Source: a virus. From it: a stretch of DNA of 64,000 bases. Numbering within the stretch: position 1 is the stretch's first letter; each line of letters starts with the position of its first letter. Shown here in pieces: positions 1-64,000 of this stretch. Both the position numbers and the translations under genes were made by a program. The DNA is taken from positions 16,113 to 80,112 of IMG/VR virus record IMGVR_UViG_3300033149_004458; one strand, 5' to 3'. Below the pieces are notes generated by a model. That model saw only the letters and a program-made list of their open reading frames with translations. It ran no database searches and was not told where the DNA came from.

Positions 1-451
1 ATACTACATCATATCTTGAGTGTCTCATTGGACTTGTGATTGTTGGCGAATCTCCACCCTCAAAATCCAAGTATTGTACACCATTGTAGTGCCAAATTCC
101 ACTAGCCACATGCACCCTCATTGCTCTTGGTGTTGTAACTGTTACTTCAAACCACGTTGCAGGTTTATGATGCCAACGGATATGGTTCAAGTTGTCTACA
201 AGTGAAGAGTGACCACTCATTAAGAAGTGCCCACTTGTCAACATAGTGGCCGCTTCTGTTGTATCATAACAGACTAAAGATTGCGGGAGCTGTCCTTGTG
301 GTGTTCTCCAGGGGCCACCAGTTCCACCATATGGTCCTTCGTCTCCGCCAAGGATTAGACCGCCACCCTGGACTATTCCGAGCATGGCGTCGTCTATTTC
401 CCCCTCAACGAAATCAATTAGGGTGTCATTCCAACTATTTTTACGTCCCAT
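1..451 (-). CDS. Tail/baseplate-associated protein, partial (runs off the window start)
   Basis: Manual translation from ATG at 451 gives an uninterrupted frame MGRKNSWNDTLIDFVEGEIDDAMLGIVQGGGLILGGDEGPYGGTGG...SRYDVV to base 1. It overlaps the stop of the upstream tail gene and is not in the ORF track because it has no stop. Confidence 0.7.
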   Translation of the reverse strand, partial: MGRKNSWNDTLIDFVEGEIDDAMLGIVQGGGLILGGDEGPYGGTGGPWRTPQGQLPQSLVCYDTTEAATMLTSGHFLMSGHSSLVDNLNHIRWHHKPATWFEVTVTTPRAMRVHVASGIWHYNGVQYLDFEGGDSPTITSPMRHSRYDVV

Positions 452-3368
452 CTTCTATATCATACTCCCCAACAACCACACTAGTGATTCTATAAGAATG
501 AGTTAGTCCGGCACTTAACTCATCCCAAAGTTGCCCGGTAAGATTGCTTCTCTGTAGGACATTAGTTCCGCCACTCATCGCTCCCGCGAAAACACCGCCA
601 GAAAAATCTTCGGCCCCGCAGTTTACATCGAATGGCAAATTAGCCCGTTTCTCCCAAGATTCTGCGTCCTGATTATACCCCCATGCCTCGCCATCAAGTA
701 AAGCAACATCATCTCCGAAGAATCCTTGTATGAAAGAGCGAACAGTAGATGATTGGGGGAGTCCAGAGCTTATTATCTCCCACGAGTCTCCAAAATAATT
801 AGAATACGCAACTTTGGCTAAATTTGACCAGTTGCCAAATGTCCAAACTCCTTGCGGGTTAAACCTGTCTATCGCAACGCCGGCCCAGCCGCCAGGGATA
901 CCGTTTTTTGCCTGTGTGGTTATTGCAGACAATGTATCAGAAGTAATTACTAGCCTGGGCATGTCTCTATCTTTTAACGTAGCATATATTTCCTTGCCGC
1001 TAGGAGTTATTGCCATCGTGTGCGTTTGCCCAGTGTCATAAAGCTCAAGGTATCCTCCTGTTGGGCATACTTTAAATATAAGTCCATAAGGTAGACAATG
1101 GACATATAAATGGTTATCATGGTAAGCAATTCGAGTTACTGTCATTTCAGAGACAACGTTAGAGATATCACAGATTTCAACATATTGTGTTGCTGTTCTC
1201 TTGTATACCTTTGACCCAGCGCCAACATACAGAACCCCATCTGCTGAGACTCCGCACCTGATTGTGTCTGGGCAGATAATAGAGTCATTAACCCAAGAGC
1301 CGCCAACACGTTTTAATAGTGTTGTAGATGCATGTGCTAAATATAGTGTATTATTATGGGTTATGAATCCACCAGCTCTATCAACGGCTGCATTTGTCTC
1401 TTCTATCCAGTTAGCATAGGTTTCTCCCCAGATTGCTCCAGGGACATCGGTAAAGTTTACAAACCTCAAAACTCTGTTTGGACCAGCTTGCATAAACAGA
1501 TTTCCACCAAAAGAATGTAGGTGATAAGCTTGTGTGTAGCCCAAATTGGTATCTCCAGTCCAGTTAGAACATATGTGGTAACCATTCTCTACAAATGTAC
1601 CATTTTGAGTGTATTGTGTTATGCTGTATGTTATGGGGCTTCCAGAAAAAGAGCTTGACAGTATCCAAATATATCCATTATGCGAACAGATGTCACCATT
1701 GGGATCGCGCTGTCCACTCCCCCCAGGGAGCAGGTGCCTAAAATATGATTCGTCGGCCTCTATCCATGTTGAACCGGTCCAAATCTGTGGTCTTTTATTA
1801 GCTGATGGCGTGCACCAAACACCAATATCACCAGTACATACACAGTACCCTAAGGTTGCACTTAGGTTTGGATTACTTGGTTGGTCCACCCAAACCCCAA
1901 GTTGTCTTTCTTTTGCTCTGCTAGTGTATAAATTCCCTAAAAATGTAGCAAATCTATTACCTTTGGATGACACCCCCCAAACACCTGTTTCCCAGGCATA
2001 TTCTGGTGTAATTTGTTTATATGTCCATGTGCTTCCCTTGTTGTCTGTTTTAGCGATCCATGGGACATCTTCTGATGTATAAGGGTCTACTGTTTTACAA
2101 AGTACATATAGGATGTTTTTGTTTGTTGGGTCTGGAGCCAGGGCATATGGTGTTGGTGGACCATGTCCTGGAGTTGGTTCTGGCATTGTTTTCCCAACCC
2201 AAAGGTCCCCAGAATTCTCGGTTAGGTATAGCCCTCCAGCAGTGGCAACCCAGAGCATGTCTTGGTCTGCCGCCATTTTCATATCATATACTGTTTTTGC
2301 GTTCCCAGAGAGGCCATTATTTATTTCAGACCATTGAACAGAGTAGCCATCCCATGGCGACCGCCAAACACCGCCCCCAAGTGTACTACAGAACAAATAC
2401 GGCAAATAGGTTGGTTCTGTATCCCAACCCCAAAAGTGCCTGCATTTTTCGTCCAAAGTCAATTCCATGGTATATCCATCTGCATCATAAGTTGCGGTCA
2501 AACTAGTTAAAACACAATTTGTTTTATGGTATCCTGTGTGACGGTCATGGAAGTCTATGATTTGACCAATCCAATAATTGGGGTTTGCTACGACTTCTAC
2601 TACCTTTACATCTAATGGATTAGCAAATTCTGCTAACATCTTATCAGCTAAAGCATAGGCTGTCGCAGGAAGATGTATTTGCCCTGTTCCTACTGCTGCC
2701 GTTCTAACCTCCCCTGGCAACAAATATGGATTATCACCACCATATCTTACCGCAGAAAATCCATTTCCAAAGACAACTATTCTATTTCTAATATAACTGT
2801 CATTTATGCTTCTGCTGTACTCGATGTATTCGTCTATGCTGTAGTCAGCGGGGGTATTTCTACTTATTTGCACTACCCAAACTTTGCCATCGCTATCTGC
2901 GTAGATTTGGTATGGCGTCATCTTAAGAATACCAAAAATTGCCTCCAGGCATGATGTGTGGTCCCAACCATATCCTGGGAATATGCTTGCTCCTTCACGG
3001 ACATTATAGCCCCAATTGGTAATTCCAGCCATTCTTAAAAATCTACCAATCCAAGCAATTGCCTGCTCGCCGTTTGAAATATGTGGTCCTATAAACCAAT
3101 AGTCACGAGCAAGGATCAATGGGTCATAACAAGTTATTTCTTTTTTTACTGGTAGTCTGCCTTTTGCAAATGTATAAGTGTAACCAGTGAACACTTTAGT
3201 TCCATTCTCGTAGAATTCCATTTGCTCATATGGTTGAATGTCCCGTGGAAGATTCGGCGACAAGGTAATACTCATTCTACCAATTGGGTTGCATATAGAG
3301 AGTTCTCTGAGACTATCTACTACATAATTTGTGAAATCCTGACCGTCGATTATAAGCTGTACTGCCAT
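441..3368 (-). CDS. Tail hub/Tal-like protein with C-terminal beta-propeller (BNR/Asp-box-like) receptor-binding region
   Basis: 975 aa. The N-terminal ~310 aa resemble the adjacent 328-aa hub protein. The C-terminus has Asp-box-like repeats (TENSGDLW, TDNKGSTW, SNYFGDSW, SNLTGQLW). Located downstream of the tape measure gene. Confidence 0.7.
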   Translation of the reverse strand: MAVQLIIDGQDFTNYVVDSLRELSICNPIGRMSITLSPNLPRDIQPYEQMEFYENGTKVFTGYTYTFAKGRLPVKKEITCYDPLILARDYWFIGPHISNGEQAIAWIGRFLRMAGITNWGYNVREGASIFPGYGWDHTSCLEAIFGILKMTPYQIYADSDGKVWVVQISRNTPADYSIDEYIEYSRSINDSYIRNRIVVFGNGFSAVRYGGDNPYLLPGEVRTAAVGTGQIHLPATAYALADKMLAEFANPLDVKVVEVVANPNYWIGQIIDFHDRHTGYHKTNCVLTSLTATYDADGYTMELTLDEKCRHFWGWDTEPTYLPYLFCSTLGGGVWRSPWDGYSVQWSEINNGLSGNAKTVYDMKMAADQDMLWVATAGGLYLTENSGDLWVGKTMPEPTPGHGPPTPYALAPDPTNKNILYVLCKTVDPYTSEDVPWIAKTDNKGSTWTYKQITPEYAWETGVWGVSSKGNRFATFLGNLYTSRAKERQLGVWVDQPSNPNLSATLGYCVCTGDIGVWCTPSANKRPQIWTGSTWIEADESYFRHLLPGGSGQRDPNGDICSHNGYIWILSSSFSGSPITYSITQYTQNGTFVENGYHICSNWTGDTNLGYTQAYHLHSFGGNLFMQAGPNRVLRFVNFTDVPGAIWGETYANWIEETNAAVDRAGGFITHNNTLYLAHASTTLLKRVGGSWVNDSIICPDTIRCGVSADGVLYVGAGSKVYKRTATQYVEICDISNVVSEMTVTRIAYHDNHLYVHCLPYGLIFKVCPTGGYLELYDTGQTHTMAITPSGKEIYATLKDRDMPRLVITSDTLSAITTQAKNGIPGGWAGVAIDRFNPQGVWTFGNWSNLAKVAYSNYFGDSWEIISSGLPQSSTVRSFIQGFFGDDVALLDGEAWGYNQDAESWEKRANLPFDVNCGAEDFSGGVFAGAMSGGTNVLQRSNLTGQLWDELSAGLTHSYRITSVVVGEYDIEDGT

Positions 3369-3369
3369 C

Positions 3370-4356
3370 TTACCTACTCAAAGACATTGAAATTTTATAG
3401 CCATTGTCATCTAAGCGGTGGGTAACATCGTATACAAACCATTTGTCGTTGGACATCCCAATAAATGGCTCTGTGATACCAACGATATCACGACAGCGAA
3501 CTCTTGGGTCTCCTTCAGCCTCTACTCGCAACGTTTCCGTTAACTTATTATACAGATTTAGGTTGTATGAGGCAGAAGCATCTGCCATCTTTTGTGTCTC
3601 AATAAGCTCGCTGGACACAATTGCTGTTTTATAAAAGTTTGGTGGTAAATAAGGACTACTTGTTTTTACTTCAGCATGAATTTTATCCTTGCCAAAAACA
3701 ACAACTCTGTTTCTTAGTTCTTCTGTACTATATTCATAGTCAACCAGTATTATGTTGCCCCCTGTTCCAACATTAAATGAGTGCTCAATCGGGTCGCCGG
3801 CTTCGGGGTAAGGAAATACTCGATCAAAGTAGACCGTTCCTCCCTCTGCCCAACAGTTATAAGCCAAAATATGACAAATTGTCCTCACGGCATCCCACAC
3901 CGACATGAGGTTGAACTCTGCATCATTGTTGACACCAAAAGTAAAACCAACATGTGCGCCGTTATAATTGGTTATTCCTGCCTCATGTAAAAGGTCTCTA
4001 ACTAGATTCTCTGCTTGAATGTTTTTTCTGCTCCACGGGTTGTCTAGGTCCTCACTTACCAGCCAGTATTCCAAGGCAAGCTTCAATATGTCTCTTCCTG
4101 TTACGATGTAGGTCCCTGGCAATCTGGTATATGTTATATCGTCTACATACCCAATAAATATAACTTCATGGTTATCTGGGTAGCCAATATCAATATTGAT
4201 TACTTGGTTTAAGTTAATCCCACTCACATCTGAGAGTTCTATTGAGCATCTTGCGGCAACCTGCTTATAGCTTTCTGAAACATCAACAGAGATGAGGCTA
4301 TCATTTCGTGGGACGCCACCAATTGTAATATTTCTATACAATTGCCTTGCAGTCAT
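3370..4356 (-). CDS. Baseplate hub / tail-associated (gpD/Tal-like) protein
   Basis: 328 aa; IFIGYVDDI, GRDILK and RNRVVVFG segments typical of hub proteins; synteny after the tape measure and distal tail genes. Confidence 0.65.
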   Translation of the reverse strand: MTARQLYRNITIGGVPRNDSLISVDVSESYKQVAARCSIELSDVSGINLNQVINIDIGYPDNHEVIFIGYVDDITYTRLPGTYIVTGRDILKLALEYWLVSEDLDNPWSRKNIQAENLVRDLLHEAGITNYNGAHVGFTFGVNNDAEFNLMSVWDAVRTICHILAYNCWAEGGTVYFDRVFPYPEAGDPIEHSFNVGTGGNIILVDYEYSTEELRNRVVVFGKDKIHAEVKTSSPYLPPNFYKTAIVSSELIETQKMADASASYNLNLYNKLTETLRVEAEGDPRVRCRDIVGITEPFIGMSNDKWFVYDVTHRLDDNGYKISMSLSR

Positions 4357-4715
4357 TATGGCCCATCCTTAATACATTCTATTGTCACTCTATAAACAGG
4401 GTTGGGGTGGTTAATTGCCTGCAACCTATCTGCGCTGATACTTTTGATTGTAACATTGCCAGCACTGCCGTGGTCTGTACATAATTCTACACCAGAGCAG
4501 ACATCAGCTAGTGGTAAAATATTGTTTTCGTAACCACTGACGACCACAAATGTAAGATTCCTGGTGTAGCTAGGTCTTCCCGCACAATGGATAATCGTCT
4601 CATTAGAATCTAATACATTGATTTCCCCACGACGCGGCTGCACTTTCCAACCAGAATCTTTTTCTACATATATTCTAACACCACCAAGATACCATTTTCC
4701 AGATTTACATGTCAT
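4356..4715 (-). CDS. Putative distal tail protein
   Basis: 119 aa, beta-rich, directly after the tape measure gene; call is by synteny only. Confidence 0.45.
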   Translation of the reverse strand: MTCKSGKWYLGGVRIYVEKDSGWKVQPRRGEINVLDSNETIIHCAGRPSYTRNLTFVVVSGYENNILPLADVCSGVELCTDHGSAGNVTIKSISADRLQAINHPNPVYRVTIECIKDGP

Positions 4716-4717
4716 AA

Positions 4718-7700
4718 TTACCTAGGCCCTCCAGCGGGTGTAGAAGTTCTTGCCCGCAATAATGTGCTTAGGGCTTTCTCCAGGATTCTATTAACATAGC
4801 TTGCAATTATAGTCCCGTCCAACATAATTGTATTAGTAATATTAAAGGTGCCCTCAATTGGAGGGATCTCCACCTCTACTGTTTGAGCTTGCGGTTGAGC
4901 ATAAAAATTAGGAAAGGTCGTCATTAGGACCGAACCAACTTGAGTAACTATATCTAAATAGTTTTTATTTGGAAAAGTTGTTTGTAGAACTGCGCCAGGT
5001 GTGCGTATGTCATCTACAATTCTTACGGGAACAGCTTCGCCGTGCGGCCCAACAGAAACATATGGAGTATGTTGGGCGAAAGCGGTTGCACCGATATACC
5101 CTTCCGAAATTGCCATCATAATATCCTGTGCTGTTGCAAACCACTCACCAGCTTTCATGGCCTGCATATATTGATCGGCCCACTCAGTGGGAGTTGTTGG
5201 ACCCGTCCAAGCCTCTGTTTTACTAATTGGAGCCAATTCCTCTAGCTTTTCAAACCACTGTCTTAATTCTAAGATAAACTCCTCTTCTGTTTGGTCTTTG
5301 TCCCAAACCGGGATGCCCAACTCAAGCATCTGTTGCATCTGTTGTGTCATTCTACTGGTACTATCTGCCGTAACTTGAGTTGGCGGTAATAGCTCTGGCA
5401 ATCCAGGCACACCGCCCTGTTGTTTCTGGTAAAAAAGTGAGGTTAGTGGCACCCAAAAGGTAGCACCAGCAGGAATATTCCACTGACCTTCAAGTTGTTT
5501 TTCTTCTATTTCTTTAATATCTTGAAGAGCGAACAACATTGCTTGATTTGTAGAGTAAATTTGTTGCCAGACGTTGTTCGGGCCAAGAATAAGATTAAAT
5601 GTTTTGCCCTCTGCCTTTAGATACTGCTGTGCGGTCATTCCTTGCAATCTTGCAAGGTATTCAACCCAATACCTACTTCTTGCAGCAATTTCTCCCATCT
5701 TGCTTGGGTCAACATCACGCAAACGCATGATTTCCATGCCCTCTTCACGAGATTGTTTGAGCTCATCAAATTTAGCTTTTTGGGCACTTACAAATTGCTG
5801 CATTAGCCCATCAACGTATTGAAAACTATCATCGTTGTACATTACCCAACGATCCAAATCATCAAATGCCGAATCTGGAATACCCAATTCTTGAGCGAAT
5901 TGTTCTTGCATGGTCCGAGCGGCGTTTAGGATTTGCTGCATTTCTTCGGCAGTATATTCTGAGAAATCGGTAAACCCCGGTATATCAAATATTTCTCTTA
6001 AATTTGCTGCGCTAATAGCGCCAAGTGTTCTACCAAATTCTTCAATTCCAGCATTAAGTTCTTCTATACCAACCGTCCCATCAAGAGCGGCCTGTTTTAG
6101 CCTCATAAGGTCAGTTGCCATTTGTGAGATAAACTCTATATCTGCTCTATCCCACTCTGCCATTTCATCCACTAAATCTTGCAACTGCGGAACTATACTC
6201 CCCAGTGTTTCTCCATGTTTCTCCCAAACAGCTGTGGCCGCAAAAGTTATTTCTGTCAAAGAATCTTGCACAGCGGCTATTTGCTCGTAACCAGCAGCCA
6301 GCTCATTAAGAGTTTCTATATCTCCAGCCTCAAAACCAACTAAGAATTCTTTACGCTTTCTTTGTAGAACTTTCTCTAGACCGGGGTAGATACCTTTTTG
6401 TCTAGAAAGTATCTCTGCCATCGCGGGCGTGGTGCCAGGGCCATATTCTTCTTCAACTTGTCTTTGCTTATCTAACTCAACAAGTTGTTCCAAAAGCTCT
6501 TCCACACGTTCCATTGCTCTTGGTGTAGGCCTGCCTTTCCACGCCTCTTCGCCACGAGCCACTCTTTCAGCTAATCTGGTAATTAACTCTTCATCAGTTA
6601 GCTCTCTGGCTTCTGGACGCCAGAGTCTTTCCATTGTCATGGCAAGCTGCCCAGGGAAACCCTTGCCCACAGCCCAAAATTGTAGCTCAGATAGAATTTG
6701 TTCTCTTGTTAATGCTTCTGCTTCAGGGGCCGGTGCCAACCCCAATGCCTGAGCTATAAATGGAGCTGATTCCTCGATTGCTTGTGCCGCTGCTTGTCCA
6801 ATAAAGGCCCCAGCCATAGCTCCAACTGGCCCGCCAAGGGTAGCCCCAATTGCTGTACCAATACCAGCACCAGCGCCCTGTATCCAACTTCCAGAGGCCA
6901 ATCCAGTAGCAAGACCAGCAATACCACCATAAGCAAGCCCAGGGCCGAATGTTTTTAACCCATAACCTGCCATGCTTGTAAGGGGTTGCCCTAATGCCGC
7001 ACCGCGTTCTTCCAAACGGCCACCCGCAAACAACATTCTCTCTGGTAAACCAATTCTGGCACCAATACCCATAGAAGTTAGGGCCGCCAGAATAGCTGTT
7101 GTTCCGGTTCCAGCAAAGGAGGTAAATTTGTTAAACAGCCCTATTAATCCAGTCAATGCATCAGTTAGCTTAGTAAGTAGTGATAAAATACCACCCTCTT
7201 CACCAAGTACATATGACATTTTTGTAAATGCATTGTTTAGCTCTGTCGTAGCCTGTTTTAGGGTTCTGCTTTTTATAGCCAGGGCGTCCTCAAGGTTGCC
7301 CTGAGCGTTCATGCTCACATTTACAACTTCTTGAATTCTGTGTCTCTGGCGCAAAAAGCTTACATAGTCTGCCTGTCTCCTCGCTCCCTGGGCACCAAGA
7401 GCAGCGGCGATTTCTGCCATATCGCGCTCGCCAAGAACATTTCTGTCTAATAGAGCGCCAATGTCATCAAGAATGTCTGCCATGCTTCGGTAGTTATCAT
7501 TTATGTCTTTAACAATAATACCATGCTGTTCCAGAGTTTTTTGTGTTGAGGGGGTTTGAATAGCAGCAAACATAGCACGAACAGCATTTGCTCCCTCAGT
7601 AGCAGACTTATTTGTAACCTCAGCCATCACTGCAATGTAAGCGTTAAGTTGGTCCTGGCTAACCCCAGCCATTTCTGCCGCAGCCGCTGTAATAGAATAG

Positions 7701-9079
7701 GCTTTGCCGAGGTCAACCATTGTAACTTTGGCCTCTTTAGATACAGCAAGCCATTTCTCCATAAGCTGTTCGCCCTCTGTGATAGAGTATCCCATTTGCT
7801 TTAATGAGCTTACAAGAATATCAGTGGCTTGGTTCATATCTATACCAGTTAGCCTGGCATAAGCCATGGCGTCCCCAAGTAATACGAACGCATCTGCTGC
7901 ACGCTCTGCCTCTACAGACCCCCCGGTTGCTCGCATGGCTCCAATTACAGCTTCCATAGAATCGGTTACGCTAACACCGAAATCAGAAGCCATCTTTGCC
8001 ACCTCAGTGAAATAACCAGAGATGGAAGACATACCCTCGCCTGTAACGATTGCAAGGTCTGTAACACTTTCTTGTAGTACAGATATATTAGCAAATACAT
8101 CTTGCATACGTCTGTATGCGCCAAAAACCACCTCTACAGCAATACCCCACTCGGTTACTTTGCCAATATTGCGTAGAATCATCTGTTCAAAACTCTTGAA
8201 CCGAGTTGTCGTGTCACCTAATTCCCGACCAAACCTATCAAAGGTGAAAGTTGCAGTTCTTACAACTCTGTTGCCATCTACCATTCTGAACGTGAACTGC
8301 TTGACTCCAGTAGCGGCAGATTCACTTGCGGCATGCAAATCTTGCATGCTTAACCCCATACCGCGCAGTCTGTTTCTAAATTCATCGAGCCGCTTTTGTG
8401 TGCCAAGAAGTTTCTCTAAGGTTGCTGCGGGGGTTGATTCTGGTAAAATTTCTCCGGTTGTCGGGGACACACGTTTTGTGGCCTCTGTCACAGCCTTAAT
8501 TCCAGGAGCTAACTCATTTACAAGTCTTGCCTGGACTGTGAGTGCTTCGTTTGTTAGGTCTAGACTTATTTTGGTCTTGTCTAATGTAAAACCAAGACTC
8601 TCATATTCATTTTTAATGTCCTGAACAGCAGAAGCAAGCGCCAAAGGCAAGGTTTTTACTTTGGGACCACCCATAAAAGCCTGAAGCTCTTCTAATGTTC
8701 CAGAGATCGGCATTGGTGGCGCTTGTATCTGCCCACCAGCCGGAATCTGTAACCCAAGTCCGCCCAGTCTATAGCGACGTTGTGCCTGTGACAATTGGCC
8801 TATTTGCTGAGCAGCGTTGGCGGCTCGATACGCAATCTGTTGGAACACACCGCCCATCTGGTCCAAATCACTGATATATTGGCGAAGCTGGGTTATTTGT
8901 TCTCTAGAGATGCCAACAGAGAACGTTGAAACCTGCCCAGTGGGTCTACTTTGTGTGACAATCAGATTTTCTACAGCCCTGGCAAGGTCTTGGAGCTGCT
9001 GTTTGCCTGTCCTTGAAGCGCCAGACAATTCGCGTATCCAATGTACCAGGTCTCTAATTTGTTGAACAGATGTTGGCAT
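4718..9079 (-). CDS. Tail tape measure protein
   Basis: 1453 aa, Ala/Gly/Leu-rich and helical. Has a TP901-like core (AAAEMAGVSQDQLNAYIAVMAE...GANAVRAMFA) and Gly-rich hydrophobic segments. Follows the tail chaperones. Confidence 0.9.
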   Translation of the reverse strand: MPTSVQQIRDLVHWIRELSGASRTGKQQLQDLARAVENLIVTQSRPTGQVSTFSVGISREQITQLRQYISDLDQMGGVFQQIAYRAANAAQQIGQLSQAQRRYRLGGLGLQIPAGGQIQAPPMPISGTLEELQAFMGGPKVKTLPLALASAVQDIKNEYESLGFTLDKTKISLDLTNEALTVQARLVNELAPGIKAVTEATKRVSPTTGEILPESTPAATLEKLLGTQKRLDEFRNRLRGMGLSMQDLHAASESAATGVKQFTFRMVDGNRVVRTATFTFDRFGRELGDTTTRFKSFEQMILRNIGKVTEWGIAVEVVFGAYRRMQDVFANISVLQESVTDLAIVTGEGMSSISGYFTEVAKMASDFGVSVTDSMEAVIGAMRATGGSVEAERAADAFVLLGDAMAYARLTGIDMNQATDILVSSLKQMGYSITEGEQLMEKWLAVSKEAKVTMVDLGKAYSITAAAAEMAGVSQDQLNAYIAVMAEVTNKSATEGANAVRAMFAAIQTPSTQKTLEQHGIIVKDINDNYRSMADILDDIGALLDRNVLGERDMAEIAAALGAQGARRQADYVSFLRQRHRIQEVVNVSMNAQGNLEDALAIKSRTLKQATTELNNAFTKMSYVLGEEGGILSLLTKLTDALTGLIGLFNKFTSFAGTGTTAILAALTSMGIGARIGLPERMLFAGGRLEERGAALGQPLTSMAGYGLKTFGPGLAYGGIAGLATGLASGSWIQGAGAGIGTAIGATLGGPVGAMAGAFIGQAAAQAIEESAPFIAQALGLAPAPEAEALTREQILSELQFWAVGKGFPGQLAMTMERLWRPEARELTDEELITRLAERVARGEEAWKGRPTPRAMERVEELLEQLVELDKQRQVEEEYGPGTTPAMAEILSRQKGIYPGLEKVLQRKRKEFLVGFEAGDIETLNELAAGYEQIAAVQDSLTEITFAATAVWEKHGETLGSIVPQLQDLVDEMAEWDRADIEFISQMATDLMRLKQAALDGTVGIEELNAGIEEFGRTLGAISAANLREIFDIPGFTDFSEYTAEEMQQILNAARTMQEQFAQELGIPDSAFDDLDRWVMYNDDSFQYVDGLMQQFVSAQKAKFDELKQSREEGMEIMRLRDVDPSKMGEIAARSRYWVEYLARLQGMTAQQYLKAEGKTFNLILGPNNVWQQIYSTNQAMLFALQDIKEIEEKQLEGQWNIPAGATFWVPLTSLFYQKQQGGVPGLPELLPPTQVTADSTSRMTQQMQQMLELGIPVWDKDQTEEEFILELRQWFEKLEELAPISKTEAWTGPTTPTEWADQYMQAMKAGEWFATAQDIMMAISEGYIGATAFAQHTPYVSVGPHGEAVPVRIVDDIRTPGAVLQTTFPNKNYLDIVTQVGSVLMTTFPNFYAQPQAQTVEVEIPPIEGTFNITNTIMLDGTIIASYVNRILEKALSTLLRARTSTPAGGPR

Positions 9080-9082
9080 ATT

Positions 9083-9364
9083 TTATCCTTCTATGTCTGA
9101 GATAACAAGTTCCACAGAATTAGGTTTGCTGAAATCAAATACATCATCAAACCAAGTTTCAAGTCTCTCTGGATCATCCCAGATTTCTTCTGGTGGTCGT
9201 TTGTCTTTGGGCAATTCCATATATGAATCTATTTGCATTTGCCTTTTTATACAGAAATTAACTGTGTGTGGATAGCTGCTTGGGTCGGTTAGTGACGGAT
9301 GCAATGGCAAACTCAAACTCTTAGCAACGAGCCAAATAGTCCTGAGCTCGTTGCTTTTAGCTAG
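9083..9364 (-). CDS. Tail assembly chaperone, frameshift extension (gpT-equivalent)
   Basis: The -1 frame is open from the slippery site (LAKSNELRTIWLVAKSLSLPLHP...) into the 77-aa ORF and ends just before the tape measure start. Confidence 0.75.
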   Translation of the reverse strand, partial: LAKSNELRTIWLVAKSLSLPLHPSLTDPSSYPHTVNFCIKRQMQIDSYMELPKDKRPPEEIWDDPERLETWFDDVFDFSKPNSVELVISDIEG

Positions 9365-9370
9365 TTTTTT
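9323..9370 (-). other. Programmed -1 ribosomal frameshift signal
   Basis: Slippery heptamer A AAA AAC (9370-9364) immediately before the TAG, an 8-nt spacer, then a perfect 10-bp stem AGCAACGAGC/GCTCGTTGCT with a 13-nt loop. Confidence 0.85.
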
Positions 9371-10080
9371 AGTTCCTTACCTCCAATTTCTAGAGCCAGA
9401 TATGAATCTATTAATTGACCTTTCAGTTGTGTTGCACTATTAGCAAAAGCCGCGAAACTAGGAAAAGCTCTTTGGGTCATTGTTTTATTTTTATATGTAC
9501 CAAGGTAAGTGCACCATTCATTGAAAGTCCTGACCATCTCTGTTTGACATAATGAATTAATAAGCGCGCCAGTAAAAATATCTATCAATTCTTGTCTTGA
9601 TTTACTAGACAATTCTTCTTTTTTCTGCTCGATAAGTTCTTTAGTTCTTTCAACAATAGCTTTTTCTACCTTGTCATCATATTTCTCAAGAGCTACCTCG
9701 TAATTTTCTTGTTCCTCTAAGTCGGCGTCGCTGCCTGGCTGAACTGGCTTACGGGGTTTCTTGTAAGTCTTTTCTGCTTCATTTCTAATAGAAAATGCTT
9801 CTGCTAAGATAATACCATTGATTATGGTCTCGTTGTCCATTTCATTGAAATCGGGAAATAAAGCATTATGCTCAGGTGTATCAGGGTCTCTGAGTTTCTG
9901 ACGTAGCAGTCTACTAGCACTTAATGCTTGCTTTCTCGCTTCACTTATTTCAAAGTCCCCAACGACCCTCTGATAAACTACAACTGGTTTGCCGTTGATC
10001 TCAACGGAATTACCACTTCTATCCTTGATTGTTAGTTCTTTGTGCCATTTGAACAGTGAATCTAATAAATTTTTACTCAT
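9361..10080 (-). CDS. Tail assembly chaperone (gpG-equivalent)
   Basis: 239 aa, acidic and helical, between the tail tube and tape measure genes; ends at a slippery sequence. Confidence 0.75.
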   Translation of the reverse strand: MSKNLLDSLFKWHKELTIKDRSGNSVEINGKPVVVYQRVVGDFEISEARKQALSASRLLRQKLRDPDTPEHNALFPDFNEMDNETIINGIILAEAFSIRNEAEKTYKKPRKPVQPGSDADLEEQENYEVALEKYDDKVEKAIVERTKELIEQKKEELSSKSRQELIDIFTGALINSLCQTEMVRTFNEWCTYLGTYKNKTMTQRAFPSFAAFANSATQLKGQLIDSYLALEIGGKELKN

Positions 10081-10105
10081 ATTCCTACCTCTCCTATAAA
10101 GAAAT

Positions 10106-10141
10106 GAGGCTATACCACCTTAATACAAGATGTATAGCCTC
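10106..10141 (-). terminator. Stem-loop (putative terminator) after the major tail protein gene
   Basis: GAGGCTATAC...GTATAGCCTC 10-bp inverted repeat followed by ATTTCTTT on the minus strand. Confidence 0.55.
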
Positions 10142-10193
10142 CTTTTCTAAGTCCTTTATGGCGTTAATTAAATTGTGAACAGGCGGTTGTTGC

Positions 10194-11408
10194 TTATGGG
10201 CAAGCTACCCGCGAGCCGCTATAAACATATAGTGACCCATCCAAAGATTTCCAACCAAACGTCTGTGTGGCATTTCCTCCAACGTTAGTTGAATGTCCCT
10301 CGGAAGTAATGACGATTTCTGGGATGTATAGAGTCTTCATAATATCATCACAACTCAGGGTGTCATCACAACCGGCCCCTGGTTTGTATAGCCTAATCTC
10401 CAGTGAAATCCCACTAGCAGTAAGCTCACAGCTTCTGAACTCAGTTACACCAGAAGGTGAAACTTCTCCGGTTGTCAGAAGAGCAATTAATTCTAAATCT
10501 GTATCTAGAACACTGATGTCTCCAGTGACCTGCGGCACCTGTACTATTGTCCCTACGACATCTGTATTACCCATCTCTTTAATTACGGTATTGGGGAATG
10601 TGCCACGGATTGTTACAGATTGAACACGCTCAATTTGATTTGCTGCAATATAAACCGGAATATGTTGCCCACGGATAGCAGCTGGAATATCGTTGTCGAC
10701 TACATCTGACCAGTTGTTTCCCGCCGGGTTAGCATGGTAAACAACCACTAAGGCGTCACTAATGGTATCAGCGAATGAGATATTGCCACCAGAATAGCTA
10801 TATTCACCACTCGCTGGAGCGCCTGCCACTTCAGTTAAGTATTCTCCATCCAGGATAACACTTAGAAGCCAATTGCCATTCTTTAACTGAATTGGTGTTT
10901 CGGAAAGAGCCTGTGGGCTCCCAGCCCCAGCATCAAAGGTGTCTACAACTACGTCATATCTGAACCACCGCTTTTCTGTACCAGAAACAGTGTATTCTTC
11001 AGTCGCCTCAGCATCAACAGAATACGTATACGTAAATCCCGTGACCTGGCAGCGTCGCAAATGAATACTTTTAACGTAATCTGCTACATCCTCATCTCTG
11101 ACGACGCCAATAACGTCAATTTCTCCTAGTTGGTTAACATCTACTCCCACCCCAGGGGACCATGAGGTTGTTCCAGTTAGTGCGCCAAACAACTTTACCG
11201 AAGCATCCATTGCCTGGAAAGTCGCTGTCACTTCTGGAATATCCTGGGTTGTACCTGCATGATGGGGATTCCCTAATTCATCCACGTCAGTCGATGTAAT
11301 GTTCACCGGCATATCCAAACGCTGGATACGTGCAGCTAGATAATCTCCAGCAGGCCCGACTACTTTTAGCGCCATCTTTTGGAACGGTATGGCGATCCTC
11401 TTTGCCAT
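10194..11408 (-). CDS. Major tail tube protein
   Basis: 404 aa, acidic and beta-rich, with an internal duplication (RIQRLDM..DVDELGN vs RVQSVTI..VIKEMGN); lies between the tail terminator and chaperone genes. Confidence 0.75.
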   Translation of the reverse strand: MAKRIAIPFQKMALKVVGPAGDYLAARIQRLDMPVNITSTDVDELGNPHHAGTTQDIPEVTATFQAMDASVKLFGALTGTTSWSPGVGVDVNQLGEIDVIGVVRDEDVADYVKSIHLRRCQVTGFTYTYSVDAEATEEYTVSGTEKRWFRYDVVVDTFDAGAGSPQALSETPIQLKNGNWLLSVILDGEYLTEVAGAPASGEYSYSGGNISFADTISDALVVVYHANPAGNNWSDVVDNDIPAAIRGQHIPVYIAANQIERVQSVTIRGTFPNTVIKEMGNTDVVGTIVQVPQVTGDISVLDTDLELIALLTTGEVSPSGVTEFRSCELTASGISLEIRLYKPGAGCDDTLSCDDIMKTLYIPEIVITSEGHSTNVGGNATQTFGWKSLDGSLYVYSGSRVACP

Positions 11409-11420
11409 TTATTTTACTCC

Positions 11421-11861
11421 TTAACTCGGTTGATAATAGGTATAAAATGTTATACCAGCGCGCCAGTATAACTTTTCAACCAAATCTTTAAAAACATATA
11501 TTGGTTTTAATACTCTATCGCTGACTATTAAATAACCAATTTGTGTTGGTGAAGCGCCAGGGGGGAACCCTTCATCATAATTGTATACAGGGATTTGTTG
11601 TTCTAAAGCGTCAAAGATTAAAAATGCAAGCTCGTCTCTTTGAGGTGTGTCCTCCGCGAAAATATCAATTCTCCAAAATTCTTTGTCGAGCTCACATCCT
11701 CCCAATTCAAATGGCACTCCCCTGATGTCAAGAGAAACAACTGAAACAGTAGGCAGTAACAGCTTTCCAGAAGGAAAGCCGTCTTCTACATTTACACCAG
11801 TTGGTACTAAACTTGACAGCCAGTAATATATAGATTGACGTAGCTTTCGCTTTATGTTCAT
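11421..11861 (-). CDS. Tail completion/terminator protein
   Basis: 146 aa with LPTVSV...WRIDIFA..QRDEL pattern; directly upstream of the tail tube gene. Confidence 0.6.
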   Translation of the reverse strand: MNIKRKLRQSIYYWLSSLVPTGVNVEDGFPSGKLLLPTVSVVSLDIRGVPFELGGCELDKEFWRIDIFAEDTPQRDELAFLIFDALEQQIPVYNYDEGFPPGASPTQIGYLIVSDRVLKPIYVFKDLVEKLYWRAGITFYTYYQPS

Positions 11862-11882
11862 CTATACCTCTACAAAACAAAT

Positions 11883-12758
11883 TTACGGTGAGAATATTTC
11901 TCCTGTTGGTAATCGTTCTCCAGGACGAATTCTCCCAACATAGCGCCCCCTGACTTTTAACATGAACCATATACCTGTTTTACTTGTTCTTGCCTCTACG
12001 TGAACAGATGGTCCTGGAGATTCATAACGAACTTGGTCCAAAACTACAGGCACGCTCTCATTAGGGTTCTCAAACTGAAAACCTACAGCGTCTTCTATAG
12101 AGTGTACCATGTCCTCAGCAACGTCATCAAGAGCCTCGCTTACTATAGCAGGTACTTCTGCGCGCACCTTAGAGATGAACCCAGTACCTGCAAATGATGG
12201 ATATGCTGGCGCTCCACTGGCATTACCATACTCTAGAAAAATCCAATAAGGAGCTTTTGTGCCCCAGGCATCAAGTCTTGCTTTAATTACTTCTTCATAT
12301 GTAGGAAGTTCCTCAAAGCTAACTGATTTGTTTTTCTTGGTAACAAATGCCCTTGGGCCACCCTCTCTGGCCGGCTTATATATTCCGAACATCCACACAA
12401 AGAGGTTTTGCTCTGGTGTCCCGGTGCCTGGCCCACCTCCAGCAATTTGCCCCTCCAGAATATCACTCGGCATACCTGCTATCTGCTCGTTAAATACTTT
12501 GGCTCCCCTTAAATCTGGGGATACATAATAATGTTCCCAGTTGAGTAAATTTTCCATTAGTCGCTCTTCAAGAGGGGGGTATTGAAACTCCTCAATGGTA
12601 TTAATTGCCTCCTCTGCCATCTTTAGCATGTAATCTCGAATTCTGCTTTCTGCTAGATATTTGGCATTTGATCTAATGGCACTATCAATATTCATCGTGT
12701 CAAATTGAGAGCCAAAATATATAAAACGGTCTAGTTCGTTCAATACGTCTTCTAACAT
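11883..12758 (-). CDS. Neck/tail-completion protein (HK97 gp10-like)
   Basis: Contains APYWIFLEYG, resembling the gp10-family 'YA.f.EyG' motif; neck-region synteny. Confidence 0.5.
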   Translation of the reverse strand: MLEDVLNELDRFIYFGSQFDTMNIDSAIRSNAKYLAESRIRDYMLKMAEEAINTIEEFQYPPLEERLMENLLNWEHYYVSPDLRGAKVFNEQIAGMPSDILEGQIAGGGPGTGTPEQNLFVWMFGIYKPAREGGPRAFVTKKNKSVSFEELPTYEEVIKARLDAWGTKAPYWIFLEYGNASGAPAYPSFAGTGFISKVRAEVPAIVSEALDDVAEDMVHSIEDAVGFQFENPNESVPVVLDQVRYESPGPSVHVEARTSKTGIWFMLKVRGRYVGRIRPGERLPTGEIFSP

Positions 12759-12997
12759 TACCTGAATGTAAGCCCCTCTACTTCCTCTCCAAACAATGCC
12801 CTAAACACCGAACGAGCATAGTCATTAAATGAATCTAAAATAGTCTTTCTGACGAGGCCATACTTCTCATGGTCGGAACCAAGTATTTCCTCTATATCAC
12901 TAAGCAGGATAGCAAGATACCGCCTCTTTCTGCGTTCTATGATTGCGGTTATATCTTGTATATCTAATCCATTAATTTCTACAGTATTCACCTTCAA
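12758..12997 (-). CDS. Hypothetical protein in the neck module
   Basis: 79-aa ORF with GTG start and GAGG RBS, tightly coupled to its neighbours. Confidence 0.55.
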   Translation of the reverse strand: MKVNTVEINGLDIQDITAIIERRKRRYLAILLSDIEEILGSDHEKYGLVRKTILDSFNDYARSVFRALFGEEVEGLTFR

Positions 12998-13002
12998 CCT
13001 CT

Positions 13003-13446
13003 TTATACCCCAGCCGGGTCCTCAATCAGGGTAATTCTTATTCTATTTACATCTTGTACCCCGCGAAGAGCATAATTTTTCAAGTATAAGTTCTTTCCAT
13101 CCACAACAAAATATTTAGAGTTATTAATTGTATTTAGAATTCCACTGCTGTAAGTAACTGTTACAGTGCAATCGCCATCGTCAATAACTCCACCAGAAAC
13201 CCAATATGGCTGACCGGCATATTTCCATCTAATGTGTCCATCATATACATGTTCTGACAAAGTAGTAAGCCAATAAGAACCATTACAGCCGCTGCAAAAT
13301 GGATCGGTAGATTTGTTTGTTGTTGGATCAAGGCTACATAGTGGGCAAGCGCCATATATCTCCTCTGTATAGATACTGAATGGTCTTCCAATTGTTTCAC
13401 GTATATTATCTATGATTTCTTTTGTGTTGGATGGAAAATTAACCAT
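13003..13446 (-). CDS. Putative head closure protein with Cys4 zinc-finger insert
   Basis: 147 aa; CPLC...CSGC; beta-rich C-terminus; neck synteny. Confidence 0.5.
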   Translation of the reverse strand: MVNFPSNTKEIIDNIRETIGRPFSIYTEEIYGACPLCSLDPTTNKSTDPFCSGCNGSYWLTTLSEHVYDGHIRWKYAGQPYWVSGGVIDDGDCTVTVTYSSGILNTINNSKYFVVDGKNLYLKNYALRGVQDVNRIRITLIEDPAGV

Positions 13447-14596
13447 TACTTAAAACTTCCTCAAAAAGTTCATCCCATTGTTTACCAATATTTTCCCAGC
13501 GGAATTTGTCCTGGGTGACAAAATTATAAATTGCCTCTGCCTCTACTTCGCGCCGGTCGGGGTGTTCATAATAATAATCTAATGCCCTGGCTACTTCTTC
13601 TGGGGTTACTACCGCTCCTTCTGTTAATAGCCCAGGGTAGGTATCGTAATGGTCTATCGGAATCAAATATGCCAAACCATGATAAAGTTCACTAGTAGCA
13701 GAACTATCTGGAACTACTTGTGCCCTTTTACAAGCAGCATGCTCAAAGGTTGTTAAGCCCCAACCCTCTCCCATTCCTGTGTTTAGTCCAACATCGCAAG
13801 CGTTGTAAATCCAGTTTAATCTCTCGTCCGAAACACTCATTGCTGGACTCAAATCAAGCGAAGTGAGAATCAATCTATCGACAATCCCATGCCGTTTACA
13901 CATTTTAATGAGATTCCACCCGGCGTCTTCCAGTCCCGCGTGGCAATACAACTTAACCGATTTTGGTTTATTTCTTGCGAATTCAGCAAACCCCTTGATT
14001 GTTAGATCAAATCTTTTTCTTGGTTGGTTACGGTTTGCATTTAGCACCACGAATTCATCGTCTTCCATGTCAACTAAATGACTTCTGGCCTCCCTCATAC
14101 CTATAGGGTAAAATACTGATGTATCGAGTCCATGAGGGATCACCCTTACCTTATCGGTTTTCACGTTGTCCAAAATAGCCTGTTTACCAAACTCTGTATA
14201 TGCTACTGGCGTTGACCTCTCTACGATTTTCTGGCACCATTCCCCATCTAGTGGTTTGGCGTCAACCGGAAAGTATGTTACAACTTTTATGTTTTCTGGC
14301 ATCCTGGACAAATAGTCATAAAGTATCCAAGTGTCATTTAAAATGAAAACTAAATCTGGTCTGACATAATCTAACAACGGCTGTATTCTACCAAAGCCGT
14401 ATAGATCACCACCAATAAACGCGGGGTACATTAAATGCTCCGCTTGTGGGTAGGGGTCGCCTCGATAGTTAATTGCCAAATGATGAATGTCATATTTATT
14501 TTTTGGCAGATTATTAATAATACTATGATTCACTCTGGCGAACCCTGTTGCAACACCACCATCTCCTATCCAAAGTATTCTGAACTTATTCCCCAT
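13439..14596 (-). CDS. Glycosyltransferase, GT-B fold (GT4-like)
   Basis: TGFARV, VIPHGLD, NRNQPRKRFD and YNACDVGLNTGMGEGWGLTTFEHAAC (EX7E motif). Confidence 0.9.
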   Translation of the reverse strand: MGNKFRILWIGDGGVATGFARVNHSIINNLPKNKYDIHHLAINYRGDPYPQAEHLMYPAFIGGDLYGFGRIQPLLDYVRPDLVFILNDTWILYDYLSRMPENIKVVTYFPVDAKPLDGEWCQKIVERSTPVAYTEFGKQAILDNVKTDKVRVIPHGLDTSVFYPIGMREARSHLVDMEDDEFVVLNANRNQPRKRFDLTIKGFAEFARNKPKSVKLYCHAGLEDAGWNLIKMCKRHGIVDRLILTSLDLSPAMSVSDERLNWIYNACDVGLNTGMGEGWGLTTFEHAACKRAQVVPDSSATSELYHGLAYLIPIDHYDTYPGLLTEGAVVTPEEVARALDYYYEHPDRREVEAEAIYNFVTQDKFRWENIGKQWDELFEEVLSNG

Positions 14597-14608
14597 ATGC
14601 CTCCCCCT

Positions 14609-15481
14609 TTATATCTCCTCCAATATTCTACTAAACATCTTGGGAACTAGAACTTTCCAACTGAATGTCTTTAAAATCTGTTCATACTCAGAGTCAGTTA
14701 TTGGTTCTGGTTCTTGACTTAAAATGTGGACCAGCTGTTCTACAATATCATCCTCATGATTTACAAAGTAAGCAAATCCCTTATACGCAGAATACGTTGG
14801 AAGGTCAAAGACTATTGGCCGTGCCCCGCAGAATAATCCCTCTACGCCTAACAGCTCAAAACCCTCTACCAATCTTAGGCAAGAAGTATATTTTGTGTAA
14901 TTTAATAAGCCGGCCAACGCTAGAATGGGCATAAACCTTAAATGGCGATAGTGGCCTGTATCCCAACCAAACTGTTCTACAAAATTCCTTCCTGTGTGAT
15001 GGACTATTTTATCTGCCTTTACTGCTGCCTCATAGAGTTTGTCTATGCACTCATCCTTCGCTATATATCCTGTGGTGAGAACATCAACAGTACGAATATC
15101 TCTATTTGTATATGTAAATATATCCGGGTCTGCTCCCCAAGGCATATAGTGGAAGTTAAATGATTCGTCAGTATAATCTGTAAGTTTATGAAACGATATT
15201 ACTAGCTTAGCTTCCTTCCAAAATGGTATATAGTCTACTCGATCTATTTGTGCTGTCCAATAACAATGTTGAACAATAACCTTGTTTGGGTGTTCCCTCT
15301 CTAATACTGGGACCTCTCCTTCTCCAACAACGTGAATAATAAAAATATCACTATCTTCCCAATTTGGCACCCAAACAATATTTTCTGGTGAATATTTGCG
15401 GAAAGCCTCACTGATTCTAGTGAAAGCTGTTCCCCATGATGGGTGTCTATACTCAGATACTTTTATCTTTCCCATAACCAC
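14609..15481 (-). CDS. Glycosyltransferase-like protein, GT-B fold
   Basis: PWGADPDIF and LRLVEGFELLGVEGLFCGARPI (EX7E motif). Confidence 0.75.
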   Translation of the reverse strand: MVMGKIKVSEYRHPSWGTAFTRISEAFRKYSPENIVWVPNWEDSDIFIIHVVGEGEVPVLEREHPNKVIVQHCYWTAQIDRVDYIPFWKEAKLVISFHKLTDYTDESFNFHYMPWGADPDIFTYTNRDIRTVDVLTTGYIAKDECIDKLYEAAVKADKIVHHTGRNFVEQFGWDTGHYRHLRFMPILALAGLLNYTKYTSCLRLVEGFELLGVEGLFCGARPIVFDLPTYSAYKGFAYFVNHEDDIVEQLVHILSQEPEPITDSEYEQILKTFSWKVLVPKMFSRILEEI

Positions 15482-15493
15482 TCCTTTAGTATA

Positions 15494-17203
15494 CTACCCT
15501 TTTATCTCAAATGGCTTGTGCCAGTTTTTCCTTGGCACTCTGATCCCCGGTTTACTCTCCCACTTTTCTCTTAGCCGTCTAATTTTATTTCCGTAAGTTC
15601 CATCATCACCACTACAGGAACCTACATGGTGAACTCCGACAGCATTTGCATCTATGACAAGATAGCCAGCATTTCTGGCCTTTAAGCAGAAATCAGCGTC
15701 CTCGTGCCAGAATTTACCATATCCTTCATCAATGAAACCTATCTTGTTAACTAATCTTTTAGGAAATAATTGACAGTACCCTTGAACAACATCTGCTTCA
15801 GTTACCCCTTTTGCTTCCCAAAACTGTCCCCACCTTCCTTCTGGGATATAAGTTCCGGTTTGCCCGACAATACCAACGCGCTTATCAGCAAAGAACCGTA
15901 ATAGCTTGTTTAGCCAGTCATACTTTACAATGTGGGCATCATCATCTAAGAGAAGAATGTATTCTCCTCTGGCAGCCTTTATGCCAATATTTCTACCCTT
16001 AGAAACTCCTGAATTATAGTTTAACCTTATAACCTGATTGTGGGGATGTAATAATGCTAAATCAACCGGAATTTCCCAATTAGCCATATTTTGGTCGACA
16101 ATAACGATCTCAAAACCAGGGTCTTCGTCTCTGGTTGTATACTTGTAAATACTTTTTAGACAACGAGCAAGCATTTTTTGTGGTCGATCAACAGCAAGAA
16201 TAACAATACTGACTTTAATTGGTTTGGCGGCAGCTTTTAAAATATATTCTAGTCTTTCAGCAGACTTATCCCAAGTCCATTCTGTTCTTATATAATCACT
16301 TGCCTCTAAACCTCGTTTTCTGGCCTCGCCTGGGTGATTGACTAACCACCTCATAGTATTTACCAGATGGTCTAACTCTGGCTCCATCCAATATGGTTCC
16401 ATGCTATCAGTTTTATAATGATGTGTTGTCCTTACAGTGTTAAATCTTATCTTATAAATATATTTACCATATTCTTTTATTCCGCTTCCAAAGGGCGCTA
16501 TTACTGGAATACCACAAGCCATTGCTTCCATTGCGATTAGCCCTGGGCCTACACCACGAACTGGGAATAAAAGACAGTCTGCCTGGTGGTAAATATCTGC
16601 CATGCTTTTTACGTTTTTTCTAATTATTTTTATTCTTGGGTCATTAATAGATTCTTCTATTGGTGGGTAATTTGTATCTAGTTTCATAAGAAGCTTAACA
16701 TTCTTATTATCTGAAAAGGCAGCTTTGAACGCTTTGATCGCTAAATCCCAACCATGTCTTTTGTCTGTACCTCCAGCCCATAGAAAAGTAAATGTGCCAC
16801 CTGTTTGTTTTTCTCTGGGCTGAAATTCTTCTGGGTCTACTCCCATGTGGAGAGTTGTAACGTTTTTCAGTCCATTTGCATGGAAAACTCTTCCCACCCA
16901 ATCGCTAATAGCAACCACAAGATCATAATTTTTATTGGCGGCTTTTTTCCAGCCAATAGGAAAAGAATTATTTCCACCAAACTCCCAAGTCATAAAACCA
17001 ACAGTTAATGGGTGCCTAACCTTTATATCAAAATTATATTCGTATGTAAAGGTAATATAAATAGGAGTTAACTCTCCAGCGGAATTTCTGTGTTGGTTTT
17101 TGTAAACAGTGTGCCCTCTACGCTCAAGGGCTTGTGACAGTTTCCGGTTTATAGTCGGAAAAGCGTAAACTTTATCGAAGGCACCTTGCCAAGTAATCTC
17201 CAT
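15494..17203 (-). CDS. Bifunctional glycosyltransferase (GT4-like + GT2-like)
   Basis: N-half HMGVDPEEF...PGLIAMEAMACGIPVI; C-half VSIVIL, EIVIVDQ, GRNIGIKAARGEYILLLDDD and WHEDADFCLKA. Confidence 0.9.
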   Translation of the reverse strand: MEITWQGAFDKVYAFPTINRKLSQALERRGHTVYKNQHRNSAGELTPIYITFTYEYNFDIKVRHPLTVGFMTWEFGGNNSFPIGWKKAANKNYDLVVAISDWVGRVFHANGLKNVTTLHMGVDPEEFQPREKQTGGTFTFLWAGGTDKRHGWDLAIKAFKAAFSDNKNVKLLMKLDTNYPPIEESINDPRIKIIRKNVKSMADIYHQADCLLFPVRGVGPGLIAMEAMACGIPVIAPFGSGIKEYGKYIYKIRFNTVRTTHHYKTDSMEPYWMEPELDHLVNTMRWLVNHPGEARKRGLEASDYIRTEWTWDKSAERLEYILKAAAKPIKVSIVILAVDRPQKMLARCLKSIYKYTTRDEDPGFEIVIVDQNMANWEIPVDLALLHPHNQVIRLNYNSGVSKGRNIGIKAARGEYILLLDDDAHIVKYDWLNKLLRFFADKRVGIVGQTGTYIPEGRWGQFWEAKGVTEADVVQGYCQLFPKRLVNKIGFIDEGYGKFWHEDADFCLKARNAGYLVIDANAVGVHHVGSCSGDDGTYGNKIRRLREKWESKPGIRVPRKNWHKPFEIKG

Positions 17204-17921
17204 AATACGGTTCCTTTAAACACAAGATGTCTGTGTGGCAACCAGCCTGTCTATAGTAAGTTACTAGCTTTTTGGGCGTTGTGCGTACAATCTCTCTAGT
17301 ATTTTCATCTATATTCCAAATATATTTATAATTATTTTTAGCGAGTAGTTCAAGAAGTTGCCCCGCTGGTACCGCTGTTTGGTCTAGATGTCTTGGGGAG
17401 AACTCTATTATTAAAATAGGAGAATGGTTTCTTAGAGTCCGAAGCATACCAAGAACAATTAGTCCCTCACTACCTTGTGTGTCTAATTTTATCATATCAA
17501 TGGATATGTAAGAATTGCAATATTTACATTTATTCCTTTCCATCCAGGAATCTATAGTAATAACTTCTACCATTTCTTCTTCACGAGCCACATCGCCAGA
17601 TGGGTGTAAACGGTTGTCAACGAGTTTTTTCGGATTGACATAGAGAATACCTTGCTTTGAGCAGACATCCCCAACGGCGACATTGTATGTCGTAACATTT
17701 TTAAATTGCCTAGTATTGTTAACTAGCTCGTTGTAAGATTCTTTGTGTGGCTCAAATGCATAAACGCGGCCACTTGTCCATGATGCAAATTTCTGTGTGT
17801 AATATCCGATATATGCCCCTATATCAAGAATGTTACCATCTGCAAGGTGAGATAGCACTGTTGTCAAAAATGGAGAACGGTATTTATATTGTAGAATATC
17901 AAACTGGTCACTCACCTTCAA
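17172..17921 (-). CDS. FkbM-family SAM-dependent methyltransferase
   Basis: LDIGAYIGYY, VYAFEP, IKLDTQGSE and LIIEF motifs. Confidence 0.88.
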   Translation of the reverse strand: MKVSDQFDILQYKYRSPFLTTVLSHLADGNILDIGAYIGYYTQKFASWTSGRVYAFEPHKESYNELVNNTRQFKNVTTYNVAVGDVCSKQGILYVNPKKLVDNRLHPSGDVAREEEMVEVITIDSWMERNKCKYCNSYISIDMIKLDTQGSEGLIVLGMLRTLRNHSPILIIEFSPRHLDQTAVPAGQLLELLAKNNYKYIWNIDENTREIVRTTPKKLVTYYRQAGCHTDILCLKEPYYGDYLARCLR

Positions 17922-17939
17922 TCCTTACATTTAGCACAA

Positions 17940-18440
17940 TTATTTTCTTGCTGTAATTCTCATTTCTATATGATCTTCTAGCTGTTTGTGCCGCTCTATT
18001 TGTTTAAACCCAACACTACTTAGCAATTTGCGCAGAGCTAGGTAATTCCAACCAGCCTTGTGAGTATTCTCTGGATACTCTTGCCCACCATAGAGGTAGT
18101 AAGCAAATAACAAAACGTCAAATCTCTTGCCTGTATAACTATCTCTTACATGGTTAGTGTAATTATAAACCAACTTATCAAGGTCAGGGCAATGAATTTC
18201 TAACGTTCCCCCAGGCCTCAACACTCTATACCATTCCCTTAACACTGCCTCTGTCCTACGGTGGGACCAATGTTCCAAAACATGCCTAGCGTATATTCCA
18301 TCTAATTGGTTGTCTGAGAACCTACTTAGGTTAGCTCCATCTCCAACGATATCAACTTTGCCTGGAATATACCGCGCATCTAGACGAATAGTTGATTTTG
18401 GGTTGGGATGAGCACCACCACCTATCTCTAAGATTTGCAT
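17940..18440 (-). CDS. Class I SAM-dependent methyltransferase
   Basis: LEIGGG, YARHVLEH and EWYRVLRPGGTLEIHCPD motifs. Confidence 0.85.
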   Translation of the reverse strand: MQILEIGGGAHPNPKSTIRLDARYIPGKVDIVGDGANLSRFSDNQLDGIYARHVLEHWSHRRTEAVLREWYRVLRPGGTLEIHCPDLDKLVYNYTNHVRDSYTGKRFDVLLFAYYLYGGQEYPENTHKAGWNYLALRKLLSSVGFKQIERHKQLEDHIEMRITARK

Positions 18441-19168
18441 AATTCCTCCACAAGAAACCTATGCAGCTCAATGTGTCCTTCTATATTGTAACTAATTTCT
18501 CTATTTATCCATAGAGGGACTTCGTACAAATGTTTCCCAGAACCACCATGAAAGAACTCGTTTAAATTGTGTCTATATTTGTTTTCTAATCCCTCAGAGT
18601 GGTCTCCTGTTATTATAAACAGATCATCTTCATTCAACCAAGAGCTAACTTTCTTAATAGCAATCTCTACCTGTCTGAAATAAGCATTTTTAAGTTCCTG
18701 CGTTGTTCTCGTTTGAAGAAGTTCTTTGGCAGCACTTACAGAGTATCTACCAAAATATTCGTTAGAATAATGCCCTTTTAACCCAAGCTCGTATGGTAGA
18801 TGTGTTTTCCAGAAATGAAGAAGAGAGAAACAATTATTGCCGTGGCGGGGGAGAAGTCTAAGAGAATCCGCCCATCCATCTAATCGCTGTTTACATGGGC
18901 GGTTCCAATGGGAATAATTGTAGTTATCAATTAGAAACAGGTTTCCCATGGTATAAGCAGAGACAGAAAACCTGTGTTCTCTTGCCAACATAAATAAATC
19001 CTTTCCAGGCCTTCCCCACCTTTTCCCTAACAATATTGCATACATAGATGCAGGCGTTAGGGTTGCATATGACTTAAAATCAGGAAAATAGGTTCCTTGT
19101 TTAAGATTGAAAACCCTCTCAAATGTTTTCTTTTGCAAGGAATCTATCACAATTAGCCATAGATTCAT
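18428..19168 (-). CDS. Alkaline phosphatase/sulfatase superfamily protein (Thr nucleophile)
   Basis: LIVIDSL, LTPASM (Thr at the nucleophile position), HFWKTHLPY, IITGDHSEG and FHGG..LYEVPL. Confidence 0.7.
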   Translation of the reverse strand: MNLWLIVIDSLQKKTFERVFNLKQGTYFPDFKSYATLTPASMYAILLGKRWGRPGKDLFMLAREHRFSVSAYTMGNLFLIDNYNYSHWNRPCKQRLDGWADSLRLLPRHGNNCFSLLHFWKTHLPYELGLKGHYSNEYFGRYSVSAAKELLQTRTTQELKNAYFRQVEIAIKKVSSWLNEDDLFIITGDHSEGLENKYRHNLNEFFHGGSGKHLYEVPLWINREISYNIEGHIELHRFLVEELCKS

Positions 19169-19231
19169 TCCATATATCCTAACTCCCTCAGTCTTTCTCT
19201 GAGTATTTCTAGATCATCTTCTTGATCTTCT

Positions 19232-19714
19232 TCACTCAGCTCCTTCTCTGATGTTTCCTGGTAATTTATATCCTTCGAGGGATTGTCGTGAGGCTCCATA
19301 TAATCTCGCCTTGAGTAACCGTTCTAGTTCTTCCAGGTCGCGCCCAATACTTGAATCTGCCGATTTCGCAGCAGCAATGTTAGAATATGCCACCTCATCG
19401 TCTCTCCAGCTACCTATATCCCAAACGTGGCCCTCATATTGGGCACCCTTCAGAATAATAGCTGCCTGAAGGATGATTGGCCGTTCATCTGCCGCTGCAA
19501 TTGTTGGCGGAGCAGCATCTCGGAAAGTTGCTGTGCTACTACGTGTAACTGTCCCAGAAGAAGTGGCAGAATATCTATAAGACCATCGCCTGCCAAGAGC
19601 GTTAATAGCAGAGATTAATGCTGTCTCCATAACAGAATCAGAAAAAGTATATGGGGCGGTGTAATCTCCCATATGTAACCTTAGTTGATCTATTAATTGA
19701 GTAACGTCACTCAT
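19232..19714 (-). CDS. Head-tail adaptor protein
   Basis: LRLHMGD...YTFSD N-terminus typical of adaptors; located downstream of the capsid gene. Confidence 0.65.
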   Translation of the reverse strand: MSDVTQLIDQLRLHMGDYTAPYTFSDSVMETALISAINALGRRWSYRYSATSSGTVTRSSTATFRDAAPPTIAAADERPIILQAAIILKGAQYEGHVWDIGSWRDDEVAYSNIAAAKSADSSIGRDLEELERLLKARLYGASRQSLEGYKLPGNIREGAE

Positions 19715-20208
19715 GTATTTGCCTGTAGCTCAGAAAGTCTTTCCTCAATTCTACCTACAACGCCAACAGAAACATTCATTTCCTTAGCCAGGCGCAACAT
19801 CCTCTCTACTGGAACCGGTGAGGTAAATTTGTCTAACAGGGCTTTCACAGCAAAGAATTTCTTTTTGAGGGCTTCCTCTAGCTCTGCGTCAGAGATTTCA
19901 TTTACAGAGATTTTTTCCTCTATTTCTTCAGTAAATGGGGCAATGTCACCACGGTCTAGTAGCGGCTTATTTGCCCTCCTGAAGAATTCATGTTCAAAAT
20001 CTGTCCAGAATGTAAGAACGATATCTTCGATAGGGACTTTGCCTGGCTCACCCGCGAGAATTAGCTCTGTTGGCGATCCAGTGAATTGGTCTATTACTTT
20101 TACACAAACCTTGCCAACAATAGTTTTGACATACTTGGCTACTGGTTGGCCGGTTGCCCGCGCTTTTTGCAAAGCGTCGTAATATATTTTACTTGCAGTT
20201 AACTCCAT
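19711..20208 (-). CDS. Hypothetical protein downstream of the major capsid gene
   Basis: 165-aa ORF with strong GGAGG RBS and an ATGA overlap with the adaptor gene. Confidence 0.6.
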   Translation of the reverse strand: MELTASKIYYDALQKARATGQPVAKYVKTIVGKVCVKVIDQFTGSPTELILAGEPGKVPIEDIVLTFWTDFEHEFFRRANKPLLDRGDIAPFTEEIEEKISVNEISDAELEEALKKKFFAVKALLDKFTSPVPVERMLRLAKEMNVSVGVVGRIEERLSELQANT

Positions 20209-20232
20209 TCCTACCTCCCCGTTAAAATGGTT

Positions 20233-20260
20233 ATAGGAGGGGATAATTATCCCCTCCTAT
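20233..20260 (-). terminator. Hairpin after the major capsid gene
   Basis: Perfect 28-bp palindrome ATAGGAGGGGATAATTATCCCCTCCTAT. Confidence 0.65.
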
Positions 20261-20269
20261 CCGATTTTA

Positions 20270-21196
20270 TTAGTCTGTACCAGCAAGAGCTGTGCAGTCA
20301 ATCACGTAAATACCGATGGCCTTATCAATAATCATACCAAACTGCTGGTATAATTCAAGATACCAATCTGGCGGTGTGGGAGCCATGTCTTCCCATTGCT
20401 TCCATTTTGCATCACCGTAGGTGATGAATTCTCCAACATGATTGCCCAAAACCACAACATAGCGGTTCGAGATCATTGGAGTGTAAGTCACCTGGTCTGA
20501 CCAGACCTGGTCAATGGCAACAATATTGGCTCCATACCAGCTACCAAGCCAGCCAGTGCGGTAAATTTCGCGGATTGCGTCCTCATTTCCCCAGGCATTG
20601 TTGTTTACTGGGTCAACGTGGAACCCGCCAAACTGAGTGATTGGTGCCAAGCTTCGTCGTGTACCAACAACAGCGCGTACACCCCCAGGAATACGATAGT
20701 TGATCTCATTAATTGCATTGCGTAAAGCGGCCTGAGTTAGATTGGCTACAGCAACGTAGTTATTTGGTGTGTTGACAGCGGTCCAAATATTTGCCAAAGC
20801 AGTGAACACACGCCCAACGTAAAAATCTGTCAGGGTGGCCTGCATTTCAGCACGAATACTTTCAACCGTACCAAGCTCGCCAGATTCAAGCTCCCAAAGG
20901 TTGGCTCGAACCTTTACGTCTGCTCCATCAAGCATATAGTTAATACGGTCAGCAACCGTGATCTCACTTGCTAGATGAACAGAGCCAGGAACCAAAGTTC
21001 TCACATCAATTCCTGTACGCACCTTCTTGACTAAAGCGTCGCCAGGTTTTAATGCGCGGGTATCTAAAAAGAGCCCCACGATGTTTTCTGTGATATGCCC
21101 AGGATCAATATACTCAACAATTAACGAGGCCAGGGCTTCGCGTTGTGACTTGTCCTTAGCTAGTGCAGCATAAGCAGTTTTAAATTTTTCGTCCAC
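20270..21196 (-). CDS. Major capsid protein (HK97 fold)
   Basis: 308 aa following portal, protease and decoration genes; GWLGSWYGANIV motif; strong GAGGAGG RBS; downstream hairpin. Confidence 0.8.
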   Translation of the reverse strand: MDEKFKTAYAALAKDKSQREALASLIVEYIDPGHITENIVGLFLDTRALKPGDALVKKVRTGIDVRTLVPGSVHLASEITVADRINYMLDGADVKVRANLWELESGELGTVESIRAEMQATLTDFYVGRVFTALANIWTAVNTPNNYVAVANLTQAALRNAINEINYRIPGGVRAVVGTRRSLAPITQFGGFHVDPVNNNAWGNEDAIREIYRTGWLGSWYGANIVAIDQVWSDQVTYTPMISNRYVVVLGNHVGEFITYGDAKWKQWEDMAPTPPDWYLELYQQFGMIIDKAIGIYVIDCTALAGTD

Positions 21197-21209
21197 GAAG
21201 GCACCTCCT

Positions 21210-21794
21210 CTATCCCGGTAGTCTCAGCGTTCTAAATGTCAGAGCGAATGTCGAAGTATTGAAACGCTCTGTAATAGCGACGCGAGTAGTACCACTAGCC
21301 ATAACTGCTAACATGCCAGCAAATGCGGCCCCATCAGTTGCGGCATCACAAGCACGCAAACGGCAACCAGGAACCTGAATCGCTGGACTATAGACATATT
21401 GCCCAGACGGAACAGTAAAGACACCACCACCAAAAGCTAGTGCCTGGGACCCACTGGGGATTACCACGCTCTCTTGGTAACCAGGATACGTTAGATATAC
21501 TGTTCCTGTGAATGGCGCGTTTCCAGTCTGGTCAAACCCATGGCGCAGAGCGTATGAATATGAGGGATAGTTAATCAGAGGTGGCTCTCTGCGATCATTC
21601 TGCCAAGTAAGAACAAACATGGCTTCCGCGGCCTCAGCTGGTGTGTCGGGCAATTTTACGCCAGGAAGATCAGTTAGGCGGCCAGTCAAATCGCTGGGGT
21701 ACCCAGGATTAGAGGTAAATAATACCATACGGCCCTCTGTGATGTCTTCTGTTACAACAACACCTGTTACATCCGTGTTCTTGTTGATTTCCAT
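21210..21794 (-). CDS. Capsid decoration/cement protein
   Basis: 194 aa, Gly/Pro/Ala-rich, between the scaffold and capsid genes. Confidence 0.55.
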   Translation of the reverse strand: MEINKNTDVTGVVVTEDITEGRMVLFTSNPGYPSDLTGRLTDLPGVKLPDTPAEAAEAMFVLTWQNDRREPPLINYPSYSYALRHGFDQTGNAPFTGTVYLTYPGYQESVVIPSGSQALAFGGGVFTVPSGQYVYSPAIQVPGCRLRACDAATDGAAFAGMLAVMASGTTRVAITERFNTSTFALTFRTLRLPG

Positions 21795-21801
21795 TTAATT
21801 T

Positions 21802-22734
21802 TTACTCCCGTCTTAATTCTTTCAGACCCTGGCGAACGATTTCCACAATGTCGTTCTCGCTAGGATCATCTCCGTGTACATCTGGTACATGGACCGAAGC
21901 AGCAGAACTTTTAACCTTTTTCATTGCTTCTAGCATTAACTCAAAAGTATTATCGTCCATTGCAGCCCATGCGTCTTGCTTCTCCTGGATTTCTTCCAGA
22001 GAAAACTCAAAACCAGCGGCTTTTAAAGCCTCTACACGTTCAGCGAGTTTGCTGGCCTTTGCGTCGGCTTCTTCTCGCTCTTTCTTATACTTACGTAGTG
22101 TGGCGACTTCTTCCTCTAAAGTAGCCAATGTTTCCTTTAGCTTTGCCAACTCCTTTTCTGCCGGAGATTCAGTTTCCCCAGATGAGTCCTCTGTGGTTAC
22201 TTCTTCTTGTGCAGTATTCTCATCATCAACTGTAGAGGCCACGGAGAGAACTGGTGTCCGATCTCCATATGCCGGTTTGCTGACAATAGCAGCTCCAACC
22301 AACACGGGGTCAGAAAGCCATTCCACACCATCATCATCAATAGTTGATTTTGAATAAAGAATTTCCCAAGAGATATTAATAGGCTCATCACTAGAGTGTT
22401 TTTCGACAAGCATTTTGTATTCGTCTGGTTTGTCAGCTTTCCAAATTGCCGCCTTGCCTAAAATTTTATCCTCTTCTGGGGTTAGTTTGGCAATAGTGCC
22501 AAGAGGCTTGGCGTTATCGTGGTCTTTACTGATCTCGCCTTCACCGATCTTGAGTGGCATAAATAACCCAGAATCTACCAACGCAGCAAAAGCAGAACGT
22601 GGAACACCCTGCTTATTCTCGTTTGGCTTGTCATCTGTTAATATAAATTCTAACCACCCAAGGTTGGGATGCCCCTCGGAGGCATTAGCCTGGACAAACT
22701 GTGCGGAAGAAGTTAGCCTTAACTTTTTGTCCAT
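21802..22734 (-). CDS. Prohead protease/scaffold fusion
   Basis: N-terminal protease-like domain (H..A.PLG, ISWEI, GAAIVSKPAY) plus an acidic coiled-coil C-terminus. Confidence 0.75.
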   Translation of the reverse strand: MDKKLRLTSSAQFVQANASEGHPNLGWLEFILTDDKPNENKQGVPRSAFAALVDSGLFMPLKIGEGEISKDHDNAKPLGTIAKLTPEEDKILGKAAIWKADKPDEYKMLVEKHSSDEPINISWEILYSKSTIDDDGVEWLSDPVLVGAAIVSKPAYGDRTPVLSVASTVDDENTAQEEVTTEDSSGETESPAEKELAKLKETLATLEEEVATLRKYKKEREEADAKASKLAERVEALKAAGFEFSLEEIQEKQDAWAAMDDNTFELMLEAMKKVKSSAASVHVPDVHGDDPSENDIVEIVRQGLKELRRE

Positions 22735-22740
22735 TTATTG

Positions 22741-24198
22741 TTACTCCATATTTTGTTTATCTGGTTGGGGGCTGAAGGGTACCGGAGCAAAGTCTGGAAG
22801 GCCTAGTTCCTTCATTTTCTTCTGTTCCTTAGCACGTCGTTCCATTTCGACATTGAAGTCAAAATCAGCGATTTCCCCAAGCCCGGTCTTAGAAATAACT
22901 CCACGGTCATGTAATTCCACACCAATACTCAATAGGTCTGCAAGCTTTTGCAGCCTGATTGGAGGATAATATGGTTCTGGTACTCCCTTGAAATTATTTC
23001 GTTTCTGTATTTCCTTATAAAGGTGCCTCACAAAAGATAGCAAATCTTCCCGCATAGAGTCAATTGAACAACTCGACGGCAACATAGCTACCTCTGATGT
23101 TCCAGCACCACTTCTAAGGTTCTCTCCTACCAAGACAAGCCTTGGTAAGCCAAGAGCAACAAGTATATCCTCATTGATTGAGCGGTACTTACCCTCGTCC
23201 AAAAGAGCCTTAGTGTCTGGCATTATCCAATCAATTTGTAAAGTATGATTACTGAACAATTGAAAGACTCTTTCAACGTTGTTGGGCAAACCCCTCCAAT
23301 ACATTTGTTCTCTTAATTCAGTTATTTGGTCGGCATCATCCTCTGTAAGAGGATATTCGTCATTTCCTAATCTAAACAACTGAATGGCCTGAATAACTCG
23401 TGCAGCGATAGAGTAATCCATTTTTCTTAAATTGCGTTTGTGCATAAAAAGCTCAAGAGCTGGTAACAAATACGGCGTCGGCCACACGTTACCACTTCTT
23501 GGCTTTCTTCGCACGACAAACGGATCAGGAAGTTTGAAGAAAGTATCTCCATTTTTTACAGCACGTACAAAATCTGGGTAATTTTCAACTAATAGCTCAT
23601 AAGTTTCTTTATCTTGTGACCCATCTTTAAATTTACCATTGTTCATAATGAAATAGCGATCTTCGTCTGATACCTTTACAAATACTACTAATCGGTTAGG
23701 TAAAGGTGTTTTCTTTATGTCTAATGAGTTCGGGTCTCTAACCCAGATATCTACAGGCAATAAAACACTACCGCGACGCCGTTGCTCTATACTACTAAGT
23801 CTAATTCTGTCCCACGTAACTTCTGGTATAACAAGCCCAGACAATAGATACTCCAAGGATGCCTCATTGAGAAACCTAGAAATTCTTTCATTTAATGATT
23901 TATAGACGACAAATTCCCTATCCGTACAGCTCCCTTGATTGATCTTGTAGCCATTGTTTGCAATTTCCACTTGTTTATTAATTGTGGAGTGGGCTAAACC
24001 CTCATGTGTATAGAAAAACCTACAAAGGCTGACAATTGCATGATAATCGGTTGGGACAACCATTTTATCTATTGCAGAACGCCCTTTGCCCAGGCTCCAA
24101 AGGGCTCCATCAGTGTCTACTTCTGTTGGAAAACTATAAGCAGCCTTTGCCAGGCGAAACACTTGCGTCTCTCCACCAATTACTATTTCTTCCGGCAT
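22741..24198 (-). CDS. Portal protein
   Basis: 485 aa between terminase and protease; EYLLSGLV and KYRSINEDILVALGLP segments. Confidence 0.8.
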   Translation of the reverse strand: MPEEIVIGGETQVFRLAKAAYSFPTEVDTDGALWSLGKGRSAIDKMVVPTDYHAIVSLCRFFYTHEGLAHSTINKQVEIANNGYKINQGSCTDREFVVYKSLNERISRFLNEASLEYLLSGLVIPEVTWDRIRLSSIEQRRRGSVLLPVDIWVRDPNSLDIKKTPLPNRLVVFVKVSDEDRYFIMNNGKFKDGSQDKETYELLVENYPDFVRAVKNGDTFFKLPDPFVVRRKPRSGNVWPTPYLLPALELFMHKRNLRKMDYSIAARVIQAIQLFRLGNDEYPLTEDDADQITELREQMYWRGLPNNVERVFQLFSNHTLQIDWIMPDTKALLDEGKYRSINEDILVALGLPRLVLVGENLRSGAGTSEVAMLPSSCSIDSMREDLLSFVRHLYKEIQKRNNFKGVPEPYYPPIRLQKLADLLSIGVELHDRGVISKTGLGEIADFDFNVEMERRAKEQKKMKELGLPDFAPVPFSPQPDKQNME

Positions 24199-24202
24199 TT
24201 AT

Positions 24203-25756
24203 TTACCCCCATCTTGGCCTATACAATCCTTTGTGTTTTCGCCAAGAATAATCTTCAAATTCTTCAGTCATATAATGACCCACTATAAAGCAGAGTAGCG
24301 CAGCGAGGTTATGATCTTCTCCGTGTCTTGTCCCCCCGCGTAAAGTAAGAGTCTTAAAAACTAATTCGCCACTAGGAGTCTTTGAATAAGTAGTTCTCTC
24401 TAACTCACCGATAACCGCCTCATCCAAAGAAGTAAACTGTATCTCATGGTTATTGACTTTGGTTTGCAAAAGCTGCATAGCAAACTCTTTTGCTCTTACT
24501 TCGACACGATCACCCGCTTCATCCATTCCGACAGGAAGCATAGAACGGAATTGGACAGGTACTATTCTATCCTTATAGTTTTTATACTTAAACTTTTGGT
24601 CGCCCAAGAGGTGTTGAACGACCGCCTTGCCAGAACTCCCTTCATCTATCCCCAATACCTGTGGATTATAAAAAGAATCCAGCCTATCTATAATAACTTC
24701 TTGCAGTGGGTACTCTACATGCCTCAGTGTAATCCTTGCAAGATACCGCCACAAACGAGCAACTCTATAAAGAACAAAGATCACAGTGGGGTCAGTATAA
24801 CCAAGGTCAATCCCGAATTCTACCATATTTACATCTTTTTCCATTTGTGGGAGTGCGTTGTAAAATCTGGTAAGATAGGTCTTGTCCTCCTTTATCTTCG
24901 TTCCAGAGAGAGTGGCCCTGAAAACACTGTATTTACCAATAAGCATCCTTGCGCGGTCGAATAAAGCATAAGAAGGAGCGCCATGTTCTCCAAGAACCAG
25001 GTGAACGTAATCCTCACCCTCAACACCACCATATTGTCTCCTATTTCTTTTTTCATCAGCATCGGTGTATCTTGGGTTCATGTGCTGAGAAACTCGATGT
25101 TTTGTATACCCAGTCTCCCTTTGGTCTACTTGGTAGAGAACGTTTTTCTCTCTCATGCCGGTCGGCACACCAGAAACTATTAGTTGAAATCCTTCTTCCC
25201 AAGTGTTAAGGCATGGTTGAAGCTCTAGCCAGGTTCCCCAAGGGTATAAAGCGGCCTCGTCAACGATTATAATTGGAGAATGAAGCCCAACCACATTTGC
25301 TCCAGTCCCAGATTGTCCAGCTATTCTACAATCTATTACTGCTGAATTGTAAAGAATTATTCGGTATGACTGAGAATTAATTCCAGTTCTTCCAATGAAA
25401 CTACTCAAGAAGGGGTTCGTTCTAAACCAACGAGACATTCTTAAGAATACTGGTTCTAAGTGTACCTTATTAGGAACAGTGTAAACTAGAGGGTCATTCC
25501 AAAATTTATTAATTGAATACCATACCAATTTATCAATAATAGAAACGGTTTTTCCTATGCTTCGTCCACAACAAATAGAAACATAAGGGTTGAAATCGCA
25601 GAGAAACTCTTTCTGGTAGCTTGTGTATTCCCACTGTTCTTCTTTGGGCAAATCATCGTTGTCCAAAGCACGAATAAACTCACCAAACCAAAGCGGGTGA
25701 CGGATAACTTCCAGTAAAGCCAGCTCTTCTTCATCGAGTCTTTTTACTATCGCCAT
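24203..25756 (-). CDS. terL: Terminase large subunit
   Basis: Walker A CGRSIGKT, Walker B IIVDEAA, nuclease motif FGIDLGY.D.T and C-terminal EDHNLAAL. Confidence 0.92.
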   Translation of the reverse strand: MAIVKRLDEEELALLEVIRHPLWFGEFIRALDNDDLPKEEQWEYTSYQKEFLCDFNPYVSICCGRSIGKTVSIIDKLVWYSINKFWNDPLVYTVPNKVHLEPVFLRMSRWFRTNPFLSSFIGRTGINSQSYRIILYNSAVIDCRIAGQSGTGANVVGLHSPIIIVDEAALYPWGTWLELQPCLNTWEEGFQLIVSGVPTGMREKNVLYQVDQRETGYTKHRVSQHMNPRYTDADEKRNRRQYGGVEGEDYVHLVLGEHGAPSYALFDRARMLIGKYSVFRATLSGTKIKEDKTYLTRFYNALPQMEKDVNMVEFGIDLGYTDPTVIFVLYRVARLWRYLARITLRHVEYPLQEVIIDRLDSFYNPQVLGIDEGSSGKAVVQHLLGDQKFKYKNYKDRIVPVQFRSMLPVGMDEAGDRVEVRAKEFAMQLLQTKVNNHEIQFTSLDEAVIGELERTTYSKTPSGELVFKTLTLRGGTRHGEDHNLAALLCFIVGHYMTEEFEDYSWRKHKGLYRPRWG

Positions 25757-25757
25757 A

Positions 25758-26387
25758 CTACAATGGTGGCCCTATTTCTATATTTTTGCCTGACTTTAAC
25801 TCTGAGCTAGAAACGGTGAAAACCTTCCTACAACGCTTCCTGCCACAAGATAAAGTAATTTTGTTGTCCTGTTCTGGGTAGAGAAACCACACCTTAGCAA
25901 TCAACATTCCACACTTTGGGCAATAAATTTCTGCTAAGCGGTCAGCAAGAAAATGTTTTGCTCGCTTTTTCAAATCTGTTAAAAGCTCATGAACGGATTC
26001 CCCGCTCTGCTCTTTTCTAGCCTTTCTTGTAATATTTAAGTCGCCCTGAATAGTAGAAGCAGTTGCGCGTAGTCGCGCTGCCATACGGTCTATTTTCTCC
26101 AATGCGGTCAGGTCTGGTTCATCATCGTTTAAAATATCTTGTTGTCTCTCCGAAAGCTGGTCTAGCATTACTGAGATTTTGGCAAGCTCACGCAACGACA
26201 GCATGTCATTTGCTGTCATATCAGAGAGATCATAGTCTGTCTCAAATGATTTTAAGACCTTTGCTATTCTACCTTCCAGGCCACCACTTCTTACATTATC
26301 TACGACTTTTTCTAGTTCCTCTTCTGAAAGTCCTCGATATTGTGGTAAATTAGCAAGCTGCTTCGCCGTCATTCTTTTCTTAGCCAT
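25758..26387 (-). CDS. Putative terminase small subunit
   Basis: Directly upstream of terL; helical with a C-terminal CPKC...C...C motif. Start reassigned to MAKKRMTAKQL because the longer ORF overlaps a separate zinc-ribbon ORF. Confidence 0.55.
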   Translation of the reverse strand: MAKKRMTAKQLANLPQYRGLSEEELEKVVDNVRSGGLEGRIAKVLKSFETDYDLSDMTANDMLSLRELAKISVMLDQLSERQQDILNDDEPDLTALEKIDRMAARLRATASTIQGDLNITRKARKEQSGESVHELLTDLKKRAKHFLADRLAEIYCPKCGMLIAKVWFLYPEQDNKITLSCGRKRCRKVFTVSSSELKSGKNIEIGPPL

Positions 26388-26496
26388 AATCACACTTGCT
26401 CCAACCACAAGACATACATAAACTGCACCTTCCTGTTCGGTATAGAGTTTCTCCACAGATAGGACAGGTTTCATCTACACTTAACTCTTTGTCCAT
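26380..26496 (-). CDS. Small zinc-ribbon protein resembling the C-terminal Cys module of class II RNR
   Basis: Manual translation MDKELSVDETCPICGETLYRTGRCSLCMSCGWSKCDYG (38 aa) with a GAGGAGG RBS 8 nt upstream; below the ORF-track cutoff. Confidence 0.7.
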   Translation of the reverse strand: MDKELSVDETCPICGETLYRTGRCSLCMSCGWSKCDYG

Positions 26497-26550
26497 TGGT
26501 GGTTCCTCCTCATGTGGTTCATATGTTATAATGGGTTCGCTATCCATAAT

Positions 26551-26802
26551 CTACAAATCATCTCCTAGAGGAACAGTGAAAATTCTATGCCTGGCACGCT
26601 TATTTCTTTGCTCTATAGTTACCAGAGCTTTGACCCAGGCCGGCCAATCTCTATAGTCCACACCAACCAGACCATATTTTTCTTCGCATTGTCTACACAC
26701 CCAAAACTGGGGTGTTATTGGTTTATCGCAAATAACACATCTGTTCATTGGCATCTTCTGAGAAAAGTTAATCTTAATGATAGAGAACGTCTTTGGCAAC
26801 AA
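26551..26802 (-). CDS. Hypothetical zinc-binding protein
   Basis: CVIC...CRQC motif; start uncertain. Confidence 0.5.
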   Translation of the reverse strand: MLPKTFSIIKINFSQKMPMNRCVICDKPITPQFWVCRQCEEKYGLVGVDYRDWPAWVKALVTIEQRNKRARHRIFTVPLGDDL

Positions 26803-27093
26803 GGTAAAGCCAAACGATTAGCATAAAAGCCACACTAAGTACAACTCTAAGTGAAACACTAGCAACTTTAACACAACTAAGTAAAATGTAAACAAGAGCC
26901 CCACAAAGAATGGCTATAAAACATCTTGCAAATGTTGCTATAACTTCTGCATCCATTTTTCTTCTCCCTATGGAATATCATAAAAAATCCAGTATAGCCC
27001 CGCCGCAAGAGCGATTATCCCAATAATAAGTAGGAAAACAGTGATTCCGCTCGGACACTTTTGCATCTTGTGCTCCTTTTCATCTTAATGTTA

Positions 27094-27303
27094 CTAATCG
27101 TGGGCATACCACAGCACTTCTCTAATACGCCAGAGCTCTTCTAACAGATCAAGCAAATCGGACGAATCATTTATAACTTTCCTGGCGATTTCTGTAGTAG
27201 ACATTCCAGCTTGATTGTTTAGGTAATCTCTCATTTTATCTAAGACCGACCGCATGTCACGTAGAATTCGCTCTTCACTATTCATAGTGTTGTTTCCTCT
27301 CAA
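27094..27303 (-). CDS. Hypothetical protein
   Basis: Co-oriented small ORF; probable start at MNSEE with a GAGG RBS. Confidence 0.45.
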   Translation of the reverse strand: MRGNNTMNSEERILRDMRSVLDKMRDYLNNQAGMSTTEIARKVINDSSDLLDLLEELWRIREVLWYAHD

Positions 27304-27866
27304 TAAGATGTTGCAGCTTCAGCTGCTTCAAGAAAGTTAACTGGCTTGAAATCCCAACAGTCTACCCCAACATCACATGAGTTTATTAGCTTCCTGAGCT
27401 TTCCGTGGCTATGCCCATAGAAGTGTAATGCTCCATAGTGAGATTTATCCCAAACGCGCATAGCATAATGACAGAGGACCACGGGTAATTTGGGAAGCAG
27501 TCCAGAAATAGAAACCATCCGTGGGAGTATCTCTATTTTCCCAGAGGTTGCCCAACCGGGGCTCAGCCGCTGAATCCATCTATAGTCGTGGCTCCCTGGG
27601 ACAACTTTTATATTCCCATTGAGCCTGCCCAAATATTGATTAACCCTCTCTAATAGAGAGAAATCCCCTAAATATAAAACTAGGTCGTTCTGTTTAACCA
27701 GAGCGTTCCAGTTAGAGATCAGTTTTTCATCCATTTCCTCTACTGAACTAAAGGGTCTGTTGCAGAATCTTATTATATTGGCATGTCCAAAGTGATGGTC
27801 TGCCGAAAGCCAGATGTTCTTATAATTAACACCTGTAAATTTTATGGTCCTCTTGTAATCCATCAA
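27300..27866 (-). CDS. Calcineurin-like metallophosphoesterase
   Basis: SADHHFGH, LGDF, PGSHD, LCHY, YGHSHG and DVGVD motifs. Confidence 0.88.
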   Translation of the reverse strand: MMDYKRTIKFTGVNYKNIWLSADHHFGHANIIRFCNRPFSSVEEMDEKLISNWNALVKQNDLVLYLGDFSLLERVNQYLGRLNGNIKVVPGSHDYRWIQRLSPGWATSGKIEILPRMVSISGLLPKLPVVLCHYAMRVWDKSHYGALHFYGHSHGKLRKLINSCDVGVDCWDFKPVNFLEAAEAATSY

Positions 27867-27971
27867 TGCTCTTCCTGACTTTATTATAGGTAAATACTAA
27901 AAGTAGTCCAACTAAAATAAAAGCAACAAATAAAGCAATAAGGGCAATATAGTCAAACTGAATGATTAAAG

Positions 27972-28196
27972 CTAACATAATTTATCTTGTTCCCTCGCTA
28001 TATTACTTTGCGCAAGCAAATTTAACATTTCGCGCAACTGCTGAATGAGAGTATAAACATCTCCAGCTTTTAAAGTAACAAACCTTTCAATTTTGCCGGT
28101 TTCTTCACCTATTATGAAACTAATAAATCCAAGTGCGTCGGTATCCACAGTAAGTTTGTTACCATATATTCCACTATATATTATTTTTGACATCAT
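27972..28196 (-). CDS. Hypothetical protein
   Basis: 74-aa ORF coupled to the stop of the ligase gene. Confidence 0.5.
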   Translation of the reverse strand: MMSKIIYSGIYGNKLTVDTDALGFISFIIGEETGKIERFVTLKAGDVYTLIQQLREMLNLLAQSNIAREQDKLC

Positions 28197-29095
28197 TATC
28201 TCCCATCAAAGATTTCCGGTAGAAGTCGCTTTACCTCCTCGATGGTACTAGAATAAAAGAAGCGAAAATTTATTGTTACGTTTCCATACGATTTCAAAAT
28301 ATTCCACATCTCTTCAGTGATAATCTCGTGCCAAACACGACCAAACAGCTCTGGGATTCGCTTACGTGAGAATGGGCCGGTTTCTCTCATTTTAGCTAAA
28401 ACCTTGTTTAGTCTTGCCTCTGTAACAAATTCCTGAGCTAGTTTGTGTTCAAGGGGGGACATTTGTGCCCGTGGCAGGCCAAAATTATTAATATGCTTCT
28501 CTCTAAACTCATTTCTCACAAGCTTCGCCCAGACTGTTCTACCATAGTTATTTTTAAAACCATATCTCTTTACAACAATTCCCTCTCCACTACCTTTGCC
28601 ATCCTCAATCAGAAAAGTATTAGAACTCAGCAACTTGACAAGATGTTCTTCTGTTGGGTTATCAACAATCTCTATTGGCGGAATAAAATCAACTCCGTAT
28701 TCTTGTAAGGCTTCTATGTATTCATAATATGGGAGATATTCTTCTCTAGCATCATCAAAGACATCAAAAACATAAAAATGTTTCCATGCATCTTCTCTAT
28801 ACGTTTTAAGAGTATGCGGAACCAACCATTCTCCATATAGTCTCCAAGAAGGCTTATCAGAGAATAACGCGAGAAGCCGTTTTTCCATTGGCGAAGATAA
28901 AACAAAGTCTAAAAATCCTGCGTTATCTTTCTCTAGTGTCAGCTCCCGTTTTCTACTTCCTGCATGTAGCTTCCCATTATACCAAACTGAGGCATTGGTG
29001 CCATCTATTTTAGGGAATATATAGCATGTTCCAACATTTATTCCTGCAACCTCATCAAGACCAAATCGCTCAATGTGCATATATGGCTTAAACAT
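28196..29095 (-). CDS. ATP-dependent RNA ligase (Rnl2-like)
   Basis: Nucleotidyltransferase motifs PKIDGTN, GSRKR, LYGEW, FYVFDV, GEGIVVK and WAKLV, plus an Rnl2-like C-domain (FVTEARLNKVLAK). Confidence 0.82.
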   Translation of the reverse strand: MFKPYMHIERFGLDEVAGINVGTCYIFPKIDGTNASVWYNGKLHAGSRKRELTLEKDNAGFLDFVLSSPMEKRLLALFSDKPSWRLYGEWLVPHTLKTYREDAWKHFYVFDVFDDAREEYLPYYEYIEALQEYGVDFIPPIEIVDNPTEEHLVKLLSSNTFLIEDGKGSGEGIVVKRYGFKNNYGRTVWAKLVRNEFREKHINNFGLPRAQMSPLEHKLAQEFVTEARLNKVLAKMRETGPFSRKRIPELFGRVWHEIITEEMWNILKSYGNVTINFRFFYSSTIEEVKRLLPEIFDGR

Positions 29096-29127
29096 TATCC
29101 TTGCCTCATTTCTAGAGTAAGCATATC

Positions 29128-29421
29128 TCAGTATGGGTATCTTTTCTGTTCTTTCTCAGCAATTTCATCTTCTATATCTGTTGCTTGTTCTCCTAGAATC
29201 TCATGTCTAAGCCTGATAAAAGCTCTCTCTGGAACAGTGTGCCCACGCTTAAGATGTTCCTGAAGATGCTCATACGCTTCCTCTAAAGACGTAAAGACAG
29301 AATTCCATGTTTTTCCTTGGCGCTGGTCTTCTATAAGAATAAGACACATCTGACAGACAATAGTGCCGTCGACACTGGGATACATATAAACATCCCCCTC
29401 GCTAAATCTACAGTATGACAT
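29128..29421 (-). CDS. Hypothetical phage protein (MSYCRFS...DVY.Y type)
   Basis: 97 aa, GAGGAG RBS, downstream of a consensus promoter; C..C and H...H...GH residues. Confidence 0.6.
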   Translation of the reverse strand: MSYCRFSEGDVYMYPSVDGTIVCQMCLILIEDQRQGKTWNSVFTSLEEAYEHLQEHLKRGHTVPERAFIRLRHEILGEQATDIEDEIAEKEQKRYPY

Positions 29422-29485
29422 ATTGCTCCTCTCTTGTTTAATGATAAAATTCTTGGTGCCTGTATTTCTCTCCTAATCTATTTCC

Positions 29486-29514
29486 ATTATAGCAAATGGT
29501 AAGATTTTTGTCAA
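29486..29514 (-). promoter_or_regulatory. Sigma70-type promoter (perfect consensus, extended -10)
   Basis: TTGACA-17 nt-TATAAT with TG at -15/-14. Confidence 0.85.
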
Positions 29515-29581
29515 GTTAGTTCAACCATAAGATTTCTTCGTTGTTATTAGTCAGTGAGAAGTTATCCTTTTGTCTTTCGAC

Positions 29582-29779
29582 TCATTTCAGTTCACGCTCC
29601 ACCTGTTCTGAGGATAGCTTTGGAAGAGTGTCGCACAATGTATCAGGAACACACGGTGTTGTCTTTAGCCCTCCCCGCTCGCTATGTTCAAGCCTATATG
29701 ATATCCAGCATCCTGTGGCAACCGCGATCAAGACAGCTCCTAGTATCAATATTCCTATCCAGGCAGAAATCATTTCCAT
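29582..29779 (-). CDS. Small membrane protein
   Basis: N-terminal hydrophobic helix, AAGGAG RBS and its own promoter. Confidence 0.5.
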   Translation of the reverse strand: MEMISAWIGILILGAVLIAVATGCWISYRLEHSERGGLKTTPCVPDTLCDTLPKLSSEQVERELK

Positions 29780-29811
29780 TCTTTCTAAACTCCTTTCCTT
29801 GAATCATTTTC

Positions 29812-29840
29812 ATTTTATCATGTGATGAAATTTTTGTCAA
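29812..29840 (-). promoter_or_regulatory. Sigma70-type promoter
   Basis: TTGACA-17 nt-TAAAAT with extended -10 TG. Confidence 0.75.
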
Positions 29841-29873
29841 GCCAAACCAACCGTTTTTCTTTATTGCTACAGA

Positions 29874-29945
29874 CGAGAGAGCCAGGGATCGAACCTAGAT
29901 CTCTGATTTTGGAGACCAGTATTTTGCCGATTAAACTACTCTCTC
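29874..29945 (-). tRNA. tRNA-Trp (CCA anticodon), 3' CCA not encoded
   Basis: GAGAGAG/CTCTCTC acceptor stem, D-arm GTTTAATCGGCAAAAT, anticodon arm CTGGT-CTCCAAA-ATCAG, T-arm CTAGG-TTCGATC-CCTGG, discriminator G. Confidence 0.92.
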
Positions 29946-29996
29946 TTAGTCTAATACGAAGGGGCAATACTCATAAGTCCTGCTCACCCATGTCAG

Positions 29997-30068
29997 TGGA
30001 GGTGTGAGGAATCGAACCTCAGTTTCCAAGACAACATATGTCATCTTAGAACGAACCCTTTCACCCCC
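29997..30068 (-). ncRNA. Miniature tmRNA-like RNA (tRNA-like domain only, no mRNA/tag domain)
   Basis: GGGGGTG-AAAGGGTTCGT-TCTAAGATGAC-ATAT-GTTGTCTTGGA-AAC-TGAGG-TTCGATT-CCTCA-CACCTCC-A. Shows a G3.U70 acceptor stem, A discriminator, stemless D-loop with GG and UCG, P2 closed as a hairpin, and a canonical T-arm. Confidence 0.75.
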
Positions 30069-30535
30069 GACTTAATTGTGTCTATTTAAAACTCTTCTTT
30101 CACTTCGCACAACTCTTTTACTTTTCCTGTTTAAATAGCTGCTTGAGATAAGCTACTCTCTCTTAGTTTGTCCAAACAACGATGTTCTTACGCTTTGATA
30201 CGCATCCAAATAATAAACGGCCCACTTAACGCCATGCTCCTTAGCGGCTCTCCAGTAATCAATGCACTCATCAAGATACCTTTTTACGGCCTCTTCGGTG
30301 AGCTCAATCTTCTTGGTCACTGGTTCCGTCCCCGCATCTTTTCTTCCTCTGATTCCTATATCTAGTCCTACCATCAGTGGCATCTCTTAAACCAGCCATA
30401 ACGCCACTTGACGACCACAAGTGGTGTCCATTTATATCCTTTCAGGTAAATGCGTTCGCGGATAAAGTAAGAACCATGCGCACTACACCATTTGCCGAAT
30501 GATAACCAAATCATTATTACCTCCCAACTCTTATA

Positions 30536-30769
30536 TCACAGACCGCGCTCCAGGAGTGCTAATCCATCCCTCAAGATAAAGGCCCGACCAGTAACGTCTT
30601 TGAGCAGCGTATCAATTCTCGCTAGAGCAGTATAGCGCAGCTGTTGGTCAGACACTTCAAGATCACATGGCCCTATGATGCCCTCCAAGTGGTTTATTGC
30701 ATGGACCAGCAGGGAATTAATCTCTTCGAGCCTATCCGTGATTTTCTCTGTTGTTCCGTTATCTGCCAT
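30536..30769 (-). CDS. Hypothetical protein
   Basis: 77 aa with GGGAGAG RBS, co-oriented in the accessory array. Confidence 0.55.
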   Translation of the reverse strand: MADNGTTEKITDRLEEINSLLVHAINHLEGIIGPCDLEVSDQQLRYTALARIDTLLKDVTGRAFILRDGLALLERGL

Positions 30770-30781
30770 TTTACTCTCCCT

Positions 30782-31258
30782 TTATGATTTTTGTGTCTCT
30801 TTATGTCTACTCACAACGCCCCGTTCTGGTCGGCGGGCATCGTTGAAACCCCTGGTATATGCTCGATCTATATCCTCGCACCAGCTACAATATCGTGTGC
30901 CATCATCTCGTAGTTTCTCAGCAATATGTGGATGACCACATGGCATCGGTCTAAACCACTTAGAGAGCTCCTCGATATATGCTGCCATTTGCTGTATAGC
31001 ATCAACCGGATTGCGAAAAGCGGTATAGATACCCGCAATATCACAAGCATCTAGAGCTTGTTCGATTTTAGTTGATTCCTCGCGGTAGTGCTGAATTGTA
31101 TCATCCAGACGCCGTTGCAGCTCCTCACATTGTCCCACTAGACCAGTGACTATCCCAACCCAATCAACATGGGCCTCTAGACAAATCCACCTTTGAAGAT
31201 CATTAAGTAACTCGCTGTTCATTGTACTTCTCCTATCCACCCGGTTATTTACGACCAA
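30782..31258 (-). CDS. Hypothetical coiled-coil protein with CGH...CxxC motif
   Basis: MPCGHP...YCSWC; probable start at MNSELL (AGGAG RBS). Confidence 0.55.
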   Translation of the reverse strand: MVVNNRVDRRSTMNSELLNDLQRWICLEAHVDWVGIVTGLVGQCEELQRRLDDTIQHYREESTKIEQALDACDIAGIYTAFRNPVDAIQQMAAYIEELSKWFRPMPCGHPHIAEKLRDDGTRYCSWCEDIDRAYTRGFNDARRPERGVVSRHKETQKS

Positions 31259-32043
31259 CCACTCATTTTGCGTACTTTCTCTGTCTTTTCCTCTCCGTTC
31301 CTGTTAAACACCCTGCTATCAGTCTGGCCTTATCCATCAATTCGCCCGCGTCGATACAGTGAGGATTCCAATATCCCAACCTGACCAGCGCACGCACCCA
31401 TGTATCAAATATGTAATACTGTATTTTTCTCGTCGTCATTTTATCCCCAATGTCGTTGGCGTCAGCAATTACCCCTCATCTACTTTACACAACTTCAGTG
31501 CCTCTTCCAAAGGATACAGCGTCTCTACGCCGTCAGCATTGATCTTGTAGCAACGCATTGCCTTCTGTCCATCGAAGCCACAGATACGGCACACATTGTC
31601 TCGTTCCCAGGCAGCAGAGATCGATGCAGCGATCACAGCAGTAGCAATTAGTATCCATGCCAGGCCCAGAAGCAAAGCGGCTCCAAACCTCTTCATTCTC
31701 TTACTTCCTCCTCCGCCAATTCCGCCCGTGTCCAAACACCACCAGCAAAAAGTGCCTTGTCAAATGGTGGCGGCTTTTGGCAAGGGCTACGGTAGATACA
31801 CCACATAGTAGGACTAACCCACACGCAAATGGAACATGCGGAGTGTACGTCTCTAATAGCATGACATAAGGTTAATGACAATCGCCGATGTCTCCATAGC
31901 CATAACCAATCGTGCCAATGCCGCAAGGATTCTCTCCAGCGGGAAAGACATTCACTTATTCGAGCCACAATTACAACTATTAATAAGATAAGTAGTATAC
32001 CAGGCCAGCCATAACAACATAATTTCCAACATCTAAATCCCCT

Positions 32044-32823
32044 TTAATTGTTACTAGCCTCAACATTGGTTTTAGCCAGTTCTTTACGCACTTCAGCACG
32101 ACCTTCCTCACGAGCCTTTTCTAACATTTCCTCAAGCTCACACTTGCGGCATTGCCATTCACCCGGTCGTACAAGGTCCATTTCAGAGTTACAGTTAGGA
32201 CACAGACAAACTTGATCGGCCTTATCCCACTCATATTCCGCGCCACACTTAAGTTCCTGAAACGCTTTGACCTTCAACATTTTAGTGATTTCCGCGAGGT
32301 CTGCTGCTAATTCGTCCCTTGCCTGCTTCAGTGTTCCAGCTAACTCGCGGGCCGCATCACGCTGCGCTTCCAAACGTCCAAGTTTCTCAGCGGCTACCTG
32401 CTGGTGTAGCATTTCCAGTTTCAACAGTGCATTATACTGTATCCCTAGCCGCCTGGCCTCTGCCTCAGCTGTTCGCTTCTCTAGCCTCAACAATGCATTG
32501 TCACCTTGCAACCATTCAACCTCATCCAGCAGCGCCGCCAGCCAGCGACGGGCGTTAGCGAAAAGCCGCGCATAAGCACGACCATCTGGTCCGCACAGGA
32601 CATCATTATTCCACGTGCCATCAATGAAAGCGGCTATAGTCCAATACGGTCCAACTGGTCCAGTTTCCAGCGGCACATCTGGTGTAGCTTCCACATTAGT
32701 CCAGTATCCATCAATGTCGCCCCAGACTGAAGCGCCATAGTCATCACCCGTGTTGCTCACAAGCCTTGTGTCCGGCGTGGCTTCAATAGCCTCTTTGATC
32801 TCATCCAGCAACGCAGCATCCAT
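32044..32823 (-). CDS. Hypothetical coiled-coil protein with C-terminal zinc ribbon
   Basis: 259 aa, AAGGAG RBS; ARLFANARRWLAALLDEVE (Ead/Ea22-like segment) and CPNC...WQCRKC. Confidence 0.6.
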   Translation of the reverse strand: MDAALLDEIKEAIEATPDTRLVSNTGDDYGASVWGDIDGYWTNVEATPDVPLETGPVGPYWTIAAFIDGTWNNDVLCGPDGRAYARLFANARRWLAALLDEVEWLQGDNALLRLEKRTAEAEARRLGIQYNALLKLEMLHQQVAAEKLGRLEAQRDAARELAGTLKQARDELAADLAEITKMLKVKAFQELKCGAEYEWDKADQVCLCPNCNSEMDLVRPGEWQCRKCELEEMLEKAREEGRAEVRKELAKTNVEASNN

Positions 32824-33086
32824 TATTCACTCCTTTTACTCACAAGTCTACCGGCCCACGACATTTCCGAGAAACGCACCATCAAGTCATATCTGCTCGG
32901 CGTCGTCATGCCATCATCATCCATTCCCATACACCACTGTCATCAATATCGAGGTCGTCGCTATCTCTTTCGTCATAACTGCTCACCACTTGCTCCTCAA
33001 CAACAGCTACCTGGTGTTGGCAAATGCCATACAGCCTGTCGACCGCCCCTTGCTTCATGGCCTGCTCTTGTGCTCTGGCTAGTAAC

Positions 33087-33386
33087 TCATCCATTGATTG
33101 TCCTCCGATACAACATCTCTACAATCATGCCCCAGAAATTACCTTGTGCATGTTCGTACACCGAGGGGCTTTCTAGCTTCAATTCCTCTGGTGTTATTTG
33201 GTTGAGACCGTGCCGCAATGCTACGTCGAACCAAAACGCTTTATCTCTCCAGATATACGGCTTAATCCGCCTTAGCCGAGGTCCAGTTACACCAGTGCCG
33301 CCCCCACTACCACCGACAACCCATTGCTCAATAAAGTGGTTCCAGATCAAATGCTTGCGCTCATCCGTCAATTCAACACTCATCAT
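33087..33386 (-). CDS. Hypothetical protein
   Basis: 99-aa co-oriented ORF with RBS. Confidence 0.5.
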   Translation of the reverse strand: MMSVELTDERKHLIWNHFIEQWVVGGSGGGTGVTGPRLRRIKPYIWRDKAFWFDVALRHGLNQITPEELKLESPSVYEHAQGNFWGMIVEMLYRRTING

Positions 33387-33426
33387 TTGTCCCTTTTGCT
33401 CAAACCTACCAGTACACCGTGGGCAA

Positions 33427-33666
33427 TCACATTAAAATTTTAACGGTATTTTTCTTATTCTTAGTAGTCTCTGCTTGATCCTTTAAAAGCTTTAACCTCT
33501 TAGCCATATTAACTAGTGTTTCATACTGTTCAAACGTAAGTAGTGACACATCTCCATTTGAGAAATAAGCCACTCTCCAGCCGTCCTCTTGCAACTTAAC
33601 TACAAATGCTGTTTTATCTGGGATAACAACTTTTATTGCTTGGTCGATGCCAACAGTGTTATTCAT
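33427..33666 (-). CDS. Hypothetical protein
   Basis: 79-aa co-oriented ORF. Confidence 0.5.
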   Translation of the reverse strand: MNNTVGIDQAIKVVIPDKTAFVVKLQEDGWRVAYFSNGDVSLLTFEQYETLVNMAKRLKLLKDQAETTKNKKNTVKILM

Positions 33667-33897
33667 TTTCTAGCCTTTCTGAAAGTATTTTCCTGGTTTT
33701 CTGATGCTAAATACATTTCTCAAGAAGTTCTTCAATCTGCTCCAGGTCCTCTCGAATCAAAGACAATAATACACAAGCCATACGAATTCTCTTGGCTTCG
33801 TCTTTATAACTAATGCGGTTTGCGATGGACTTACCAATACAATTGAATATCTCTTCAATTTCTTCCAGGTGCTCTATCTTTGTTTTCTGAGGGGTAT

Positions 33898-34317
33898 TTA
33901 AAAGTCCCCCAGAAGGTCTATGAAGTTTGGTTGACATGGTCTCCACTCTCCAGTTTCTAGTTTTCTCTGCCAATAACGGGCTCTTGCACCATATCCTGTT
34001 ACTATAACATCAGAGGCTACGATTAAACCTCCAACTAAACCTGTGTTGGGGTCTTCGCACAAGTAAAGCTCTCTACTCCCATTGCAGTAATATCGGACTG
34101 TAGCACAGGACCTAGAGCTAATTAGCGTCGCAATACGCCAGGCGTCTAAACTCTCACCGACGTGCTTGGCAGCATGAGCTGAGATTGGTGGTTGGGAAAT
34201 GGCTGGCTGTTCCCACAAATTCTGTATTTGAATTGTCAGGACTAAGCCGCCAACCAGCAGCAAGAGAAACACAAACCCCGCCATCCCGCCTTGTCTCTGT
34301 GTATTATCCTGGATCAT
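33898..34317 (-). CDS. Membrane-anchored/secreted protein with HAAKH motif
   Basis: N-terminal transmembrane helix, then HAAKH...GGLIV...IVTGY...YW; GGAGG RBS. Confidence 0.55.
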   Translation of the reverse strand: MIQDNTQRQGGMAGFVFLLLLVGGLVLTIQIQNLWEQPAISQPPISAHAAKHVGESLDAWRIATLISSRSCATVRYYCNGSRELYLCEDPNTGLVGGLIVASDVIVTGYGARARYWQRKLETGEWRPCQPNFIDLLGDF

Positions 34318-34510
34318 TTTTACTGACCTCCATAACTCTCCAACCCAAGAATCACTTTTGGCCCACGCCTTATATTCTAGGTTTTATTGTTTATACTCTT
34401 TACCAGCCCCCGCACCGTGCCACACATGCTAATATAATAACTAGAGCTAAAATCAATAGTATTAGCAAGCCCACTTTGTCTGCATCTTTCATCTCTACTT
34501 TCCTTTCCAG

Positions 34511-35332
34511 TTAAGATGAGTTATCGGTATGAATAAACTCTACTGCATCTTGGTCAAATAAATTTGGCTGTAATCGTAATCTAAGAATATCTTCAAGGGA
34601 CTTATTCTTTTCAATGCCTATACCAACCCTACCAAGGTCTCTTGCCACTTTAATGGTGGTTCCTGTGCCAACAAATGGGTCCAAAATAATATCTTCTCTT
34701 GCTGTATACATCGTTATCAGTCTCTTTGGTAATTCCTCTGGGAAAGTAGCCTGTTTGCTCCCTTCTACTATAATGTTATCTGCCACACTACTAAAATTCC
34801 ATACTCCATGAACATATTGCGACCATTCTTCTTTGCTCATATTTAACTGCTTTGGTTTCAATTGTGCTCCTTTGGAATACTTGCGCCAAACAAATATATA
34901 TTCCCAAGAAGGCGATACACGCATTTGTCCTTCAAACCTTGATTTCTGAGTTAGGTGTCTGGCTGCATCTAACATAGGCCTATTTTTATTCCAGATAATC
35001 CTGGCCCACAAGTCCATCCCGACCCGATTCATAATATCCACATAGAAGGGAACATATGATATCTCTAATGGTCTACCGAACTCTTTAGCGTTTGCATATT
35101 TATCAGCAAAATTGATAGCAATCTTGCCCCAAGGTTCAAGCAATGGTACACATCTGGAGAAAACTATGTCTAACAGTTTAAGATATTCTTCCCAATTGTT
35201 CAGATATAGTTCATATTCTCGATTAACAAAATAAGGAGGGCTGGTAACCACTAAGGCTACTTTTTCTTTCAGCTCTCCTGCTAACTCCAATAGAACTTCT
35301 CTGCTATCTCCAAAATAAATCCTATGATTCAT
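34511..35332 (-). CDS. DNA methyltransferase, beta class (SPPY, likely N4-cytosine)
   Basis: VVTSPPY precedes ATFPEEL and ILDPFVGTGTT...GIGIE; start reassigned to MNHRIYFGDS. Confidence 0.9.
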   Translation of the reverse strand: MNHRIYFGDSREVLLELAGELKEKVALVVTSPPYFVNREYELYLNNWEEYLKLLDIVFSRCVPLLEPWGKIAINFADKYANAKEFGRPLEISYVPFYVDIMNRVGMDLWARIIWNKNRPMLDAARHLTQKSRFEGQMRVSPSWEYIFVWRKYSKGAQLKPKQLNMSKEEWSQYVHGVWNFSSVADNIIVEGSKQATFPEELPKRLITMYTAREDIILDPFVGTGTTIKVARDLGRVGIGIEKNKSLEDILRLRLQPNLFDQDAVEFIHTDNSS

Positions 35333-35711
35333 CCGCTCCCCAGTAGTTAAGCTTGCCCTCTCTCGTAAATGCAAAATATATTACTTCTGGACCTATAGAT
35401 GGAAGCTCAACATATGTATGTGTTTTTCCACAAGGAGAGGCTTTCCCTCTACGAACAATCCCTCTATGAACAACTCTATAATTTACCTGAGCGCCGTTTA
35501 GCATATGCAAAAACATCTCCAGATCAGACATATCAAACTCCTTTATCAGTCTTTCCTTTCAACGAGAAATTTCTAATAGCTAATTCCTTCTGTTCTTCTG
35601 TTGCTTTCTTCCAACATTGTTTGTGCCAAATAATATTAGCGTATGGACGATCACTTGCTTGTAAAAATTGTTCTTGTTCTTCTTCTATTGGTTTGTTACA
35701 GCCAGGGCAAA

Positions 35712-35951
35712 TCATCTTAGCTTCCTATATCTTTTCAATGTATCCCACAAAGTCTTAGTCAAAAAGCGGTCTTCCTTAGTAACTATAAAGTTCAGCAGGC
35801 TTTCTACGTCTGCTCTTAGCAGTGGTACATATACTACTTTATGTTTCTCTTCACACTGCTTAGCCCTCTTAAATGCTTTTTCTCTATCATTACTTGTATA
35901 GGTCCTACCACAGATTGAGCACCTATAAGTATGCTTTAAACTTTCTGGCAT
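35712..35951 (-). CDS. Small C2H2-like zinc-finger protein
   Basis: YRCSICGRTY...CEEKH; AAGGAG RBS; first gene of the leftward arm. Confidence 0.55.
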   Translation of the reverse strand: MPESLKHTYRCSICGRTYTSNDREKAFKRAKQCEEKHKVVYVPLLRADVESLLNFIVTKEDRFLTKTLWDTLKRYRKLR

Positions 35952-36336
35952 ATCAGCTCCTTGACAAAATTTTTATTTTATGTTATTATGAATTTTAAGA
36001 GTAGCCAGAATTATGCTTAATAACAAAACCTCTTAATTTAAAAAAAATTTAAAAGCTTAAAATTTTAAATCTTCATTTATATATAAAAATTTATTTGTTT
36101 TAACTTTTAAACTTCCTGTACCTCCGCAGTATTCGGCGGCGACATTTTAATTTTAATTTTCATTTTTGTCAATAATATTGTAACACAAAAAAGATTTTTT
36201 GTCAAGGGAATTTTGCGCTAAGAACGTCAAAAATTTCTTAAAAATTTCTTAAAATACGTAGAAACGCTGTTTTTGTCTTGACAAAATTTGCTTTTTGTGC
36301 TATAATAAGGAAGATCAAAAATTTTAAAGGAGCAGC
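35952..36336. promoter_or_regulatory. AT-rich divergent control region with four sigma70-type promoters
   Basis: Plus: TTGACA-17-TATTAT (35961-35989) and TTGACA-17-TATAAT (36278-36306). Minus: TTGACA-17-TACAAT (36205-36177) and TTGACA-17-TAAAAT (36172-36144). Tandem AAAATTTCTTA near 36230-36254. Confidence 0.8.
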
Positions 36337-38127
36337 ATGGAGTTTGTAACTTCTGATATTGTCTTACAAGAGGAGATATTGCCTGATATACTTAGGCATG
36401 ATATTCTCTCTTTGGACGTTGAGACTACAGGCTTTAATCCTAGAGAGAGTGTTTTAGTTCTAGTTCAAATTGCTACTCCAGAAGAGATATATGTTTTTGA
36501 TGCTAGAGCATGTAATCTCACACCGCTATTCTCTGGGATTGAGCAAGTAAACCCACTTATCATTGGACACAACCTAAAGTTTGACCTGAAATTTCTCAAG
36601 CAAAAATACAATTTTACACCTAAAAGATTATTTGACACAATGTTAGCTTGGGGAATAATCTACAACGGAAAGCGAAGTCAATTTGCTTCGTTGCATGAGT
36701 TGACTCTTCTCCTGTTAGGGGAAACTCTGGATAAAGACTTAAGAGCATCTTTCCAATATACTTATGGAGATGTTACTGAAGAACAGATAAAGTATGCTGC
36801 CAACGACGTTCGCTTTTTATACAATATATTCAGAGAGGAGCTGACACTATTAAAACAAGATGACCTTATTGCTACTGCCAAGCTAGAGTTCTCCCTTATT
36901 CCTGTAGTAGTTGATCTGGAACTTACTGGCATAAGAATAGATAGAAATAAATGGGAAGAAATAATCGCCAGACTCCCAGAAGAGATACAGGCACTAGAGC
37001 AAGAAATAGGGAAAATGTTATCTAACAGAAGTAGTGGTTACTTGCAAAGCGCCCTTGTCGAAAAAAGCGGGAGCTTGGTGCAAACAGATGGCCTACCTGT
37101 AGACTTTAACCCAAGAAGCAATTTACAAGTCAGAAGAGAATTGGTTAATTTTGGTTACAACGTAGATAATGTTCGTGCTTCGACCTTGCGGTCTATTCCG
37201 CACCCATTTGCACGGGCAATCCTCAAACATAGAAATCTGGCAAAGATAGCATCTACGTATGGAAAGAATTTCCTTGCGCTGATTGAGTCTGATGGGAAGA
37301 TACATGCAAACTTTAATCAGAATGGTTCTAGAAGCGGGAGATTCTCAAGCAGCAACCCGAATTTACAGAATATTCCAAGATCGAGTGCTTTTAGAGGTTG
37401 CTTTATTGCAGATGCTGGTTGTAAATTTATTACGGCGGATTTTTCTCAAATTGAGTTAAGAACAGCGGCGGTTCTTAGTGGAGAGCCAAAGATGCTGGAA
37501 GAGTATTCCAGGAAGGACGCTGATTTACATAGAAGAACTGCCTCTTACATTTACAAGATACCAGTAGATAAAGTAACAAGTGAACAACGATCTGTTGGAA
37601 AAAATGGGAACTTTAGTATCATTTACCAGATTTCTCCGGCAGGCTTTGCCTCTAGATATGAAATTAGCATCAAAGAGGCAGAGAGAATAATAAGCGGTTT
37701 TTGGTCTGCCTATGACATGCTCCATAATTATATGTTGTCGCAGGGGGACTTGGCAGTTACTCGTGGATACACCAAAACAGCTATTGGTAGACGCCGATAC
37801 TTCCTTCCACCGAGCCAAAATTCTAGAATGTACAGAGCAGAGATTTCTAAAATTCGTAGAGAGGGAGCAAACTTTCCTGTTCAGGGTACCGCAGCAGATA
37901 TTATGAAGCTTGCTCTCATAAAAGTACGAGAAGCAATAATGCCATACGGTGCTAGTATAGTAAATACTGTACACGATGAGCTCGTAGTCAACACTCCAGA
38001 GGAAACTGTTGCTGAAGTTGCGGCACTTGTCTACAACGAAATGATTAATGCTGCTATCGATACTCTTGGAGATGAGTTGCCATGGGAAGTGAACATGAAG
38101 ATTGGAAATTGTTGGGAAAAAGCTTGA
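36337..38127 (+). CDS. polA: DNA polymerase, family A (3'-5' exonuclease + polymerase, no 5'-3' exonuclease)
   Basis: Exo I LDVETTG, HNLKFD, YAANDV; GRFSSSNPNLQNIP, motif A ADFSQIELR, motif B R..GK..NF..IY, NFPVQGTAAD, motif C VHDE. Confidence 0.95.
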   Translation: MEFVTSDIVLQEEILPDILRHDILSLDVETTGFNPRESVLVLVQIATPEEIYVFDARACNLTPLFSGIEQVNPLIIGHNLKFDLKFLKQKYNFTPKRLFDTMLAWGIIYNGKRSQFASLHELTLLLLGETLDKDLRASFQYTYGDVTEEQIKYAANDVRFLYNIFREELTLLKQDDLIATAKLEFSLIPVVVDLELTGIRIDRNKWEEIIARLPEEIQALEQEIGKMLSNRSSGYLQSALVEKSGSLVQTDGLPVDFNPRSNLQVRRELVNFGYNVDNVRASTLRSIPHPFARAILKHRNLAKIASTYGKNFLALIESDGKIHANFNQNGSRSGRFSSSNPNLQNIPRSSAFRGCFIADAGCKFITADFSQIELRTAAVLSGEPKMLEEYSRKDADLHRRTASYIYKIPVDKVTSEQRSVGKNGNFSIIYQISPAGFASRYEISIKEAERIISGFWSAYDMLHNYMLSQGDLAVTRGYTKTAIGRRRYFLPPSQNSRMYRAEISKIRREGANFPVQGTAADIMKLALIKVREAIMPYGASIVNTVHDELVVNTPEETVAEVAALVYNEMINAAIDTLGDELPWEVNMKIGNCWEKA

Positions 38128-38152
38128 CAAAAAATAACGAATCTGATATAAT
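38124..38152 (+). promoter_or_regulatory. Sigma70-type promoter, probably producing leaderless recA mRNA
   Basis: TTGACA-17-TATAAT; the ATG begins 7 nt after the -10 box and there is no Shine-Dalgarno sequence. Confidence 0.8.
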
Positions 38153-38158
38153 TGTAAT

Positions 38159-39142
38159 ATGGAAAAAACTAACGAAGTTTTGAAAAAAATTAAACGCTTG
38201 TATGGAGAAGAGGCTATTTATCTTCTTAACGATTTCCCGACGCAGGATGTTGACGTAATCCCGACTGGAGCCCTACTATTAGACCAAGCATTAGGAGTGG
38301 GGGGAATTCCTAGAGGAAGAGTAACAGAAATATTTGGTCTATATAATACTGGCAAGACAACAATCTGTCAGCATATTATTGCGGAGGCACAAAGACTCGG
38401 GTTGACCCCCGCTTATATTGACGTAGAAAATGTACTTGACTTTCAGTGGGCGTCTCTTTGTGGTGTAGATTTTGACAATCTCCTTTTGTCTCAACCAAGC
38501 TTTGCAGAAACAGCTCTTGGAATTGCAGAAAAATTGATCAAAAGTGGTGAGATTGGGTTAGTAGTAATTGACTCCGCTGCAGCTCTGACTCCTAAGTCTG
38601 AAGAGACGGAAGAAGAATTTAAAGATGTTAATACCACAGGGATGCGGCGCGCAAAATTACTGTACCACTTCTTCCGCGTCGTAGTTCCTGCACTTAGAAG
38701 AAATAACGTGGCCCTGGTTTTTACAAATCAGATGCGAGATAATACCAAATCCATATATGGAGGAGTTCTTCCAGGCTGCGGCCACGCAATTAAATATTAT
38801 GCCTCTGTTAGAATGGAATTAAAAGTGAAGAAAAGTGGAAGAGTGTTCTCTGGAGACACAGTAGTTGGTCAGGAGGTTCAGGCTAATATTGTGAAGAACA
38901 GGGTGGCACCGCCATTAAAGACTGCCTCTTTCGTGATATTATTTGACGCTGGTATAGATAAAGCAGCGGACGTGTTAACAGCGGCCCTCTCTTTTGGGAT
39001 AGTAACGAAGGCTGGACCGTATTTACGTTACAATGAAACTACTATAGGACAGGGGAAAGCAAAAACTATTCAAGCGTTACGCGAAAACCCAGAATTACTA
39101 TTGGCTATAGAGCAAGAGTGCAAGGAGATTTTGTATGGCTGA
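38159..39142 (+). CDS. recA: RecA-family recombinase
   Basis: LDQALGVGGIPRGRVTEIFG..TGKTT, VVIDSAAAL, FTNQMR, AIKYYASVR and VKNRVAPP. Confidence 0.95.
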   Translation: MEKTNEVLKKIKRLYGEEAIYLLNDFPTQDVDVIPTGALLLDQALGVGGIPRGRVTEIFGLYNTGKTTICQHIIAEAQRLGLTPAYIDVENVLDFQWASLCGVDFDNLLLSQPSFAETALGIAEKLIKSGEIGLVVIDSAAALTPKSEETEEEFKDVNTTGMRRAKLLYHFFRVVVPALRRNNVALVFTNQMRDNTKSIYGGVLPGCGHAIKYYASVRMELKVKKSGRVFSGDTVVGQEVQANIVKNRVAPPLKTASFVILFDAGIDKAADVLTAALSFGIVTKAGPYLRYNETTIGQGKAKTIQALRENPELLLAIEQECKEILYG

Positions 39143-39434
39143 TACAACTTCGATAGAGCGGCTTTTTAATCTCGGAGAGTTTAGTAATATCAGAATAACC
39201 GTAGCAGATATTAGCAAACCCTTACAAGAGCGCAGGATAGAGATGCTAGAAAGGATTTTAGATATCTACGAAGCATTTTACCTGCAACAAGTTATAAGGT
39301 ATATGCTACAAGACAATGATAAGCTAACTGAACTTTGGTGTACCAGATATGAGAATTTAATCGCAAATAGAGATACCTATTTCAAGGAACTTACTAAGAA
39401 TGAGGAGGAAACGCAAGATGACACAACTAACTGA
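39135..39434 (+). CDS. Hypothetical protein
   Basis: 99 aa, AAGGAG RBS; ERLFNLGEFSNIRI N-terminus. Confidence 0.6.
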   Translation: MADTTSIERLFNLGEFSNIRITVADISKPLQERRIEMLERILDIYEAFYLQQVIRYMLQDNDKLTELWCTRYENLIANRDTYFKELTKNEEETQDDTTN

Positions 39435-40164
39435 CTTTTCAGGACCAGAGAAGGTTGCACGATCTAATGACTTTATCAAAATTGTTCCTGGTATTCCGGT
39501 GACAATTCAGATTTTAGATAAGAAGTCACATCACATTGTGGTCCACTGGATTGCCGATGGGACTGGCAGACGATTCAGCTTCCGCTGTTTGGGGAAAGAC
39601 GTTTGCCCTGTGTGTATTAGAAATGCAGAAATTGGTTGGGACCGGAAACACCCGAACTATATTCCTGCCCAGAACAGGTATAGAGTTAATGTCCTTGACT
39701 TGACTCAGGGGAAAATTTGTCCGGCATGCGGTGCGGTCTATGTCGGAAATATTCCAGAAGTTTGCACTAATGAGGCTTGTTCTGCGAGCTTGCGGGATGT
39801 AGAGGCAGCTCCACTGAACCGAGTTCGTATCTTGGAGCGTGGGCGTAGGCTCTTCCAGAAATTTAATGCACTACAAGAAGTCCCGAACCCGTTTGCGAAT
39901 GATGAGATTATTCCTATTCAGTCCTACCCGATTAGATTAGTTGCTACTGGGCAGGGAACACAGATGGAGATTACTGTGTTGCCACAACCCCCCAATAACA
40001 TTGATCCAACCCAATATGAGCTTTTAGACCTAGATGCTGGACTGGTCCTCACTCCAGAGGAAATTCAGTTCATCATGGACGGCGGCTCTTTGAATGACGT
40101 GTTGTCAGAGCGTCGTGCGGCAAAGGCAAATGCATCATCTGACGAAGGCGATATTCCATTTTAA
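39418..40164 (+). CDS. Single-stranded DNA-binding protein (gp32-like, zinc-binding)
   Basis: HW...C....CPVC and RYRVNVLD; acidic C-terminal tail DEGDIPF; GAGGAGG RBS before MTQLTDF. Confidence 0.75.
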   Translation: MTQLTDFSGPEKVARSNDFIKIVPGIPVTIQILDKKSHHIVVHWIADGTGRRFSFRCLGKDVCPVCIRNAEIGWDRKHPNYIPAQNRYRVNVLDLTQGKICPACGAVYVGNIPEVCTNEACSASLRDVEAAPLNRVRILERGRRLFQKFNALQEVPNPFANDEIIPIQSYPIRLVATGQGTQMEITVLPQPPNNIDPTQYELLDLDAGLVLTPEEIQFIMDGGSLNDVLSERRAAKANASSDEGDIPF

Positions 40165-40171
40165 TTACTCC

Positions 40172-40205
40172 TGGTTGGTGGGTGTAAATTTACACCCACC
40201 AACCA
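40172..40205. repeat. Perfect 34-bp palindrome after the SSB gene (hairpin/terminator)
   Basis: TGGTTGGTGGGTGTAAA-TTTACACCCACCAACCA. Confidence 0.8.
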
Positions 40206-40217
40206 AAAATTATTACA

Positions 40218-40559
40218 ATGGTCGGGAAATTTCTAAGCCAACTTAATCAAAATGAGAAGGGGTCGCATTTAATATTGGCTAGAGTCTTCTCAGAGATTTT
40301 TGGGAGGAAATTGAGGAACGAAGAATGGGGGTGGCTTCGGAGGCTAATAAAACTTTATGGTAGTGAGACAGTCTTTTGGGCTTTACTTTCTAGTGTTGGC
40401 ATAAGCAACACGAACAAACCTTTAGCTTACGTGAGTAAAATCTGTATAAATTGGCTGGCTGATGGGGTCGAAGAGGCCTACAGGGATACAGCGAATAACT
40501 TTATTGACGAAACACAAGAACTGCTTTTGGAACTAAGAGGGGAAAATGCTGCTGAATAG
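40218..40559 (+). CDS. Hypothetical protein, possible DnaD-like helicase loader
   Basis: Upstream of DnaB; PLAYVSKICINW resembles the DnaD 'YxxxILxxW' motif. Confidence 0.45.
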   Translation: MVGKFLSQLNQNEKGSHLILARVFSEIFGRKLRNEEWGWLRRLIKLYGSETVFWALLSSVGISNTNKPLAYVSKICINWLADGVEEAYRDTANNFIDETQELLLELRGENAAE

Positions 40560-41853
40560 ACCAAATAGTCTGCAAGATGAACGGGCAGTATTGAAATGCT
40601 TGATTTTGAATTACGAATTGTACTTTGACATGAAACAACAGCTCACCCCAGATATGTTCTTCGGTGAGGACAATGCGCTTGTCTATAAAGTTTTCTTAGA
40701 GTTAGTGCTAGATGGACAATCCCCAGACACGGTTCTTGTTATGTCAAAGTTGCAAGAGAAGGGCCATCTTGACCTAATAGGGGGGGAGGAATATTTCAAA
40801 AGTCTGCTTGGCCTTGAAACATTAGAAAGCAACTTTAGTAACTATGTGGATAACGTATTCTCCACATATCTGTCCAGGCAGATCATAGATGCGGGGAAAG
40901 AGATAGTAGATGTTGGTTACAAAGAGAACGCTAATACAGCTCTTCAAGTTCTTTGCAATAAAACAGATACTTTGTTGACTATTTCTACAAATAGGGGGTC
41001 CGCTGTTACAGCGGCAGACATAATGAGTACAGAACTTGAGGCACTCATTGATCGAATAAAGACTGGGACAGGGGGCTCTGGATATAAAACCTTATTTTTG
41101 GATTATGACGATTTGACTGGGGGCTTGCACCCGTCAGATGAGGTTATTATCGCTGCAAGGCCCAGTGTTGGTAAAACAACAATGGCAACGCGCTGGATGT
41201 TGAACCTTGCTAAGCAAGGCATACCTTGTCTATTTTTCTCTTATGAAATGTCTAGAACACAACTTGCTCAAAGAATGATGGCAATGGAGTCCGGTGTCAA
41301 CCTGGCAAAAATAAGGTCTGGAAGATTGCCCGCTGGAGACGAGTACAATCGTGTTGTTGCTGCATCTAAAGAGGTTGGCTCTCTTCCTGTTTATATAAGT
41401 ACCGCTGCTAGTGCTGGTGTATTGGATGTAATTAAAGAATCTAAAAAGATGTCTCGTAAACATGGGGTAAAGGCAGTTTTTATTGATTATATTCAGCTGA
41501 TGCCAATGAGAATTGAGTATGCAACACAGGATTTGGGAGAGATTGCTAGAAGTTTAAAAATGATGGCAATAGACACAAACCTGTTAGTTGTGTACCTTAG
41601 CCAGCTAAACCGTGGCGTAGAGTCCAGGGCGAATAAAGTCCCCCTGCTATCAGATTTGAGACAATCGGGCAACCTTGAAGAGCATGCCGATGTTGTCTTA
41701 ATGCTTCACCGCGAAGAGCTGTATAATCCAACTCCAGATAACAGAGGGATAATAGAAATCTGGATTAGAAAAAATAGAAATGGACCAATTGGAGTATTAC
41801 CGGCAGTGTTCCATGCTGCTTCTGTAGACATATCTCCAGTTGGTGGAACTTAA
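40546..41853 (+). CDS. dnaB: Replicative DNA helicase
   Basis: AARPSVGKT, FSYEM, FIDYIQLM, LSQLNRGVE.R, LSDLRQSGNLEEHAD and KNRNGP. Confidence 0.95.
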   Translation: MLLNRPNSLQDERAVLKCLILNYELYFDMKQQLTPDMFFGEDNALVYKVFLELVLDGQSPDTVLVMSKLQEKGHLDLIGGEEYFKSLLGLETLESNFSNYVDNVFSTYLSRQIIDAGKEIVDVGYKENANTALQVLCNKTDTLLTISTNRGSAVTAADIMSTELEALIDRIKTGTGGSGYKTLFLDYDDLTGGLHPSDEVIIAARPSVGKTTMATRWMLNLAKQGIPCLFFSYEMSRTQLAQRMMAMESGVNLAKIRSGRLPAGDEYNRVVAASKEVGSLPVYISTAASAGVLDVIKESKKMSRKHGVKAVFIDYIQLMPMRIEYATQDLGEIARSLKMMAIDTNLLVVYLSQLNRGVESRANKVPLLSDLRQSGNLEEHADVVLMLHREELYNPTPDNRGIIEIWIRKNRNGPIGVLPAVFHAASVDISPVGGT

Positions 41854-41867
41854 ATCAAGGAGGAATC

Positions 41868-42083
41868 ATGCCTATCAATCCAAAAAAGGGTGAAGAGCAA
41901 CAGGAATTTATCAGTCGTTGTATCGCTATTGAGAAGCGAGCACATCCTGAAATGAAGTCAGATCAGATTGCGGCTATTTGCTACAACGCCTGGCGTAAGG
42001 CTCATCCTGGCAGTGCTCCACCACCTACCAAGAGTTCAGAAGAACAAGAGTACAAATTGGCAACCGCAGAAAATGACGAGTAG
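41868..42083 (+). CDS. Small hypothetical protein (FISRC...QIAAICY..W)
   Basis: 71 aa with a strong AAGGAGG RBS. Confidence 0.65.
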   Translation: MPINPKKGEEQQEFISRCIAIEKRAHPEMKSDQIAAICYNAWRKAHPGSAPPPTKSSEEQEYKLATAENDE

Positions 42084-42510
42084 ACAAAAGAGGGCTGGAA
42101 GTAATTGGGAAAGGGAACTGGCAAAAAGGCTCAAGGGCAAAAGACAGCCTAGCTCTGGTGCTTTTGGAACACAACATCATGATGCAAAACTCACAGGAGA
42201 CGTTGTAGTTTCGTATCCATGGTGGAACAAGCCGCTTCACATTGAATGTAAATACGGCTATGGTGGCAAATCACAACTTTCACTTAAGCGGGGGTGGTTT
42301 ACAAAAGTAAGACAAGAGGCAGCAAACGCTAACCGTTATCCATGCGTAGCTATAAAGTTTAGAGATGTAACCAGTGACGTTGAAACAGCTAAAGTAATTT
42401 GCTTTAATATAGATACTTGGGAAAGAATGATGCAAGAATTAAAATACTTATACTTAGATTATCTCTCGATGCTAAAGGAGCAATATGAGAACCAAGAAAA
42501 GAATAAGTGA
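42073..42510 (+). CDS. Holliday junction resolvase-like PD-(D/E)xK nuclease (Hjc-type)
   Basis: KRAGSNWERELAK, R.PSSGA, GDV and HIECK; start reassigned to MTSRQKR. Confidence 0.8.
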   Translation: MTSRQKRAGSNWERELAKRLKGKRQPSSGAFGTQHHDAKLTGDVVVSYPWWNKPLHIECKYGYGGKSQLSLKRGWFTKVRQEAANANRYPCVAIKFRDVTSDVETAKVICFNIDTWERMMQELKYLYLDYLSMLKEQYENQEKNK

Positions 42511-42763
42511 GTTTGCTGACCCCTATAGAGAGTGGGTTGTAGTTGCAGAGTTTCTGTTGGCCCTGGATAGGGACGCTACAATGTTTGATCTTATTAAGGT
42601 TATGTATGAGTGGAAAACCAGTTGTCCTTTTCCAGAGATGCCAGACGAAGACGTAGTTTTATCTTTATTTGATAGCGGTATGTCGCCAGTGAATATTGCT
42701 CGCAACCTTGATACAGAATCAGGAGTAGTCAGAGCGATCTTAGAGAGTTGTAAAAGGATTTAA
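42485..42763 (+). CDS. Hypothetical protein with C-terminal HTH-like segment
   Basis: LFDSGMSPVNIARNLDTESGVVRAIL. Confidence 0.5.
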   Translation: MRTKKRISEFADPYREWVVVAEFLLALDRDATMFDLIKVMYEWKTSCPFPEMPDEDVVLSLFDSGMSPVNIARNLDTESGVVRAILESCKRI

Positions 42764-42767
42764 AACT

Positions 42768-43142
42768 ATGGTAAAGCAAGAATCGCTTATCCCTGATTTT
42801 GACCAGCTTGACCAAATGGTCAATACACTAGGGGAGCTCAAACGCAAGGAGTTACTTACTAAGCATACACTAAAAGCCTTGGAAGCCAGCTATATAAAGA
42901 GAGCTCTCACAGACCAAAATTGTTGGGTTGGTGGAAAGCGTCCAACAATGTCGTATTGTGAGCGGGTTGTTGCTGTTATTGGCAACACAGAGGAAGAGAG
43001 GGAAGCTCTTCTAGGACTCAGAACAACATTGGCAGAGCTGGCTGAGGGGATAGAAATTACCGGGCAGCTAATTAGAACGATGCGAGACAGACTTGATCTA
43101 TATAGAACGCTATCAGCCAATGAAAGGAACTCTTTATTGTGA
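42768..43142 (+). CDS. Coiled-coil protein, possible UvsY-like recombination mediator
   Basis: 124 aa, all-helical, ending RTLSANER; lies in the recombination cluster. The function is inferred. Confidence 0.35.
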   Translation: MVKQESLIPDFDQLDQMVNTLGELKRKELLTKHTLKALEASYIKRALTDQNCWVGGKRPTMSYCERVVAVIGNTEEEREALLGLRTTLAELAEGIEITGQLIRTMRDRLDLYRTLSANERNSLL

Positions 43143-43903
43143 TTTATATCTCTGCTTCGTCGCTTAAAGCATTTAATGACTGCATGTACAAGATAAAGCT
43201 GCGACGAGAAAAAGCGGCTAGAATTATTACTGCAAGTCAAGTTGCGGGGTTGGTGGTGCATGATGCTATAGAGCATTATTCTGCTACTGCTGCGAATGAC
43301 GTGGCAAGAATACTTGCTGAACGGCTAACGGAAAAGAACTTATTTTTCTACCCAAGACAATCTGTTGCTGGTTTAATTCGTGATAGTGTCACTTGTGTAA
43401 ATAACTACAAGCAATTGCGTGAATACCTGCCAGAATCTAAAGGGAGAGAGGTAAACTTTCGTTTCAATTTCTCTAATAATGCAGAGATACTGGGAAGGTT
43501 TGACGAGTTATGCTACCCAGATGTAATAGTAGATTACAAGACCACTAAGCGACCGCCAACAAAGTATACTTTAGCTTATGACCTACAGGCAACTTTCTAT
43601 ACTTGGGCTTACAAACATATGTATGGAGTTTTGCCTGAATATTACTATGTCCATTTATTTTCAGCCAGGATATACAAGTTAGTTAGAACTGATTTTAGAG
43701 ATTTGATTAGTAACATCGAGAATTTTATATTTAGTTGTTCTAATGATTTTCTACCGAGGCAACCAGATGGGTACAAGTGTGGAAACTGTGAGTACAGGGA
43801 AAACTGCGCCGAATGGGGCAAAAATAGTGGCTCTCTTTTTGCGTCAGTACATGAATCTAGACAGAGAAAAGCTAGACGGGTTGATCCCCTCACTACGTTT
43901 TGA
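43139..43903 (+). CDS. PD-(D/E)xK exonuclease (RecB/Cas4-like, Fe-S)
   Basis: ISASSL...C, GLVVH, GRFD, IVDYKT, Q..FY and C-terminal CGNCEYRENC. Confidence 0.85.
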   Translation: MIYISASSLKAFNDCMYKIKLRREKAARIITASQVAGLVVHDAIEHYSATAANDVARILAERLTEKNLFFYPRQSVAGLIRDSVTCVNNYKQLREYLPESKGREVNFRFNFSNNAEILGRFDELCYPDVIVDYKTTKRPPTKYTLAYDLQATFYTWAYKHMYGVLPEYYYVHLFSARIYKLVRTDFRDLISNIENFIFSCSNDFLPRQPDGYKCGNCEYRENCAEWGKNSGSLFASVHESRQRKARRVDPLTTF

Positions 43904-44108
43904 TATAGAAAATGCTATTAAGACTTTACTAGATAGCGGAGAATTTGGGAGTTACGAGAAGTTCCTCATAGATTTGTATGTCTTAGGGTTTTCTATTTCA
44001 GATATTTCTGCTATATTTGGTTGCGCCAGGTCTACATTAGACAAAGAAATGTTTAGAATTTGTAAGAGAATTGCTGACTTCCTTGGTGATAATTATTTCG
44101 AGGTATAA
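43743..44108 (+). CDS. Sigma-70 region-4-like HTH regulator
   Basis: LYVLGFSISDISAIFGCARSTLDKEMFRICKRIADFLG; start uncertain, overlaps the nuclease gene. Confidence 0.55.
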   Translation: MIFYRGNQMGTSVETVSTGKTAPNGAKIVALFLRQYMNLDREKLDGLIPSLRFDIENAIKTLLDSGEFGSYEKFLIDLYVLGFSISDISAIFGCARSTLDKEMFRICKRIADFLGDNYFEV

Positions 44109-44109
44109 C

Positions 44110-44319
44110 ATGAAAAGATGTGTTATCTGCGGCAATTTTAGTTCGACTAGTATTTGCTCCAGTTGCTCTGAGGAGCTTGCTAATGTTTCTACAGCGGTTG
44201 TGAATAAGCTTGTACGCGCTATAGCAGCAAAGCATAGGGAGCCAAAGTATAAGAAAATGGAGGATGGATGCGAACCTATAGACGAGATAGAGATGAATAT
44301 CTTACAAGAAGAGCTTTAG
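44110..44319 (+). CDS. Small zinc-finger protein
   Basis: MKRCVICG...ICSSC with a GAGG RBS. Confidence 0.5.
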   Translation: MKRCVICGNFSSTSICSSCSEELANVSTAVVNKLVRAIAAKHREPKYKKMEDGCEPIDEIEMNILQEEL

Positions 44320-45278
44320 AATTATCTACGATATTCTCTGAATCTAGAATAGCTCAGATATTATCTGAGGAACTAGGCGAGGAGATAACCAGGAATACGG
44401 TGCATGGAAGGATATATAGAAGAACCAGATCATCCGGCTTAGAGTGTAAGCCACGTACAAGCATGCCGTATTTTGAACGTTATGAACGTTATCTGAGAAA
44501 GGTAGAACCGCCCCCAGAGAAGGCTAACTTCTCTTTTGATAAAGGACATATTAAGATATTAGTAATCAATGATTTGCATGCTCCTTTTCAACATGAGGAA
44601 GCGTTACAAACAGCCTTGACAGATAACTTTTCTTCTGATATAATAGTTACATCGGAAATTTCAGACCTATATTCTTATTCTCCCTTTGCTAAAGATAAGC
44701 ACGTGTCTTTTGAATTGGAAGTTGAGGAAATACTCAGACTGTTTGAATATTTTAATCAGACCTTTCCTGTTACTTTTGTTGTCAGTGCAGGACATGAGAA
44801 GAGAATAACTAGAGCAATAACTAGAAAAATACACACAGAGTTGCTATTTCTAATAGAGACAAATTTACTAGAGCTTCTTGCAAGTCCTTTTCCAAACATT
44901 ATTACAATTCCAGAGCCATACTTCCAAATCAATGATGCGCTGTTTACACATCTAAATAAATATTCTCAGACAATTCCTATGAGAAGTGCGCACAACACAC
45001 ATCGTTGGATACAGAATTGGAAGAAGTCTTTGGGTATAGGGGAGTATCGGGTTTTAGCTCAAGCCCACTCTCATCATAGTGGTATATACAATATGCCGAC
45101 GGTACAGCTTATTGAGACCGGCTGCTTGCAAAAAATACCAGAGTGGGTACTTGATAGGTGTCCAATGTTACCATGGATGACAGGGTGGACTGTGATTGAG
45201 CAGAATGACGGAAGGACGGATTTGAACGCAACGAAAGTAGTGATATATGAAGATAGACGAGTTGGCACAAAGGGTTAG
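44268..45278 (+). CDS. HTH + metallophosphoesterase-fold protein
   Basis: N-terminal HTH (IAQILSEELGEEITRNTVHGRI); INDLHAPF, AGHE, FTH, AHSHH and ETGCL (divergent calcineurin-like motifs). Confidence 0.7.
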   Translation: MRTYRRDRDEYLTRRALELSTIFSESRIAQILSEELGEEITRNTVHGRIYRRTRSSGLECKPRTSMPYFERYERYLRKVEPPPEKANFSFDKGHIKILVINDLHAPFQHEEALQTALTDNFSSDIIVTSEISDLYSYSPFAKDKHVSFELEVEEILRLFEYFNQTFPVTFVVSAGHEKRITRAITRKIHTELLFLIETNLLELLASPFPNIITIPEPYFQINDALFTHLNKYSQTIPMRSAHNTHRWIQNWKKSLGIGEYRVLAQAHSHHSGIYNMPTVQLIETGCLQKIPEWVLDRCPMLPWMTGWTVIEQNDGRTDLNATKVVIYEDRRVGTKG

Positions 45279-46194
45279 TATTGTTCCAATTATCGAGGAG
45301 GCTTTTACTCTACGGCAGTCTGGGCAACATTACTTGCGTGGGGTAGAGCACGATAGCCTGGTTGTAGATATAAGAAAGAATAAGTTTTACTGGAATTCTC
45401 TTGGGATTTCAGGGGGGCCTATTACCTGGCTAATGCAGATACGCGGTTTATCTTATAGACATGCTTTAGACGAGCTCCAGAGATTTAGCGGGTTACCATT
45501 TAGAGAGGCATTATTGAAAATAGATAAGCCTACTCCGATCTACCCCAGACTGCTAGATACGTTTTTTGAGTTGGGGAAAAGAAATAGGAGCTATTGGTAT
45601 AGCCGTGGTTTTACAGATGATTCGATTGATAAGTTCAAACTTGGTTTTACCGGTAAAGCCAATGTTATACCAATTATCCAGGATGGAGTGTTAGAGAATT
45701 TCCAGTGTAGAATTGGACAAGGGGCTGAGAAAAGAGTTTGGTGGTGGGCAAAACACAAGGCCTTAAATCTGTTCGGTGCAGATGACTTGAGATCAAGTTA
45801 TGTGGTTTTAACAGAGGGTCCAATAGACGCAATAACTTTACATCAGGTTGGTATTCCAGCAATTACTCAATCTGCGATAAACTATTGGAATAACTTGTGG
45901 AATAAATATTTAGTCGATTGTTACACTATATACATTTTATATGATAATGATTTAGCTGGAAGGACGGCGGCAAGAAAGATAGTCAAGCGGTTTTTAAATA
46001 GAGGGAAGATCGCTTATTGGCCGTCATTCTTACCGGAAAAGTTTGACGTAAATGATGGGCTTATTCAGTTTGGGGAAGATACTTTGAAGAAGCTACTAAC
46101 TGAAATAATCTTTCCATATTCTGTTTATCAGGCAGAGGAAAATGATACCAGTTATATAAAGGAGCGGGATGAAGCAGCACGAAAAATTCTTTGA
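45247..46194 (+). CDS. DNA primase (TOPRIM)
   Basis: YWYSRGF...FKLGF, LTEGPIDAI, YDNDLAG and DVND. Confidence 0.88.
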   Translation: MKIDELAQRVSIVPIIEEAFTLRQSGQHYLRGVEHDSLVVDIRKNKFYWNSLGISGGPITWLMQIRGLSYRHALDELQRFSGLPFREALLKIDKPTPIYPRLLDTFFELGKRNRSYWYSRGFTDDSIDKFKLGFTGKANVIPIIQDGVLENFQCRIGQGAEKRVWWWAKHKALNLFGADDLRSSYVVLTEGPIDAITLHQVGIPAITQSAINYWNNLWNKYLVDCYTIYILYDNDLAGRTAARKIVKRFLNRGKIAYWPSFLPEKFDVNDGLIQFGEDTLKKLLTEIIFPYSVYQAEENDTSYIKERDEAARKIL

Positions 46195-46567
46195 TTTCCC
46201 TTGGCCGTTGAAACGAGCAAGGAAGGAAAGTAGAAAGGTAAAACACAGCGGCAGACATGTCGGTGCGGCAATAACAAAAGGGGGAAGGTTGTTGTCTGTA
46301 GGAAGAAACAAGCTAAAGACGCACCCCGCTCTAACTACGTTTTCGATACACGCAGAGCAAGATGCCATTCTCTCTAGAATTCATTGCGACGACATGACTG
46401 GGGCAACGATGTGGGTGTTTAGAGAGACCGCAGATGGTATGCCAGCGATGGCAAAGCCGTGTGACAAGTGTGTTAATATGATGTTGGCTTTTGGAATTAA
46501 AAAAGCAGTATATAGTGTGCCTTACCCACCATATATTGGGGTAACTGTTTATAGAGGTGAAACATGA
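46169..46567 (+). CDS. Zinc-dependent cytidine/dCMP deaminase-fold protein
   Basis: HVGAAI, GRN, IHAEQDAI and AKPCDKC. Confidence 0.85.
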   Translation: MKQHEKFFDFPWPLKRARKESRKVKHSGRHVGAAITKGGRLLSVGRNKLKTHPALTTFSIHAEQDAILSRIHCDDMTGATMWVFRETADGMPAMAKPCDKCVNMMLAFGIKKAVYSVPYPPYIGVTVYRGET

Positions 46568-46941
46568 AATTTGTAGCGGTAGGAAAGGAAAGGATTTACC
46601 TCTCCGACTACGAAGGCAATGCTGAAGAGCTTGAACGCCTTCTTAGGTCATGGGCTTCGTCTGTAGAAGCTGTTATGACCAAGAACCTTGAGTTGTATCA
46701 TAAACTCTACAAGGAGGTTTTTGGTATCCCAGAGGGTGTCAAAACGCCAGAAGAAGAGCGTGAGTTTATGGTTGCGCGTTGGGGAGAGGATCTATTGAAG
46801 AATGAAGAGGTCGTTGAGTTGCTTCGTGAAGCTACGGTAAAGTATGAAGAGGTAAAGAATGAATTGCCCAGTTTTGAAGATTGGGCAACGGAACATAATT
46901 TGGAATTGGAGATAATTCCATACGTTGTTGAGATTCCTTAA
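46564..46941 (+). CDS. Hypothetical acidic protein
   Basis: 125 aa, GAGGTG RBS, ATGA overlap with the previous gene. Confidence 0.6.
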   Translation: MKFVAVGKERIYLSDYEGNAEELERLLRSWASSVEAVMTKNLELYHKLYKEVFGIPEGVKTPEEEREFMVARWGEDLLKNEEVVELLREATVKYEEVKNELPSFEDWATEHNLELEIIPYVVEIP

Positions 46942-47134
46942 GGAGGGTAATATGGTAGACGTAGCAGTGCTGGTTGGTTTGGAAGTTATTGCGGTAAAGA
47001 AGTTAGATAATGGTGGCGTTGCTTTTCTGTTTGATGACGGTTTGATTTTTGTTGCCAGTGAAGAGGATGGTTACTCCCTGGTTAGAGCCGAGAACTGGGA
47101 AACTGTCTTTGATAGTTTATCATAGGCTTCTTTG

Positions 47135-47169
47135 GTTTGGGGGAAGTTGTTAAAAGGCTTCCCCCAAAC
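47135..47169 (+). terminator. Intergenic stem-loop
   Basis: GTTTGGGGGAAG...CTTCCCCCAAAC 12-bp inverted repeat. Confidence 0.6.
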
Positions 47170-47185
47170 TAACTAAAAGCAGGAC

Positions 47186-47851
47186 ATGAAAGCCAAGAGT
47201 AAATCAGAAGGCGACAAGAGGCTGTATAAGATTATCTATGCAGACCCACCTTGGAGATATAAGAATTGGTCTATGTCTGAGCTTGCCCAACGTGGTGAGA
47301 AGTGGGCCAGGCGGATGGGTAGAAGCCCTTATGATGTCATGGACACAGAGGATATTTGTAAACTTCCTGTTGGGGAATTAGCTGCTAAAGATTGTGTTCT
47401 TTTTCTTTGGGTTACAGACCCAAAGCTTGAGGAGGCTTTCAAAGTTATTAATGCATGGGGATTTAGCTACCGAACGGTTGCATTTACGTGGGTTAAGACG
47501 AACAAGAAACGCGGTCTTGCCCCATTAGGAGAACATTTAGGCGCTTTAATGGCTTATGGCCTAGAGGGATACTTTGATTGGTTGTTTTGCTTCGGGCTCG
47601 GTTTCTGGACAAGGGCAAATCCAGAAATGTGCTTACTTGCTACACGGGGACACCCGAAGAGAGTTAGCAACAAGGTACAACAGCTATGTATTGCTCCAAG
47701 AAGAGATCACAGTAGAAAGCCTGATGAGATAAGAGACAGAATAGTTGAATTGTGTGGAGATTTACCTAGAATTGAATTATTTGCCAGGCCCCCAATTCCC
47801 GAAGGATGGGACGTTTGGGGAGATGAAGTAGAAAGTGATGTAATTCTATGA
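47186..47851 (+). CDS. MT-A70-family N6-adenine methyltransferase
   Basis: IYADPPW, LFLWVT, AWGF.Y, GLGFWTRANPEMCL, HSRKP and ELFAR. Confidence 0.92.
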   Translation: MKAKSKSEGDKRLYKIIYADPPWRYKNWSMSELAQRGEKWARRMGRSPYDVMDTEDICKLPVGELAAKDCVLFLWVTDPKLEEAFKVINAWGFSYRTVAFTWVKTNKKRGLAPLGEHLGALMAYGLEGYFDWLFCFGLGFWTRANPEMCLLATRGHPKRVSNKVQQLCIAPRRDHSRKPDEIRDRIVELCGDLPRIELFARPPIPEGWDVWGDEVESDVIL

Positions 47852-48188
47852 AAGACACAATTAGATATAGAAAGGAAAATAGACTGGTTGACCAGGAATA
47901 TGAAAGTCCTCCGATTATGAGGAACGGCAAAGTTATAACAAAAATTGAGGGAAAACGGGTGCCTATAAAAATTGATGACGTTGTTGGCTGGACGTTGCAT
48001 GGCAGACCAGTTTTGCCTGGGAACAAATAAAAGGGGAAGCTAATGCCTATTTGGGTGCAAAGTATATTGGCCTTAATAATTGTTGTCTTGGTTTTAATAT
48101 CGTTGGGACAGCCATTGCTGCGGCAATGATACTCTGGCTGACAAGCAAAAGCATATGATAGAACAAGATATCATTAAAAGAAGAAGCC

Positions 48189-48635
48189 ATGAAAGCTAAA
48201 TTTAAACTATTGACTAAGGATGCCAGACTTCCTACAAGGAAACATGAGGGAGACGTTGGCTTTGATATTTACTCCATAGAGAATACAGTTATCCCGCCTG
48301 GGCACTGGAAGATTGTACATACGGGAATTCAATTGGCAGATATGCCAGGGAATATATTTGTTCAGGTATGGCCTAAGAGCGGGCTGGACGCAAAAGAAGG
48401 GATTACCGTCGGAGCAGGGATTATAGACTCTGGGTACCGTGGAGAGGTATTAGTATTATTGCGCAACCTGTCTGGTTTTAATTTTCACCTTGCTGCTGGC
48501 GACCCGATTGCACAATTGATTTTCCTTCCGCGCCTAGACGTAGAGGTAGCAAGGGGCGAGGAGATAGTCGATACGGAGCGGAGTGCAGATGGTGGGATAG
48601 TAAGAACAATCAAGGAGAAAAGAAGTGAGACTTAA
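48189..48635 (+). CDS. dut: Trimeric dUTPase
   Basis: GDVGFDI, PKSGL, GAGIIDSGYRGE, GDPIAQL and ERSADGG. Confidence 0.92.
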   Translation: MKAKFKLLTKDARLPTRKHEGDVGFDIYSIENTVIPPGHWKIVHTGIQLADMPGNIFVQVWPKSGLDAKEGITVGAGIIDSGYRGEVLVLLRNLSGFNFHLAAGDPIAQLIFLPRLDVEVARGEEIVDTERSADGGIVRTIKEKRSET

Positions 48636-49053
48636 AAGATTGAATGACCAGGTGGAGTTACCAGAGAAAACAAATAATAATAAATATATTAATGTTCGTA
48701 GTGCCGTTCGTATTGACGTAAGACCAGGGGAGACAGTGGAAGTTCCAACTGGAGTTGCTGTTTCCCTGGCTAAGGAAGAAACAGCATATATTTCTGGACC
48801 GAATGTTGTCCCAACAGAGTTGCCACATGGTAAATATAAGGAGATTATTGTACCCATTTATAATGATGGAGACAGAAATCTTCTTATTTATCCAGGACAG
48901 GTTATCGCAACAATCTCTGTTGAAAGAAAGAAAAAAGCTACAATTGTAACCAAAGCAACTCTTGTCCAAAAGAAACCAACAAAGAGCGAATATCTAGATT
49001 CCGCTTCTACAGAGGCAGGCTTTCACGAGAAGCCTTGTGGAGGTTGCCCGTGA
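48625..49053 (+). CDS. Degenerate dUTPase-fold paralog with C-terminal CxxC tail
   Basis: Retains VRPGETVEVPTGVAV and EIIVPIYN...IYPGQVIA but lacks catalytic motifs 1, 2, 3 and 5; ends KPCGGCP. Confidence 0.65.
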   Translation: MRLKRLNDQVELPEKTNNNKYINVRSAVRIDVRPGETVEVPTGVAVSLAKEETAYISGPNVVPTELPHGKYKEIIVPIYNDGDRNLLIYPGQVIATISVERKKKATIVTKATLVQKKPTKSEYLDSASTEAGFHEKPCGGCP

Positions 49054-49054
49054 G

Positions 49055-50770
49055 ATGAAATTATCTGAAACTGCCAAGAAGATATTAGAGAGGAAATATC
49101 TTTTAGATGGCGAGACATTTAATGATCTATGTGCCAGGGTTTCTTCCTACATTGCTCGTGCGGAAGAAGATAGAGCATATTGGACAGGAAAATTTTATCA
49201 ATTGATAAACGAAGGTTGGTTTATGCCAGGCGGGAGAATACTTGCTAATGCTGGAACAAAAAACGGAAATCTATTTAATTGTTATGCGTTAGAAGTAGAG
49301 GATAGTAGAGATAGCATATATTCTACATTGGGACTGGCAGCGGAGATATTTGCTCACGGTGGTGGGGTAGGATATAATTTTAGTAAACTTAGAGAGAGAG
49401 GAACCCCTGTATCTAATGGGAGTGCTGCTTCTGGACCAGTTTCCTTTCTAGAGCTTTATAACGTTTCTGCTTCTGTTATTAGCCAGGCCAGCAGAAGGGG
49501 GGCACAGCTTGCAGTTTTAAACGTAGATCACCCAGACATAGAGTTATTTCTAAAGGCAAAGCAAGTAGAGAACAAGCTTCCACATTTTAATATTTCTGTT
49601 GGGCTTACAGATGCTTTTATGGGAGCTGTTCAAAAAGGTGAAAAATTTTGGCTGAAATCCAGGTATGATAATTCGCCGGTTAAAGAGGTTTCAGCGAGAA
49701 AATTATTTTCCTTGGTTGCTAAAAACGCATGGCAGCGTGGAGACCCTGGGGTATTATTCGTGGATGCTCTCGAAAGAGATAATGCAGTGCCACATTTAGG
49801 GATTCTTAATACATGCAACCCATGTGGAGAGGTGCCGCTTTTGCCTAATGAGGCCTGTTGTCTCGGCGCTATAAACCTAATGATGATGTTGACTTTTCAC
49901 TCTGGAAACTGGAAGTTTGATATGGCAAAATTATCTTATGCAGTTTCTATAGCGATTAGATTCTTGGACGATGTGCATGAGGTAAACAGGCCAATTACCG
50001 AGAAGATAAAAGAAGCCTCTCTTAACACAAGAAAGCTAGGTCTGGGAGTCATGGGTTGGGCAGACATGTTAGCTAGGATGGGCATCCCATATGATTCTCA
50101 AAGAGCTAGAAACCTGGCAGAGAGTATATCAAAACAAATGCGCAGAATTGCTTATCAAACATCTAAACTTCTAGCTGAAGAGAGAGGACCCTATAGAGCC
50201 TTTGACCCCGATAGGTCCAGAAATATTTGGTACCCAGGAACTCCTGTTGTCCCTACCAGAAATGCTACCCTTATGTGCCTTGCTCCTACAGGTTCTATTT
50301 CTTTGATTGCTGGAGTTAATTCTGGAATAGAGCCATTTTTTGCACTGGCCTACACCAAGCTAGTCACAGAAGGAGAGGGAAACACAAAGTACAAGGTTAT
50401 GAATGTCAATCCTTACCTTAGTGATTACCTTGAAACCCAACCCAAGAAAGTAAGAGATAAAGTATTAGAGATAGTAAAAGAAAAAGGAAGTATACAAGAG
50501 ATAGATTTCCTGGATAATAATGTAAAAGACATTTTCAAGACTGCTCATGACATCTCTCCAATTAGCCATGTAAGGATGCAACAAGCCTGGCAACTATACA
50601 CTGATGGTTCAATAAGTAAGACAGTAAACCTACCAGAAACAGCCAGTGTAAAAGATGTAGAGGATATAATTTTGGGTGGATGGAAAGCCGGTTTAAAGGG
50701 ACTTACTATTTTCAGGGATAACTGTCTTTCATTCCAGGTTCTAAACGTGGGGGCAAATTCTGGTAGCTAA
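49055..50770 (+). CDS. nrdJ: Class II (adenosylcobalamin-dependent) ribonucleotide reductase
   Basis: FMPGGRILANAG, LFNC, GGGVG.NFS.LR, RRGA, NPCGE, CCLGAINL, LGLGVMG, APTGSIS, SISKTVN and KGLTIFRD; no beta subunit nearby. Confidence 0.9.
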   Translation: MKLSETAKKILERKYLLDGETFNDLCARVSSYIARAEEDRAYWTGKFYQLINEGWFMPGGRILANAGTKNGNLFNCYALEVEDSRDSIYSTLGLAAEIFAHGGGVGYNFSKLRERGTPVSNGSAASGPVSFLELYNVSASVISQASRRGAQLAVLNVDHPDIELFLKAKQVENKLPHFNISVGLTDAFMGAVQKGEKFWLKSRYDNSPVKEVSARKLFSLVAKNAWQRGDPGVLFVDALERDNAVPHLGILNTCNPCGEVPLLPNEACCLGAINLMMMLTFHSGNWKFDMAKLSYAVSIAIRFLDDVHEVNRPITEKIKEASLNTRKLGLGVMGWADMLARMGIPYDSQRARNLAESISKQMRRIAYQTSKLLAEERGPYRAFDPDRSRNIWYPGTPVVPTRNATLMCLAPTGSISLIAGVNSGIEPFFALAYTKLVTEGEGNTKYKVMNVNPYLSDYLETQPKKVRDKVLEIVKEKGSIQEIDFLDNNVKDIFKTAHDISPISHVRMQQAWQLYTDGSISKTVNLPETASVKDVEDIILGGWKAGLKGLTIFRDNCLSFQVLNVGANSGS

Positions 50771-50905
50771 AAGCGCCGGTTATAAGGAAATTCTGAATCG
50801 AAAGATCGCCGGTAAACGAAAACTGGTAAAGGAGAATTGAAATGTTTTATGGTAATGGTTAAGAGGGAAGGGAATAAGGTATCTAACCCTAACGGGGGGA
50901 AATAA

Positions 50906-50935
50906 AAATAGCCTACCTAGTCTGGTAGGCTATTT
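50906..50935. terminator. Bidirectional terminator between convergent operons
   Basis: AAATAGCCTACC-tagtct-GGTAGGCTATTT, with an A-run upstream and TTT at the 3' end. Confidence 0.75.
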
Positions 50936-50937
50936 GT

Positions 50938-51852
50938 CTACTTGAACCTTCGTGGGGAGAGAAGGGAGAGTATGCCTAGCTCTTTTACCCAAGACACTAT
51001 CTCCCGAACTGATTGGTATCGCGCTTCCTTCGCCAATAGCCATGTTCGGTACCCATTAACCCCCACATCTTCACTGTTATGGCCTGTAAGGAGTGCTTCT
51101 GTTGGTACTTCAACACTCCTGGTTGCTATTCCAAGGAGTATTGAAGTAAACGCCCAGTAGTCCCACTCTCCATACTCATGGAACCATGTGGGTAACAACT
51201 GGAGACCAAACGTACCTAGCAACCGCTCCAGCGCGTTGTCAAGACACCCACTTGGACGTATCCCACCAGCCACCCAATGTTCTCTTGGTAGGGGGGGAGC
51301 GTTTAGGCTGTCCCACCATATTCTTACCGTTTGTATCAGGTAGCTCAATACAGCGGCGCTCCCCATCAGAGAGACCGGAAAGTGCCGGATCACCCCAGGG
51401 TAATTGTTCTTATACCGCCAAGGAAAAGTTATGGTTATTGCGCTCTCCTCTGGTGGCAGCTTGCTCTTGTAGAACCTGGTTGGCTCATAAGGCCCACCAA
51501 GGTATTTACCATAAAGTCCTTTTGTGCAATAACGACCGCCCCCCTTGGTCAGTAGGTCATTGCTAATGCTGACCATAAACTTGGCCCACCGGTTAAAGCT
51601 TTGGTCAGTTGGACCGGGCCTGTCAGAACCCTTGCGGCGGTGTGGCAGGTAGATGTCGAACAGGGAAACCCTGGTGCTATCTAGCGTATTGGTCTTTACC
51701 ATCCAGCGGTACAAGTCGGTAAGGTGACCACATGCTATCTCCCTGCAGTGGCCTATATCTTTGAACCACCCATTGGTGGCACAAGGAGTATAATCAAACT
51801 TTTCTAAGAATGATACGGCTTTGCTGCTGGTCTCTACGTATATGAACATCAC
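50938..51852 (-). CDS. Unknown-family protein, paralog 3 of 3
   Basis: Shares CRE, QT.RIW, LLP.WF..YG.W.YW.F and NGY..WL with the next two ORFs. Confidence 0.75.
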   Translation of the reverse strand: MMFIYVETSSKAVSFLEKFDYTPCATNGWFKDIGHCREIACGHLTDLYRWMVKTNTLDSTRVSLFDIYLPHRRKGSDRPGPTDQSFNRWAKFMVSISNDLLTKGGGRYCTKGLYGKYLGGPYEPTRFYKSKLPPEESAITITFPWRYKNNYPGVIRHFPVSLMGSAAVLSYLIQTVRIWWDSLNAPPLPREHWVAGGIRPSGCLDNALERLLGTFGLQLLPTWFHEYGEWDYWAFTSILLGIATRSVEVPTEALLTGHNSEDVGVNGYRTWLLAKEARYQSVREIVSWVKELGILSLLSPRRFK

Positions 51853-51858
51853 TTTCTC

Positions 51859-52881
51859 CTAAAAAGAGTCAAACTTGCAGAGGGTGGGAAGCGTCCCCCT
51901 CTGTGGGGTCATGATGGCAAGCAGGCCCTCACTCTTAAGGGTTTCAAGGTGAGATGGTTTGTCCTCTAACGCATTTAACCACGTCTCATACCCGTTGATA
52001 AATATAGAATAATCCTCCTCTACCAAATGACTACCATGGCGAAGGAACACCTCGGGTGAGAGTTTCAACTTGCCCATAACAGTATCCAACAAGACACTGC
52101 TGAACCCCCAGTAGCTCCAGCCACCATAGTTGTAGAACCAAGTTGGTAACAGGTCCTTTACAAACATTCGCAAGTTCCTAAGCTCTGGGTGTACAGTGCT
52201 CTTGATGGCGAAATACCGCCAGAGATCGTTGACCCCTTTTCTTACAACTGTTGCAGACCAGATTCTCATGGTTTGCAATAAGAAGCTGGTCATAGATACA
52301 GACTTTAGAATCTCTGGGGGGATGTTTCTTATTGCACCACCCCCGACCGCTTGCACCCCTGGGTCTCTGTATACTTTCTTCACGAGAGTATCAAATTCAG
52401 GGTCGTCTAGAAGCCCGGTATCAAACTCTACTGGACACCAGGGGAGACCCGTGGTATGTGTATCATATTTCAGATAGCTACCAGTGATCTTTAGATAGTC
52501 TACCGGTGGTTGTTCCCCTAAGATGGCAAGCATGATTGATACAATCAGATTACTCCACCGCCGGTAATTGATATTGAGTCTCTCGTTTTCTCCGTGGGGG
52601 AGAGTAGAGAGATTCTTTACCATCCCCTGGAAGCCCTTGCCCTCTCTATCATAGGGAGAGGCGTTGATGAAATTTACCCCCAGAATATCTACACTGTCAA
52701 TATATTCCTCTACCGGCCCCAATTTGCTTTCTACTGTTTCCATCGCTGTAGATAGGTTGCCGGTGGCAAACTCGCGGCAGCAGCCAAGGTCGCCTGCCAT
52801 AATATCACCTGCCTGACACCGCCACAGATAGGCTAAACACTCTTTGACTCGCTCATTTTTGGTGTGGATAATTGCTATCAT
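51859..52881 (-). CDS. Unknown-family protein, paralog 2 of 3
   Basis: CCREF, SFLLQTMRIW, LLPTWFYNYGGWSYWGF and INGYETWL. Confidence 0.75.
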   Translation of the reverse strand: MIAIIHTKNERVKECLAYLWRCQAGDIMAGDLGCCREFATGNLSTAMETVESKLGPVEEYIDSVDILGVNFINASPYDREGKGFQGMVKNLSTLPHGENERLNINYRRWSNLIVSIMLAILGEQPPVDYLKITGSYLKYDTHTTGLPWCPVEFDTGLLDDPEFDTLVKKVYRDPGVQAVGGGAIRNIPPEILKSVSMTSFLLQTMRIWSATVVRKGVNDLWRYFAIKSTVHPELRNLRMFVKDLLPTWFYNYGGWSYWGFSSVLLDTVMGKLKLSPEVFLRHGSHLVEEDYSIFINGYETWLNALEDKPSHLETLKSEGLLAIMTPQRGTLPTLCKFDSF

Positions 52882-53864
52882 CTTCCTAACCTCACTGGCA
52901 AATTTTCTCTGGCTGATATAAGAGACTTGACCCCATCTTGTCTTAGCATATTCTTGGTATAGGTTATTTCGGGGTGGCTTCTACCAGCAAACGCCAGCCA
53001 CGACCTATACCCATTTACACCGTTGTATTGACTTCTTGATGACATTGTGAGGTCCTCAAATGTCACCCCAAACTTGCCAATACCAAAAGCTGCTCCTAGT
53101 AAGACGGTGGCAAATGCCCAATAATCCCACCCCCCGTAAGAGTAGAACCAAAAGGGCAGCAGCTTGGTACCAAGGGGAGCAATTGGCTGTATTATAGCCG
53201 ACTGACGCGGCCCAAGATACCGGCTCATGAGACTCAATCCTGGAGTCTCCGCAACCGTAGCCCAAATTCTTAGAGTTTGGACCAGGAAGCTAATTACCGG
53301 GGTGGCTGGCATCAACTCAACTGGCAACCTGAGTATGGTACCAGTCATATCGCTATATTCCATATTTTGTAGTAAATGTTTTTCTACCCCTGCCCTGTTT
53401 ACATAATATTGTGTCTCAGGGCGGGTTATAAGGTTGGTGCTGTCCCAAAAAACCTTGGGACTCACCAGCCCTGCATAGAGCTTGTAGTACGTTTTGGTAG
53501 GAAGTGTTTCTCCTGGATGGTTATGGAGAAACATTGTTAAGCCTACTACAATGTCCATCCACCGCTTCACCCAGTTACCAAACCTCTTATCCTTCACTTG
53601 CAGGGTATTCATTGGAAGGTCATAAGAATATCCCCTGATGCCCATAATACTGAAATACCTAATTTCCGGGTATTTCCTAACATACCCATAAGTATTTCCA
53701 AGTAGAGAGCAAAGTACCTCTCTACATGAAGAGGTGCTTCTGACTATTGACCTTCCGCGTCCAGGTACCGTCCACCCAGAAACATAAGGCCAATTAGGCA
53801 GAGCGCCAAGCTCACTCACCACCGGGTGTTTGCTAGAAGGAAGCGTAATATGAACTAACATCAT
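52878..53864 (-). CDS. Unknown-family protein, paralog 1 of 3
   Basis: SCREV, SFLVQTLRIW, LLPFWFYSYGGWDYWAF and VNGYRSWL. Confidence 0.75.
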   Translation of the reverse strand: MMLVHITLPSSKHPVVSELGALPNWPYVSGWTVPGRGRSIVRSTSSCREVLCSLLGNTYGYVRKYPEIRYFSIMGIRGYSYDLPMNTLQVKDKRFGNWVKRWMDIVVGLTMFLHNHPGETLPTKTYYKLYAGLVSPKVFWDSTNLITRPETQYYVNRAGVEKHLLQNMEYSDMTGTILRLPVELMPATPVISFLVQTLRIWATVAETPGLSLMSRYLGPRQSAIIQPIAPLGTKLLPFWFYSYGGWDYWAFATVLLGAAFGIGKFGVTFEDLTMSSRSQYNGVNGYRSWLAFAGRSHPEITYTKNMLRQDGVKSLISARENLPVRLGR

Positions 53865-54691
53865 TCTACCTCCACCCAGCGGCCAATACCCCCGCTGCGG
53901 TCTTTTGGTATTGGAGGGAATCCAGTGAGGTCATATAGCTCTTCCGCGCTTTCCGGTTTATTTGCGGTTAAGACTTCCCACAGCAGATATGACGGGAAAA
54001 TCTTGTCAAACTTGAAACCACCAAGTGCCTTCTCTACCGCCATCTTTCCTACTTCTAGAGTAAAGCGGTATAGCTCTGGGTTACCGAGAATGAGGTTGGA
54101 GGGAGTTCTATACTCTATTCCGTGAGGCTGAATCCGATAGATGCCCGGTCTACCGTAGATTGCTCTCCGTCGGAGGTCTCTGTCCCCAGAGACCACAACA
54201 GAGATTAACCCAACGGTATAGTCAAGACCTCTGATAATTCTCACTGCCTCAACCTCGTTTGGTGGGGATGGTAGACCAAAGTGGATATGCGCTCCTGCGT
54301 AGCGCCAAGGGTGGTTGGGAACATCTATTTTATCTAGAGCCCGTTTCTCACCCCAGGCACTCTTATCCGGGTCGCAACCAAATACCGCCAATTGCTTGTC
54401 TCGCTTGGCCCACTTCAGGTCAAAGGGAACCTGGGGTTCGATTATAATCTCTGCAAGATCACCAAAAAGCATTTGAGCCAGTACCAATAGCTCTTTTATG
54501 TTTTTGGTGAGCTGGGCGGGTGTTGGGTCAGGCAGGGGTTGAAGCTCCAGGGCTGCTCCATCCACATAAAGACTACCGCTTGGGGTGACAAGAGTATGTT
54601 CGATGTAGTGCTTATCGAAGATCACCCCAGCAGGTAATACCTGCCCCTCTACTGAAAAGAACATTTCCGGGTCAGCACCTAGTGTAATCAT
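53861..54691 (-). CDS. phiEco32-like COOH-NH2 ligase (type 2)
   Basis: TLGADPEMF, DGAALEL.P, FGCDPD, RYAGAHIHFG, RRAIYGRPG and GIEYRTPSN. Confidence 0.9.
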   Translation of the reverse strand: MITLGADPEMFFSVEGQVLPAGVIFDKHYIEHTLVTPSGSLYVDGAALELQPLPDPTPAQLTKNIKELLVLAQMLFGDLAEIIIEPQVPFDLKWAKRDKQLAVFGCDPDKSAWGEKRALDKIDVPNHPWRYAGAHIHFGLPSPPNEVEAVRIIRGLDYTVGLISVVVSGDRDLRRRAIYGRPGIYRIQPHGIEYRTPSNLILGNPELYRFTLEVGKMAVEKALGGFKFDKIFPSYLLWEVLTANKPESAEELYDLTGFPPIPKDRSGGIGRWVEVE

Positions 54692-55077
54692 TGTTCCTCC
54701 TTAACTGTGTTGAGTAGATTACATTTGTCTCTAAATATACACGCTTTGCAATACTCTTCCCTCTGTCTCACACAATGTTCGCAGAGGTAGGAATTGCGAT
54801 CGTAACAGTAAAACCTAGGGGCGTCTTCCGCCTTGGTGGTCAAGGTCGCCCCGCAAGAGTTGCAATATATTATCACCTCATAGTGGTCAATATCACTACC
54901 ACAAGAGCGACAATGATACCCCACAATCTTTACAGGTCCTATCTGCTCCCCTGGTCCCTCACTTACAAGTGCCAGAACACCATTCTGGTCTGGCGACACG
55001 CAAGCAGGGAAGGCCAGGAGAACCTGACCCTTTACAATAATATCTCTACTACCACATTTGGGACAATGTATAGACAT
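54688..55077 (-). CDS. Cys-rich multi-zinc-finger protein
   Basis: CPKC, CRSC, CNSC, C...CEHC and CKAC...C. Confidence 0.65.
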   Translation of the reverse strand: MSIHCPKCGSRDIIVKGQVLLAFPACVSPDQNGVLALVSEGPGEQIGPVKIVGYHCRSCGSDIDHYEVIIYCNSCGATLTTKAEDAPRFYCYDRNSYLCEHCVRQREEYCKACIFRDKCNLLNTVKEEQ

Positions 55078-55082
55078 TATAC

Positions 55083-55445
55083 CTACTCCTTATCAGAGTG
55101 CCAGAAAATACTCACAGGTCTTTGAAAGAACTCACCCAACACCCTCTCCCATTTTGCTTTTATCCTCTCTGAGTACTGTCCACGTACCCAGAGATCATAC
55201 ATAATTTCATTGTTTCGTTTCACCATCACGATGTCCATTATTGTAAATGGTTTGGAGTGTTTGTATGGATCGCCTTCAGCGAACCACACACCCCAAGCCT
55301 CGTTCAGGTATGAGTGTAGTCTGGTAAGAACGCCCCTATCTTTGGCTTGCTGCCAGGTCAAAAGACAATCTACCCAAGTATTCCATTGGACTTTCCTTAC
55401 CACACTTTCGACTACCAGGGAGTCAAATTTCTCAAAGGACAACAT
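55083..55445 (-). CDS. Hypothetical protein
   Basis: Start reassigned to MLSFEKFDS (AGGGGG RBS, near the upstream stop). Confidence 0.55.
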   Translation of the reverse strand: MLSFEKFDSLVVESVVRKVQWNTWVDCLLTWQQAKDRGVLTRLHSYLNEAWGVWFAEGDPYKHSKPFTIMDIVMVKRNNEIMYDLWVRGQYSERIKAKWERVLGEFFQRPVSIFWHSDKE

Positions 55446-56151
55446 GGCTACCCCCTGCGGGTGCAGTGGTGTGCCCAACAAAACTTTGGCATAGTTCCTG
55501 CACCCGGTGATAATGATAATTGAAGAAGTTAGCCTTGAATAGAGATATGGGTTCCTTGTCTCGGCATGCAGCCTCCCCAAGGAAAAACCAAGTGACCGGC
55601 ACAAGGTCATCTACATCTGCATAGGCAATCTCTACCATCCCCTGGTAAGAGAGAGTACAGATTGCCGCCACCGACACGCCAAACGTACTTGTGCCAAGTA
55701 GCCTGACCACACGGTTCCCAATGTAGACAACCGAGACCTGCTTCACTGTTCGGCGAAGTACCTCCCACCCAAATTGAGATAGAGAGGTTACCTTAACCAC
55801 AGGAGTAAGCTCAACACCTAGAGCATGAGCCAGCTCTTTGGTGTTACGTTGAGAGGCACAAGTCAAATTCCACTGGTTATCGAAAAACCACTCCTCACCG
55901 ATCGGGCTTAGCGGCTCCACCGCCGCCAAAACACTGTCTGGCGGGCACTTACCCTGGGAGAAGGTTGTTGCTCTCTCCAGGTTAATTTTCCCCTGGGAAG
56001 GGAATCGCATGATTACACCAGGGGAATACCCCTCTAGTGTAATGTCTACCTCGAATGGCTCTAGGGAGAGCAATAGACGGACCAAATCCTCCGGGTTGAG
56101 GTACTTTCCCGGTGCAAGTGCTGGCAAACTGTGGTTTATCGATACTATCAT
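55432..56151 (-). CDS. Hypothetical protein
   Basis: 239 aa, ATGA-coupled to the ATPase gene. Confidence 0.6.
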   Translation of the reverse strand: MIVSINHSLPALAPGKYLNPEDLVRLLLSLEPFEVDITLEGYSPGVIMRFPSQGKINLERATTFSQGKCPPDSVLAAVEPLSPIGEEWFFDNQWNLTCASQRNTKELAHALGVELTPVVKVTSLSQFGWEVLRRTVKQVSVVYIGNRVVRLLGTSTFGVSVAAICTLSYQGMVEIAYADVDDLVPVTWFFLGEAACRDKEPISLFKANFFNYHYHRVQELCQSFVGHTTAPAGGSHVVL

Positions 56152-56897
56152 GCTATTGTCCTTCCTCTACTTGTTATGGTTATTCTACCTTCACGAAGTA
56201 GCCATTCTTCTACCCTATCCAACTCTACGGAGTCTAGCGATAGGATAGCCTGCATGGTCCTCCGTGATTTTGGTCCTGTCTCTAGAGCTTTGAGGTATCT
56301 TCGATCTATGGGTGTTGTCCCGTCTCTATCAATACCCATAGCAGCAAAGAAACCCATTACCACCTCCAGGCTTAATGGGTGTCCATCAAACCTGGAAACA
56401 TCAATAAACTTGTTGATGAGTTCTACCACCCTCCGTGGGTTACCCTTGGCCCGTGAAGCTACCTCGAAGGCAACTTCATCTGGTATAGCTGCCTTTGCAT
56501 GTAGCTTCGCTATTTCTGCCAGCTGGTCTACCGTGTAGTCATCCATTCTAAACGTGATACACCGACTGATAAACGGTTCTGGTAACTTCCCTGCCATATT
56601 GGAGCAGAAGATCATTCGGTTTTGCTCCATAGCAGGGTAAATCTTTTCAAAGTTCCCTGACCAAACATGGATCTCATCTATGATGTGGACCATCGCGTCA
56701 GGGTGTATAACTACACCATTACGTCCTGGAATCTGCATGGTGTAGGTTCCTACCATTGCAGCTAGAGCTTCTGCAAAGGTGGTCTTGCCATAGCCATAAT
56801 GACCGCGCAACAGAATTGACCAGGTATTATTCTGCGTCATTATGGCAAGACAGCGCGTTTTCAATTTGTCTTGCCCAATCAATTTGTATAGGTTCAT
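56148..56897 (-). CDS. RuvB-like AAA+ ATPase
   Basis: IGQ, Walker A GHYGYGKTT, Walker B IIDEIH, LPEPFISR, SRAKGNPR, and a RuvB-type winged-helix tail (DRRYLKAL...VEEWLLREG...TSRGR). Confidence 0.8.
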   Translation of the reverse strand: MNLYKLIGQDKLKTRCLAIMTQNNTWSILLRGHYGYGKTTFAEALAAMVGTYTMQIPGRNGVVIHPDAMVHIIDEIHVWSGNFEKIYPAMEQNRMIFCSNMAGKLPEPFISRCITFRMDDYTVDQLAEIAKLHAKAAIPDEVAFEVASRAKGNPRRVVELINKFIDVSRFDGHPLSLEVVMGFFAAMGIDRDGTTPIDRRYLKALETGPKSRRTMQAILSLDSVELDRVEEWLLREGRITITSRGRTIA

Positions 56898-57621
56898 AGT
56901 TATCGATATTCTCTCTTAACCACCTATCCAGCTCTCTTCCATAGAACAGAAGGGAAATCTGGTTGAGGGATGGCCCGGTATTGACCTCGAAGACTACATA
57001 CTTTCTAGTAGTCTCTGACCATCCGAGGTCAACTGCTCCAAAGGTAAGCCCAAGGGCAGCAACCGCTTTTACTGCCACCCTCTGGCCCACTTTATAATGT
57101 TCTTCACCATTAACCCTGGAATACCCCCACCCTCTCAGAGATGTTCGTATTCTAGAGTCAGCCTCTGGTACTCTAGGTACTTTTCTGAACACCCTGAGAG
57201 CCTTGTCACCAAACACATGCACTCTCAGCTCCAGGTCTACCGGAATATACCCAGTGAAAAACCTAGAATTGGAACTTAGAGCCTCTTCTTTGTTCTCACA
57301 CCACTGTATATCCAATCCAGCACGGTGGTTTATTCTTCTTCCTAGTATAGGATAGCCATCGTCTGGTGGCTCCAGAAAGACTGGTGGGGTGTTAACCCCC
57401 TCTTCCTGGAGTCTTTGTAGAGAAGCTAACCCATTGCTGGTAAGCAATATGGACTCCCTGCTATTGATGGTACTCTCAGTATCAACAGCGGAGAGACTGC
57501 TACCCCACCGGACGACGACCGTGGTATATCTATTTGGCACGCGCCTGGGTCTCAAACCCAACAGGCGAGCCAAAGCTCTACCAGTAACGCAAGTGCTTCT
57601 ATGGTATAAGATGTCCATCAC
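56827..57621 (-). CDS. ATP-grasp ligase (RimK/phiEco32-like)
   Basis: VRWGS, YPILGR..H.AG.DI, ELRVHV, AVAALGLTFGAVD and VFEVNTGPSL. Confidence 0.88.
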   Translation of the reverse strand: MMDILYHRSTCVTGRALARLLGLRPRRVPNRYTTVVVRWGSSLSAVDTESTINSRESILLTSNGLASLQRLQEEGVNTPPVFLEPPDDGYPILGRRINHRAGLDIQWCENKEEALSSNSRFFTGYIPVDLELRVHVFGDKALRVFRKVPRVPEADSRIRTSLRGWGYSRVNGEEHYKVGQRVAVKAVAALGLTFGAVDLGWSETTRKYVVFEVNTGPSLNQISLLFYGRELDRWLRENIDNYEPIQIDWARQIENALSCHNDAE

Positions 57622-58748
57622 ATCTCCAATGAGAGACGCAGAAGGTCTAATGTCTCTAGGTCGTTCATAAACCAGGGAAACTCCAAGTTCATGAACTCAC
57701 CAAATAGGTCATAGGGGTCTTTGTACTCGGCTACCAGCTCATTCCAGATAATTTCTGCAACTTCTATATTCGGTTTATTCTGATAGTGCTCCCTGGAGAG
57801 CTTTTTGAGTACCGCTAATGCAGCCTCTGGATCGACCACGTCATACCAGGGCTTTTCATGCAACCTCTCTAAAGCATATTTTGCTTCCAGAAAGCCTACC
57901 CCTGGAATACTGTCCACCGCCTCAGCTAAAGAGACTGCGCGGTCTATCGTCCCAGTAGCTACACCTGAGACAAAGTTGGTGGTCTTGTGAACCACTGTGG
58001 GTTTAGGTCTGGGTATGGAGGCGACTTTCTCCAACTCACCCCCATCTTTGAACCTATAAATAGTGTCCATCTCTAGAAGTTCAGTAGGTCCAATCTCCCA
58101 CTCATCTAACCCGAGCAGAGCCTGGGTTAGCTTAACCCTCTCTGCAACCTCTTGGAGGTTCTTTTCTGATGTGTTTATTACCACCAGAGGACCAAACTTG
58201 GCTTGGTAGAGGGAATTCGACCCCCTCACCACCCAGATAGTCTTACATTCATAGTCATAAATCAGGAAGGCAAAACTTCCGGTAAATAACTTAATTGTGT
58301 CGGTAATACTCTCTGCGGTAATGGGCTTCTTTTTTGCCAGTACCGCAGTGAATACGTGACTATCCACCGGGTCATTTCCCAAATCTATATTCTCGTCTTT
58401 CATTACCTTTTGATAGTTCAGCAGCGTGCCATTGTGGGCTACTGCTACACCATTTACCAAAAATGGGTGAGCGCCTTCCCGTGCCCGCTGACCCGTGGAG
58501 ATTGCCCGAACGTGGGCAATCAGCGGGTAACCGCCATTCTCTACAATGGCTTTCTTGTAATCATCAGAAACCACGATGGTTTCTGCTGGCCTCTCCCACT
58601 TCACTACACCCCAGGGAGAGGCAAAACCTACCCCATCTCGATTCCCCATACTATTGCGTATGAGGAGATTAGATAAAAATAGGTTGGTCACCTTTACCTC
58701 TTTCTCATTTAACTCACGTGTCGGATAGATGCTAGTTAACATACACAT
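57618..58748 (-). CDS. Class II (Ntn) glutamine amidotransferase
   Basis: N-terminal Met-Cys, DGVG, AHVR..STG, AHPF, AHNGTL.NY, VDS and GSFA. Confidence 0.88.
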   Translation of the reverse strand: MCMLTSIYPTRELNEKEVKVTNLFLSNLLIRNSMGNRDGVGFASPWGVVKWERPAETIVVSDDYKKAIVENGGYPLIAHVRAISTGQRAREGAHPFLVNGVAVAHNGTLLNYQKVMKDENIDLGNDPVDSHVFTAVLAKKKPITAESITDTIKLFTGSFAFLIYDYECKTIWVVRGSNSLYQAKFGPLVVINTSEKNLQEVAERVKLTQALLGLDEWEIGPTELLEMDTIYRFKDGGELEKVASIPRPKPTVVHKTTNFVSGVATGTIDRAVSLAEAVDSIPGVGFLEAKYALERLHEKPWYDVVDPEAALAVLKKLSREHYQNKPNIEVAEIIWNELVAEYKDPYDLFGEFMNLEFPWFMNDLETLDLLRLSLEM

Positions 58749-59824
58749 TATTCATTCTCCCAATGTAAAGTACCAAGATGAGTTGTCAACGGTGGGTGTC
58801 CTTGTACTAATGGGGCACCGTCAAACCCTGTTGGTCCAAACTCACGCGGCAGCTCCTCTGGCTCTGGGGGTATGATTTCTGGCCTTACACCATACCAAGC
58901 CACTGGGTGCCCTATATGACCCAATTGAGGACTACGGACTGGCGGCGGGAAGTCGGACAAACCCCAGAGCTCCTCCAGAACATAAGTCAGGTTATTGTCC
59001 AACATGAGGAACTCTACTACATCTTCTAGAGCTATTTGGGTGGTCCCTAGAGGGTTATAATCTAAGATGGTTCTCTTTGCAAAAGAGTTTCGCACTATCT
59101 CTTTACAAAGAGAAACCCAAGCCCACACAAAGGTGGGTCTCTGGGTGAAATTAAATAGTCTAAACTCTATTGAGCCGTATACCATAAAGCTCAGGGGGTT
59201 AAGCCAAACGTACCTGGCTTCATGGTACTTCCCTCCACCCCAGCGGTCGTATCTACCAACCGCTTGACGGTACTCTTTCCAGGACTGAACGTTGAGAATC
59301 TGGTTCAGTCCAAATACCGGTCTAGTGACTGTATCAGTGGGAGTACACGGGGGACCCGGTATGGTCAGAGGCCGACAATACCCATAGTCGTTTCTCAGCG
59401 AACCACGGTGTATACCGGCCTCTCCGCAGGCCAACCGATACATAGCAGCTTCCAGGTGAGCCGCTATTAGAAATAAATACTTGAGAGCAAACAGGGGGAA
59501 CCCTGTAACATTTACATGGACATGAATCGAGGTTCTGGCGTCCACCCCCTCACCATGTTGGCGGAGCCAGGTTATTATTCTCTTTACATTGGACAACCAC
59601 CTATCATTGGTGGTATCAAGCATAGGAGAAACGAACTCCCCACCGAACATCCTATAACCACCAGAGGAGAGCTCCAGCCCAGAATTGAGGGCGTAACGGT
59701 AATTTCTGGTAGAACCATCTTCTACCAATCGCCACCGTATACTTCGAGCCAAATCTCTAGCGTTCGCCTTAGGTATATTGGCGAACTCTATTTCTAACCC
59801 TATACTCTCTATTATAGATGCCAT
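58748..59824 (-). CDS. Putative amidoligase (COOH-NH2 ligase, glutamine synthetase-like fold)
   Basis: IGLEIEF, WRLVEDGS, EFVSP, SIHVHV, RY..LN and GSIEFRLFN. Start reassigned downstream of the minus-strand promoter (59824 or 59866). Confidence 0.88.
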   Translation of the reverse strand: MASIIESIGLEIEFANIPKANARDLARSIRWRLVEDGSTRNYRYALNSGLELSSGGYRMFGGEFVSPMLDTTNDRWLSNVKRIITWLRQHGEGVDARTSIHVHVNVTGFPLFALKYLFLIAAHLEAAMYRLACGEAGIHRGSLRNDYGYCRPLTIPGPPCTPTDTVTRPVFGLNQILNVQSWKEYRQAVGRYDRWGGGKYHEARYVWLNPLSFMVYGSIEFRLFNFTQRPTFVWAWVSLCKEIVRNSFAKRTILDYNPLGTTQIALEDVVEFLMLDNNLTYVLEELWGLSDFPPPVRSPQLGHIGHPVAWYGVRPEIIPPEPEELPREFGPTGFDGAPLVQGHPPLTTHLGTLHWENE

Positions 59825-59902
59825 AGTCGCCCTTTCTGGTGCTACAATTTCTATTGTGGAAGGCATACTTATAGTCTCTATTCTAACGATAAAAGCAAAA
59901 AA

Positions 59903-59931
59903 ATTATAACAGCTGGTTAAAAAAAAGACAA
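59903..59931 (-). promoter_or_regulatory. Promoter of the amide-ligase operon
   Basis: TTGTCT-17-TATAAT with extended -10 TG; TTAACC in the spacer. Confidence 0.65.
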
Positions 59932-59970
59932 GCCAAATTAACCAAAATCTTTTTTTCTGGTTAATCTTCC

Positions 59971-59999
59971 TTGACAAAAAATTAACCAACCGCTAAAAT
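59971..59999 (+). promoter_or_regulatory. Sigma70-type promoter
   Basis: TTGACA-17-TAAAAT; TTAACC in the spacer. Confidence 0.7.
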
Positions 60000-60038
60000 A
60001 AAAGAAATTGCCATTCCTATACTATAGTGGAGGGAGAA

Positions 60039-60401
60039 ATGCCTAGAAAAAGTAGAGAGCGTGGGGAGGACACAAGGTATACTTCCCACTATATTTGTAC
60101 CGTCTTTGACGAAACAGATGGTACATTCTATATAGTGGGGGGTCAGGGTCAAGCGGAAGTGTTGGTAGATATGCTGAAGGAAGAGGGGCATAGTCTCTAC
60201 AAGTGGCGGTGGGAAGATGATAGTACCCGCCACTATAAGATAGTAGAGAAGAATGGTAGAACCAGGTACGGGGTTCAGCCAGACGAGGATGTCTGGTGGG
60301 ACCAACTGGTGGTTCTACCGGGAGAGGCAGATTTTAGGTTGACCATTCTTAACCTCTGGGGACGGCAGAGGTCAGATGGTGTGATAGAGGTGCTCAAATG
60401 A
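60039..60401 (+). CDS. Hypothetical early protein
   Basis: MPRKSRE start after a GGAGGGAG RBS, downstream of a promoter. Confidence 0.55.
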   Translation: MPRKSRERGEDTRYTSHYICTVFDETDGTFYIVGGQGQAEVLVDMLKEEGHSLYKWRWEDDSTRHYKIVEKNGRTRYGVQPDEDVWWDQLVVLPGEADFRLTILNLWGRQRSDGVIEVLK

Positions 60402-60652
60402 CCACAAAATTTGAAACTCTCAAGCAGAGAGCCAACCAGGTACTTTTAAGACTAGAGCGGGTATCTGGTAGCGGAGTGGTGCATACCAAAAATACATATA
60501 TAGCAAAAATTCACCACCTGGTGAAACATATTGAAAAGAAAGGTGAACATATACATATAGACGCCAGTGGTTATAGCGATCACACCCTCCGCGGATTAGA
60601 GCGGCTTGTCAATGAAGCCGAACGTTGGTGTAGAGAGAAGGGATTCTGGTAG
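60398..60652 (+). CDS. Hypothetical early protein
   Basis: 84 aa, GAGGTG RBS, ATGA overlap. Confidence 0.6.
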   Translation: MTTKFETLKQRANQVLLRLERVSGSGVVHTKNTYIAKIHHLVKHIEKKGEHIHIDASGYSDHTLRGLERLVNEAERWCREKGFW

Positions 60653-60812
60653 AAACAGTCGCCGGTTATATGGGTCCATACTTGATAGTCCGGTTAGATT
60701 TTAGGTAAAAATGATCGCCGGTTATAATTGAACCAGACTATCAAGAACTAGCAGAGGTGAGATTTGATTATAGGGTTAACTTCTGCCAAGGGCGGTTATT
60801 CTGAGACCTTTA

Positions 60813-60838
60813 TATACGCGCGTGCGCACGCGCGTATA
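60813..60838. repeat. Perfect 26-bp alternating purine-pyrimidine palindrome
   Basis: TATACGCGCGTGCGCACGCGCGTATA. Confidence 0.9.
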
Positions 60839-60850
60839 GGTGAACTGCTC

Positions 60851-60879
60851 TTGACAAAGAGTTAACCATGTGCTAGAAT
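60851..60879 (+). promoter_or_regulatory. Early promoter, copy 1
   Basis: TTGACA-17-TAGAAT; flanks are homologous to the 63367 promoter. Confidence 0.8.
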
Positions 60880-61025
60880 TGGGATGTAGGGCAGGCCATC
60901 CGGTTAACCTGCTCTGCCCGGTGAAGGCAAATCTGGTGAAAAGGGAGGTGGTGAGTTCTTGTCGCCTTGCCCGAACCGAGAGATGTTGGAACCGGAACAT
61001 CAAAATAATTACGGAGGTAGATAAA

Positions 61026-61331
61026 ATGCCAGCTAGGACAACCGCTAAGAGGACAACCGCCAGTAGTCGTACACCGAGATCGGTCACAGAGATCCTTGGT
61101 GAGCACACCGACCTGAGTTTGCTTCGGATTAACATCGTCGGCGTGACCAGTGATGGTCAGGAAGTTCAGCTTGGTACTATCACAGCACCACCTAAGAAGA
61201 GCTCACGCGGGTCAGTCATGTTCTATGGTTTTGGAAAATTGGCTGATCCAACCCCCACGGCTCTTGATACCGGCAACCGGGGGCTACAGGTTGGTGCATC
61301 ACTGACTTACATTAAGAGCAACGGCTGGTAA
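61026..61331 (+). CDS. Small basic protein, possibly nucleic-acid binding
   Basis: GGAGG RBS; Arg/Thr-rich N-terminal tail; has its own promoter and terminator. Confidence 0.6.
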   Translation: MPARTTAKRTTASSRTPRSVTEILGEHTDLSLLRINIVGVTSDGQEVQLGTITAPPKKSSRGSVMFYGFGKLADPTPTALDTGNRGLQVGASLTYIKSNGW

Positions 61332-61337
61332 AGATTG

Positions 61338-61375
61338 GGGGAGAGAGGTGAAAGCTTCTCTCCCCCCCTCTTTTA
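61338..61375 (+). terminator. Rho-independent terminator
   Basis: GGGGAGAGAG-gtgaaag-CTTCTCTCCCC imperfect stem followed by CCCTCTTTT. Confidence 0.6.
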
Positions 61376-61580
61376 TCTAAGGAAGGTGAAAAGTGAATTG
61401 GATACAGATTATCTATCTGGCGGTAGCAGTGTTGGGGTTGGCCGCTCTGCTACTACCGGATGACCAAACAGAGGGCGACCCCAGAGGGCAGACGAACCAG
61501 CTTGGTAGAAACGCCGCTGGAGTGGCACTGCTACTTGCTGGTGGAGTATTTGTGTTTCTATTTCTCTAGAAGGAGGTAAA

Positions 61581-61877
61581 ATGCCAGCATTGGTTGTGCA
61601 GCTTGTCAGAAATGCCGATGGTTACCGTGGTGACCTAAGTTGCGTTGGAATTCTCACCCCGTATACCGCTAAGTATGTCGGCGGTAACGGGGACCCAGAT
61701 ACCCATGAGGTTTGGGTTGGCAACAGCCTCGTCGGTCATCTCCGAGTCTGGTATGGCTCTGGAGGCCACGGTAAGCTGGCGGCCTCGGAGTTTATACCAT
61801 TTTCTGGTGTCAGGGTTGAGTGGGTGGACCGGAACACTTATTGGAAAATAAGAAGGGAGGTAAACAGTGCCTTATAG
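61581..61877 (+). CDS. Hypothetical early protein
   Basis: 98 aa with an AAGGAGG RBS. Confidence 0.6.
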   Translation: MPALVVQLVRNADGYRGDLSCVGILTPYTAKYVGGNGDPDTHEVWVGNSLVGHLRVWYGSGGHGKLAASEFIPFSGVRVEWVDRNTYWKIRREVNSAL

Positions 61878-62085
61878 GTGGGCAGGGGAAATCAGGGTTG
61901 GGGAGGCGCGGGAATTGCTTGTCCTGTTCGATGACTTGTTGCAGGATGGGACGCCAATTACCCAAGCCCGACTCAACCAAAAAGCCGCAAATGCACTTAT
62001 TGCGGTCACAAACACGCTACGTGGTATCTCCTCTATGGTGGTAACGTTCACGTTAAGTGTAGAGGAAGGGGGTGATGCAGAATAA
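61867..62085 (+). CDS. Hypothetical early protein
   Basis: 72 aa, GGGAGG RBS, GTG start. Confidence 0.55.
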   Translation: MPYRWAGEIRVGEARELLVLFDDLLQDGTPITQARLNQKAANALIAVTNTLRGISSMVVTFTLSVEEGGDAE

Positions 62086-62093
62086 ACCTGGGG

Positions 62094-62828
62094 GTGGATA
62101 TTGTTGGGGAGGGTAACGCTCGGCTCTCCCCAACAACCTTATTTCTAGGAATTATTATGGGTAGAAATATTAAGGGTAAAATCTTAGCACCGGTGGCTTT
62201 CCTGATAGGGGTATTTATGGGAAGGCCATTAAGTGCTACCTGGCTCTTTCATTACCTCTGGGGCAGCGGGAAAGATAGAAAACTACCCAGAAGGTATGAG
62301 CAAGAGCTACTAACGGCTTACCTTCGGTTTTATGTCAGAGTAGAAGGTAAGAGAAGAAGTATAGGTCCTATGACCACGGGGGACCTGTATACTACAGTAG
62401 GAGAGATAACCGTCTGGGAAGAGGACGGTAGACTGTTTTACCACGATAAATATGACTGGCACCCAGGTAAAAAGTGGGTTTTCGATGCTTACTTATTTGG
62501 GCTGCCATTTACCATTTGCGTTCGTGGCAAAGACGAAATGTTCAACCACGTCGGTAAAAGCTTTGCCACGAAAGGTAGTATAAAAATAATTCCAGAAAAC
62601 CAAAAAGAGATAAAACATATCGAGCCCCTGGTAGACCTGACTTCGGTATATAATGATATCAAATATCAGATCTATCATCTTTGGTGGGCTATAGAAGAGG
62701 CAGCAACAGGTAGAAGAGTCTCGTACACCGAAATCATTAATTACCTGCCCCCAGACCACCTCTTCTATAGGGCACTTACCTATTCAGGTAAAGCGAAAAG
62801 AAAGAGAAAGAGAGTAAGAAGAGGTTGA
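62094..62828 (+). CDS. Hypothetical protein (D.YDW motif, basic C-terminal tail)
   Basis: 244-aa ORF; probable start at MGRNIK. Confidence 0.55.
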   Translation: MDIVGEGNARLSPTTLFLGIIMGRNIKGKILAPVAFLIGVFMGRPLSATWLFHYLWGSGKDRKLPRRYEQELLTAYLRFYVRVEGKRRSIGPMTTGDLYTTVGEITVWEEDGRLFYHDKYDWHPGKKWVFDAYLFGLPFTICVRGKDEMFNHVGKSFATKGSIKIIPENQKEIKHIEPLVDLTSVYNDIKYQIYHLWWAIEEAATGRRVSYTEIINYLPPDHLFYRALTYSGKAKRKRKRVRRG

Positions 62829-63366
62829 GGGATTTGGTCAACTATTAAAACCCCCAATTTTACCATTTTCCCCGAATTACCCCCGTGAAAACCCCAATTA
62901 CTGAACGTTGTTTTACCCCCAAAATTGCCTACCAACTCAGGTAAGCGTTTTCTGCGGTTACTAAAGCACATAAGTAAACTTAACCTGGGCAATAAAAGCC
63001 TTCTGAGATTAGGTATCTAACCTAAATTTGGGTGGAAAATTATTCCGGTTACGCAAGCATTTACTCAGGTTTAACCAGCAACCAGTTTATATTGAAGTAG
63101 TTAGAAGCTGGTCTTGATATGGTATCTAACCTGAAGAGAACTATTGGTGAAGTTAGATTTTTGGTAAATTCTTTTGGCGGTTATATTTGTTTTGGTTGGT
63201 TAGCAACCGATTTTGGCTACTTGTCAGATGTAATGAGGTATCTAACCTTGGCAGGCAGTGGAAACAGAAACTTTCCAGATTTGGAAACATGATATTCGAG
63301 AAACTTTCCATGCGCACCATTTATATAGGGCCAGGGAGTCTGGCATCTAGTATAGGTTAACTGCAC

Positions 63367-63395
63367 TTGACTTGGAATTAACCTTATGATATACT
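63367..63395 (+). promoter_or_regulatory. Early promoter, copy 2
   Basis: TTGACT-17-TATACT with extended -10; followed by GGGGATGTAGGG as in copy 1. Confidence 0.75.
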
Positions 63396-63455
63396 GGGGA
63401 TGTAGGGGAGAATACCGGTGAAAGACAGAATTTGGTTATTATGATGGAGGTAAAC

Positions 63456-63665
63456 ATGAATGAGAGGTTATTGCGGGAGTGGGTGGGGGAGGTAGTAGAG
63501 GTTATCCAGGGAAGACTCTCCGTGAGGGGAGTTCTCCGTAAGGAAACCAGCGGATACGCTATTTACCGTAGTGGGTTCATCGGCGGGTTTGCTGCTTTCA
63601 CCGCTGATGAGGTAAGGAAGGTCAGTCTCATGGAGAGCTGGCCGGTAATCTTTTTGGAGGGGTAA
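63456..63665 (+). CDS. Hypothetical early protein
   Basis: MNERLLRE start after a GGAGG RBS. Confidence 0.55.
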   Translation: MNERLLREWVGEVVEVIQGRLSVRGVLRKETSGYAIYRSGFIGGFAAFTADEVRKVSLMESWPVIFLEG

Positions 63666-63666
63666 A

Positions 63667-63909
63667 ATGAAAAAGAGTTTCTGGGTTATTTTTGTTCCGT
63701 CGAACCCGCCTCAAGGGCAGGTGACCACCTCGGAGGCAACCGTCAGGCACATTAAGGCGGTTGCCGAAGACCACCGCCGGAGGGGCCACCCCTACCGGTG
63801 GCCATGGGCCGAGGCACGAGGACCCTACCAAAGCAAGGAAGAGGCGGAAGAGGTCCTTGACCAATTAATGAAGCCCTCTCGGTTTTGGTGGTGGGAGGAG
63901 GAAGAATGA
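63667..63909 (+). CDS. Hypothetical early protein
   Basis: 80 aa, GGAGGG RBS; GPYQSKEEAE motif. Confidence 0.55.
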   Translation: MKKSFWVIFVPSNPPQGQVTTSEATVRHIKAVAEDHRRRGHPYRWPWAEARGPYQSKEEAEEVLDQLMKPSRFWWWEEEE

Positions 63910-64000
63910 AATAATAGACTAGGTGAACACGAAGAGTTGGGGTAGAAAGGTTTTCTCGGTAAAGACGATAGCCAAATTATTAGAATGAGGGAGGTAAAAA

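Follow-up and report, generated by a model that had tools for sequence, protein, structure and literature searches.

Trans-translation is the main pathway by which bacteria rescue ribosomes and tag the proteins released from them, and it is a drug target. In this pathway, tRNA-like domains (TLDs) receive their amino acid from AlaRS, associate with SmpB and EF-Tu, and are taken into non-stop ribosomes (PDB 4V8Q; PMC8012679). For phages, the literature names one case of a gene reduced to this domain, listed as 'Mycobacterium phage DS6A (TLD only)' by Hudson, Lau and Williams 2014 (PMC4131195) and recorded at JN698994: 28478-28557 (tmRNA Website tmID 11587). As relayed in PMC4131195 and PMC11915505, Mao et al. 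2009 found a DS6A-like molecule to be a strong inhibitor of tmRNA in E. coli, and the account in PMC4131195 adds that inhibition was reported whether the molecule was chargeable or not, perhaps via SmpB titration. The 2025 tmRNA database paper (PMC11915505) gives the same account of DS6A together with mitochondrial and plastid tmRNAs that have no coding sequence (CDS); in mitochondria and certain plastids these CDS-less forms have survived alongside SmpB, and their supposed role is to deal with incomplete mRNAs. The DS6A element lies between gp33 and gp34 and is unannotated in the GenBank record. Elsewhere in that genome, 21 kb from the TLD gene, gp76 (L060:301-1503) is an RtcB-like RNA ligase.

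The window, by which we mean the whole 64,000-nt stretch of DNA analysed, carries a candidate TLD-only mini-tmRNA gene of 72 nt on the minus strand at 29997..30068, with CCA not encoded. The gene and all its parts are read on that strand, from 30068 to 29997, so that RNA position i lies at 30069-i in the window. The 5' strand of the acceptor stem, GGGGGUG (30062..30068), contains G3 of the G3:U70 pair (tRNA numbering), and the 3' strand, CACCUCC, contains U70 and is followed by a discriminator A at 29997, RNA position 72 (29997..30004 for strand and discriminator together); RNA positions 1-7 and 65-71 pair as GC, GC, GU, GC, GC, UA and GC. The AlaRS identity set is thereby present, with G3:U70, G1:C72, G2:C71 and the A discriminator. 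The stemless D-loop, AAAGGGUUCG at RNA positions 8-17 (30052..30061), holds the tmRNA-type GGxUUCG motif (here GGGUUCG); formation of a D-stem is impossible in it, and G17 at its end can pair G.A with A46. In place of the mRNA-like domain and pseudoknots stands a P2-like hairpin (30024..30051), so that 28 nt separate the D-loop from the linker. Its core pairs positions 19-29 with 34-44 (11 bp), U18-A45 is the 12th pair of the helix that ends at C29-G34, G17.A46 is a possible 13th, and the tetraloop AUAU lies at 30036-30039. The linker A46-C47 (30022..30023), which together with A45 makes an AAC where the family consensus is G-A-C, leads into the T-arm UGAGG-UUCGAUU-CCUCA (30005..30021), which matches the 3' end of the tmRNA model RF00023. 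The discriminator is followed by CUG, hence the gene encodes no CCA. All Watson-Crick and G-U pairs of the three stems are intact (24/24), and the GC content of the element is 47%.

A pattern of shared motifs had one match in the window and none in 100 shuffles, and the fold z-score of the element was -4.6. In the minimum free energy fold by nearest-neighbour thermodynamics (-32.0 kcal/mol), the 3' half of the T-arm is taken up in pairing with the D-loop; folded as a TLD, the RNA has -29.0 kcal/mol and is 3 kcal/mol less stable. Because the two folds differ, the T-arm is supported by comparison with relatives and not by energy.

ARAGORN and Rfam at gathering scores called only the neighbouring tRNA-Trp and passed over the mini-tmRNA. 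At lax thresholds the best match of the element within the tRNA clan was tmRNA (RF00023), which scored 14.4 bits where the gathering score is 47, in an alignment limited to the 3' end (T-arm and acceptor strand) with posterior probability near 1. The tRNA model RF00005 gave no match to the element at its gathering score, and no other Rfam family of the tRNA and tmRNA clans reached its gathering score there. The hairpin loop has 4 nt. By these models the element is neither an ordinary tRNA nor a canonical tmRNA. A weak match to RF04321 (15.9 bits) raised the possibility of a permuted, two-piece tmRNA; this was rejected because the tRNA-Trp follows 51 nt on and the genome holds no coding piece. 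The first-pass annotation, made from the letters alone, had described the acceptor stem, D-loop, hairpin, T-arm, missing CCA and 51-nt spacing, and each of these details was borne out; its expectation that standard finders would miss the element also held, as did its view that this is not an ordinary or decayed tRNA. It had further anticipated local Rfam matches at both tmRNA ends: the one at the 3' end was found, and the 5' end was not matched.

Compared with bacterial tmRNA (SsrA; RF00023), the window element shares the consensus acceptor GGGGGUG/CACCUCC, the GGxUUCG D-loop, the T-arm and the A discriminator, but is without pseudoknots, resume codon, tag ORF and helix 5, and does not encode CCA. 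The closest likeness is to DS6A, which is likewise phage-encoded and combines an acceptor with G3:U70 and A73, a stemless D-loop, a P2-like helix and a T-arm with no mRNA-like domain. The DS6A element differs in being 80 nt long, in its P2, which contains an inner hairpin plus an internal AAAA loop, in its junction, which is the consensus GAC/G-AC, in its 70% GC, and in belonging to a temperate actinophage with an integrase, whereas the window element has 72 nt, a plain 12-bp hairpin with a tetraloop, a GU/AA junction and 47% GC, in an integrase-less 80-kb phage. The CDS-less mitochondrial tmRNAs of jakobids and oomycetes (RF02544) and the ~65-bp plastid forms of Mallomonadaceae (PMC11915505) likewise consist of little beyond the TLD and have no tag frame, but they are organellar and served by a dedicated imported SmpB. 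The YrlA Y RNAs of bacteria and phages (PMC4201824) are also non-decoding, have a tRNA-like T-arm, are substrates of tRNA enzymes and sometimes lie near RNA ligases. They differ in that their D-arm has a stem, that they carry a module for binding Ro60, and that they adjoin the Ro60 gene; the window element has no D-stem and no Ro60/TROVE gene, and its ends form a true 7-bp acceptor stem.

To place the element among relatives, covariance models were built from other sequences. A first pattern of shared motifs, derived from the window, returned 57 IMG/VR loci, mostly 63-89-nt elements of the same build. A model made from nine other IMG/VR sequences with the window left out (R1) matched the window element over its full length at 58.2 bits (E about 6e-11), as its sole match in 64 kb, and ordinary tRNAs reached at most 26 bits on the same model. 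Since the first pattern was derived from the window, the test was repeated with an independent, acceptor-agnostic pattern, which fixes only TTCGAC, GGAC and the T-loop, does not match the window, and returned at least 120 IMG/VR loci. Sixteen sequences from this pattern, unreachable by the first patterns, with acceptors starting GGGC/T/A and D-loops GGUUUCG, were used for a second model (R2), which again matched the window element over its full length as the sole match (50.3 bits, E about 1e-10) and did not match the tRNA-Trp. A third pattern, with the D-loop GGHTTCG, returned at least 120 loci. On mycobacteriophage DS6A, R1 and R2 gave exactly one strong match, 28478-28557, at 67.4 and 59.9 bits. 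Because both models match the window element and the DS6A element, the two belong to one family.

An alignment of 52 R1 matches (42 distinct) had 97.6% of its cells paired, with changes on both sides in 16/20 pairs and a covariation score of 0.625, against 0.124 for shuffled and at most 0.094 for slid alignments. Acceptor stems are 100% paired across the family, with compensatory changes at positions 5-7; in the P2 helix 5/5 pairs changed on both sides, and in the T-stem 4/5. Judged from this covariation, the family is a real structured RNA. The strict patterns alone give it a size of well over 150 IMG/VR loci. Two GGGG...TCCA patterns yielded 97 distinct elements among the matches listed, with lengths of 63-89 nt and a mode of 79; of these listed elements, 26/97 encode CCA and 8/97, about 8%, are called by ARAGORN. 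Another tRNA lies at most 300 nt away in 18 of the 97 elements among the matches listed and is absent from the other 79. The neighbour is a tRNA-Trp(CCA) in 3 of the 18 tRNA-adjacent members (window 29874-29945; L003:705-776; L004:6006-6077), too few to judge. From the ARAGORN rate it follows that phage annotation pipelines systematically miss the class.

The structural predictions of the first-pass annotation thus stood: the element is recognised by both models as a TLD without mRNA-like domain, tag ORF or pseudoknots, with a 28-nt insert in their place, homologs with covarying stems exist, and the alanine identity set that it had noted is kept by the family. Its interpretation was right in substance as well; of the four possible functions it had put forward, the nuclease decoy is not backed by the gene context. 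Its belief that this is not a described phage RNA class was wrong, given the DS6A 'TLD only' entry (PMC4131195, PMC11915505) and the match of both models to that element.

How strictly the alanine identity is kept could be judged without bias only in the acceptor-agnostic sample, in which the window is not included, because the first two search patterns fixed G3:U70. Among the matches listed, this sample comprised 34 distinct new elements, with G3:U70 in 33/34 and A73 in 34/34; G1:C72 was found in 34/34 and G2:C71 in 33/34 of the same listed elements. The next pair, 4:69, was GC in 14, CG in 14, UA in 3 and AU in 3 of these 34 elements among the matches listed. That the alanine identity set stays fixed while pair 4:69 drifts with compensation points to selection for AlaRS charging. 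A signal that serves only for RNase P/Z cleavage is thereby disfavoured, as is, less strongly, an SmpB sponge that acts only passively.

Within the family, the window copy departs from the rest at the junction beside P2. The junction of most members, UUCG-A-C[P2]...[P2]G-G-A-C, makes a tandem G.A/A.G beside the helix, and the window has UUCG-U-U...A-A-A-C. Its G.A pair is present, as in 91/97 members among the matches listed, and the A.G is replaced by a Watson-Crick U-A, which occurs in 2/97 of the listed members against A.G in 68/97; the 3' junction AAAC in place of GGAC is found in the window alone of the 97 elements among the matches listed. Stacking is preserved and sequence is not, and the altered junction could bind SmpB more weakly. 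The P2 of the window copy forms a simple 12-bp hairpin with no mismatches; in the common form it has an inner hairpin and an A-rich internal loop. Further members with plain hairpins were found at L132 (63 nt), L155 (64 nt) and L127 (65 nt), the first of which has an acceptor stem identical to that of the window and a near-identical D-loop. The window copy is a compact, minimal variant (72 nt, plain hairpin, altered junction) and introduces no new principle. At the other extreme, two 95-nt members (L242:11908-12002 and L249:11235-11329) show a greatly extended insertion separating the P2 strands; the size of the P2 cap varies widely.

The source genome is complete, at 80,112 bp with 114-bp direct terminal repeats, and encodes a tape-measure protein, terminase, portal, PolA, DnaB and RNR. 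Across the whole 80-kb genome ARAGORN called one tRNA and no tmRNA. The complete genome encodes no tyrosine or serine recombinase, and neither SmpB, a CCA-adding enzyme nor a Ro60/TROVE domain was found in it; the RNA must therefore use the SmpB, AlaRS, EF-Tu and CCA-adding enzyme of the host. The tRNA-Trp(CCA) gene (29874..29945, minus strand; RF00005 62.2 bits, CCA not encoded) lies exactly 51 nt downstream of the mini-tmRNA on the same strand, and the two are probably co-transcribed and co-processed. Together they occupy a 373-nt gap between an upstream 76-aa ORF (30153..30383, minus strand), which has no Pfam or PHROG match, and the next promoter. A weak promoter-like site is located at 30527-30499 (minus strand), and two strong promoters with near-perfect TTGACA-17-TATAAT/TAAAAT and a TG extension lie at 29840-29812 and 29514-29486 (minus strand). 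Both strong promoters precede small genes just 3' of the tRNA-Trp, one of which (29582-29779) encodes a 65-aa protein with a hydrophobic N-terminal part.

Further along the minus strand, 0.8 kb downstream of the tRNA-Trp, are genes for an Rnl-type RNA ligase of 299 aa (28196-29095; PF09414 6e-20, phrog_548 5e-46) and a calcineurin-like metallophosphoesterase of 188 aa (27300-27866; phrog_547 1e-40), which by these matches look like an RNA end-healing and sealing pair. The closest cultured homolog of this ligase/phosphoesterase locus is in Cellulophaga phage phi19:3, at 47% identity. When the 1530 ORFs lying up to 2.5 kb from the 97 elements among the matches listed were compared all against all by BLASTP, no protein family recurred beside the elements, and the largest cluster comprised 8 loci.

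Taken together, these results are best explained by a functional TLD-only (tag-less, CDS-less) tmRNA gene of the DS6A kind that inhibits or short-circuits host trans-translation, a reading to which we assign a probability of roughly 0.7. Its two parts differ in strength: the identity as a TLD-only tmRNA is very probable, and the mechanism of inhibition or short-circuiting is only somewhat favoured. The RNA would be transcribed with the tRNA-Trp at the end of the upstream operon, excised by host RNase P and a 3' nuclease, and completed with CCA by the host CCA-adding enzyme. Host AlaRS would then charge it with alanine through G3:U70, A73, G1:C72 and G2:C71, and host SmpB would bind the D-loop and the P2 junction. 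The resulting Ala-TLD.SmpB.EF-Tu.GTP complex would compete with host tmRNA for SmpB and non-stop ribosomes. Because there is no resume codon or tag frame, no more than a single alanine would be added to the nascent chain, which would stay free of a degradation tag, and the net result would be that host trans-translation is inhibited or short-circuited during infection. Since the inhibition cited is independent of chargeability, a simple 'SmpB sponge' would fail to explain the conserved alanine identity; the conserved charging signals favour action on the ribosome.

The same identity and the same early steps could also lead to a different outcome, rescue without tagging. In that case, the charged TLD and host SmpB would accept the stalled chain, and the peptidyl-TLD would be freed by drop-off together with Pth or an ArfB-type factor, giving fast ribosome recycling with products unmarked for proteolysis, which would help a phage that shreds host mRNA. 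Such an outcome accords with an alanine identity that is strictly kept while its neighbours covary, implying that charging matters where a pure SmpB sponge needs none, with the persistence of CDS-less tmRNAs alongside SmpB in organelles, where they are thought to aid incomplete mRNAs (PMC11915505), and with inhibition reported 'whether or not chargeable' in the account that PMC4131195 gives of Mao 2009. In these secondary accounts, however, the sole experiment cited on a similar molecule is one of tmRNA inhibition, and efficient release of peptidyl-TLD would be a supposition, so that we consider rescue without tagging possible but unlikely. Proposals in which the RNA is never charged fare worse. 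Cleavage of a t-element by RNase P and RNase Z might merely separate the upstream mRNA from the tRNA-Trp and the downstream genes, and such punctuation would fit an element that is flanked by an ORF and a tRNA and for which no separate promoter was called; yet cleavage needs only an acceptor and T-arm minihelix, and the family conserves G3:U70, A73, the GGxUUCG D-loop and the G.A junction, while 79/97 distinct members among the matches listed stand without a tRNA within 300 nt. A processing signal is improbable on these grounds.

A functionless remnant, either a decayed or aberrant tRNA-Ala or an attP-type scrap of host ssrA, would account for the departure of the window copy from the junction consensus, and its acceptor and T-arm do occur in some tRNA-Ala genes, one of which (L219) has the same 3' end. 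Against this, no tRNA model matches at its gathering score, tRNAs stay at or below 26 bits on R1 where the element scores 58, and 24/24 pairs are intact; with both gene ends present and no integrase in the complete genome, an attP scrap of host ssrA is unlikely, and decay of any kind is scarcely credible. The remaining proposals make the element a decoy for host nucleases that cleave tRNA or tmRNA, a part of an RNA-repair module, or a non-ribosomal alanine donor. The ligase and metallophosphoesterase 0.8-2.7 kb downstream on the same strand, and the RtcB-like ligase that DS6A also encodes, are what one would look for in a repair module, but none of 33 IMG/VR loci with ligase homologs had a TLD element within 5 kb, the 97 elements among the matches listed share no recurrent neighbour family, and the ligase of DS6A is 21 kb from its TLD. 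There is moreover no anticodon loop for anticodon nucleases and no Ro60/TROVE partner, and roles of this sort are very unlikely.

The window gene is a real, further member of a class that is already described (Mao 2009; Hudson 2014, PMC4131195; the 2025 tmRNA database, PMC11915505) but badly under-annotated. From the conserved charging signals we tentatively suggest that phage TLD-only RNAs may be charged effectors that enter the ribosome and are not passive SmpB sponges, with aminoacylation and EF-Tu delivery required for their action. If so, they would be a means, widespread among phages, of rewiring ribosome rescue, by adding one alanine and no tag or by a deliberate non-stop block, and the plain-hairpin form in the window would be its minimal working architecture. 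A small phage RNA that blocks or hijacks trans-translation would be a natural inhibitor of the pathway, and a tool for studying the steps past SmpB-dependent accommodation.

Among cultured phages, blastn of the element itself found only short T-arm matches. Five sites in cultured phages from this search scored at most 27.5 bits on R1 and are other tRNA-like elements or tRNAs. Microbacterium phage HerculesXL (OP068330; L094:1463-1525) carries an unannotated 63-nt tRNA-like mini that has a T-arm and an acceptor stem of the G3:U70 type, and Synechococcus phage S-CAM1 (L096:1487-1538) carries an unannotated 52-nt tRNA-like mini, whose acceptor is mismatched at positions 2 and 5; these two (25-27.5 bits on R1) may be more reduced relatives of the family. 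At L013:2266-2698 (minus strand), ARAGORN called a permuted tmRNA with the start of its tag peptide inside a 79-nt TLD-only element (2605-2683), which means either that the element set off a false call or that a genuine gene in two pieces exists here.

Relatives of the source phage were sought by blastn of 2 kb around the element, which had no match among GenBank phages, and by its terminase, which found none in IMG/VR and only 21-25% identity in GenBank phages. Pieces of the phage occur in two hydrothermal-vent DNA data sets, in small shares and on scattered low-depth contigs that give the element itself hardly any usable coverage; among the sequencing runs listed as containing the phage none was of RNA. 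To trace the host, 185,579 species genomes were searched for an identical tmRNA 3' end; of the three matches none was a tmRNA, two being tRNAs and one an odd tRNA-like element. The tRNA-Ala gene L219 has a 3' end identical to that of the window element. On a Saccharibacteria MAG contig (L221:432-527, minus strand) lies an element of ~96 nt that matches no Rfam family at gathering score and has the acceptor GGGGGUG/CACCUCC, a T-arm, a tRNA-Ala-like D-arm and a long insertion replacing the anticodon region.
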